Origin: Octopus vulgaris
Taxonomy: Eukaryota
Length of the DNA stretch: 64,000 nt
Assembly: GCA_951406725.2 (NCBI GenBank)
Contig: OX597823.1
Location: 95,356,001 to 95,420,000, forward strand
Reading direction: 5' to 3'
A program made the translations under genes and the position numbers. The notes beneath the pieces are model-generated. The model did no database searches, had not been told where the DNA came from, and worked only from the letters and a program-made list of their open reading frames with translations. Of the stretch, positions 1-64,000 are shown in pieces; the stretch's first letter is position 1; each line of letters opens with the position of its first letter.

Positions 1-2642
<2,642 letters not shown>

Positions 2643-2673
2643 AATAATAGTAATAATAATAATGATAATAATA

Positions 2674-2722
<49 letters not shown>

Positions 2723-2733
2723 TAATGATAATA

Positions 2734-2768
<35 letters not shown>

Positions 2769-2805
2769 GATAATAATAATGATAATAATAATAATAATAA
2801 TAATG

Positions 2806-2848
<43 letters not shown>

Positions 2849-2868
2849 TAATAATGATAATAATAATG

Positions 2869-2920
<52 letters not shown>

Positions 2921-2947
2921 TAATAATAATGATAATAATGATAATAG

Positions 2948-3235
2948 GGTGAAATGTAAAGAAGCAGAAAAGAGTGAGAAATACCAGCCACTGCGGGAAG
3001 AGATAGGAAAGCTATGGGGCATGAGGAAAATAATGGTGATACCGGTGGTAATTGGAGCATTAGGAGCAGTTTCCAAGGGCTTTGAAAGACATATTAAAAA
3101 TATTGGAGCTTGAATTGATCCAGAAGACAGCATTGTTGGGTAGAGCTCGCATTCTAATGAGAGTATAGTCACTTTGAGTCACAGGAGAAGGCCTACTTTC
3201 AAGAAAAGAACAACCGCAAATAGAACAGCGAGAAT
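2948..3235 (+). mobile_element. 3' fragment of another R4/Dong-like family
   Basis: Encodes EKSEKYQPLREEIGKLWGMRKIMVIPVVIGALG..., the RLE C-terminus; lies between (TAA)n and (AAC/AAT)n tracts. Confidence 0.7.
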
Positions 3236-3277
3236 AAAAACGACAGCAACAACAACAACAACAACAACAACAATAAC

Positions 3278-3334
<57 letters not shown>

Positions 3335-3399
3335 CTTATTTTGTGTATCTTCACAAAATATTAATATCTAGCTAAATTTATATTGAACTGAAACTCCTG

Positions 3400-4651
3400 T
3401 AATGAAAAAACCGCTTTGCCATGAGACGGATGCGACCATCCTCCTACCCCACACCTTCACCGTATTCAAACTGGAAGGGAGGCAATTTTTTTTTTTTAAT
3501 GAACTCTTACGAGGCAATGACTACATCTAAGAGGCAGAAGCAATCACAGCGCTTGAACACCCCTTCTCGGAGACGGAAACTCTAGAAATGAAACCAGGAT
3601 TACAGGAATCCTGTATCTTAGGGTGGAGATCCTGCCAGCGATGGTGTTACGGGAGAAAAAATACTGGGGATTGTGCAACCAAAAATTCACTAAACCTCAT
3701 CATGAATGCTGAAATGTCAAATGAAAATAGAAATGAGAACGGTGCGAATGAGGCTGGGACACCTTGTGAATGTTTCTCGCCCTGCGGGTGCCCCACGGGT
3801 GCCCCACGGGTGCCCCACGGGTGCCCCACGGGTGAGCAGCGTGGGCCCAGTCGGCATCAAGCAACTGCTAAAAGGAGATGGATAAAGAAAGGAATGCGGC
3901 TGTAATGGAGTACTACTTTCTGGGTAATCCGAGAAATGATAATGAAGTACCCGCTAGGGGATATAGGAAAAGAATGCACAGGTTCATGGAGGTAAAAGGT
4001 AGGTAAAAAAGAAGAGGTGATGAAACGCGCAATGGGAGAAAAGGGACAAAAATGAAATACAAAGAGAGCACGTCAGGTCGAAGAGAAACGCCTGCATGGC
4101 CAATTTTGGAGAGCCACTGAAGACGTATGTGGAACAAAATACACACACACACACGTACTTTTATATGTGCACATACTTGTGTGTCGTCTGTACTGTTTAT
4201 CTATATATAATTGTGATAATTTGACGCACACATTTAAAAAATGTTGAATCAACGTCTCTTTTAAATACAAGCTGAAAAGAAATAGTGAAAGAAAGAATAA
4301 TGTATTCATTGAAACCAGAGGCGATGAAGAGCTTAGCAGACGACCCACCAAAGTTACTTGACAGGTTTCCAACTGTTTGGTATTGGTTTGAGAGTTATAA
4401 AAAATTAATATTGAACAGGCACAGACATGGCTGTTTTGTAAGAGGTTTGCTTCCCAACCACATAGCTCTGGGCTCAATTCCACCGTGTGGCACCATGGTC
4501 AAGTATTTTCTATTATAACCACAGTTAAAGTGACCGATAGAATTAAGCATTAGGCTTTATAAAATGAGTCATTTGACTACAACTTCTTCGAGGTGATGCC
4601 TCAGCATGGCCGGGCTCTAATGATTGAAACAAGTAAAAGATAAAAGATCAC

Positions 4652-4705
<54 letters not shown>

Positions 4706-6890
4706 CAGGTCATCCCATAAGTTCTGTTGGACTTTACATTTTTTAAAATTGAATGAAATTTAATAGTATTTTAGAATGTCTAATGGAATTAAAAATTATT
4801 TTTATGCGTTTGTGTAAATCTAAACTAATTAAATATTATTTTACAGAATAATAGAATTAAAATTTCTTTGATTAAAACCTTTCCTAATCTCAGCTCTTCA
4901 TGGATTGACAGCATACCACATTCTGGAATCGCTGGAAATCGCTGGACATTTTCAAAATTTCTCCTGTGATTTCAGATTTTTTAAAGTATATGTCACTATG
5001 GAACACGAAACTCTAATTATATCATTCTAATGGAGTATTGCACTCAAACAATATTAGCAAAACCTGTGGTATAAACTGTGGCATTTTCCAAGGTAACTCA
5101 CTTTCACTACTAATTTTCTCCATAGCACTAATACCACTCTCAAGTGAACTGAATAGAACAGCTTATGGCTACAAAATTGACAACAGGAAAATAAGCCATC
5201 TATTTTATATGGATTATTTAAAACTATGTCAAAGATGATGAAGAGCTTGAAGGACTACTACATACTGTGAAAAGATTCAGTGATGATATCGGGATGGAGT
5301 TTGGCCTTGGAAAGTGTGCCAAAGCCATTTTAAGAAAGGGAAATTGGTAAAGTCAAGTTTAATCGAATTAGATGTCGAAACAGTAATAAAGGAACTTGAG
5401 CAGGAACAAACCTGTAAATATCTAGGAATAAATGAAGGCTCTGGTATCCAGCATGCAAGCATGAAAGAGAAGGGTAGGAAGGAATGTTATAGAAGAGTTC
5501 GAGCAGTCCTGAAGTCTGAGCTGATGCATATAATAAGGTTTTAGCCATAAATTCCTTAGCAGTACCAGTTGTTCTTTATAGATTCAATGTGCTTAACTGG
5601 AATACCAGTGAAATAATGAAAATTGACAGAAAAATCCGTAAGCTACTGACTTGTAATAAGATGCACCATCCAAAGGCAGACGTGGATCGTCTTTACATTC
5701 CCAGAGCTCAAGGAAGTCGAGGCTTGATCCAGCTTGAACTTACGTACAAAACCACCACAATCGGACTGCCCAAATACCTTGAAACAACCAACGTTTGGAT
5801 GCTAAAACTTGTTGAGAAACATGAAAGACTGAAAAGACTTCACTCTATTTTCAAAGAGAGCAAAATATTTGCTATTGATCTCTTAGATACCTACCAGATT
5901 GATCAGGTTGAAGGAAATGCGCCAACTGCTGCTGCAAAGAAAATAAAATTAATTGCAAATTAGCTAGCAGATGGGAACAGAAACCTCTGCATTGCAAGTA
6001 TGTGGCCCGTAGCAAACAAGCTGATGTCGACCAGAAACACACGCACCAAAGGTTACAAAGCTCAGGGCTAAAAGCAGAGAGTGAAGGTTTCATATTAGCT
6101 GCTCAAGACCAAAGCTTATTAACCAGGAACTACCAAGCCAATGTGATAAAAAATGGAGCTGACCCAAAATGCCGATTCTGTAACGATGAGATTGAAACAA
6201 TAGACCACCTAATCTCAGGGTGTAGAGTCTTAGCACCTTTAGAATATAAAGCAAGACATGACAGAGTCGGCCAATATTTACACTGGACAATATGTCGGCA
6301 TTATAAAATCAAAACCGCTGGGAAATGGTATAAACACCATCTTGAAGCTGTGACCGAGGGAGAAAATGTGTCGATTCTATGGGATCCCCGTACAAAACGA
6401 CAAAACTATAAAAGCTAATAAAACGGATATTATTATAAAATATCAGACAAAAAGGTGTGTTTATTAATTGGCATGAGTATTCCTTGCGATCACAATATAG
6501 CGGCGAAAGAATTTGACAAGATTAGTAAATATAAAGACTTGCTAATAGAAACTGAAAAATGTGGCATCTCAAGGCGACTACAGTACCAGTGATTGTAGGA
6601 TCTCTAGGAATGAAAAAAAAGGTACTGAAACCTATTTGAAAATGATACCAGGCTTAGCATCCCTACAGGAAGTGCAAAATATCATATTAACTGGAACAGC
6701 TCATGTACTGAGAAGAGCATTATCGCTGTGAAAACATCCATTCATGAATTTATTTATTAATTTTTTAAATACATATTTTACCTGTGAATTTGCGTTTGTA
6801 ATATGGGAATGCATACGATGAGCTTCTCTGCCCAAGGTGTACGGAAAACACTCGGCGAGAAACGGAAGAAAATTTGATGAAAGAAGACAA
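3400..6890 (+). mobile_element. Degraded R4/Dong-like LINE (family 2), interrupted by SINE and mariner-like pieces
   Basis: RT/RLE fragments GIFQG, HLFYMD, MHHPKADVDRLY, LAAQDQSL, CRFC..ETIDHLISGC; many stops and frameshifts; 3' end abuts (TAA)n; 3400-4135 assigned as the N-terminal part with less certainty. Confidence 0.8.
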
Positions 6891-7004
6891 TAATGATAAT
6901 AATAATAATAATAATAATAATATTGATGCTGCTGCTGCTGCTGCTGACGATGATGATGATGATAACAAAAAGAACAAGAAGAACAATAATAATGATTCGT
7001 TTAC

Positions 7005-7231
7005 CTTTTGTTCCGTAGAGAACGGGAAATATTCCAGCGATACAAGTGACTCCAGTCAAAACCATCTGGCTAGTATGCAATTTTTTTCTTCCGACACGAT
7101 TTAACAGAAGTATGCACAGAGTATAGGCCGGAAACTCGACAATCGCATTCAAAAAAAAATTCATATAGAGATTGCCATACAATTTGCCAACATTAAGAGT
7201 AAGGCCGTAATATACCATACTCACAGTCGCC
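7005..7231 (-). CDS. SLC22-like copy A exon 7
   Basis: tatag|G; ATVSMVYYGLTLN...NLYMNFFLNAIVEFPAY...NRVGRK...GTK; donor G|GTAAAC; 227 nt, ends phase 1. Confidence 0.92.
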
Positions 7232-8444
7232 CTATATAAAAGAAATGAAACATTTTATATAATGTACAAACATGCACAAAAATTGCAGACCAAAGTCTGG
7301 TTAGATGGCTACGTAATTTCTTAGAGAGAATTATAATAATTTTTGAACGTTGAGACCAACAGCAAGTAAAGTTATACAACTAACTGTCTAATATAGACAA
7401 CTAAGACAACTCAACAACTGAGGCAGAGTTAGCCAACAAGAGCCAGTTAATGAAAGTAACTTTATATTTTTGGATAAATGGCAACTTTAGTGCGTTGGAT
7501 AAATGGTGAGTAGATGGTTTGTATGTGTATGTGGCCTTCTTTAGCTTATGTGTGCATGAAGTGTTTATGAAGTAGAAAATATTCACTGATTTGTCAGTAG
7601 TCTCTGACACTTGTTAGCCTTCGGTAATTCTTAGTGATATAGTTTTCTAAATTTGATGAAGGGCCCTGCCTAAATCACCATATCCTTCCTCTTCTTCACA
7701 GTAAATAAATATCTAAAATGGTTTGTCAGTTTAACTCATGGTCTCAGCAGACAAATTAGAAATGGTGTTGTCTCAGATGCACTGGAACAGCCACTCTGAC
7801 CCACAGATGCACTGGAACAGCCACTCTGAGAGTGGTGAGCAGTGACTTGGTTGAGGGCCGAGAATGCTTGACGTCTCCACTGACGCAGGCTTGACCACAA
7901 ACCTGTCAGAGAATGGCCAATACTTTGATAACTTACTTTTAGGGTCTTGTTACCATGGTTTTTTTTCAATTAATTTTGAAAATAAAGAAGAATTTAATAA
8001 AATGATTTGCCCATAATTAAGACTGGAACAAATAAACATGAAATTTTAATGGAAAATTTCAAATTAGATCAAACAGGAAGTCTGTATGATACAATAAGGG
8101 ACATTCTCATGTGGGTTGATATCAAAAGGGTCAACTAAGTTTTACTTCTCATTTTATTATTCTTTGCTTTGCTCTAAAAAGAATTCCTTTATTTCATTTT
8201 CATGTAAGCATCCTTGCACACTTAGTATCTTTGATATTCCTTCAAGTTTGACTCTACATGAATTTCTTGCAAGAAAACTTCCACAAATATCTGCATCATT
8301 CTGATCAATATAGGTGCATGCATGGCTGCGTGGTAAGAAGTTTGCTCCCCAACTACATGGCTCCAGTTTCAGTCCCAGTGCGCGGTAACTTGAGCAAGTG
8401 TCTTCTATCTTAATCAACGGGCTGACCACACACACACACACACA

Positions 8445-8485
<41 letters not shown>

Positions 8486-8776
8486 ACACACACACACACA
8501 CATACACACACACACAGCTATGTGTGGTTCTTTGTCTTTGTGCTTATTCCCCTACCACTGTCTGATAACCTCTGGTGGTTTGCTTATGTCCCCATAACTT
8601 AAGGCTTCAAAGAAACCAATGAAATCAGCACCAGAATTTAAAAAGTCAGAGGTCAATTAATTCAAGTATATGTTTTTTCAAGACGGTGCCCCAGCATGGC
8701 CGCAGTCAAATGGCTGAAAGAAGTAAACGATAAAAAATAAAGAATACACAGAAATGGTAAATGTAATATCACTTAC

Positions 8777-8989
8777 CAGTTTAGCATCAAAATTAGGGTC
8801 CGTTTTAGAAGCTGAGGAATGGTAAACATTTTCCAGATTTCTACTTTTTTTTTGTTCGATGAGAAAATGTTGACGATTTCTGTTTGAGGCAAAATTGTTT
8901 TATTCAGTTTGGCGATGTTGCTAAGAATTAAGTTGGCATCTTTTGTTCTCTTTTTATTGAGGAGCCATCGGGGAGACTCGTCTAGGAAA
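8777..8989 (-). CDS. SLC22-like copy A exon 6
   Basis: FLDESPRWLL...IAKLN...LLKRTLILMLN(W); acceptor ttgcaag (AAG, weaker); donor TG|GTAAGT; 213 nt. Confidence 0.87.
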
Positions 8990-9849
8990 CTTGCAAATAG
9001 AAAACGGAAAATACAACAGCAACAACACACACACACATACACACACACACAAACACACAAACACACACACACAAACACACATATATATATACATACATTC
9101 AGATAATACATACATACATACAAAGAGACAAATAAGTAAATAGACATTTGTTCAAGGTGCCATACAGTGAGACTGAACCCAGAACCATGTGTTTGGGAAG
9201 CAAACGTCTTACCACAAAGTCACGCCTGCATCTTTGATGTTAATAAAGATGTTTAAAAGTCAGGTGAAGCCTGTATTTAAAGCTTCTTAAGTTACTCGTC
9301 TCTAAACATCGAATGCTTTCGCCCCAAAAGAAGAACTAATCTACATAATTGGATTCAAACGAAGGTACAGGGGTTAGATCAGAGTTTTCCTTCCACTAGA
9401 GAGATATCTAAACAAAGACTAAGGGTTCCTCACCCCCAGCTGTCCATTGACGGGTTTCGTTTCTCATCCAGGAGTGTGTTCGACATAAACACACCCCAGC
9501 CCCACCCGCCTTCCCAAGCAAGCTTTTTAGGGTTGTAGGTTTCGTCGCCAACTATGTAACGGGTTGTATATACATATACACATACGTGCACCCTAACACA
9601 TACACATACACGTACACATACGCACATATCCATTCATCTACCCATATATACATCCATACATATATACATATATGCACCCATATATACTTAAGTACGTCCG
9701 TATATATAAATCCATGCACCCATACATTCATTTACTCATACGTACATACATGCATGTATTGATACATACACCCAGCCATATTTATATCTGTGTAACCATA
9801 CAGGTATAAATGCATCCATCCTTCCACCCATACACACATGCATACCTAC

Positions 9850-10021
9850 CAGACATAGGCGACACCGAGCACCAGTGACGGAATTGATATTATGATCATC
9901 AAAGTCCTCCAGGTCCTCACAAAGTAAGTCAGAAGAGAAAGGATCATGAGTCCGACGGTAAATACCATTTGGATGGCAATGGAAGATTTCATTCTACTGT
10001 TCACCGAAGACACTTCAGAAG
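9850..10021 (-). CDS. SLC22-like copy A exon 5
   Basis: ttctag|CT; ASEVSSVNSRMK...YFVRTWRTL...AYV; donor TG|GTAGGT; 172 nt; phases fit neighbouring exons. Confidence 0.88.
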
Positions 10022-10147
10022 CTAGAATTTGAAACAATGATGATGAGGAAAAACAAAGACAACAATTACGAAAATGATGATATAAAGAGGGAATTTATAA
10101 TACATACACACACGCACACACACACACGCGCGCGTGCATATATATAA

Positions 10148-10241
<94 letters not shown>

Positions 10242-10458
10242 AATGTATATATATATATATAAATGTATATATATATATATATAAATGTATATATATATAT
10301 ATATAAATGTATATATATATATATATACATATATATGTATATATACATATAAATGTGTATATATATATACATATATATATATACATATATATGTATATAT
10401 ACATATAAATGTGTATATATATATACATATATATATACATATATATGTATATATACAT

Positions 10459-10507
<49 letters not shown>

Positions 10508-10865
10508 TGGGCTAGCCTACCTCATCGTCTGGGGGCGTCGACATAACATTAACTCTTGTTTTCTCGTGTTCCTTTCTGTTGAAGAGCGTAGGCTCAAAAC
10601 TTAAAAGACTTTCTTACCTTCCCGAGCGTTAAACTAATACACCTGTTTGTTGTTTAAACACATGTCTTCGTCAGTGTGTGTGTGTGTGTGTGTGTGTGCG
10701 TGCGCGCATTAAATTCAACTTACGTTGAAAATAAACAAAGTTTGCTTTAGAAGCTTTGAGATGTATTGAAAGATAAGGAAATAATTTTATTCTCAAACGT
10801 AGGAGAATGCTAATAATATAGCATGGACAGGATAAACTATCCATATTTTGCAGAAATCTGTCAGT

Positions 10866-10938
10866 AGCCAGCCATGAGATTCGGACTCACACACCTGTGA
10901 TTACGCGTCTAGTGCTTTACCATTAAGCTAAACTGAGT
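10866..10938 (-). pseudogene. tRNA-like relic (possibly Thr-CGT derived, or a SINE head)
   Basis: TAGCTTAATGGTAAAGC D-arm/A-box, CGT anticodon-like loop, GAGTCCGAATCTC T-arm; acceptor and anticodon stems mismatched. Confidence 0.4.
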
Positions 10939-11951
10939 CAGCGAAAATTTTTCTGCAAATTTAGGATTTATATATCTAGCTTTAGAAGACGCTACCGTAC
11001 GTTAAATTCAAATTATGGATAGTTATCTGTTTATATATATTGTTGGCCTGCTCGCTTAGCGAGCGGGGTGGCGTCATTTGAAGGCTAAAACAATGCGAAG
11101 TGCATTGTGACCAGTGATGTGTAGCAACATCTGATAGCCTAGTCGGTCACGGTGATATATATATATATATTTAGATATATATAAATAGTGGTAAACGAAT
11201 TATTAGCCGTACAGGCAAATTAATAAAATATATACATACAATATTAGATTTGTACATATATACGTAAGGGTACTACACGAGTACCTATATCGCTAATTAT
11301 AGAAGTCAGAAAATACTTCTGTACCACCGAAAAGTCACAAATCTATTACAGACAAGATAGGAAAAAATATCAGTGAATAATAATAATGTCTTACCTCAAA
11401 TAGGTCAGAACAAGTAAATGCTGGTCAACTCGGTACCGGTTTCGAAATTTAACGCATATATATATATCATGACGATGATGTGTATATGTATACATATGTA
11501 TGTGTGTATAAATGTGTGTACACACGCACATAACTATTTTTACATCATTTTTATTCAGCTGACGATTTCAAATGCGACTTTAGAGTTGGGTATTCCGTAC
11601 GTGGCACTTGTGTCAATTAACAAAAATATTAATAAAATTATATGCATACATACATACATACATACATACATACATACATACATACATACATACATACATA
11701 CGTACATATAACTAAATTTAACTGAAATTGATGGGTGAGCGTTTGGCCAATAAGATTCGCAAGGAGTCACGAAAGCGTCGATTTTTTAGTTCGATTCTGC
11801 CTGAGGTTAGCTCATTGTGTTTCAGTCATTTGTTTACATTAAACAAATTGTCGATTCAAATCGGAGAATAAATATCATTATGCTATATATTATATGCAGT
11901 TACATATATATATGTAGATAATACATACATACATACATACATATATATATG

Positions 11952-12013
<62 letters not shown>

Positions 12014-12309
12014 ATAAAATTTTTTTCCAGAAAAAATTTCATCAAAAGTGGCACCATGTTAAAATACTTTTAAAGGTTAAAATTATAAACAATTTATAGA
12101 CAAGGGCAAAAGAAAAATTATTTCTATGCCAAAATGCTGAGAACAGACTTTAAATCGTTAATTACCACATACCAACGCACTCGTTTAACCTGTTACATTT
12201 TATTCTGTCTGTTCATAACCTATATATATGTGTGTGGGTGGGTGTTTATATGTGTATGTATTTTTGTGTGTGCGTGTATATATACATGCCACCATGAATA
12301 TGTGTGCAT

Positions 12310-13140
12310 ACGTGGTGGTATGAAAATCTTCCAAGACTATTTATATATCTAAGTTTTAAACATCATCGCTTTCGAAATAGCCACCGTACGCAACAATTTA
12401 CCCGTCCCAGTGCTCCTGCCAGTTTTGGTATCCAGCCTGGAAGTCGTTTTCTGTAAACATGTCGAGGACCTTCTGTCTTTTTCTCTTGATTTTGACAATG
12501 GTGTCGAAATGGCAACCTTTGAGCTGCGTTTTCATCTTGGGGGAAGAAACGGAAGTGCGCAGGTGCAAGATGTGGCGAATATGGCTCGTGTGGAAGCGAT
12601 ACGATGTTGCTTTGGCGGGAAACTCACAGGTGAGAAGAGCTCGGTGACAGGGGGCACTGTCGTCGTTATGAATTTTAATTTTTTGTTCTCCACAAATCCG
12701 ATCGCTTTCGCCGAATGTCCTCCCTCAAACGCTTCAAAACCTCGTTCGTTGCCATCCGTCCATCCTCAGGCACATGCTGATCAATGCTCTCAACATTTCC
12801 GGTAGGTGACGCTCGTGGAAGGTCATCCTGATCGTTCATCCTCTCCCAGGGACGTTCTTCCTCTTTTGAAGCATCCGTGCCACTTGAAACTGCGTACGAC
12901 CCATTGCCTCATCATCGTAAGATTCCTGAAGCATGCTCAATGTCTCTGTAGGAGACTTCGCAAGTTTGTCGCAAAATTTCACCTTGGTTCTTTGTTCCAA
13001 CTTCCTGTCCTTGACAAAAAGTGCAGACTACACCATACACGTGATCCCAAGAACACAAATTTTACAACTTGCGAACACAGCAATGTCACTTGGCACACTG
13101 CCTCATAAAGACTGTTGCCTTTCCACTCAGAGCAACGTAA
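12310..13140 (-). mobile_element. Mariner-like relic
   Basis: Reverse strand gives N-terminal HTH-like segments (..SLGEDERSG.PST) and a C-terminal piece; heavily decayed. Confidence 0.5.
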
Positions 13141-13306
13141 CATTTCTTGCGTAATGAGATAAAACAAAGTTGTTTATGATTAAAAACCATCAAAGGATCT
13201 CCTTTTAATGGACGAGAGCAGATAAAGAATAAAAGACAGGAAATCATTCAACTTGCATTCAAATTTAAAAGTGGAAATTTATGGTGTTTTATTGTTGTTT
13301 GCATAC

Positions 13307-13461
13307 CAAAGACAACTGAGGGAATGTAGGATCCAGCACCACCAATAGCAGTGATAAAGCGTAACACATATATGGCATAAATATTGGAGATGAAGGCCAT
13401 TGCTATTCCAGATGACCCTTGCAAAAATAAACACGCAATTATCACTTTCTTGCGACCAAAT
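13307..13461 (-). CDS. SLC22-like copy A exon 4
   Basis: ttttcag|A; FGRKKVIIACLFLQG...LRFITAIGGAG...VVF; completes MFS motif A (SDRFGRK); donor G|GTATGC; 155 nt. Confidence 0.92.
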
Positions 13462-13502
13462 CTGAAAAAAATTGAATAGACAAACTTAAATTTCATCTGA
13501 TT

Positions 13503-13538
<36 letters not shown>

Positions 13539-13574
13539 TCACACACACACACATGCACACACACGCACACACAC

Positions 13575-14010
13575 ATGAGGTGTGCTCAAAAGGTATCCGA
13601 ATTTAATGTTTTCTCCTCCAAATCTAATGTCACGTGGGCAAAATCCTTTGGAAGGGGGTGGGTGACACTGCCCTTCTTGCGCCTGTTGGCTGCATCAGTT
13701 CTCGGCTGTTATGCCTAAAGTAAAGATATGCAGTTCTCACTTGGATTTTCATGTTTGACCAAACGCTTGGTGGTACTCAAGCTCAAACCATCTAGAGAAT
13801 TCAACAAACCATTGGCAATATGATACCATGGACAAAACTCAGATTAAGGAGTGGTATAACTGCTCCAAACATGGCTTCTACTAAGTGGTGGGTGAAGCAT
13901 GTTCAGGCAGGCCATCCACAAGCGGAAACGAGGTGACTGAGAAGATTTGGTGAATAGTTATGGAAGGACATCATGTAACAATCCAGGAAATTACTTATGA
14001 AGGAAGTTAT
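13575..14010 (+). mobile_element. Mariner-like 5' relic
   Basis: TIR-like gaggtgtgctcaaaaggtatccg; decayed HTH (IKEWY, SGRPST). Confidence 0.45.
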
Positions 14011-15447
14011 CCATGAATTCCATAGAATCTTTAAATCATCAGATCTTTTGTCCCCCATTTTCCCTTTTGTGAAATTACTTTGGTGAAGAGTTCTTTTATA
14101 TTATTTGCTTATATTTTCATATGTTTTTTTATATTATTTTTACTTCACCTCTTTTTATTTCTTCTTGTTATTTTGCTTAAATTAAGGATGCGGAATTCCT
14201 GAATTTCTTTCTAGCATTTGAACTTAATTGATATGAGGATATCCAAATGCGATGAACATTTTTTTCTATAATGATAGCAACACAATATATCTTCACTTTG
14301 ATATTTATTTCTATGGCCCAAATCCATGTTATTTCGTCCAATTCTGGCCTTAAGTACACTGTATATATAAAGAGTTGGCTTTATTGTGTATATTTAAAGT
14401 TCAACAGTTGATGTTCCGCTAATCAGATGACCTAGCTTTCTTTATTTGCTTTTATTTGTGAAGAAACAGTTGTACTATATATTAGTGTTTTTTAATGTGT
14501 CTTTTACTTGTTTCAGTCTTTCGATTGTGGCCATGCTGGGGCACTGCCTTGAGGAATGTCTAGTCAAATGAATCGATCCCATCACTTTTTTCTCAAGCCT
14601 GGTACTAATCTTATGGTATGTAGAAATTTATATACGTTTAGGTATTTCTCAGCCAGAATTTACCATCTACCTACATTCTTTTGTTAGAAACAAAACATTG
14701 AGGCACCCAATTACTAAGGACTTTAATACTGGACTTTGTACCTTTGACCTTTGCATTGTCAAATCCAATACACCCAATAATACCAAAAGCAACAGCAATA
14801 CTCTCCCACCTTGTGCTGACCTAAGAAAAGAGAAACACCTACACACTTGTCTACAAATTTCTACCTGCATGAATATATTCTAAACAATAACATCGTCCAA
14901 CATTTAATCAATAAAAATTTCTCCAAAACACCTCTCCATAACAACCAACCATAAAAACCTGATTACCACTCCACTCAAACCCACACACCAAAGGAAGATT
15001 CTAGCTCAGACTATATAAAGGCAAAACCAACTCTAATGAATTGCAGTCGGACTATGGCTTAGCTGGTCGAAACTTCGAAGTCACTGTCAACAACATTCTT
15101 GCTTAAGAATAATAAATATTCATTTATATATATATACACAAACACACACAAACACATTCAACACACATTCAACACCACAAGTATATATTATATTACACAC
15201 ACATACTCACACAAACACACACACACACAAACACACACATACATACACACACACACAGACGCAGGATTGGCTGTGTGGTAAGAAGCTTGTTCCCCAACCA
15301 CATAGCTCCGATTTAGACATTGGGCAAGTGTCTTTTAGTATACCCTCGGGCCGACCAAGGCCTTGTGAGTGGATTTGGTAGACAGAAACTGAAAGAAACC
15401 CGCCACACACACATACACATATGTGTATGTATATATTTGTGTTTGTA

Positions 15448-15487
<40 letters not shown>

Positions 15488-16345
15488 TGTGTGTGTGTGT
15501 GTGTTTGTGTTTGTCCCCCTCCATCGCTTGATAACCGTAGTGGTTCGGCAAAAGGAACCGATACAATAAGTACTAGATTTACAATAAATAAGTCCTGGGC
15601 TTGATTTGTTCGACTACAGGTGGTGCTCCAGCATGGCCGCAGTCAAGTGACTGGAAGAAGTATAAGAATATGTGTGTGTATGAACGTCTGTGTGTGTATA
15701 TATATATATAGTCTATACATGTATGTATATATATATATATGTATGTGTGTGTGTACCTGTGTGTGTGTGCCTGTGTGCACGACGGTGTGTATGCATGTGT
15801 GCATGTGTACCAATGTTTATATGTATTTATATATGTGCATATTTGAGTATGTATTTTTTCTCTTGTTCCCAGATCTGACTTCTAATAGTAGCACCTGTTA
15901 AGGTCCCAGGTATGGTTTAATTTGCATGTAAATCACTGGAAATGATGGACCCCTATTTCTTGTCAGAACTTCCTCTTAGGCAAAGGTAAACTTATATAAA
16001 AAAAGCATTGAAGTGCAGTTGGCTTCTGGTCATCTCAGCCTCTGTTGTGCCTCTGGTTTTATGGTTGTTTACTCAGAAAAGTGGTTCTTCTCAAAACAAA
16101 TCCGTGCACAGGAACTTTTTGGACTCTCAGAACGTTTGCAAGGAAGTTTTGAACTTATGAAGTGGTCATGCTCGGTCATGAGTTAACATCCACAACCATA
16201 TATACATATACATGTACTACACAGAAACAGACCGACAGACAGACACACATACACACACAAAACATATATATATGAAATGTGCAAAAACGCAAAATAGAAT
16301 GCAAACACTAAACACACCAGCATGCAGATACGACACGGAACTTAC

Positions 16346-16449
16346 CTGTCTGATAAAATTCCACAGCCGACCATGGCGAAAAGGTAGCCCATGAAGAAAA
16401 AGGTAATGGTGTGACTTGCCAGAATCGCTTTATCGCAAACGAGATTCAG
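16346..16449 (-). CDS. SLC22-like copy A exon 3
   Basis: Not in ORF track. cgcag|LNLVCDKAILASHTITFFFMGYLFAMVGCGILSD(R)|GTAAGT; 104 nt; 'LVC...G.LSDR' motif. Confidence 0.92.
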
Positions 16450-17016
16450 CTGCGATGAGAAATATGAAAACTATTTAATGTATACAGTTTATAATTTTGA
16501 TAATAATAAATGAGACTATGAGTTTCAAACGGATCGTGTAATCGAACACCGTCGGCCAGATATTGTTATATTAAATAAGAGAGACAAATACTGTCAGATC
16601 ATTAACGTAGCCATAATAATGATAATAATAATAAACTGTGTTTTAATATTAAAATTGAAAAAAATTGACCTTGTTTTGTAAAATATTTTGGACCTGGGTT
16701 TGCACCCCTAGGCAAATTACATTCCTGCAGTTATGTCACTGTTGGGAGTTAATCCAGAATCTTTTGTGTGGAGGGACTTTGTTGTAAAGATTGTTTTCAA
16801 GAATTAGTCTCAGAATCTATTCTGACCCTGGAGTTATATTGGAAAGATTATCAATAACCATTGCCAGAACACTTCACGCTATGGCGACAATGTCTTGGAA
16901 CCACAATCAATATCCAGTCCCAACATACATTGCATCATAGAGACGTATTTTTGTAGAAAACTCTATCAATAAAACCCTAGAACTTATTCCATTTTCTTCA
17001 CTCTTTCACCCTCCAT

Positions 17017-17458
17017 ATACCCAGACATCACGCTGGATAAGATGGTGTCTATACCCAGATATCATCGTGGATAAGATAGTGTCTATACCCAGATATCTCC
17101 CTGGATAAGATGGTGTCTATACCCAGGTATCTCCCTAGATAAGATGGTGTCTATACCCAGATATCATCGTGGATAAGATAGTGTCTATACCCAGATATCT
17201 CCCTGGATAAGATGGTGTCTATACCCAGATATCTCCCTGGATAAGATGGTGTCTATTCCCAGATATCTCGCTGGATAAGATGGTGTCTATACCCAGATAT
17301 CTCCCTGGATAAGATGGTGTCTATACCCAGATATCTCCCTGGATAAGATGGTGTCTGTACCCAGGTATCTCCCTGGATAAGATGGTGTCTATACCCAGAT
17401 ATCTCGCTGGATAAGATGGTGTCTATATCCAGATATCTCCCTGGATAAGATGGTATCT
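17017..17458. repeat. Minisatellite, 13 x 34 bp
   Basis: Unit ATACCCAGATATCTCCCTGGATAAGATGGTGTCT, contiguous, no spacers. Confidence 0.95.
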
Positions 17459-18460
17459 ATCTTTGTCCTCGACCTTGTCAACCTTGGGTCTTGTAGGAAT
17501 TATCCTAAACCCATTCTGCCAGTTGCCATGGTTTTCATCAACTCCTTTGGTATTAGGCATAACCCTGTAACCTTCCATTTCCACTTTGATGCCAATTGAT
17601 GACACCTTCAGGTCCCAACTGTCCCTTATTCTATGATTTCTCTTGTTCAGGGCTGAATTGTTGACCTTGGTAATTGATTGGATTTTGAAGGATGGCAGAG
17701 CTTTCAGAGCTGTGTCAAAGTGTTCTCCTGATTGTTAATTAGTAATAAAGGGATTGGTGGTTCCAGACAGTAAGAAATAGAATTTTTCAACCATCTTCCC
17801 TTTCTCTGGCATCATGGATCTTGATTTGGTGACTTGAAGGTCTTTCTTGGTAAGGTATGTCTTGCAATATTCACCAACTGTTTGGGACTAATGTCACCAA
17901 TATTAGCTATAAAGACACTCACTGGGGGGGGGGGGGGGGACTGTCCAACAACTGATTTATATGAGGATCTTCCTTATTTCACCTCAGTCTACTTGGTCAC
18001 CGTATTTACGGCAAGAGCCAACAGGAGAACAAACTGATGCTTGTCTGGTGGTTTTGACTCTGAAGTGACCAGACGTCTCAAATTCCTGAAGAAATCAAAG
18101 ATCAGGTGGACACATAGTGATGGTGCTGTGTACATTCGGTTTTGCTTATACACATGACTGCAGACACATGCGCACATATGAATAGGATCTTATGACTGAA
18201 TTGAAAATAGAATTTAGGTGCAATGTATATAACAAAGATCTTGGTAGAACATAACAACCTTAACCAATTTATGTACATTGATATCCAAGCCTAATTGTTT
18301 AAGCTCTCCTCATTGCATACTAAATATAAACACACAAATATTACGTTCGTAATGTCCAACATTTGTGTTTCTGCTTGTGCATGTGACCGTGACATTTATT
18401 GTACTGGTGTGTGCATCTGATACTGAGCTTCTCACGATGGTTGAACTAATTTAAATTTAG

Positions 18461-18849
18461 TTACATCTGTAGCTTTCAGCCTTGTGGGCTTTACCATGCA
18501 TGTGTAAATATTTCGTTAGACAGAAGTATTCTTATCTCGGTGCAGAGGTCCAGTGTACTGTCTCTCACTTAAGGTGAGTGAATTATACTAAAACACTGGC
18601 TGTTTCAGAGTCTGCCATATCACTGAATTCTGCATTGTCAACACACATCATCTCAAAGGGAGAAACGTTTATTCAGGCAAAATCCAAGAACGCGAAACAT
18701 TATTTACTTTTCAGGTTTGCTGGAATACACGCATCAGTGATCTGATTCTCACTGCTTTCCATGCTCTGGTTAATTTAATATATAATATGCACACACACAC
18801 ACACACATATATGAATGTATACATGGTGTTTTCCACTAATCTCACTCTT

Positions 18850-18920
<71 letters not shown>

Positions 18921-19021
18921 CTAACCTGGCTCCATCAAACTCAAACTCACAGATGGGACTATCAACAATACACAAGACCACCACAGCAAATAGACCCAAG
19001 GTGGACACCACTGGCAACAAC
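18461..19021 (+). repeat. Local duplicate of 21051-21601
   Basis: Near-identical direct copy, flanked by aactaatttaaa at 18444-18455 and 19019-19030. Confidence 0.9.
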
Positions 19022-19069
19022 TAATTTAAAGCTGTGGCTGTGAAAACTTTTTATGACATAGTTGTGAGT

Positions 19070-19240
19070 GTAGGCGTGACTGTTTGGTAAACCGTTTGCT
19101 TCTCAACCACATGTTTCTGGGTTCAGTCCCATTGCATGGCACCTTGGGTAAGTGCCTTCTATAGCTTCATGTCGATAAAAGACTTGTGAGTGGATTTGGT
19201 TGACGGAAACTGAAAGACGCCTGTTATGTGTGTGTATACA

Positions 19241-19285
<45 letters not shown>

Positions 19286-19550
19286 GTGTGTGTTTGTGTG
19301 TGTATGTTTGTGAGTGTGTGTGTGTAAGTGTGTGTTTGTGTTTGTTCGCTACCATTGCTTGAAACCGATGTTGGTGTGTTTACGGACCCGTAACTTAACA
19401 GTTCAGCAAAACGGACCAATAGAATAAGTTCCAGGCTTAATAAAAATACAATAACTACTGAGGTTGATTCGTTCAAGCAGAATTCTTCAAGCAATGCCCC
19501 AGCATGGCCACAGTCTAATGACTGAAAGTAGCAAATGATAAAAGATAAAA
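19070..19550 (+). mobile_element. Abundant tRNA-derived SINE with internal microsatellite (representative copy)
   Basis: Head ggcgtg.ctgt.tggtaa..ggttcagtccc..ggcaccttggg; tail ccagcatggcc.cagtc.aatgactgaaa; other copies near 4417, 8310, 9150(-), 15257, 29135(-), 50535(-), 55880, 62150. Confidence 0.75.
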
Positions 19551-20367
19551 GATATTTATGGTCATGAGGGAAATGTTTATTTATGATGGTTACAATGTCA
19601 GAAGTAAAATTATATTGAACATGAGCGAAAAGAAGTTGGTCCAACGTTAAATGCTACAGCGCCCCCTTTCTATAAAATGTAGACGCCATGAAATTGTATG
19701 TATTCACACAGTAACAAATTCTGAATTCTTCTTTTATATATCTTTAACATTTCAATGTTTGTATTATTAAAGCTGTTAATCACCATGTCCTTTGTGGCAA
19801 CCAAGGCGAAAATAATTTTTGGATTATTGAGAAATATTCAATATTCAAGATTTGAAGAGGTAAATTATACGCCTTTCTATAGACAACATGCACACACATA
19901 TATGTATGCATGCACACACATATGTATACATACACACACATATTCGTACATACTTCCATATATACACTCATATATTTTAGTAAGTTAACATGGTAATAAA
20001 ATTTTGTGGGATTGGCAGAGAGAAAGATGAGAAGAAATAAAATAAAATAAAGCAGGATAGGATACAATATAGAGGGAAAGTGAAATAAAAGAAAATAAAT
20101 TGAAATATAATAAAAGGGAGTAGAGTCGAAAGAGTTTTAATTTTCTGTAATTGGTTGAGGGGATATAAAGGATCACAGATATAAAGGGTCACAGATTAAA
20201 GGATCACGGATATAAAGGCTTTAATGGTTCCTGGATATAAAAGTTTTAAAAGTTTAAAAGGCTTGTGGACATAGAAGCAGATTTAAAAGTAGATAGGAGA
20301 TAGGTAGGGAGATGGATAGACAGGTAGATATCTGAGTTGTTAGATAGATAGACAGACAGATAGAACA

Positions 20368-20473
<106 letters not shown>

Positions 20474-20669
20474 TTCTCTCTCTCTTTGTCTCTCTCTCTC
20501 GCCCTCTCTCTCCCGCTCTCTCTCTCTCTATCTATCTATATATATGTATATATGTATCTATGTACCAGAGTAAGAACATAAATGTGAAACAAAGTAGAGA
20601 AAATAGTACTCGAATAGTGGAGGTAGAGTAATATGCTTTATTGATAAAGCTTCAAAAACATAACAAAAG

Positions 20670-20707
20670 CTGTTACTCAGAGTTTCACATTCCCGTTCGT
20701 CGGAAAG
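20670..20707 (-). ncRNA. Hammerhead-like motif, variant core CCGACGA
   Basis: CTTT-CCGACGA-ACGGGAATGT-GAAAC-TCTGA-GTA-ACAG; a partial copy of the same family lies at 32079-32098. Confidence 0.55.
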
Positions 20708-20798
20708 TTTTAGATAAATAGATAGATAGCTTGGTAGTTAGATAGAAGGATAGACATTTTAGCTTAGATGTGCGAAGTGACCTACAAAATAACCTTAC

Positions 20799-21021
20799 CT
20801 GAGTGGTGATTGAGGTGTGTGTGTTGGTTTTATCATACACCCAAGAACCGCACTTCTTTGTAGTCCGATTTCCATTTTCTGTGGTATTGGAATATATCAA
20901 ACATTTTTCATAAACCACCTCCCCTTCATCCTCACTCTTTGGAATATATTCGTTGATCAGTTCTTCATGGCTTTCACTTTGGATTTTATACGTGTCGTTG
21001 TCGTAACCAGGAATAGCACAC
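20799..21021 (-). CDS. SLC22-like copy A exon 2 (large extracellular loop)
   Basis: ttttcctag|G acceptor; (R)CAIPGYDNDT...EKCLIY...KKCGSWVYDKT...SITTQ with conserved Cys and NxT sites; donor CAG|GTAAGG; 223 nt. Confidence 0.9.
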
Positions 21022-21499
21022 CTAGGAAAATAATATACAAAATAGGTTTCTTACATCTGTAACTTTCAGCCTTGTGAGCTTTACCATGCATGTGTAAATA
21101 TTTCGTTAGACAGAAAGAAGTATTCTTATCTCGGTGCAGAGGTCCAGTGTACTGTCTCTCACTTAAGGGTGAGTGAATTATACTGAAACACTGGCTGTTT
21201 CAGAGTCTGCCATGTCACTGAATTCTGCATTGTCAACACACATCGTCTCAAAGGGAGAAACGTTTATTCAGGCAAAATCCAAGAACGCGAAACATTATTT
21301 ACTTTTCAGGTCTGCTGGAATACACGCATCAGTGATCTGATTCTCACTGCTTTCCATGCTCTGGTTAATTTAATATATAATATGCACACACACACACACA
21401 CACACACACTAACACACACACACATATATGAATGTATACATGGTGTTTTCCACTAATCTCTCTCTCTCTCTCTCTCTCCCTATATATATATATACACAC

Positions 21500-24400
21500 A
21501 GTTAACCTGGCTCCATCAAACTCAAACTCACAGATGGGACTATCAACAATACACAAGACCACCACAGCAAATAGACCCAAGGTGGACACCACTGGCAACA
21601 ACACACACATCACCTCGATGCTCCTACTGAACATCAGAGGACTGTTAACACTCAGTAACAGGACAAAAATCCCTTTCTTGAGAGACCTTGTTGCATGCAA
21701 TCAAGCCTTATGCATACCACTTACGGAAACACACCTGAAACCGGATATAGCAGATGCGGAAATACACATATCACAGTATGTTGTATTACGGACTGACAGA
21801 AAAGAAAGGTCTTTGGTGGAGTTGCTATGTATATCCGCGAGGACCTCACACCCCCAGGACCTTTTGTCATACTCAAATTCGGTGTGTGACACACTAATTG
21901 TACATATAAGGCAACTCGGTGTAGTTATATGTGCTACATATCGCCCTCCAGATTCTCCAAGTCATATAGGCAAGTTTGAAGACTGCCTTACAAAAATAGA
22001 AGTTCTAGTCACATTAGAATAACACATAAGTGTACTTCTTATGGGAGACTTCAATCTGCCCAATGTCAGATGGCCGGAGAGCTTTTCTCTCCCAGGAATG
22101 ACACGATGCGAACGAGGACAGGTGAGGTCCCTCCTGAATCTCATCAACACTGTGTACATGGAGCAAATAATACTCCAACCAACCAGGGCAGGTAACATAC
22201 TGGATCTCTGCTTCACAAATAATATGGATCTCATCCATAATGTGAAAGTGACACCGACACTACTCTCGGATCACAACATGATAGAGTTGCCCATGTACGG
22301 GCCAAAGGAAAGCATGGACATGCAGCCTACAAGAAACTCTCAGAATCTTTCCAGTTTGAACTTCCATAAGGCAAACTGGAAACAAAATTGAGAAAGAGAT
22401 CCTCAAATAAAACTGGCCTGAATGTCTCTCCTCGCCAGGCATCGACATGAAACTTCAACAATTCATGTCTGTAATGCAAGTCATATGCTACAAATGTATC
22501 CCAGAGAGAAAGGGCACTGTACACAACAATAAAATCCCCAGAGAGAGGAAAATTCTTATGAGACGGCGTACAAAAGTTTCAAATCGCCTAAACAAACAAA
22601 TTGAAAGCAGTGAAAAGTCCCGCCTGAAAATATAACTGTTGGAAATTAAAAAATGTCTGCAACTCTCACATGAAACCGAAAGGGTAGACAAAGAAGCCTG
22701 GGCTATAGACAACATAAAATCTAACCCCAGAGCTTTCTACAAGCTTGCCAAAGAAACAGCTACGGTGCCCTGTAGGATAGGGCCACTCCTTGAAAAAGAT
22801 GGTACACTCACAGGAAATCCAATAAGGATAAGTGAAATACTAAATGAGCAATTCAAAAATATTTTCACTCCACCCCTAGGGCATTTTCAAGTCAGCAATC
22901 CAACGGAATTCTTTACCACTGCAGATATAAAATCAGAGGCAACGATGATTGATTACATCAATATAATGGAAGACAATGTAATAAGGGCTATAGATGAAAT
23001 GAACCCAAACTCAGCTACTGGTCCCGGTGGATTCCCAGCAATCCTTCTAAAAGTATGTAAGAGAGTCCTAGCAAGACCACTGCAGTTTCTCTTTCAGAGC
23101 TTCCTTGCAACTGGTAAACTTCCGAAAAAACTGAAGGAGGGTAAAATATGCCCTATTCATAAAAGAGGTAGAACAGCGGAGGCCAAGAACCTATCTCTCT
23201 GACCTCACACACCAGCAAGGTCGTGGAACGAATAGTCAGAAGGAAACTACTCGCCTTCCTTGAAGAAAATAACTTACTACCTGACACCCAATATGGTTTC
23301 CGACCAGGAAGAAGCTGCCTAACTCACCTCTTACAATACTATGACTGAGTGCTGAAACAACTGCTCAACTACTCAAATGTGGAAGTGATATATCTCGACT
23401 TTGCAAAGGCCTTTGATAAAGTCGATCATAGAATGATATGTCACAAACTGCGTGATCTTGGCACAGTTGGAAAATTGGGAGAATTGCTTCATGACTTTCT
23501 GAAGGATAGAAGTCAGGTGGTAGTAGCCAATAGGACCACCTCCAATAACACGCAAATAGTGAGCGGTGTTCCGCAAGGCACTGTTTCGGGACAACTGCTG
23601 TTCATAATGACCCTCTCAGACATGCCCTCAGCCACGCAGAGAGCCACGATCACAAGTTATGCAGATGATACAAAAGTTTCACAGGTAATACAGAACTCTG
23701 AAGATACTATGCACCTGCAATGTGAGATGGACAAAATATACAAGTGGGCTGAAAAGAATAGCATGCAGTTGAATGCTGAAAAGTTTCAAGCTTTATTCTA
23801 TCAGCATGCAAGACTGAATGCAATACCCAATAAATACACTGGACCTGGAGGGATTGCAATCCCAGAGGCACAATCAGTGCGAGACCTGGGTATTTACATG
23901 AGTAATGATGCAACATTTCATGTGCATGTTGCTAAATTGACAATGAAATGTAGGCGGCTGACCGGATGGATTCTTAGAGCTTTTAGAACAAGAGACCAGG
24001 AAACCATGATGGTCCTCTGGAGGACACTTGTCCTAAGCCACTTTGACTATTGCTCTCAGCTATGGTCACCAACAAGTGTCAAATTAATCATAGAACTTGA
24101 GGCGATCCAACGAAGCTACACGAAGAAGATAGCCTCTGTGCAGCATATAAGCTATTGGGAAAGACTCAAGAGATTAATACTCTATTCCTTAGAGCGTAGG
24201 CGAGAATGATATGCCATAATATACATCTGGAAGATCCTGGAAGGACTTGTCCCAAGCTTTGGCATCGAGAGTTACACAAATACTAGAACTGGGCGCCACT
24301 GCATAGTGCCAAGGACTCCAAATATGCCATCAAGATGTAGGACAAGATACTGTGATAGCCTGGGCTTCAGAGGTCCACAGCTCTTCAATATCCTCTCGAA

Positions 24401-24585
24401 GGACCTGAGAGACCTGCATGGGGTGGATGCAGATGTCTTTAAAATAAAGCTGGACCTCTTCCTGTCAGGTGTCCCATATGAACCAACTTAACGGCAGGAG
24501 GTGCAGATGAGGGCAGCTGCATCAAACTCTCTCATGCACCAAATGTCAATTGCTAAAAAGCATTCGTGAAGTAAAATCCTGTAGC
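21500..24585 (+). mobile_element. CR1/L2-group LINE ORF2 (APE + RT), disrupted
   Basis: APE: LLNIRGL, LTETHL, YRPP, GDFNLP, ILDLCFTN, SDHNMI; RT: YLDFAKAFDKVDH, SGVPQG, YADD, VRDLG, LERRR; several stops and frameshifts. Confidence 0.88.
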
Positions 24586-24588
24586 AAA

Positions 24589-25266
24589 GAATGGAGTCGA
24601 ACGAAGATTTTAACAAAATTCCTTTACTTTCGACACATGTTTCGAAGACTGCATATTCTTAATTCCGAAGGAATAAAGTGTGCATTATGCCGTCTTCTCT
24701 TCAGGAAAGACAAGGAGCCTCTATCAGTCTCACGACGAACAAAAACTTTTTGATGACTGCCTACATTGTGTCCACAGTGATAATGAGTGTTTTTAAAAAA
24801 TTATCCGTTATTAGCAATGACCTTAAAATTGGTTGGAAGGAGAAAGTATTAAAAATAGGAAGGGAACAAAAAGTTTGTTGTATGAATGGGGATGCGCGGG
24901 TGCTTGCTTATGTTAATAAGTGTGAGTGTTTATGTGTGTTTATTAGTGTGTGTATATAACTGCTTTTGTGTCTATGTATGCAGTCTTCGAAACATGTGTC
25001 GAAAGTAAAGGAATTTTGTTAAAATCTTCGTTCGACTCCATTCTTTTCATTTATTCATATAAGAACAACACACAAATTTCCACACAGAAACACGGGGTTT
25101 TGCCCTTGGCATGTAGCTTCAACCGTATTTTCTGACGTGAATTTGCTACCCAGGTATCGATTAACCGAATTATCCATACTAGCTTTTTAGCGCGTAGTTA
25201 AGGAGTGTATTTTCCGCTTGACTGAATTTGAGCTAGAAAAGTAAGTTCGTCTAGGACAGGAAGAGC

Positions 25267-25298
<32 letters not shown>

Positions 25299-28290
25299 TG
25301 TGCGCGCGCGCGCGCGTGTGTGTTTATATGTATGTTGGGGCGCGTGCGTGTGTATATATGTGTGCGTGTGTGGGTACAATTTTCAGTATTTATAGTTCTG
25401 CTGGCCTTGAGCCTGTATCGGGAAGCAATGTGTTTGTGTGAAGTCAATATTTACAGTCATTTCCAAAAAATAGTGTTGGATGTTTTGCACCCGTATCAAA
25501 TTATGTGTATGTGTGGAACCATATGTTTGCGTGTGTCATGGTGCTAATATCTGGGTAAAAGTGTGTGTAGGGTGTGTGCAGGTGTAAGTGTGTTTGTTGT
25601 GGGTTCGTGTTAGGGGGATGTGTTTAGAAGTGGTCTGTATTTATTAATAAGGTGGGATTCCATGGTTATTCGCTGGGTATGAGTGGCATTGTCTTTAAAT
25701 TTGTGGAGGGGAAAGATTCTAAAATTGGGATGAAGTTGTGCGGCACAGGTATCAATATGTGCACTAAGTGCTATTTTTCTGTATTCCTGTATCTTTATTT
25801 GGGATCTATGGACAGTCATGCGTTGGCGGAGGCTATTTTTAGTTTGGCCTATGTAGTGTTCATTACAGCCCGAGCAAGTTAAGACACATACTAGGTTTTC
25901 TGATGCGCATGTGAAGTTGTGTTTTACTGTGAAACGTTGTCCTTGTTTAAAAAGGAATTCCGGACCTTCTATTAGGTTGATGCATATACCACAGCTGGGT
26001 CTATTGCATTTGTTTACTGTGGGTTTAGTTGTTGTGGTTGGCAGTACTTTGGTATTTGTTAGGATGGTTTTCAATGATTTGGGTTGCTTTTTGCTCTTTA
26101 TGATTTCGTGTGTTAGGAGGATTTGGTTCATTCTATGGTCCTTTTTTAATACAGGAATGTTCTGGAGGATGGTGTCAAAAGCTTCATTGTTGAGGGGGTT
26201 GTGTGTAGAGATGTATGGTAGAGTATGGGGTTTCGATGTAACAGGTTTAGGGCGTCTAAGTTCCTGTGTGCTGAGTTTTAGGGCGCGTTGGATCCCATTG
26301 TCAATTAGTGATGTGGGGTAGTCCCTGCTTGTTAATGTGTCCTTAAGTTCTTGTAGACGTAAGAGACGGGTGTTTTTATTGGAGACTATAGTGCAAATTC
26401 TCTTGGCTAAGTTGTAGGGAATGTTAATTTTAACGTGTCTAGGGTGGCATGAATTGAAAGGGAGGTATTGCTTGGAGTCTGTGGGCTTGTAGTATATGTC
26501 TGTGTCTATTTTTTTGTTGTGAATTTTAATGAGGATGTCGAGGAAGGGAATTTGTTGAGGGCTGTATTCCATTGTGAAAATAATGTTTGTGTTGAGCCCA
26601 TTTATAAGGGTGTGAAATTCTTTAAGCTTCTCGATGGTTTCGGGCCAAAGGATGAAGCAGCCATCAATATATATCTTCCAGTTCTTCTCTATGTATGTGT
26701 GGAGAGTGGTGCCAAATTGGTTAAGAACGTTATTATAGAGGGTGATTTCCAGGTATCCCATGACTAGGTTGGCGTAAGTGGGAGCTGTTTTCGTTCCCAT
26801 TGCCGTCCCTGATTTCTGTCTGTAGAATTTGTTGTTGAAGGTGAAGAAATTATTCTCTAAGATGAATTTGAGTCCTTCTAAAATATATTCCTTTTTGATG
26901 CGGTGTGGGAGTTCGTTGGAGTAATTATCCAGCCAGAATTGGATAGCTTCTATTCCTAGGTTGTGGGGGATGTTGGAGTAAAGATTAACTACATCGAATG
27001 TTACTAGCAGGGTTTGTTCAGTAAGAAGTGTATTGGGGAGGTGGTTGAGCATATCTAGATCGTCCCTTATGTAGCTTTTAATGTGTTTGAGAAAGGGCTT
27101 AAGAAGGGTATCAATGAAGTTGCTAAGGCGGTGGGTTTCGCAAGCGGGACCTGCTATTATAGGTCTCAATTTGAGGTCATTTGGTGAGGGGACATTGATT
27201 ACAGAGTTTGTGGCTTCCTTGCATGCCTTACTTATTAATTCGCTTTTATGAATTTTGGGAATACCGTAGAAGAGGCTGGTTTTACTAGTGAAATTTGTGA
27301 TGAAGTTGAATTCTTTGTTAGTGAGTTCTTCTTTGTGGGGGTTGATCAGGGTTTTTAAGTTTCTCATAATTTTCTGTTGATTGTAGTGTTCAGCCTTTTC
27401 GTAATATGTTCCATTTTCCAAGGTGGAGAGTGCTAAGTTGATATAGTATTCTGTCTCCATTAAGACTACTGCACTTCCTTTGTCGGCCTCTTTAACGGTG
27501 ATAGATCTTTCATTTTTTTAATTTGTTTAATTCTTCCCACTCTTTCTTGTTGAGGTTTGGTTTGGGTTTTGGTTTGTGTAAGTGTTGGTAGGGGAAGTTT
27601 GTAATGTGCTCGCAGAATTCGTCTAGGATTTTATTTCTACCTTTTGGTGGGGTGTAGTTGCTTTTATTTCTAGCTAGTGACTCATCCTCATTGTGCTGGT
27701 CGAATAGTTCCTCACTAAGTCGTAATTTTCTACAAAATTCTGTAATGTCTTCCTTCATTTCGTAGTAGTTTGGACGTGGGGGGGATTTAAGACCTTTGGA
27801 GAGTAAGTTGAGAAGGTTGGGGTTGGGTTCTGTATTGGTTAAATTGATGACTTTAATTAGTTTCTGTTTCTCTTCCCTGTCCTGTGTTATTTTGTTTGCC
27901 TGTATCTAGGTGCTGTGTCTAAAAAATGGTTGGGGTGGAGGGGTTGTCTGTTGGTGTTAAGAGGTCCTGTGTGTTTGTTATATTCCTTGTTGTGAAATAT
28001 GCAACACTATTTTTTGGAAATGACTGTAAATATTGACTTCACACAAACACGTTGCTTCCCGATACAGGCACAAGGCCAGCAGAACTATAAATATTGAAAA
28101 TTGTACCCACACACGCACACATATATACACGCGCGCGCGCACCAACATACATATAAACACACACACACACACACGCGCGCGCGCACACATACATACATAT
28201 AGCCCTTCCTGTCCTAAACAAACTTACTTTTCTAGCTCAAATTCAGTCAAGCGGAAAATACACTCCTTAACTACGCGCTAAAAAGCTATT
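24589..28290 (-). mobile_element. Penelope-like element (RT + GIY-YIG) with inverted pLTR segments
   Basis: ORF 25610-27460: FYGIPKIHK, LRPII, FDVVNLYSNIP, GTAMG, FLDI, YYKPT, C..C..YIGQT; upstream frame 27510-27758; inverted repeats 25181-25486/28004-28288 and 24589-24655/24978-25043. Confidence 0.9.
24627..24709 (-). ncRNA. Type I hammerhead ribozyme motif in the Penelope pLTR
   Basis: CTTTC-CTGAAGA-GAAGAC..GTCTTC-GAAAC-ATGT-GTC-GAAAG: intact core, stems I and II pair, palindromic stem III. Confidence 0.85.
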
Positions 28291-29036
28291 CAAAATATAA
28301 ACATGACGTCTACTGACCAGCCTGAACAATAAGAATTTTCAACAACGCTATTTTCGAAAACTCCATACACCACCTACATCAACATTCATTCTAAACATTC
28401 ACGTGACCTCTCTATTATGACTACATTCACGTGACCTCTTTATTATGACCAATAAGAAATTTTAGGCTCGATACCAGCCAAATTTTAACATCTCTGGAGC
28501 CTATTTTCTTACCCCAACACCAACTTCCATTCAAACATTCACGTGACCTCTTTATAATGACCAATCAAAATTGCATTGACCATTGTCCACAAGAAATTTT
28601 AGGCGCGAAACCAAGCAAATCTTAAACAACTCTGGAGCCTTTTTTTTTCACATATAAGAGACAGCAAACCCAACATAAAGTCAGATAAGAGAAAAAGATC
28701 AATCAGAAAGGAACTCTATCTCACTCAAAATATCTTTTGATAAGCATAACAAATGCGCAACCGGTAAACTCTTACTTTTTTTATTCTACACTGAAATCTG
28801 ACATTGAACTTTTCCACAAAAAACTGTATATTACACGCTTTTATTAAATATCTTATTCTGAAACAGAACACTGTAAAAGACTCTTACTTTTTTTCTTATA
28901 CACTGAAATCATTCACAAAAAATGAACATTGTATTCTAACCCAATTTTTCTCTTTTTTTGTTTAAAAAGAGAACTTTCACCTAATTAAATACACTCTCCC
29001 TTACTTAAATTATTTTGTCAGCATTTTCTTCATTTC

Positions 29037-29086
<50 letters not shown>

Positions 29087-29363
29087 TACTTCTAAGCCTC
29101 ATATATATATTTCTTTTAACCTTTTATTATTTTATTTGTTTCAGTCATTTAACTGCGGCCATGCTGGAGCACCGCCTTTAGTTGAACAATTCGACACTAG
29201 GACTTATTCTTTGTACGCCTAGTACTTACTCTATCGGTCTCTTTTGCAGAACCCCTAAGTTACGGGGACGTAAACGCACCAAAAGGAGTTGTCAAGTGAT
29301 GGCGGGGGACAAACACATACACAGAAACATATATATACTTGTGCGTGCACACACACGCACATG

Positions 29364-29440
<77 letters not shown>

Positions 29441-29699
29441 AAGACGGGCTTCTTTCAGTTTCCGTTTACCAAGTCCAATCACATGGCTTTGGTCGGTTCG
29501 AGGCTATAGTAGAAGACACTTGCCCAAGGGGCCACACGGTGGCACTGAACACGGAACCATGTGGTTGGTAAGCAAGCTACTTTATTTCAAAAATTTTGCC
29601 ATAAAGGCATGATGCAGAGTAGCTTGCGGGCTGGACAAAGACATTGATGAGGTGAATGATGAAAAGGATATTAATGGGAGAAGATAAAAAAACTCCCAA

Positions 29700-31160
29700 C
29701 GATTTTTTGCTTCTCTAAAACATTATTCTCTTCTTTTTTCACAGAAAAAGCAAAACGAGGTAATGAACCTCTTACTTCCGTTTTACAATTATTAGACTGA
29801 TAGTCCATTCAAGACTATTGGGGCGTTAAGCCTCTTCAACACAATAACATGCAATAAACATAACAAACATTATAACACTGCGCCTTTTCAACCTCTTGTC
29901 ACTATTCCTCCCCAACATCGTTTGTGCCCATATACTCCGCCATCACCATCGCCTCATTCAAGACCAAGCCAGGATCCGAACCGGCGTCGCCCGGCCACAA
30001 GCTATATTCCTCATTGAGTCCCTGCAGCCTATACCTCACAGACAACGTTATGACCTCCACAGCTATCTGCGGAGGCCATCGGGATCCTGTATGAAGGTTA
30101 AAGGTATTCCCTTATGGTGCTTTTCCACCACCTCTCCTACCTCCCCGCCTCTGTTGAAGAAGACCAATAGTTACTCTTCCTCCGGGTTCGAGGCAGTCAA
30201 TTCTATCGATGATGGCACAATTCCCCCCAACGGTGTCTCTTCCCCTGCCACTGGCACAAACCCTAACGGGAAGGTTCCGTGACATTCCGGTGCTGTGTCA
30301 CCGACTGCCGGCAATGTCCTATTTCTCTTCTTCTTCCTCTTTTTTCTATCAACTGAGTGAGGCTGCGTCTCCTCTGTGACAAGGAGATTCGCCTCCCCTC
30401 TCTTATTCCTCGTTGCTCACCTTCTTCTTGCGGCCCTTCTTTGAGGAGTCCTCCGTCTCCTCGGCCGCCTTCGTTCCTTCTTCTACAGAGGCCTCAATCG
30501 ACTGCTCCAGGACTTTGCTTTGTTCCTGAGGACAGTTTTTCTTTATATGTCCAGGCTCCAGGCACCGATGACACCTGAGCGGGGTGACTCTCAAGAATCA
30601 CTGGGTACCTGTAATTTTCAAAAGATCTGGCATAACCACATTCATGGCTGATTGGGTCCACAGCTTTTGACCCAACCAAATCAGCCGCAGGATGAATTTT
30701 CACATTGAGGATCCTGGCTCCACTGCCACCCAGACTCCAACAGATAGTATCTTCTATCTACTGGCGTTCAATTCCGAGTGAAAAACCACAGACCCAAGCC
30801 CTCGTCAATTTTTACCCCTTATTAAGTGGGAAGAAACAAAATTTCTTTACCCTCAAAGGGCTGGCTCGCAAAACTGCGAGCCTCCTTTGGGGTGTCAAAC
30901 AGCAACCACTCCGTTACATATTTGATACCCCTAGAGATATACTTAATGGTTGGCAGATGTTCCGCTCAATCATCTGCTTGGAGAAGACGGCAATGGTGTC
31001 GAGAAACTTCGAATACGTTCTGAACACACCGTCCTCTCCCCTTGCTGTCTGAGCCACTCCTTAGGTCGGACAATCTCCCACTCTACAATCTTATCCGTAT
31101 TTTTTGCCATGTTTTAAATAAAAAAGTAAAAAAGTCCAAAACAATAGACCACCTATCATC
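29700..31160 (-). mobile_element. Gag-like ORF1 relic of a Tx1/L1-type non-LTR element
   Basis: Zinc knuckle CHRCLEPGHIKKNC (CX2CX4HX4C) followed by Lys/Glu-rich low-complexity sequence; broken frames; boundaries approximate. Confidence 0.55.
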
Positions 31161-31169
31161 AGCATGCAA

Positions 31170-32020
31170 GGCCATCTTCACCCAGGAGGGCGCAGTGAAA
31201 GGCCATATCAAGCTTGATGACAAAGAGCTTGAGACAGTGGACAGGGTCTGCTATCTAGGGTCTACCATTTCCTCTACTACTTCACTTGATGATGATATTA
31301 ATGTCAGGATAGGGAAGGCAGCAACAACTTTTGGAAGGGAGCAACAAGAGATTAGACATCAAGACAGAGATCAGGATTTATGAAGCATGTGTTCTCAGCA
31401 CACTCCTCTATGGATCTGAAACTTGGACCTTGTACAGCGGACAGGAAAGGCGCCGCGGCATTTTCCATTTGAGATGCCTCCGCAAGATCTTAGGCCTAAC
31501 ATGGCGCGACAAGGTCACTAATGTTGAAGTGCTGGCGCAGGCGAATCTTCAAAGCATGACAGCTATCTTGTGTATGAGAAGACTGAGGTGGGTGGGGCAT
31601 GTCAGGAGAATAGCTGACCGTCGAATCCCGAATCAACTGCTCTATGGAGAATTGGCCCAGGGCAGGAGACCAAGGGGAAGACGAAAACTGAGGTATAAGG
31701 ACACTTGCAAAGCTAGTTTGTCCATTTGTGAGGTGGATGTCAGCACCTGGGAAGAGAGGGCCGAGGACAGAACAACATGGAGGACTGTGGTGAAGGAAGG
31801 AACTGCTTCGCTGGAGAGCTGCTACAGAAACAAACAAGTTGAGAAGCGTCAGCGGTGAAAGGAAAACAACAGAAATGCCGAGCGCCGAGCCACCTTCTTG
31901 GTATGCAAGTACTGTGACAGAATCTGCGCTTCAATCATAGGAAGAATCAGCCATGAAAGAAGCCGCAAAAGGGGGAGCCCCTGATATGTTCGATTAAGTG
32001 ACCTCTAAGCTAAATTGACC
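31170..32020 (+). mobile_element. RTE-clade LINE 3' fragment
   Basis: CYLGSTIS, IGKAATTFGR, LLYGSETWTL, HLRCLRKILG, LRWVGHVRR, QLLYGEL, GRRPRGR. Confidence 0.85.
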
Positions 32021-32535
32021 GTCTGCATAGACATATGTAATATGCTTTATTAAAAAGCAGCAAAAATATCACAAAAACCGTTCCCGTTCGTCGGACAATT
32101 TTGTTTAGAATGGAGCAAGATTAAGCTATATGCAGAAATACAATTACTTTGACTGATACACATTTGAAAATGGTTTTGTTTCATTAGTCCTTTAAGCTAA
32201 CGGTCTTTTCCATAACCGGTTGCATGAAATAACAAATTGCAGTTTAAAATCATATTAAAATCAAAAGTAGCTTATGAAGAAGGAAAAAGGCCTGAATACC
32301 CAAGGTAAATAATTAGCAGTGAAATTAATAATAAATTAATAAATTAAAAGATATATCCGTTCAAAAACTTCACTCTAAACTATACATACATTTAGCAATA
32401 CATACACATAACAAACAATCTATACACTAAAAATACAGACGTAGGTACATGCTACATACATTTACAGACATATATAGGCAAAACATAAATATATACAAAT
32501 GCATATATATATACAAATGCATATATATATACAAA

Positions 32536-32581
<46 letters not shown>

Positions 32582-33243
32582 TACTTGGAAATGGATGCGT
32601 GGCGTTTGATTAAATAATAATATAAATGGTATATATATATATATTAATAGTAATAGTATGAAAACAAAAGAATGAATGAGACTTTACTGGTATTTCATTC
32701 TATTGTCCCCATAAAGAATGAAAGGCAAAGGTGACTTTGATGGCATTTGAACTCAGAATGTAAACAACTGTAACTAAATACCACAAATTATTTTGTCCAG
32801 TTCCCTAAGAATTCTGTGAATCCACAAACCAAATAATAATCGTTTCTAAGAAAAGGCACGGACATTTGGGGATTACGGCCTTGGGTTGGTTGAAAGCCTT
32901 AAATCCCAGTACTTTACCCCAGAAGGTTGAAAGCCAATGGCTGCGGTCCAATGATTGAAGCAAGTAAAAGATAGAAAAATAAAAATCAAGAATTCCGGAG
33001 TGAAGGATGAGGGTACCCTTGATTATATATACAGGGATTATCTCAAAAGGTCGATAAAATCAAGTGTAAAGATTTCAGGTATCGTAATCCCATGTTGTGG
33101 GTGGGTGTTGGAGTGAGATAGGTTTTTAACCCCAAACAATAAAAGAAAAAATGTTTCAAGGAATTTTTGTTTTGAAGCACAACCATTTCAACCACCTACC
33201 TGGACTACATAATAATAATAAGAAATCATTATTATAAACTTAC

Positions 33244-33386
33244 CTGTAATCTAAGTCAGGTACAATAAAAACCATGCTTCCAACTTGTAAACCATCCATA
33301 ATGGTTGAAGCGAACAGAAAACTTAGCACCAGTTTCTGATAAAGTCCACATCCTCCAATTGTGCCAATCACTTCTTCGTAGTCCAT
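33244..33386 (-). CDS. SLC22/Orct-like organic cation transporter, copy A, coding exon 1
   Basis: ACCATGG start; MDYEEVIGTIGGCGLYQKLVL...VFIVPDLDY(R), matching the SLC22 N-terminal 'G.FG.YQ' pattern; donor AG|GTAAGT; 143 nt, ends phase 2. Confidence 0.9.
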
Positions 33387-33640
33387 GGTGAACAAATCTC
33401 TCAGAACAAATGTGTCGTCTGCTTCAAGCAATTTCTAAATGTGTCTGTCTCTGCCTCCTTTCAATCATACATATATGTATCAGGTGCGCAAGTGAGAGTA
33501 CTTGTAGGAGTATGATATGGGGAAGAGGGGGAAATGTGAATGAAAGACAACTATTTATGATCGGATGTTGAATGGGAGTGAGAGGGGGAGGGAAAAAGAC
33601 AAAGAGAAAAATAGTGTATGTGTGTGTGTGTGCATAAATG

Positions 33641-33672
<32 letters not shown>

Positions 33673-34435
33673 CAGTTTATCCCGTAATGGTTGGATGCAT
33701 TTTATTTGTAATTTTTGTATTCAATACACTTGTTCCAATATCTATGTATGCGTCTATGAAATTGTATCTATGTATATGTGCCTATATATTTGTATCTATG
33801 TATCTATGTATATGTATTTAAATTAGATATACATAGACATGACAGAAGTAAATAGACGCCCTTATAATCCTTAAAATACGAAATACATTAAATTAAAGTT
33901 TCAGAATATCACTTCTGGAAGCTCATATCTTTTAATTAGAAAAATCTACATGGTGCTGTATTTCGAGTCCTTCAGAATGCTGCCAGTTGGTTTTGATGGC
34001 CACTTTGTAAAAGTGGTGATATTTTGAAAGTTCCATGTATTTCAATTTTTCTTTCCATTTTATTCCAGCAGGAAAAGCTCGTCTTAAATGGCCGAAACCA
34101 GTTCATATTTTCTTTGCTTTTTGCCATATTAAAGCTCACTAAGCATTTCCATCTTCTTAGTTTTTCCAACACACAAACACACACATATACACACATACAC
34201 ACACATATATATACACACACATATATATGTATATATTCATATATATATCCACACATATATATACATGCACATATAAATACATATATATATACACACATAT
34301 GCATAATTATACACACATACATATATATATACATTTATATACATATATATAATTACATATATACATATACATGCATATATATATATATATGTGTGTGTAT
34401 GCGTGTTTGTATATATACATATATATATATACATC

Positions 34436-34740
34436 ATGCGTGTATTTATGCTTTGTTGTTCTTCTAGGTCTTTTTGCAAATCACTTCTAATTGCAAACCC
34501 AACACCACCTTCCATTATCTCTCCCTTCGGTTTCCCAGCCCAGAATAATGTGAAACCCGCCGCTCTTTCGACAGGATGATCTTCATCTGAACATCTTGTT
34601 TCAGAAAGGGTTGCGATATCAACATTAAGACGCCTTAGTTCCTTAGTGACTAGAGCTGTTCTTCTTTCAGGCCTATCTGCTCGATCTAAAAGGGTTCTCA
34701 CATTCCCACAGGCCAGGTTAAAACAAACCATATTCCTTGC
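34436..34740 (-). mobile_element. RTE-clade LINE 5' (APE) fragment
   Basis: NVRTLLDRADRPERRTALVTKELRRLNVDIATLSETR...GVGFAI. Confidence 0.8.
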
Positions 34741-34942
34741 ATACTTGTTATCATGTTTATATCAGTTCTTTGTTCATTCCTGCTAAATTGAAATACATCC
34801 GACAGCATGAATAATGATCAGCAATGCATCAATCTTATCAGGTAGGATATAAACACCGGTGCTCATCAAATAGACATTTTGACAGATATAAGAAGCCACA
34901 GAAAATGTTACGCATATTTATACACACACACATATATGTATA

Positions 34943-34995
<53 letters not shown>

Positions 34996-35639
34996 TATTC
35001 CTCCTGGAATAATGAATAGATGGGGAGAAAACTTTGCAGATCTCTTCCACAATCCATCTGTAGTGAACATGGATATCATAAACAACATTCCGCAAAGACT
35101 TTTTTTAGCAAATAAAATGATTTTTAATGTACACCTTAGATTAAATATATATACACGAGGCAATCCAGTATATACCCCGTGCTTATACATTCTAATTTTT
35201 CAAATCTACCGCGCAAGCGCAGCTCCTTATCGGCAGTAAATAAAATGCCGGCTTTTTCAATTGGAAAATTTTCCATAAAAATTATCAATAATTAATAATG
35301 TCCAGAAATATTTGAAATTTCTATTACCAGTGGCCTATCGTGTAAAAGTTTAGTCAATATACTATATATTATTTATATAAATACAATGTACGTTTACACA
35401 CACAAGAGTTATCCATCATAGGATTCCTTGCACGCTAGAGAGGTCAGTTAAATTCCAAACCACTATTTGGAATAAAATTTCGAAATGAATGAAAAACAAA
35501 AACATTTACTGTCTAACTCCTGGACCAATTGCTAGGCGAAGTCTTCTTCAGCAGGTACACCTTAGATTAAATATATATACACGAGGCAATCCAGTATATA
35601 CTCCGTGCTTATACATTCTAAATATTTCAAATCTACTGC

Positions 35640-36090
35640 AGATTACTACATGTCTCTGTTGGACGAACTACATGAAGATTTGAAACAGAAACACCGTGGA
35701 AAGCTGAGCCGTAATATCCTGTTCTTGCAGGACAATGCACCAGTATACACAACACATGAAACTACAGAAAACATGCGACTTTGGTTTCGAATAAGTAGTC
35801 CATCCACCTTGCTCTCCTGGCTTGGGCCCCTCCGACTACCACCTCCGTCCACAACTGAAGAAAGTCCTCAAGGGAACAAAATTTCTCTCCAATTCGGATG
35901 TGATCGCTGGTACCGTAGCTTGGTTGGAGGCCCAACATTTCGATTTCTTTTTACAGGGTTTAAAAAACTGAAGGACCGCTGCAATATGTGTGTGAATGTG
36001 AGGGAGGAATATGTTGAATAAAATCACAATTAACTGACCCTTCTGTATTTTCTTTTACCCAGAGCCAGGAACTTTTCAGCACCCCCTCAT
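35640..36090 (+). mobile_element. Mariner 3' fragment
   Basis: RGKLSRNILFLQDNAP..., HPP.SP.L.PSDY-like, C...EEYVE*; TIR-like aacttttcagcaccccctcaTA. Confidence 0.75.
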
Positions 36091-36761
36091 AAAAATCCTA
36101 CGTCACAAACAATTAGTTACCTATCTATAAAATACGCTTAACATTTTATTATGTGAAAAGCAATTACAATTAATGAGTTATTTAGAATTGAAGTATTTAA
36201 ATGTTTTTCTATATTTGTGAGAACATTTCATTGTAAAATACCTTTATAATTCAATGATATTTATTTAAAAGAAATTATATAATACCCCAAAGCAAAGATC
36301 ACGTTTAAAATTACCAGTATTGTATGATGGTGCCTAACTAATAATGGACCCCATTAAATCATACTTAATGTTCCTATCCTTTGAATACTAAATGTGAGCA
36401 TGAGACATGGACATTAAAGGATGATGATAATGATAATGATGTTGATAATGATGATGACAATAATGATGTTGATGATGATGATGATGGTGAATAAATAGTA
36501 TTGCCAGGAAAATAAATGCCGTTGGTGGCCAATAATTCCAACGAGAATCGAAGGAATTCTTCATAACTTCACTATTTTGAACGCAACGTGTACAATATTG
36601 GTAGTAGGTGTGATTTATTGCTCTTCGTTGTTTTTACATTTTAAAATATTCTATTTGAATAACTCGATATGAAAGCAATAACATCATGCCATATCAAACG
36701 TAACAAACTAGGTAATACACACCCAGCGGTGCAGGAAGTCAATGAGTTGCATAAGAAGTAG

Positions 36762-36838
<77 letters not shown>

Positions 36839-36924
36839 ATATATACGTATATATATGTATATATATACGCATGTGCTCATATGCATATGTGTATATATTT
36901 ATTCGTTTGTGCATTTATGTGAGT

Positions 36925-38050
36925 GTGTACAATGCAGACAACCTTATGATTTTCAATTACGACTTCAAGAAACCAACCAGTCACCTGTTCACTTATTAAT
37001 GTGGTGGTCATAAAAAGCAAGATTGACTACATTCTCACCAGAAAGCAGAAAAGCTGGTTGCTTATGAACACAAAACCCTTCCCAGGTGAAGAGTGTAGAC
37101 CTCAACATGTATTAGTTAATAGTGGCTTCAGAGTTCAGAGTAGAAAGACGCCAAGAAGCAAACCAGTTTGGAAAAGAAAGATTTGGAAGCTTAAGGATCC
37201 TCTGAATAGTCAGAGATTTAGAGAGGTTCTAAATGAAGCATTTGGCAAGGAGGAGGAGGAGGAGGAAGAGGAGAAGATAGTAATATATGAATAACATAGA
37301 GGACAACTGGAGGTTCCTACGAGACAATGCAATGGGGGCCACTAACCAAATTTGTGGATGGTGCAAAGTCCTCTCCACACCTAAGGTGACATGGTGGTGT
37401 CCATAAAGGTGACACACCCAATGGTTGGTGTAGCAACATTATAGTCAACTCTACAAATGTAAAGGTGATACTTTAGACTGAGATAATTACAAAAGTATCA
37501 AATCGCTGGAACAGGTGATGAAAGTTACAGAGAGGGTCAAAATTTAAAAAGGGAGAGTATTGATAGAATGCAGTTTGGTTTTGTGCCAGGAAGATGCACA
37601 ACTGATGCTATCTTTTTGGTGAAGCTGCTTCAGGAGAAGTACTTTGCTTTTATTGAAATGGAGAAAGCCTTTGAGGGGCTCCCCTGCTCCCTTATCTGGT
37701 GGGCAATGCAGAAGGCTAGAGATAAATGAGTGGCTGGTGAGAGCTGTAGAAACCAGGTAGAGAGATGCTGATTGTAAGGTGAAGGTTGGCAACGAGTATA
37801 ACAGTGACTTCAGTGAACAGGTAGGAGTGTACACAAAGGATCGATTCTCAGCCCCCTTTTTGTTCATCATAGTCCTTCTGGCCATAACAGAAGAATTTCA
37901 GATGTGTTGCTCATGAAAGCTCCTCTATGCTGATGACTTTGAACTTATTGCTGAATCACTACAAGAACTAGAGAAGAAATTTCAGGTGTGGAAGCAAGGT
38001 TTGGAATCAAGGGGCCTTAGAATTGAGTTAGCAAAGACTAAAACCCTAGA
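36925..38050 (+). mobile_element. Degraded RTE-like LINE fragment
   Basis: KIDYILTRK, GEEC.PQH, QFGFVPGR, EKAF, LSP.LFII, LYADD in broken frames. Confidence 0.7.
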
Positions 38051-38733
38051 AAGCCTTAATAAGAAGCAAGGTGTGATGTTTTGACTTATGAGAATTTCAA
38101 TTCAACTGCTGTTTTGTCATATTTTTTACTTTTTTGTTTTGTTGTTTTGCTTTTTTATGCCTTGTTGTCAGGAATGAAATGGTTGCCTTTGTACAGTCTG
38201 GTTGAAGATTCCTATGCAGCCTTTACCTTTTAAAGAGGCCCTGTACAGCTTTTTTACCTTTTTAAGGCAGCCCTGTGCAGCCCTTATCATTTAAAAAATC
38301 TCAGTATCACCTTTTTATCTGTTAAGGTCACACCATACATCCCTTATCCTTCTCCAACGAAAGGTCTTCTTTATTCCCTTGCCATCTTTAAGGCTCCTCT
38401 CTATAAATAAAGTCAACAGCCACAGCATCACTGGGTTGTAGAGGACCGACACGGGAAAATTGCTCTTCTTGTATTGTATATGTAGAACAAATCAGCTGAA
38501 CTGAGGCCAACCTTTGCCAAGCTAGAACCACACCTGGAATTGAACTTGGCACTACAAGTTAATGAAACACTTGTCCATTTCACAGTGCTGCCACTTCTTA
38601 CTGCCAGTATGTTGTTCTTCTGCTTTCATTTTTACAATTATTACCCCCTGTTCTCAGGATTTCATTCAACCAGGAAATACCATTTTATTTGGTTTGAATC
38701 TTTTTCAAATGCATATACATACACAGGTGAGTG

Positions 38734-38795
<62 letters not shown>

Positions 38796-39243
38796 AAGGT
38801 GTTTATGCACTTATAGCTTTTCCTCATTATGTATATACTTGTGCAACATTTCCTTCCACTAATTTTCTCTCTCCCCCTCTCTCTCTCTCCCTTCTGGTAG
38901 GGTCTCCATTCATTTTCAAATCTCCATGTTATATTAAATGGTGTTAAGTTATAAAGGTCTCTGTTATTATATGTATTATTACTTTTATTATTAGTATTGT
39001 TATGCATTTATTTTCTTTTAAATTTATTTTCATATTTATTTTTAATTCTTATGTTCCAATGTGCAATTAAAGTGTAAAGTTCTGTGGAAAATAGAATCAA
39101 AACACAAAACAGAAAGATTTGGGGGAAATGAATAAAAAGAGAGGAAACCATTCTTTGGGGGAATTTCCGAATGGTTTGAGAAACTTTCCACCATTAAAAC
39201 ATTAGGGATTTTCATTATTCATGTATTTACATATATATACATT

Positions 39244-39297
<54 letters not shown>

Positions 39298-39334
39298 AAA
39301 TGGAGTTTAACGCAGGTATAATTCAAATACTTTT

Positions 39335-39422
39335 ACTTCTGACACATGTTTCGAAGATTTCACTGATATTATTCAAAAGAATAAAATGGTGTAAAGCAAT
39401 GTAATCTTCTCTTCAGGGAAGT
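39335..39422 (-). ncRNA. Type I hammerhead motif related to 24627-24709
   Basis: ACTTCC-CTGAAGA-GAAGAT..ATCTTC-GAAAC-ATGT-GTC-AGAAGT; one mismatch at the base of stem I. Confidence 0.75.
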
Positions 39423-39701
39423 GAATAAATGAAACTCGTCAATAAGACATTTTAACTGAAAATGATGGATGTGTATAGTGATTTACTGAACGCTATTAAT
39501 ATTGTTTGAAAACTTTATATGATATACCATCAGAAGTAACTTATAGAAAGAGGAGGGATATTTTTAGCGAATGTTAAATATAAAAGAAAATTAATGTTTA
39601 GATTATATATAATGATAGAGATTACTTATATGAACTAAAGGTGTGTTCTTGCCGATGTTTACATCGGTATGCACGCTCTATAACCGTGCATACCGATGTA
39701 T

Positions 39702-39743
<42 letters not shown>

Positions 39744-41299
39744 TCTAAAGCATAGAAAACATAGAAACTTATTGAATAACCATATCGAACTAGGTCAAGT
39801 TTGTGTCCACGCTAAATTGAAGACTTTAAAATATTTTAAATGATTAGAATATTCGTAACTAGATAGATAGATATAACTTGATTTCTACTAGTATAGCACT
39901 GCTTTAAGTAGATAACTAAGAGTTCTCACACTACAGTTATCTTTTTCTTTATATCTGCATCAGTTTTTTGAGAACAGGGAAATGAATAGTACTTATACGC
40001 TGCTTAATTGAGACTTTATTTAATTTCAAACTCATAATTTTAAATTCTTAATTTTAAATCTTAATTGTGATTTTTAATTTTAATTCCTAACTTAATCTAA
40101 TTTAAGTAGCATAACTCTAATAAAATAAAATGAGTTACTATAGCCCCATAATTCTATTTCAAAATTAAATAAATAAGGCTACTCCCTCGGTGATAATATG
40201 ATTATCTTCATTATGATAGACAATCCCCTAACACCATGTAAATGATCTTCTAAGATTTGACCTGTAGTCCGTCATTGTATGAATAATAAAGGCAACTCCT
40301 TAAGACAATATAATGAATAAATTAAATAAGTAAACTTTAATGACTTTTTGATAAGATTATACTTAGATTTTCCTAATGTATTTTCTTTTGATTTTAGCAT
40401 CTGACCCCTAAACCCCTAACTGTGTTATCTCTTTAGATTCTCTTTAAATTCATAGCTGATTTCAACAGCAATAAATTAGCTGTGTTACTGGTCAAAGAAT
40501 AATATTCTCCTCTAGTTCCTAGATGCCTGTAAATTAAAACCAGACTTGCCGTCTACTAATTCTTCTGTATAACTAGAACCCTCTTTTTTTCTTTTTCTTT
40601 TTTTCCCTTCTTTCCCTATTTCTTTCTCTTTTCTCTTTTTCTTTTTCTTCTTCCTATTCTCTTTTTCCTTTTCTCTTCTCTTTTAGTCCCCCTCCCCCCT
40701 TTTTGCTCCCTCCTCCTTTATTTTCTCTCTTTTCTTCTATTCCCTTCCCTTTTCTATTCTTTGCCTCTCTAGAAAGCCCTTCAGCCTTTAAAAGTTAAAT
40801 AGCTACAGCCTCTTGTGAGTAGCAGTAATGTGATTAATGTGGCAAATACCTAATCATATAACAAGAACTGATACCTACCTCATTGTGTTCAACCATTGAT
40901 AAATTTATCGCCTGTGAATATGAAATTCCTCTTCATTTCTCTGGAAATTTACATCTACACCATTGGAAATTGTGCATCTATACAAAGGATTAATTCACCC
41001 TCTCTGTAATGCTAATAAGCAGGAATTGAGACCCACCTCGTTGTGATTAGCAATGGATAAATTTGTCGTCTGTGAGTATGTAATACCTCATCATATCTCT
41101 GGAAATTCATATGTGCACTATGGATTAGGTCACCTTCTCTGTGATGCTATTAAAACTTTTTTAAAATTCTGTGATAAGACAGTACATCATCTTTAAAGAA
41201 CTTTAATGAACTTTAGAAATCTGTTTATGTTACTTAATTATCTACATTACTTCATGAGTATAGCCTCAACCAATAGGATGTCTAGAGAACTCACATGTA

Positions 41300-41390
41300 T
41301 TTTAGCTGATGAGTACGGGACACGTTTATATGCTGTAATTTTTGCAACTTTTAATAAAGCCTGTCCTTGTATGAAACGATTGTACTAAAA
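41300..41390 (+). ncRNA. Type I hammerhead ribozyme motif
   Basis: TTTTAG-CTGATGA-GTACGGGACA..TGTCCTTGTAT-GAAAC-GATT-GTA-CTAAAA; perfect 6-bp stem I. Confidence 0.82.
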
Positions 41391-41419
41391 ACCTATCCAT
41401 TCTTGTTGCTTCTTTCTCG

Positions 41420-41455
<36 letters not shown>

Positions 41456-41778
41456 TATCTATATACACCACCTTATAAGGGAACCATTTTGATAAACAGA
41501 TAAATAAAATTGCATGATTCTAACTAATTTGTTTTTTTTTATTGTATTTTTTGTTTGGCTGTTTTATTTTGATTGTTTGCAAAAAATCTCATTTTGTTTT
41601 TGCTTGACCCTAGATGCAGGGTGTGTGTTTTCTGTGATTCTACTAATCCAAGGGTGGTTGATAAATGGTGGTGTTAGAGGGTTGGGCAAAGGGTGTTGCA
41701 GTGCCTGTGTTGGATTTTGACATTCTGAGACGAAAGAGATGCCAAGTTGTATCAGGACAACACTGGTGCCATAGAGAG

Positions 41779-41809
<31 letters not shown>

Positions 41810-42759
41810 CTAGAATACAGAGCTAACTGCTAGTCTTACACCCTGCCCCTCATCCTTGCCCTTCCTGTACATTCAGGAACAGATGCACTGACCACTAAGC
41901 CATGCACCTTCGACAGGTAAATTAGAATAGCAGACATGAGACAGAGACTCCATTGTAGTCATTAGTGAAGTGAAGGTAACTGTTAATGATGTGGGTCAAC
42001 AGAATGAGAAGGTGAGGAGTCATTTTTAAGTAACAGTGGCAAGTAGTGACACAACAATGTGAACAGGTTGGTGGAACCCAGTTAAAAATTGCAGGGAGTC
42101 TATTGTAGGAGTGATAAATGGGGGAGAGAGAGAAAAAAATGAATAAGGAACATTTGACAACCCCCAACCCAAATTGCTGACCAAAATTTGAAACCCTTAT
42201 TAGTAAAAGTTCCAGGTAACGAGATGCAAGAATTAGACAAAATGTTTAACTGCATCTCTTCTGGCTCTTGATGTTCTGAGTTCAAATATTGCCGAGGGCA
42301 AGTTTGGCTTTCATCCTTTTGAGGCTGAAAAAATGCTGTACCAATCAAATACTGGGTTTGATGTAACTGACTAATCCCGTCCCTCCTTCCCCCTAAAATT
42401 GCTATCCATATGATTCTTGGGGGTCCCTGTAAGATTTTGTCATTCAAATCTCTGTGTAATAAAATACCTCATACTTTCATTATAAAAATATAAGATCTTT
42501 TAAGCATCAAATGGCTCGGAGGTTCCTTCAGAGGAAAACAAGAAATCAAAAAAGTCCAAAGGTAGAGAAAAGTTGAGGAACTCTGGTTTAGGCTTATGTG
42601 CAACACACAAATCACCAAAATTGCTAGTCTTCCAACTTTATTGGACAAAACTACAATACAAATAAGTGGGGGGAAACGGTGAGAATTAAGCAGCGGAAAA
42701 TGGGGAGGAGAAGGAAGCAAAGGGTGGTACACCCCAGACCAAATGGCACGTTCAACGGT

Positions 42760-43000
42760 GCTCTGTGGACTTGATTGCAAAGGCATTGCTGTGGAGAATG
42801 GCCAGCAACACTTGCTTCAGCAGCCAATCCACCTAGCAGGGCTCATTTGTCAGGTGGACCACAATTATTCTGATTTTGTGGGGTAAATCATCCGTGCAGG
42901 GTCTGAGAACACCTGAGGTCACTACTGCAACCAGTACAAACTGATAGTGGCCGGTCAGGCTCCTGTATTTGTCTATTTTCCCTTTCCTCTGCATTATGGA
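42760..43000 (-). mobile_element. RLE-type (CRE-like) LINE C-terminal relic
   Basis: Manual translation KIDKYRSLTGHYQFVLVAVVTSGV...WLLKQVLLAILHSNA resembles the CRE-clade K..KY/F.P.AVET.G/QR.S.A..RGNA tail. Confidence 0.45.
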
Positions 43001-43533
43001 TATTTATTCCTTGTGAGATGGCGAATGATAACATAATTTGATGGGGGATGTTGTTTTGTAGTGTCCGAATGCAAAGGCAGGCATACTTAAAGATAATTCA
43101 CACACAAATGAAAAGATGCTGAAGACTATTGTGAAATATGAGAACAGATGTTTTATTCCATTAAAAATATTAAATTGACCATACCAGATCAAAACAAAAC
43201 AAGAGATTGGAAACAACAACAACAACAGTTATTACAAGAAATTCCAAGGCACCATAATGTTTGGCGTTGTTTATATTTTCGAAGAAATGGTCGAGAGAAG
43301 AATTTCTGAAACGTTTCAAATAACAAAAAATGCAAACAAAGAATGATGTGTATGTCTATTTATAATGTGTGTGTGTGTATGAGTGAGAGGGAGAGGGAGA
43401 GAAAGAGCGAGAGAGAGAGGGGGGAGAAAGAGAGGAGAGAGGGAGAGAGAGAGGGGGAGAGGGAGAAACAGATGGAGTGAGTAATGTATTTGTGAGAGTT
43501 TGTAAAAAATCATCTCGTGTAGAGTCATCAGAT

Positions 43534-44099
43534 GTGGAGGCGTGTGGCTTAGTGGTTAGGGTGTCAGCATCATGATCCTAGGATTGTCATTTCGATTCCT
43601 GGACTGGGTGACGAGTTGTGTTCTTGAGCAAAATACTTCATTTCACGTTGCTCCAGTCCACTCAGCTGGCAAATATGTGTAACACTGCGATTGTCTGGCG
43701 TCCCGTCCAGCTGGGGAACACATACGCCATTGAAACCGGGAAACCGGGCCCATAAGCCTGGCTAGGCTTTAAAAGGGCGTAGTGGAGGTGCAATTGCCCA
43801 GTGGTTAGGGCAGCGGACTCGTGGTTGGAAGATCGCGGTTTCGATTCCCAGACCAGGCGTTGTGTATGTTTATTGAGCGAAAACGCCTTAAGCACCACGA
43901 GGTTCCGGCAGGAGGTGGTGGCGACCCCTGTTGTACTCTTTCGTCCCAACTTTCTTTCACTCTTCCTGTTTCTTGAGTAACGCTGCGATGGACTGTCATC
44001 CCGTCCAGCTGGGGGGAACACATACGCCATAGAAACCGGGAAACCGGGCCCATGATCCTGTCTAGGCTTGAAAAGGGCGCATAAATAAATAAAAAAGAT
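43534..44099 (+). mobile_element. Dimer of tRNA-derived SINEs with target-site duplication
   Basis: Two A/B-box heads (tggcttagtggttagg..ttcgattcc; cccagtggttagg..ggtttcgattccc), shared 3' tail, A-rich end, flanking tcatcagat repeats. Confidence 0.8.
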
Positions 44100-45214
44100 T
44101 CATCAGATAACTCCAGTTTGTTGAAATAGAAAAAAAGGGTCTTTATAGAGATTTTACTCAGCTTTTTGAAGCAAACGAAAGTTCCAGTTGCGATTGGCTG
44201 AACATAACAAACAAAAGACAGTCATGTGATGTTTCATCCGAGCTGCCTGCTAGGCTTGCAGAAACACAGTAGTATAACCATTGGAATTCAATATTTCTTA
44301 TTGTGAGACAAGTGGCCGGTTGGAAGATTGTGCACAGATACTGACAAGAGGGACATCAAATTATCTGGTAAAATAGGGGTCATTGATTGAATGAAATCCA
44401 AGCTTAAGGGGATTTGTCAAACAAATGCATGTAAACATACACAAGATATTATGTAGTAGTTTGAGGGAGATTCAGCTACTATTTCTAACTGATCTTCCAG
44501 ACATGCAGAGGTAGTAATATAATGTTATAATAAAGTCGAGGTAGTGATATCATGCTGCTATGAGGAAAGAAGCCATTCTGCCGTGGAGTGTCATCTCAGA
44601 TGACAAGTCTTGAGGAGTGGCCATCAAATAGGACATGTGGAATGGTGTGTGTATATCAGTTAAGCCAAGAACTTGCATGAAGTGGGGCAGCCAATTGCAC
44701 ATAGCATCCACATCTAGTGAGAAAATATTAGCACTGGCAGAAGGGTGAGTGATGTGGATCTGAGATGTTCAGGTTTCAAGTCATTATTGAATTAGGCCTC
44801 TTTCAATTGATGCTGATGGATTCTGTTCATCTATTTACACGAAGAATAAAATTCTAGGTGTCTGATGAAGTACTTTGAAGGGACAAAAGTTGAGTGATGA
44901 AGTGCTTGAATTGGACCCTTAATTCAACCCTTACGGACAAACACAGGTAGCCGGTCACTGGCAAATGTTGGGTGGCACATTTATGGGAATCATCTAGACA
45001 CTGTTTGGATGGTCATCAGGATTTGACATGGTTTAACATAAGGGGTGAAATGTTGCAGTGTGGACATGCTTTTCTCTTTCCACTGTCCAGTCTACCCTCT
45101 ATGTTCTTGTGGTAGCCATTGTGAAATGGGAAAGGTGGACTTGGTCAGAGCTTGACAGTTGCTCTTTCTCTATACTGTATCAGTTGTTGTGGGCATCAAA
45201 ACGTGGTTCTTGCA

Positions 45215-45261
<47 letters not shown>

Positions 45262-45647
45262 TCTATGTGTGTGTGTTTTAGTGGTTCTATTGTTCTTGCT
45301 AATTGTATTGTAGTGGGTGTTTAGCCTCAAATCAATGCTCATAGACATTTATTATTGTTGATGGTGGTGTTTGTGTTGATGATAACCAATCCTAACTTCT
45401 CAGAGAAACGTCAGAGAAGTTACCCTTGAAAGATCTTCTACAGGTTTTCTTCACCTACTTAACCCTTATGAAATTATTCTATTTATATTATTATCATTAT
45501 TATCATGCCTATTGTTGTTGTTGTTTTTTCCGTAGTAGTAGTAGTAGTAGTGGTTGTTGTTATTAAAATTATTATTGTGATCATTATTATTATTATTATT
45601 ATTATCATTATTATTATTATAGTTGTTGTTACTATTATTATTATTAA

Positions 45648-46120
45648 GTGAGAGAGCAGTTCATGCCATCAAAGTGACACTGGGGTAAAATATACGAAGC
45701 CCAATATACCCATCATGACTACCCGTCTGATAAAGGTACACCAGGCACATGCATCACAACCATATGTGCGCGACATGGTGATCTCATATCAAGATAAACA
45801 GCACATGACCTTGCAGGTGGGGCCCAGTTAGAATTTTCTTCAGGTTGAGTAGCCCATCCCGCTCAAAAGGTCCCTGAATAAGGGTTGTTTAAGGATGTTG
45901 AAAGAACCACCCATGTTTCCAGAGGTGAATTATTCAAACCCCAAAGAATCCCTCTCAACACATGGCTATGATGCTCCCCCACTACTTCTGCTCGTGATCA
46001 GAGATGCACATATCGTCAGCCACTAAGGGACATGCTCAACTGGTTAAGGTCAAACAACTGACAAGCAAATCTGTGGTATTGAGCAGAATATTTGCTGTAG
46101 CCCATCTTTTATACCAAGAC
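45648..46120 (-). mobile_element. Second, 5'-shorter copy of the (TAA)n-embedded repeat
   Basis: Matches about 61037-61511 in reverse; same 3' end; (TAA)n flanks. Confidence 0.75.
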
Positions 46121-48785
<2,665 letters not shown>

Positions 48786-48789
48786 CATC

Positions 48790-49440
48790 TTCTTTCAATT
48801 TCGTTTCCATTTCTTCCTGAGTGTCTTCCCAACACCTAGAGCAAAGAAACTCATTGTATACATTGATAGGCCATCAAAATAAACACATCAGATTGTTCAT
48901 TTACAAAGCCATGAGACAGAAAGACAGGGGAAAGAAGGAGAATAAAGAAAAAATTGAAAAAGAGGAAACAAAAACAATAAAAGGGGAAAAGAAAAGGAGA
49001 GAGCAACAATATTCTTCTCAATACTTGTGACCATTTAGCAGTTAAGACCTTTTGCACTTCCTGCAAAGGTGGTAGGCCAGGGATTATCCACATATCACTT
49101 TCAGTTCCCTTTTTAATCATTCCAATTTCTCCTACAATTACTGGTATTGTAACCGTCTTGAGAATCCACATTTTTTTCAATTTCAATCAGGAAATCTTTA
49201 TATTTTCTGAGCTTATCAAGCTTTTTTGCTGCGGTATTATGATCACAAGGTATGCTCATGTCAACCAGTGAACAGGTCTTATTGTTTTGGTCTTTCACAA
49301 CAATATCTGGTTAATTAGCTTTGATGGTCTGGTCTGTACATACTGGAAAGTCCCAAAGGACCGTTACGTTACTCCCTCAGTTCCAGCCTCACGATGGTGC
49401 TTATACCATTTGTCAGCAGCTTTGATTTGATAATGCTGTA
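48790..49440 (-). mobile_element. R4/Dong-like family-2-related 3' fragment
   Basis: KDQNNKTCSLVDMSIPCDHN..KLDKLRKYKD, TIPVIVG; 3' UTR resembles 6800-6890; ends at (TAA)n. Confidence 0.78.
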
Positions 49441-49540
49441 TGTGCAGTGAGAGCTAATAGTAACTTCACTTCCCGAGCGTTAAACTAATACATCTGTATT
49501 ATACTGCCTGTCTTCGTCTTGTGTTTTGTTGTGAATTCTC

Positions 49541-49661
<121 letters not shown>

Positions 49662-49968
49662 TGTATATATGTATGTATGTGTGTATATATGTATATATAT
49701 AAATACACACACATACTCACACACATATAAGCATATGCCTTTACAATCCTATAGTGCATTAGTATCACTTTTATGATCTGTCTATCTATCTATCTGTCTG
49801 TCTGTCTGTCTGTCTGCCGGCCTGCCTGTTTGTCTGTCTGTCTAACTGTGTGTGCTCACATACATACATACATACATACATACATACATACATACATACA
49901 TACATACATACATACATACATACATACATACATGCATACACACATATGTATATACATACATACGTACA

Positions 49969-50047
49969 CTAAAATTTTGTATCCTCAGCAGATTGTCTCG
50001 GTTTCATAGGGTGAGTTTCTTCCTTTAGAATTACATCATTTTTAGTA
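49969..50047 (-). CDS. SLC22-like copy B probable terminal exon 10
   Basis: Long pyrimidine tract + ccag|T; in phase with exon 9; TKNDVILKEETHPMKPRQSAEDTKF*; brings the total CDS to 1662 nt (553 aa). Confidence 0.65.
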
Positions 50048-50735
50048 CTGGAAGGGAAGAAAGAAAGAAAGAAAGAAAAAGAGGAAAGAGCTAATCAGAC
50101 ATTTAGCAAAATAATGTTTAATATTTGAAATATGATGATAATAGTGATGATGATGATGATGAGGAAGAAAATATTGTTATTACTGATGATGCAGATGATG
50201 ATGATAGTGATGATGATGATGACTATGAATATGATGACGATGATGATGGTGATGATTAAGATTATTATTAAATCAATGATGTTATTTTTGTGAAAACCTT
50301 CCCTTCCACTGCTGTTGCTCCTGGGAGTTAGCTAGTCTCAGCTCATATCCATTCAGGTATCACTGACTCACTCGTTTTCCCCTCCTCTTTTCACTCATGA
50401 AGTGTCCACCCTTCATTGCCCTACATTAAACCCCAGTGGCATTGCAAGGGCAGCCAACAAAAGGAGCAAAGCAGCAACCACATTTTAAGTGGGGAAAATG
50501 CTTTTGTTTTTTTTATCTGTTATTTCTTAATTGCTTCAAGCATGAGACTGTGGCCATACTGGAGCACTGTCTTGAAGAATTTTTTACAGTCTGCTACATA
50601 TTCTGTTGGTGCCCTTTGCTGAACCACTAAGCTCTGGGACTATATACACACCAATGCTGGTTGTCAAGCGGGGGAGGGGGGACAAATAGAGACAGAAACG
50701 CATACACACACGTACATAAATATATTCATGCATGC

Positions 50736-50766
<31 letters not shown>

Positions 50767-51591
50767 CGCGTATATGTGTGTGTGTGTGTGTGTGTGGTTT
50801 GTAGATCCGATAGAGATAGAATCAACAAAAATGTACTATATCTATATCTATCTATATTTACATACATACAACAGGCTTCATACAGTTTCTGTCTACCAAA
50901 TCAACTCATAAGGCTTTGGTTTGCCCGAGGCTATAATAGAGAACACTTTCTCAAGGTGTCATACAGTGGAACAGAACCTGCAACCACGTGGTTGGGAAGC
51001 AAACAGCCTATCAGACAACCGCTTTAATTTTTCTTTTGGAATCTTGTACCTCTAAGAATTTTGAGTTCTTAGTAACTGTTCTTTGGTCTTGCCCATGCTA
51101 CAGCAAAGCTAACCACAACAGTTAATCTTTCCTTTCCAGGACATTGTTCTTCTGGTACTTTCTCCCAGTGGCCATTCACTTACAACACAACAAGAGACAT
51201 GCTAACGGCATCAGAGTAACCAAAGTTGAAGAGTTCCACAATGGCTATGGGCTCAGACCCTTACTCAAACAAAAAACTGCCACCAAGTAACCCAGATTAC
51301 TTCTGACTGAGGAAACCTAGGGCCAAAAGCATTCCAGCCTTAAACAATCTGCTTTGTTTTTTTTACCATTGTGCCTCAATATTCAACGTGTCCTTCTTTT
51401 TCTTTAAGGTGACAGGGTGTAATTTCTAGCAAGTTGAATGATCAATTAAAGGCTGACTTCTTGGTTCATAATGATGATGATGATGATGATGATGATGATA
51501 ATTACTATGTTGTTGATAGTGATGGTTATGATGATGATAATGTTAACAATGATGATGATGATGATGTTTAAATCATATAAGAGACACCTAC

Positions 51592-51755
51592 GCTAACTCC
51601 AGTTCTCCAGATTTGGTCAAATCATTGAAGTCATCCATCATTTTCCGGTTGTTTGTTTCGGGTAACAACAATGACAATAGCCCCGCGATTATGGTGAGTG
51701 CTCCCATAAGAACCATCGGCATTATTCGACCAAGCTTGCCAGAAACCAAATCTGA
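51592..51755 (-). CDS. SLC22-like copy B exon 9
   Basis: Not in ORF track. ttttcag|SDLVSGKLGRIMPMVLMGALTIIAGLLSLLLPETNNRK...ELELA; LPET motif; donor GC|GTAGGT (read-through gives a stop at 51588-51590). Confidence 0.88.
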
Positions 51756-51897
51756 CTGAAAAAAATATACAGAAAAAGGGACAGCAATTTAAAAACATGT
51801 TTTGTTTATTTTGTTGTTGTTTGACACCAGATCATTACTGAACAAGCACACTTATGGTCAAAGTTGTTCCCACGATGACCTCCGTGTTTTAATTTCA

Positions 51898-51899
<2 letters not shown>

Positions 51900-51941
<42 letters not shown>

Positions 51942-52090
51942 TTAAATATATATATATATATATGTATGTATTTAAATATATATATGTATAGGTATGTATG
52001 TATTTAAATATATATATGTATATGTATGTATGTATTTAAATATATATATGTATATGTATGTATGTATTTAAATATATATATGTATATGTA

Positions 52091-52162
<72 letters not shown>

Positions 52163-52288
52163 TATGTATGTATGTATTTAAATATATATATATATGTATG
52201 TATTTAAATATATATATGTATATGTATGTATGTATTTAAATATATATATGTATATGTATGTATGTATTTAAATATATATATGTATATG

Positions 52289-52370
<82 letters not shown>

Positions 52371-52470
52371 TATGTATGTATGTATTTAAATATATATATA
52401 TATATATATGTATATGTATGTATGTATTTAAATATATATATATGTATGTATGTATGTATGTGTATGTATA
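51900..52470. repeat. Compound (TA)n/(TATG)n microsatellite with recurring tatttaaatata units
   Basis: Read directly; other long (TA)n tracts at 10137-10505, 49543-49655, 54380-54450. Confidence 0.95.
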
Positions 52471-52664
52471 TATCTACATACACACACACACATATCGTAA
52501 CATATAATTGTCAACTAAGTGTGGCGTCCCCACACGGGACAGTGCTACTGACTTTCATAGCCCCGGGAAGACATCTCTTCCAGCTGGCTAACGAAAAACA
52601 TATTCTATATCCGATTATTATTTGCGGGGCGAGGTCATCGCTTCAATCCCCAGCCTTACGTGAT

Positions 52665-52711
52665 ACACACGGACTCGAGTTTCTGGGTGGTTATCCGTCC
52701 TCAGCGTGTGT
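52665..52711 (-). ncRNA. Type I hammerhead motif, left arm of palindrome
   Basis: Exact reverse complement of 52866-52912. Confidence 0.8.
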
Positions 52712-52865
52712 TAATCACCAGCTAGTTGTGAAAACTCACCCCACTCGCAAAATAATATATGCTTTTTCCAGCGACAGTTCGTCGCTGATCTCGAAAAAGA
52801 AGTAAGCTGGAAAAAGCACATAGTATTTGCGAGTGGGGTGAGTTTTCACAACTAGCTGGTGATTA

Positions 52866-52912
52866 ACACACGCTGAGGACGGATAACCACCCAGAAACTC
52901 GAGTCCGTGTGT
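52866..52912 (+). ncRNA. Type I hammerhead motif, right arm of palindrome
   Basis: ACACACG-CTGAGGA-CGGATAACCACCCA-GAAAC-TCGA-GTC-CGTGTGT; 7-bp stem I, palindromic stem III, weak stem II. Confidence 0.8.
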
Positions 52913-53241
52913 ATCACGTAAGGCTGGGGATAGGAGCAATGACCTCCCCTTGCAAATACTAATCAGACGTAGAATGTGTGTCGTTAGCCATCTGGAAGAG
53001 ATGTCTTCCTGGGGCTATAAATGCCAGTAGCACTGTCTCGTGTGGGGACGCCACACTTGGTTGGCAATTATATGTTACGATTTCGTATTGCTACTGTTTA
53101 CATCTCGCTCAGAAGTTTAATATAGCGTATATATATATATATATATATATATAGTTGGAATTTACAAAAAACAAAAAACGAAGACAGGTGTGTCACCAAC
53201 AAACAGGTGTATTAGTTTAACGCTCGGGAAGGTGGGAAAGT

Positions 53242-53277
53242 CTTTTACGTTTCGAGCCTTTGCTCTTCAACAGAAAG
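53242..53277 (-). ncRNA. Minimal hammerhead-like motif, variant core CUGUUGA
   Basis: CTTT-CTGTTGA-A-GAGC-AAAG-GCTC-GAAAC-GTA-AAAG; a decayed copy of the same family lies at 10572-10607 (+). Confidence 0.6.
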
Positions 53278-53371
53278 GAAAACGAGGAAATAAACAAAGA
53301 GAGAATAAAAAAGAAAACTTTAGTAGCTAGTGATCAATCATGTCGATGGCCTGACACAGATGGTCATACAC

Positions 53372-53489
<118 letters not shown>

Positions 53490-54382
53490 TTATTACATTG
53501 TTAAGAAAGTTCTTGGACAAGTCATTGTTGCAAGTCATTGAAGCTGATCTAATGCAAACTGCACATCAACTTGTGGTACAGTTTGGCATCTCCCATGTCA
53601 TGATCATCAACCCCCTGCATCGTCTTGGCAAGGTCAACAAGCTTGGAGAATGGGTGCCACATGAATTGACTGAAGTGAACAAACAAGCACGTGTCACTGC
53701 ATGTCAAAGTCTGCTATGGCGAAGCCGAAGATTCGATTGGTTGGAGTCAGTAATCACTAGGGATAAAAAGTGGGTACTGTACTCCAACGTGAGGTGCAGA
53801 CGATCCTGGTGTAGCAAAGGTCAACAGCCAAAACCTTCGCCAAAAAGACCTCTTGTGCAAAAGAAGGTTATGATCTCAGTTTGGTGGGATTGCCGTGGTG
53901 TGATTATGTTGGGTCTTCTCCCACGCAATGCCATTGTTGACAAGGATGTCTACTGCAAACAGATCGACCGTCTAAAGATCGCGCTGGCCGAAAAACGCTC
54001 AAATTTGAAGAAGATAATTTATCACCAAGACACGCGCCAGCACATCGTGCAAAGAAGACGTCCGAGAAGCTGAAGGAGGCGGGCTTGGAGATTAAGGTGC
54101 ACCCACCGTATTCTCCTGACTATAACTTATTCTCTGCCTTGCAACGTGCGATTGGCAATACAGAGTTCGAAAACGAAGATCTGAAATCGTTCCTTTACGA
54201 TTATATTGATTCAAAGCAACGCGATTTCTGGATGAAAGGATTCAAAACTTTGCCTGAAAGATGGCAAAAGGTGATCGATAACGAAGGTGATTACCTTTTG
54301 GATCGATTGTTCTTTGTTGTTTTTTCAATTGTTAATAAAGTGATATGTTAAAAATGTCCGTGAACTTCCTTACCAACTGATA
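53490..54382 (+). mobile_element. Mariner (DD34D) transposon, 5'-truncated, frameshifted
   Basis: WVPHELT, T.D.KWV, KKVMISVWWD, HPPYSPD, LPERWQKVI...GDY; TIR-like end gaacttccttaccaactgaTA. Confidence 0.85.
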
Positions 54383-54392
54383 TGTATGTATA

Positions 54393-54455
<63 letters not shown>

Positions 54456-54999
54456 AATATATCGTATATATATATATGTGTGTGTATATATAAAGAATAT
54501 ATTATAATTATAAAATGTAATTATAAATAACTAAAAAATATAAATGTAAGTACCATATTGCATTATGCCATACCATTCTTAACTGCAGAGAGAAGTTACA
54601 ATCCCCTCCGCAAATCATAGAATGTTACACGTTATACGACGGTGAATAGGTATACAAAATATAAAATTTAATGATATAATATAATGTAAACTAAAAGAAA
54701 TCACATGAAAATATAATATGAAGACGTATATATATATATATTCACATTTTCAAAATGTATATATATATATATATAAACATTTTCAAAATGTATATATATA
54801 TGTATATATATATACATATACATATGGAACCACATGTGGATCATTGGCGATTTTTTCCTCCGTTTTCCTTTTCCCTTTGACCTTCTTCCGTCTCCTGTTT
54901 CTGACGAAGAGCTTTGCTCGAAATGTCTGCTAACACTTTGCATGTACCACGTTGTCGCGTTGTCGTTTTTTCTTGTTTATTCTTCGTTTTCTTTTTATT

Positions 55000-55052
<53 letters not shown>

Positions 55053-55642
55053 TACATATATACCTAGAATTTCAAAGGAATTTATAAAATGATAAAATAG
55101 ACATAAGATAAAAACAAAAACTAAAAATAAAACAAATAAGAAAAGTAAAAAATGAAAATGAAAAATTGAATAATTATAAGTAAATGAATAATAAGGATCG
55201 GTCGTGGTATTCCTAATAACGTAAACTAAGAAATAAAATAAGATGAGGATACCATGGGATAGAGTTTTATAGAATATAATATTACAGGTTAGTATGAATT
55301 ATTATAAAGCTTCTATTTTATATAAAAGTAATCTACTTTTTAGGACCCTTTACCCTTTGAACGGCTGATCGAGAAATTAATTTTTTGTAACTAAATACTT
55401 TAAAACTTCGTATACTGGTAGAATGTCCCATATAAAACATCTTTTACTCTCAGTGTTGTTGAGAAAAGTTTGTATTTTCAAAGCTATTTCGTGTTAAAGT
55501 TGTCGTATTTCGGTAATTTCAACGAATCAATGAGGTGTATACATCTGAATAAAAGTACTGCTGTTGTTTGTCAACAACAACTTCCGGCGGTGTATATTTC
55601 GCTTGTCACTGTTATTTATGACATCGTTCGTGCGTTTGTACT

Positions 55643-55745
55643 GGTTTTAGGTTTAGGGTTAGGGTTTGAGTTTTAGAGTTAGGGTTAGGATTAAGGTTGG
55701 GTTTGGGGTTTTAGGGTTAGGGTTGAGATTTTAGGGTTAGAGTTA
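55643..55745 (+). repeat. Degenerate (TTAGGG)-like tract
   Basis: ggttttaggtttagggttagggtttgag...ttagggttagggttgag. Confidence 0.75.
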
Positions 55746-56065
55746 TGGAAATAGTGAAAAATGAAGAAATTGGAGGGGAGTGGGAAGGGGAGGGGGGCAA
55801 ACAAGACTTACCGAAAATAGTAGCTGAAAAGCAGGAAAATTCATCAACCATTAGTTTCTGTTGTTAAGATCAACAAAACTATGCAGTCATGGTTGTATGG
55901 TAAGAAGCTTGGTTCCCAACCACACAGTTCCTTGTTCAGTCCCACTGCATGGCACCTTGGGCAAGTGTCTTTTATTATAGCCTTGGGCCAGCCAAAGACT
56001 TGTGAGTGGATTCAGTGGACAGAAACTGAAAGAAGCCTGCCATATATTTATATATATATATATAT

Positions 56066-56509
56066 AAAGTAGTTGTATACTGTCAATTTAATGTGACCGC
56101 CCCATGAAGGGAATCACACTACTGCTACTTAGCCCTAGGAAGCAGCAACGCTTCCTGTCGGCTTTGACACATTTCCTTTGTCTTTATGTTTACAAAGGGG
56201 AGATAAGCACCTCCACCCAGCTAAGCCTGCAGCAAGAGACTAGTTTCTGAGTCCTTGCTCATCATCAGTCTGGAGTAGCATGGCCTGCTTGTTGGAGATG
56301 CCTATCTAGCTCTTGTAAATATAAGAATTCAAGTGAAATAAATTCACTGATCACAAAAATAGAAATAATACATTTCTCTTTATCTCATAAGGACACAGGA
56401 AACGTGTTAAGGCCGACAGGAAGCGTTGCTGCGTCCTAGGGCTGAATAGCAGTTGTATGATTCCATTCATGGGACTGTTACACTAAGTTGACAGTATGCA
56501 ACTACTTTA
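56066..56509. repeat. Inverted-repeat element (about 120-bp imperfect arms) with internal hammerhead
   Basis: aaagtagttgtatactgtcaa...cctaggaagcagcaacgcttcctgtcggc / gccgacaggaagcgttgctgcgtcctagg...ttgacagtatgcaactacttt; sits in (TA)n. Confidence 0.85.
56233..56273 (-). ncRNA. Minimal type I hammerhead motif
   Basis: AGA-CTGATGA-TGAG-CAAGGA-CTCA-GAAAC-TA-GTC-TCT; palindromic ACTAGT stem III. Confidence 0.8.
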
Positions 56510-56545
56510 TCGTATTACTACTGCATAAATCTCTCTAAGATATTT

Positions 56546-56594
<49 letters not shown>

Positions 56595-56715
56595 TATATA
56601 TACATAAAAATTTAATTTAATTCTGTATGTAAAAATTATTTTTAATCTTCGGATATTTTTAAAATTTGCTAGGCCACTGGTTTTAATTGATTAATATCAA
56701 TTTCTACCCGTATTC

Positions 56716-56765
<50 letters not shown>

Positions 56766-56768
<3 letters not shown>

Positions 56769-57283
56769 TTAAGTTAAGTTAATTTTGGGGCTCAAAAAGC
56801 AAAAAGCAAGGCCATGTAAGGAGACATGGAGTTATGTACAGGGGTGTTCAGGCAAAGAGTTCAGGCCATTTCTGGTCAAGAGAGACCTTGAACCGAGCGG
56901 TCGTCGGCATCTTCACTATCTCGTCCGGCAGCTTATTCCACGGATCCGCAACCCTGACGGAGAAAGCCCTTCTCCTTCGATTGAGATGAAATCGTCGCAG
57001 ATAGAGCTTTTCGGAGTGACCCCGCAGCCGACGCTCTGGAGCAGGAGTGAAGAACAGCTCTTTCGAGAGGTTACACTTTCCGCTTATGATGTTGTGAGCA
57101 AGAATGAGATCACCACGGCGTCGTCGTTTTTCTAGAGAATAAGGGTCGAGCGTCTTCGGCCTTTCTTCATAAGACAAATGCTTGAGACCAAGAACCATGC
57201 GGGTAGCTAGCTTCTGGACTCTTTCGGGATGATGTATGTCTTTGAGGAGATAAGGAGAAGAGGCTTGAATCCCGTACTCCAAC
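56766..57283 (-). mobile_element. CR1-like LINE 3' fragment
   Basis: LEYGIQASSPY...ERVQKLATR...SYEER...LEKRRRRGDLI...WNKLP; short (TTAAC)n tail next to (TA)n. Confidence 0.85.
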
Positions 57284-57969
57284 ACACATACATACATGCA
57301 AGTGTGTATGTTTGCATTTATCCCCACCACTGCTTGACAATAAATATTGGTTTGTTTATATCCATGCAACTCAGCAGTTCGGCAAAAAAGACTGATACAA
57401 TAAGTATATTATCATTATCATAATGTAACCTCTGGTCTCCATGCCGGCATGATTCGGATGGTTTGATACGGAGCTGTCTGGATTCCAAATGTCGGTTGTG
57501 GTATGGTTTCTACGGCTAGATGCCCCCAAATAATAAGCACTGGACTCGATTAATTCGATGAAATTCTTCAAGGTAGTGCCCCAGCATGGCCACCTTTTAG
57601 TGACTGAAACAAGTAAAAGATAAAAGATTAGTCTACAGAAATACTGTGTCTTCTTTCTGCTTCCGTTTTTAATACTACAATGTTTTCCATTTTGATTCGC
57701 TAACTGTATAATCCCTATTCCGGTTATTGAGCCAAAACATATCCAAGTCGGGCACCAACTGCATCACTTTTATCCATTTGGGAGATGGCATGCAACGAAA
57801 ATGGACAACTTGCATTCTTCGCTGATAAATATATTTCGAAAATAAATCGTTTTTAATACCAACTTGCTGCCGACCAAAGCTGGTCCTATGAAACAAACTT
57901 TCTGTTTTACGGTGATAATCAAAATTGCACATCAGATTTAGGTTCCAAGCAGCAGCTTAATAACAGTTT

Positions 57970-58180
57970 CAAATTTTGGCACAAGGCCAGCAGTTTCGAG
58001 GGAGTTGGGGTAGGTCAACTACATCAACCCCAATATCTAACTGGTACTTATTTTATCGATCCCGAAAGGATGACAGGCAATGTTGACCTCAGTGGAATTC
58101 CAACTCAGAATGTAAAGATGGACGAGATTCTGCCAAGAATTTGTTCCAGTCTGTTAATAATTCTGCCATCTCACCACCTG
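57970..58180 (-). mobile_element. Second SINE family (representative copy)
   Basis: ctggtacttattttatcga.cccgaaaggatga.aggcaa.gttgacctc.g.ggaatt..aactcagaatgtaaa; also near 32695(-) and 42270(+). Confidence 0.6.
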
Positions 58181-58536
58181 AAGTAGCAGCTTAATAATGA
58201 CAAAGTTATTCCACTAAATTCTTCGTTATTTCAAAATTAATTAGAACAAAGGCTGTGTATTTCAGAAATGTGGTAAGAAATGGCTTAGTTATTTTACTAA
58301 ATTCTTTGAAACAAATACAGTGAATTTCATCCCAAATACGGTAACAAATATGTTTATAGCCATTGTGCCTGGTCTGATGGATAATATTTCCTTATTCGTA
58401 TGTTGTTATGTAAATCCATAGAAAGATAAGCCTAGCTCTGTCTCTTTACTAATTGTGCTGGTTCCATGATGGGTGGACTAACAAAAGGGGCGAACAACAA
58501 AACAAATAGCAAGTCTGAAAGTATCTAAATACTTAC

Positions 58537-58718
58537 AAAGTTGAGAGTATAAGGTGCCAAAGCGCCGCCAACACGTGCACAGATGGCCAAAGCCCCCAAT
58601 GCACCGTTTCTTATACAAGTTGGATATAATTCCAAAGAGTATAAAATCACGATTCCAAAAGCTGCAGTGATAAACAAACGGCCAAATATCGAACTGGCAG
58701 TTAACATCCATCGATGGG
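58537..58718 (-). CDS. SLC22-like copy B exon 8
   Basis: ttttcag|CC (phase 1); HRWMLTASSIFGRLFITAAF...ELYPTCIRNGALG...ARVGGALAPY; donor TTT|GTAAGT; 182 nt. Confidence 0.92.
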
Positions 58719-58796
58719 CTGAAAAAGAAAAAGATAAAAGACAGAAGTCTTTAGTAAAAGAGAGAAAAAACCCTTTTCGGTATTTCACAGGCATGT

Positions 58797-59500
58797 GAAC
58801 CCTTAATATAATTCTTTGAATGGCTAACTAAGCTGTACATAATTTCAATAATCCATTCTCTGGTTTCTCTAAAAGAGTTTGGATAAAATAATGGAAACAC
58901 CAGTTTAAATGGAAAGTTTATTATTTAATATGGAATTGGTCCATGTTTGGCATCAGTCACATATTTAATATGTTGAGGAATTGACTTGTAGAAGTCCTGG
59001 ATGGTTGCTAAAGGAATTTTGATCCATTCTTCAAATAAAACCTTCTTTAGATCTTTCCACACCAATGGTGGAAGGAAACAACTTCTCCCTTGTTACACCA
59101 AAATGCATCATAAACGTTCAGTTATGTTTGGGTGGAATGATTGTAGGGGTGGTCTACTTCATTTATGTGCTCTTCTTACCAATTCTGAATAACAGTCTTT
59201 TGAATTGTCACATTATTGCCCTGGAAGATTGTGCTCCCACCAGGGAACAATATTTACACCACTGGATGGATATGACCAGCTAAAATACTCCGATAATCCT
59301 AGGCTTTAAATCTGCCATGTCGTGCCAAGAGATTTTCATATTTTGGCTACCTAAATAATCACAGAGCCACTTTCATTCTTCACAACTGGGACTAAGCAGT
59401 CAGTGTTGAAGGCTTCTTTGCGCTGTCTCTAGATATAAACTTACCCCAAATTTATAAAATAGAGTGAATGAGGATTCACCAGAGAAGATGACATTGTTCC
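58797..59500 (-). mobile_element. Tc1-like transposase relic
   Basis: Decayed segments resembling FSGES.F (FTDES), QGNN (QDN) and the Tc1 C-terminus; no intact ORF. Confidence 0.4.
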
Positions 59501-60755
59501 TTGCATGTGTGTATGTGTGTGACTCTCTCTTCCCTTTTCTTCACTTTTTAATTTGCTCTCCCTTCCTCTCACCTCAACTTCCTATAAAACTCCTGTTTAT
59601 TAAATCTATTTAAACGCTTCAGCCAAATGTAAGTTTTGTATTATTCACTTTTCTGTCTGAAGAATTTCTAATAGGAAATCTCTGACATGTTTATCAAACA
59701 TGTAAAACTTTGTAATTCCTACTCACAAACGAAATGTGTATAATGGGGAGTAAATAATACCAAAAAATGTTCCAACTTCCTGGTTTGTTATAATATAACT
59801 CTGCAAACAATATTTCCAGAATTTCCAACTCTCATTTGTACCTCGCATCAATACAACAACAATAACATACTGGATTGTAATAATGGAATAAGCAGATGCG
59901 ATTCAAGAAGAAACAGCTGCGATTTACCCTACCTACCTACATAATGTGTGTGCATGTGTATGTATATATTTATTTATATATGCTTTGTTTCTATCTGTTT
60001 TCTTTCTTTATATAACCCTAACCCTGAATGACCTGAATCAGGGGTGGATTATATAGAAATGACGCTCTTTTCCCTATCTGTATGACTAATAAGGTTAATC
60101 TAGAAAGGTCCCTGAAAAAAACTTCTTCAATTCTTTAAGCATCTCGGCCTTCTCTATCGCGAGAGAAAATCATCATACTAAGGTTAACTTCTTTTATGTT
60201 ACTGTGGATGTCAGTACTGAACTACACCAACCGTTTCATAGACCGAATGTGTGTTTCAGGTAAGTGAGTAACACTTCTAATCATTCTAGGAGCATCATAG
60301 ACTCTATTGTTAAAAATATATCAAATCGTATTTCAAGGCTTTCTGCTAATGAGGACGGATCTGCACAAAATCAAAATTACTATAACTACGCATTATCCGA
60401 AGTTTGGTATAAGGACAAAATTTGTTATATCCAGAATTAGTTTACTAATAAAATTCCTGGAAATGATAGAATATTAAATATGATGGAACTTGGTAGCGAC
60501 TGAACAAAAAAATAAAAAAATTAGTAGAACGAGCAATCTTATTTAATTAAGCTAAATAATAGCAAAAATAATGAATTGAAGATCAACATATGATTAACAA
60601 GCATAGATTCAACCCCATAGATACTAAATAAATGGTTGGTATAAACATTAACAACAACAATAACAATAATAACAACAACAGCAATAATAATAATAACAAC
60701 AATAATAATAACAACAACAACAGCGACAACAACACTAACAGCAACAACAATAGTA

Positions 60756-60916
<161 letters not shown>

Positions 60917-60956
60917 AATAATAATAATGATAATAATAATAATAATAATAATAATA

Positions 60957-61512
60957 GCCCTGATGCAGTACCAGACAGTGGCTCTCGTGGCTTCTGATCT
61001 TAACTGATTGGAAGTGTTATCATGTACATTGTTTTGTCTTGGTATAAAAGATGGGCTACAGCAAATATTCTGCTCAATACCACAGATTTGCTTGTCAGTT
61101 GTTTGACCGTAACCAGTTGAGCATGTCCCTTAGTGGCTGACGATATGTGCATCTCTGATCACGAGCAGAAGTAGTGGGGGAGCATCATAGCCATGTGTTG
61201 AGAGGGATTCTTTGGGGTTTGAATAATTCACCTCTGGAAACATGGGTGGTTCTTTCAACATCATTAAACAACCCTTATTCAGGGACCTTTTGAGCGGGAT
61301 GGGCTACTCAACCTGAAGAAAATTCTAACTGGGCCCCACCTGCAAGGTCATGTGCTGTTTATCTTGATATGAGATCACCATGTTGCGCACATATGGTTGT
61401 GATGCATGTGCCTGGTGTACCCTTATCAGACGGTTAGTCATGATGGGTATATTGGGCTTCGTATATTTTACCCCAGTGTCACTTTGATGGCATGCACTGC
61501 TCTCTCTCACTC
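60957..61512 (+). mobile_element. Non-coding (TAA)n-embedded repeat, 556 bp
   Basis: Near-identical to the reverse complement of 45648-46120; (TAA)n on both sides. Confidence 0.75.
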
Positions 61513-61596
61513 AATAATAATAATAATAATAATCTTATTTTGTGTATCTTCACAAAATATTAATATCTAGCTAAATTTATATTGAACTGAAACTCC

Positions 61597-62519
61597 TGCT
61601 AAAAAGAGATGGATAAAGAAAGGAATGCGGCTGTAATGGAGTACTACTTTCTGGGTAATCCGAGAAACGATAATGAAGTACCCGCTAGGGGATATAGAAA
61701 AAGAATGCACAGGTTCATGGAGGTAAAAGGTAGGTAAAAAAGAAGAGGCGATGAAACGCGCAATGGGAGAAAAGGGACAAAAAGGAAATACAAAGAGAGC
61801 ACGTCAGGTCGAAGAGAAACGCCTGCATGGCCAATTTTGGAGAGCCACTGAAGACGTATGTGGAACAAAATACACACACACACACGTACTTTTATATGTG
61901 CACATACTTGTGTGTCGTCTGTACTGTTTATCTATATATAATTGTGATAATTTGACGCAAACATTTAAAAAATGTTGAATCAACGTCTCTTTTAAATACA
62001 AGCTGAAAAGAAATAGTGAAAGAAAGAATAATGTATTCATTGAAACCAGAGGCGATGAAGAGCTTAGCAGCCGACCCACCAAAGTTACTTGACAGGTTTC
62101 CAACTGTTTGGTATTGGTTTGAGAGTTATAAAATATTAATATTGAACAGGCACAGACATGGCTGTTTTGTAAGAGGTTTGCTTCCCAACCACATAGCTCT
62201 GGGTTCAATCCCACCGTGTGGCACCATGGTCAAGTATTTTCTATTATAACCACGGGTCAACCAAAGCCTTGTGAGTGGATTTGGTAAAATGAAACTAAAA
62301 TAAATTCGTTTTATATTTGTGTTTGTCTCCTCTCATTCCTCGACAACTGGTGTGTTTATGTCCCTGTAACTTAGAAGTTCAGTTAAAGTGACCGATAGAA
62401 TAAGCATTAGGCTTTATAAAATGAGTCCTAGGGTCCATTCATTTGACTACAACTTCTTCGAGGTGATGCCTCAGCATGGCCGGGCTCTAATGATTGAAAC
62501 AAGTAAAAGATAGAAGATC

Positions 62520-62555
<36 letters not shown>

Positions 62556-64000
62556 TTGTGTGTGTGTATCAGGTCACCCCATAAGTTCTGTTGGTCACCC
62601 CATAAGTTCTGTTGGACTTTACATTTTTTAAAAGTGAATGAAATTTAATAGTATTTTAGAATGTCTAATGGAATTAAAAATTATTTTTATGCGTTTGTGT
62701 AAATCTAAACTAATTAAATATTATTTTACAGAATAATAGAATTAAAATGTTTTTGATTAAAACCCTTCGTAATCTCAACTCTTCATGGATTGATTATAAA
62801 AAAGCCTTTGACAGCATACCACATTCGTGGATTCTGGAATCGCTGGAAATCGCTGGACATTTTCAAAATTTCTCCTGTGATTTCAGATTTTTTAAAGTAT
62901 ATGTCACTATGGAACACGAAGCTCTAATTATATCATTCTAATGGAGTATTGCACTCAAACAATATTAGCAAAACCTGTGGCATAAACTGTGGCATTTTCC
63001 AAGGTAACTCACTTTCACCACTAATTTTCTCCATTGCACTAATACCACTCTCAAGTGAACTGAATAGAACCGCTTATGGCTACAAAATTGACAACAGGAA
63101 AATAAGCCATCTATTTTATATGGATTATTTAAAACTATGTCAAAGATGATGAAGACCCTGAAGGACTACTACATACTGTGAAAAGATTCAGTGATGATAT
63201 CGAGATGGAGTTTGGCCTTGAAAAGTGTGCCAAAGCCACTTTTAAGAAAGGGAAATTGGTAAAGTCAAGTTTAATCGAATTAGATGTCGAACCAGTAATA
63301 AATGAACTTGAGCAGGAACAAACCTGTAAATATCTAGGAATAAATGAAGGCCCTGGTATCCAGCATGCAAGCATGAAAGAGAAGGTTAGGAAGGAATGTT
63401 ATAGAAGAGTTCGAGCAGTCCTGAAGTCAGCTGAATGCATATAATAAGGTTTTAGCCATAAATTCCTTAGCAGTACCAGTTGTTCTTTATAGATTCAATG
63501 TGCTTAACTGGAATACCAGTGAAATAATGAAAATTGACAGAAAAATCCGTAAGCTACTGACTTGTAATAAGATGCACCATCCAAAGGCAGACGTGGATCG
63601 TCTTTACATTCCCAAAGCTCAAGGAAGTCGAGGCTTGATCCAGCTTGAACTTACGTACAAAACCACCACAATCGGACTGCCCAAATATCTTGAAACAACC
63701 AACGTTTGGATGCTAAAACTTGTTGAGAAACATGAAAGACTGTAAAGATTTCACTCTATTTTCAAAGAGAGCAAAATATTTGCTACTGATCTCTTAGATA
63801 CCTACCAGATTGATCAGGTTGAAGGAAATGCGCCAACTGCTGCTGCAAAGAAAATAAAATTAATTGCAAATTAGCTAGCAGATGGGAACAGAAACCTCTG
63901 CATTGCAAGTATGTGGCCCGTAGCAAACAAGCTGATGTCGACCAGAAACACACGCACCAAAGGTTACAAAGCTCAGGGCTAAAAGCAGAGAGTGAAGGAT
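61597..64000 (+). mobile_element. Duplicated copy of the degraded family-2 LINE region (inside the segmental duplication)
   Basis: Colinear and near-identical to about 3865-6087. Confidence 0.8.

What the first reader, a model, noticed from the sequence alone, without database searches (positions are those of the whole stretch)
52494..53127. 590-bp palindrome carrying a mirror-image pair of identical hammerheads inside transporter intron 8
Seen: arms of about 280 bp around a 33-nt spacer. Each arm holds the same 47-nt hammerhead, so a transcript from either strand contains one sense ribozyme plus its perfect antisense. The inner parts of the arms are nearly identical and the outer parts diverge more. 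A ~45-nt unpaired extension follows the right arm before (TA)n. Inference: this is an inverted Penelope pLTR pair with its 'tail'. The RNA could switch between a cleaving hammerhead fold and a long inactive hairpin, which would also be a likely ADAR substrate. In the copy-B pre-mRNA the antisense arm is made first, which should block the ribozyme.
Basis: partly seen in the sequence, partly recalled or inferred. Interest (0 to 1): 0.75.

Follow-up and report, generated by a model that had tools for sequence, protein, structure and literature searches.

The report
Mirror-image insertion of a ribozyme retroelement
This palindrome in an octopus transporter intron is two back-to-back copies of a common non-coding repeat carrying a hammerhead-ribozyme motif, likely inserted by a Penelope-type jumping gene in a layout already known from other animals, and its ribozyme is predicted to be locked in a hairpin rather than acting as a switch.

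Summary
Arms of 279/276 nt are 92% alike, each has a 47-nt type I hammerhead motif, a 45-nt extension follows the right arm, and the element lies in intron 8 of a minus-strand SLC22 gene. It is two partial copies of a 357-nt ORF-less repeat joined head to head; the 'spacer' is the left copy's own 5' part. Among 101 genomic sites examined, 44 are head-to-head, none tail-to-tail, and 40 hold tandem junctions. 3' ends fall at two points 45 nt apart, and 27 of 44 pairs join a tailed with a tail-less end. That is the published Penelope insertion layout on a retrozyme-type unit. No ORF-bearing element with this unit as its pLTR was found. The switch idea fails in the calculations: the hammerhead fold costs 93 kcal/mol on either strand, and both arms share a stem-II mismatch. 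The 108-nt perfect core is peculiar to this locus and its paralogue and is best read as arm-to-arm conversion. Earlier scan notes describe like elements elsewhere in this genome. Verdict: ordinary, a new member of a known kind.

The parts
52494..52805 (-). Left copy: positions 4-312 of the 357-nt unit, tail-less 3' end at 52494; includes the 33-nt 'spacer' (52773-52805) as its 5' part
   Evidence: BLAST against a natural full unit (L012:1465-1821); junction letters
52806..53126 (+). Right copy: positions 37-357 of the unit, ending at the family's tailed 3' end
53082..53126 (+). 45-nt tail: the stretch between the family's two preferred 3' ends (unit positions about 304-312 and 355-357)
   Evidence: end counts (52 ends at unit positions 301-320, 66 at 341-357)
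52866..52912 (+). Type I hammerhead motif: helix I 7 bp, core at 52873-52879 and 52894-52897, helix II with an A-C mismatch at 52883, 2-bp helix III with a self-complementary loop, predicted cleavage after 52905
   Evidence: sequence, motif scan, family columns, folding
52665..52711 (-). Identical hammerhead motif on the pre-mRNA strand, with the same stem II mismatch (52694)
52646..52931 (.). Outer limits of the perfect 108-nt tracts (52646-52753 and 52824-52931), which carry 4 rare variants shared by both arms; likely conversion tract
52769..52787 (.). Small 7-bp hairpin native to the unit, next to the head-to-head junction; 3-nt microhomology at 52806-52808
   Evidence: sequence, MFE structure, family letters
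51902..52493 (.). (TA)n/(TATG)n/(CA)n microsatellite left of the insertion; (TA)n also at 53128-53153. No clear target-site duplication here
58537..58710 (-). Coding exon 8 of the SLC22 host gene (approximate limits)
51591..51755 (-). Coding exon 9 of the SLC22 host gene (tblastn match limits, approximate)

Best explanation
The palindrome is two partial copies, joined head to head, of a dispersed 357-nt ORF-less repeat carrying a type I hammerhead motif (a retrozyme-type unit), likely inserted in one event by a Penelope-like element's enzymes, and its ribozyme is predicted to be inactive here. Shown: unit, boundaries, family layout, intron position. Inferred mechanism: the borrowed GIY-YIG/RT protein nicked both strands of an AT-rich microsatellite and began reverse transcription at the unit's two internal start sites, one on each strand, giving a tailed and a tail-less outer end. 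The two 5'-truncated cDNAs were joined at a 3-nt microhomology. The arms then aged independently (22 differences), until a later arm-to-arm conversion (about 0.75 likely) copied 108 nt, including a stem II mutation, from one arm to the other. A tandem gene duplication then copied the locus. In the pre-mRNA the antisense arm comes first and would zip up the sense arm as it emerges, leaving a duplex of about 280 bp that would be an ordinary ADAR target.
For: Family: 2867 first-look candidates, 40 scored. Of 101 distinct sites, 44 are head-to-head, 0 tail-to-tail, 21 tandem only and 36 single; 8 of 19 exact-motif hits, a set not chosen for inversion, are head-to-head (counted by eye). 41 head-to-tail junctions in 40 of 101 sites run from unit end to unit start with no ORF. 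27 of 44 inverted sites pair a tailed with a tail-less end; 1 has two tails, 1 none, 15 a truncated end; p=1.5e-6 for 26 of 28. Microsatellite follows 79 of 117 outer ends against 12% background; 2 of 30 sites have non-simple 13- and 12-bp duplications around the whole inverted unit. The inversion point varies from site to site. Folding: +92.7 kcal/mol to form the hammerhead on either strand; 95-98% of the growing sense arm pairs with the antisense arm in equilibrium folds of prefixes. Conversion: 0 differences in 108 columns against 22 in 167; run length p about 2e-4; longest run at most 54 in 34 other inverted sites and 80 in 1333 random pairs; 4 rare shared variants inside the tract; no near-identical source copy for either outer arm (best other hits 91% and 87% over the full query).
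Against: No autonomous element sharing this unit was found among the 30 GIY-YIG loci fetched (of 148 matches, 6136 candidates), 12 longer stretches, or two followed-up neighbours, so the mobilising protein is inferred from the layout alone. Target duplications of 6 bp or more were no commoner than in shuffled pairs overall (7 of 30 against 23%), and this locus has none. Only 6 of 101 sites hold two same-strand hammerheads, fewer than a classic multimeric retrozyme array would suggest. Rfam does not score the motif. The family carries an extra A between helix II and the GAAA box (106 of 117), which I did not see described in the parts of PMC4209133 that I read. Core positions look more conserved than others in the pooled set (3.7% against 6.8%), not in the 10 pieces found without the motif (7.3% against 7.3%), and mildly in 46 whole-arm pieces (4.2% against 6.5%, p=0.04), so pure neutral decay is not proved. 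Arms within a site share rare variants twice as often as random pairs (0.85% against 0.39%). No cleavage or RNA data.
Confidence: 0.85

Rival explanations
1. The unit is the true pLTR of an ORF-bearing Penelope-like element, and this is a doubly 5'-truncated stub of it.
For: All insertion hallmarks are those of EN+ Penelope-like elements. Four of 192 family loci had Penelope ORF pieces on the same strand within about 1.5 kb; one abuts the unit and one lies just 5' of ORF sequence. The GIY-YIG search was dominated by one family and scored 150 of 6136 candidates.
Against: The unit's end runs straight into its start at 40 of 101 sites. Both close junctions were one-offs: 0 of 29 other copies of the first element and 0 of 19 of the second carry the unit, and several copies of the first element show a different minimal hammerhead downstream. 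No frame of the unit resembles the Penelope proteins tested.
Confidence: 0.08
2. The host keeps the perfect duplex on purpose: a ribozyme/hairpin switch or an editing or small-RNA substrate regulating the transporter pre-mRNA.
For: The perfect tract covers the hammerhead, is unique among the 36 inverted sites with measurable overlap apart from the paralogue, and has no difference among the four arm copies in two paralogues. Octopus had the highest editing rate in a 22-species survey (10.1101/2020.01.19.911685, passages).
Against: 93 kcal/mol gap; stem II mismatch copied to both arms; helix III needs a second sense copy. The paralogues differ at only 7 sites (one a 2-nt indel) over the element, so about 2 changes were expected in the tracts and none is unremarkable (my estimate). 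A 108-nt tract placed at random in 275 would cover the motif about one time in three (my estimate). Mirror pairs of hammerheads occur at 16 of 101 sites.
Confidence: 0.04
3. The perfect tract arose at insertion (one cDNA folding back and copying itself, outer parts from two different source RNAs) or is an assembly artefact.
For: Self-priming at junction palindromes was proposed for inverted Penelope copies (PMC3846280, passages), and a small hairpin lies beside this junction.
Against: A young insertion needs close source copies and none was found; an old one would have let the tract diverge. The tract stops 18 nt short of the loop, where older differences shared by both paralogues remain. Both paralogues show the same tract.
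Confidence: 0.12
4. A MITE of a DNA transposon with long terminal inverted repeats.
For: Long inverted arms in a TA-rich target; a mariner-type remnant lies 200 bp away.
Against: Ends are asymmetric by 45 nt; 57 of 101 sites are not inverted; the inversion point varies over the whole unit; tandem junctions and 5' truncation are retro-features.
Confidence: 0.01

Closest known systems
Metazoan non-LTR retrozymes (Cervera and de la Pena 2020, PMC7229834: section 14 and passages read; Li, Clavereau and Pollet preprint 10.64898/2026.07.22.740005: part 1 of 5 and passages read)
   Same: ORF-less unit of about 350 nt (mussel 350-390 bp), type I hammerhead, head-to-tail repeats, thousands of candidate copies, units folding better than shuffles (z -1.7 to -4.6 for 7 of 7 circular folds); proposed to depend on Penelope-like elements.
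   Different: Here partial tandems and head-to-head pairs dominate and full dimers are rare (6 of 101 sites). 'Inverted' does not occur in the main text of PMC7229834 and only in a reference of the preprint; 'tail' does not occur there. Circular RNA and cleavage were not tested here.
Insertions of EN+ Penelope-like elements with inverted pLTR and tail (Arkhipova et al. 2013, PMC3846280, passages; Craig et al. 2021, PMC8557442, passages; Frangieh et al. 2024, PMC11167929, parts 1-2 of 4)
   Same: Head-to-head inverted 5'-truncated copy, tail on one end only, AT-rich or microsatellite targets, variable short target duplications, two reverse-transcription start sites bounding the tail.
   Different: No RT-GIY-YIG ORF belongs to the unit; the tail is 45-53 nt against the published 30-40 nt.
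Minimal and atypical type I hammerheads of metazoan Penelope-like elements (Cervera and de la Pena 2014, PMC4209133: parts 1-2 of 4 and a search of 1 of 2 supplementary files)
   Same: [quoted passage not shown]
   Different: An extra A precedes the GAAA box in this family; this locus has a mismatch in helix II and a perfect antisense partner.

Membership tests
Type I hammerhead ribozyme | Core CUGANGA, GAAA and UH in type I order | tested here: met
Type I hammerhead ribozyme | Helices I, II and III able to form | tested here: inconclusive
   Single arm: P(I) 0.81-0.86, P(II) 0.36-0.38 (0.96 in a copy without the mismatch), P(III) at most 0.006; in the palindrome all 0.000. A sister subfamily keeps helix II pairing and swaps one self-complementary loop 3 for another, but my pattern fixed that loop.
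Type I hammerhead ribozyme | Match to an Rfam hammerhead model | tested here: not met
Type I hammerhead ribozyme | Self-cleavage | not testable with these tools
   needs an in vitro assay
Non-LTR retrozyme | ORF-less unit of 170-400 nt with a type I hammerhead in head-to-tail repeats | tested here: met
   357-nt unit; 41 junctions in 40 of 101 sites; no Pfam hit for the three frames over the element that were scanned
Non-LTR retrozyme | Two consecutive units with complete hammerheads (the preprint's 'active' criterion) | tested here: not met
   Not at this locus; 6 of 101 sites have two same-strand motif-spanning pieces
Non-LTR retrozyme | Circular RNA in cells | not testable with these tools
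   only assembled contigs of runs guessed to be RNA were available
Penelope-like element insertion layout | Head-to-head inverted 5'-truncated copy | tested here: met
   44 head-to-head against 0 tail-to-tail of 101
Penelope-like element insertion layout | Optional tail at one end | tested here: met
   two 3' end clusters; 27 of 44 mixed
Penelope-like element insertion layout | AT-rich or microsatellite target, short variable duplication | tested here: inconclusive
   microsatellite at 79 of 117 ends against 12%; duplications clear in 2 of 30, overall no excess over control, none at this locus
Autonomous Penelope-like element (pLTR of) | RT-GIY-YIG ORF bounded by this repeat | tested here: not met
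   none in the loci examined; the sample is partial
MITE | Fixed terminal inverted repeats, fixed length, fixed target duplication | tested here: not met

The most novel reading that the evidence does not exclude
Arm-to-arm conversion at this locus is kept up by selection, so that two transporter paralogues carry a perfect 108-bp duplex over a dead ribozyme: a retroelement fossil adopted by the host as an editing or small-RNA substrate that tunes the transporter pre-mRNA.
Probability: 0.04. Interest if true: 0.6.

Novelty: new member of a known kind. Interest (0 to 1): 0.2.

Why it matters
The locus itself is ordinary: one aged copy among probably thousands. The family is a modest, useful data point. 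It is an ORF-less retrozyme-type unit that carries the Penelope integration signature (inversion always head-to-head, one tailed and one tail-less end), which is structural support for the proposed, still indirect, dependence of animal retrozymes on Penelope enzymes, and it fits the two start sites found in vitro. I found no paper describing this octopus family (searches; no 'ribozyme', 'hammerhead' or 'retrozyme' in the main text of the octopus repeat annotation PMC13282606; its supplements and repeat library were not seen and may hold the family under another name). If the perfect duplex were selected, it would be a case of host adoption in an animal with very high RNA editing.

Tried and rejected
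Rfam at gathering score (whole window) and at E<=10 (751 nt): no hammerhead; only microsatellite-driven miRNA hits. Autonomous partner: no match of the unit to 30 GIY-YIG loci (best E 0.34). Of 12 longer stretches, one held a decayed unit fragment about 600 bp outside an inverted Penelope copy, taken as a chance neighbour. Of four family loci with Penelope ORF pieces nearby, two were followed up and proved one-off junctions and two were separated by other sequence. A GIY-YIG hit 6 kb from one copy was an isolated fragment. RNA: no RNA holder listed; contigs of runs guessed to be RNA held other family copies, mostly under 95% alike, none spanning this locus; this is no evidence on expression or editing. 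Editing fossil in the DNA: A>G/T>C counts 4/4 of 25 and 5/2 of 15 in the two arms, no excess; one short piece elsewhere (L005, 6 A>G of 11) passed the screen. 'The core is conserved because the ribozyme is selected here': rejected, since the tract copies a stem II mismatch found in 5 of 114 other pieces. My first reading of purely neutral decay of the core across the family was tested and left open. One search failed for lack of coordinates and was redone; sites within 60 nt of a locus edge and duplicates of one site were dropped there before counting. The 101 sites include this locus and its paralogue, and were partly picked for strong or inverted hits, so 44% is not an unbiased rate. A search of earlier scan notes by sequence found nothing.

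Full report
Observation. The left arm (52494-52772) and right arm (52806-53081) align at 254 of 276 columns around 33 nt, and the right side runs on for 45 nt to 53126 before (TA)n. The same hammerhead-type motif lies on each strand, pointing outwards. A protein identical to the exon at 58537-58710 is labelled organic cation transporter of Octopus vulgaris. A 552-aa relative maps as ten minus-strand exons, with the element between the eighth and ninth. The gene is tandemly duplicated; the copy 66 kb upstream holds the same palindrome, differing at 7 sites.

What it is. A search with the right arm gave 2867 candidates, 40 scored. In many loci the last base of the arm is followed by 36 nt and then the arm's start again; those 36 nt match the reverse complement of the 'spacer'. 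The element is thus built from a 357-nt unit: the left copy is unit positions 4-312 on the minus strand, the right copy 37-357 on the plus strand, joined 5' to 5' at a 3-nt microhomology beside a small native hairpin. I classed 101 distinct sites: 44 head-to-head, none tail-to-tail, 21 tandem only, 36 single. Forty sites hold 41 direct end-to-start junctions with no ORF. Outer 3' ends cluster at positions 301-320 (52) and 341-357 (66). Among the 44 inverted sites, 27 join one of each, 1 has two tails, 1 none and 15 have a truncated end. Microsatellite follows 79 of 117 such ends against 12% background; two of 30 sites have 13- and 12-bp non-simple duplications, but duplications overall do not exceed the control. 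Copies differ from the family majority by a median 8.3% (157 pieces), roughly 20 million years on the scale used in PMC13282606 (passages; my inference). A sister subfamily, about 70-80% alike, has the same unit and layout (60 exact pattern hits, 30 examined). Hammerheads on both strands occur at 16 of 101 sites, so the mirror pair is not special.

Known layout. Arkhipova et al. describe an inverted pLTR, a tail optional on one end, 8-10 bp duplications and a mostly head-to-head arrangement (PMC3846280, passages). Craig et al. draw the same (PMC8557442, passages). Frangieh et al. show that the tail lies between two internal reverse-transcription start sites and that both target strands are cut and extended (PMC11167929, parts 1-2). 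Cervera and de la Pena report dual hammerheads on opposite strands 100-700 bp apart and low activity of such motifs (PMC4209133, parts 1-2), and 350-390 bp hammerhead repeats in mussel (PMC7229834, section 14).

The partner. The genome holds Penelope-type ORFs of 781 aa with RT and GIY-YIG domains, but none of the loci examined carries this unit as its terminal repeat. Four of 192 family loci had Penelope ORF pieces nearby; the two closest junctions were absent from 29 and 19 other copies of those elements. So the unit works like a Penelope insertion but is not shown to be the pLTR of an autonomous element. It fits best as a retrozyme-type passenger; the mobilising protein is inferred.

The ribozyme. 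Core and helix I are intact. Both arms carry A at the third position of helix II where 107 of 114 family pieces have G, lowering the computed probability of helix II from 0.96 to 0.36-0.38. Helix III is below 0.01 in any monomer tested, as expected for a dimer-dependent motif. In the full palindrome the hammerhead fold costs 92.7 kcal/mol on either strand, and equilibrium folds of growing minus-strand transcripts keep 95-98% of the sense arm paired to the antisense arm (not a kinetic simulation). Because the arms point outwards, any read-through transcript makes the antisense arm first. A switch is therefore not supported. That the duplex would be edited follows from general knowledge of ADAR and from the high editing rate in octopus (10.1101/2020.01.19.911685, passages); I had no usable RNA data.

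The perfect core. Arms of other inverted sites differ by 14.0%, close to the 15.0% of random pairs, with longest identical runs of at most 54 nt in 34 sites. Here 108 columns are identical while 22 of the other 167 differ (p about 1e-5, with the tract chosen after the fact; permutation 40 of 200000). Four rare variants, the stem II change among them, are shared inside the tract. No close source copy exists for either outer arm among the hits scored. The simplest reading is one gene-conversion event after the arms had aged and before the gene duplicated; conversion between palindrome arms is recalled knowledge, and one search gave only a search listing. Fold-back synthesis at insertion, an assembly artefact and selection remain minor rivals.

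Against my reading. The mobiliser was not found; Rfam is silent; the pooled family shows a more conserved core, which vanished in the 10 pieces found without the motif but not fully in 46 whole-arm pieces; site sampling was biased towards strong and partly towards inverted hits. Earlier scan notes, read after my reading was fixed, report like elements in this and other genomes; they are unchecked notes, not support. One of them prompted the editing test, which was negative here.

Verdict. A real, well-observed but ordinary insertion: new member of a known kind, interest 0.2.

Noticed in passing
G000 family columns, unit position 125 (window 52893): The family has an A between helix II and the GAAA box (106 of 117 pieces), opposite the C that follows the first core box. 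Its effect on cleavage is unknown.
   Followed up: partly
L210-L239: Sister subfamily of the same unit, about 70-80% alike, with different loop 2, a G-U in helix II and a different self-complementary loop 3; same inverted and tandem layouts.
   Followed up: partly
L247:5341-6351: A Penelope endonuclease region cut mid-domain and joined directly to a full sister unit, with no remainder after it; possibly a template switch between the two RNAs. Unique among 30 copies.
   Followed up: partly
L248:2465-8545: An inverted sister-unit pair directly 5' of decayed Penelope ORF sequence; unique among 20 copies.
   Followed up: partly
L118-L122: Young Penelope-like family with a 781-aa RT-GIY-YIG frame, a cysteine motif before the nuclease and a second long frame upstream (479 aa in L121); many open-frame copies.
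   Followed up: partly
L120:4038-4400: Short tandem repeats after the Penelope ORF, each with a hammerhead-like pair of boxes beginning with U instead of C.
   Followed up: no
L003:1057-1837 and L035: 13- and 12-bp target duplications enclosing whole inverted units, showing that both arms belong to one insertion.
   Followed up: yes
window 53327-54348 (+): Broken mariner-type transposase in the same intron, about 200 bp from the element.
   Followed up: no
window 46859-48709 (-) and 360-2744: LINE-type RT frame of 617 codons with an inverted 98.6% copy near the window start.
   Followed up: no
window 55643-55756: Degenerate TTAGGG-like repeats inside intron 8.
   Followed up: no
window 6997-33386 and 49972-58731 (-): Tandem SLC22 paralogues, segments 94-98% alike, period about 57-67 kb; a third copy begins further upstream.
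   Followed up: partly
L005:1269-1395: Short family piece with 6 A>G among 11 changes, the only one outside this locus to pass a screen for editing-type excess.
   Followed up: no
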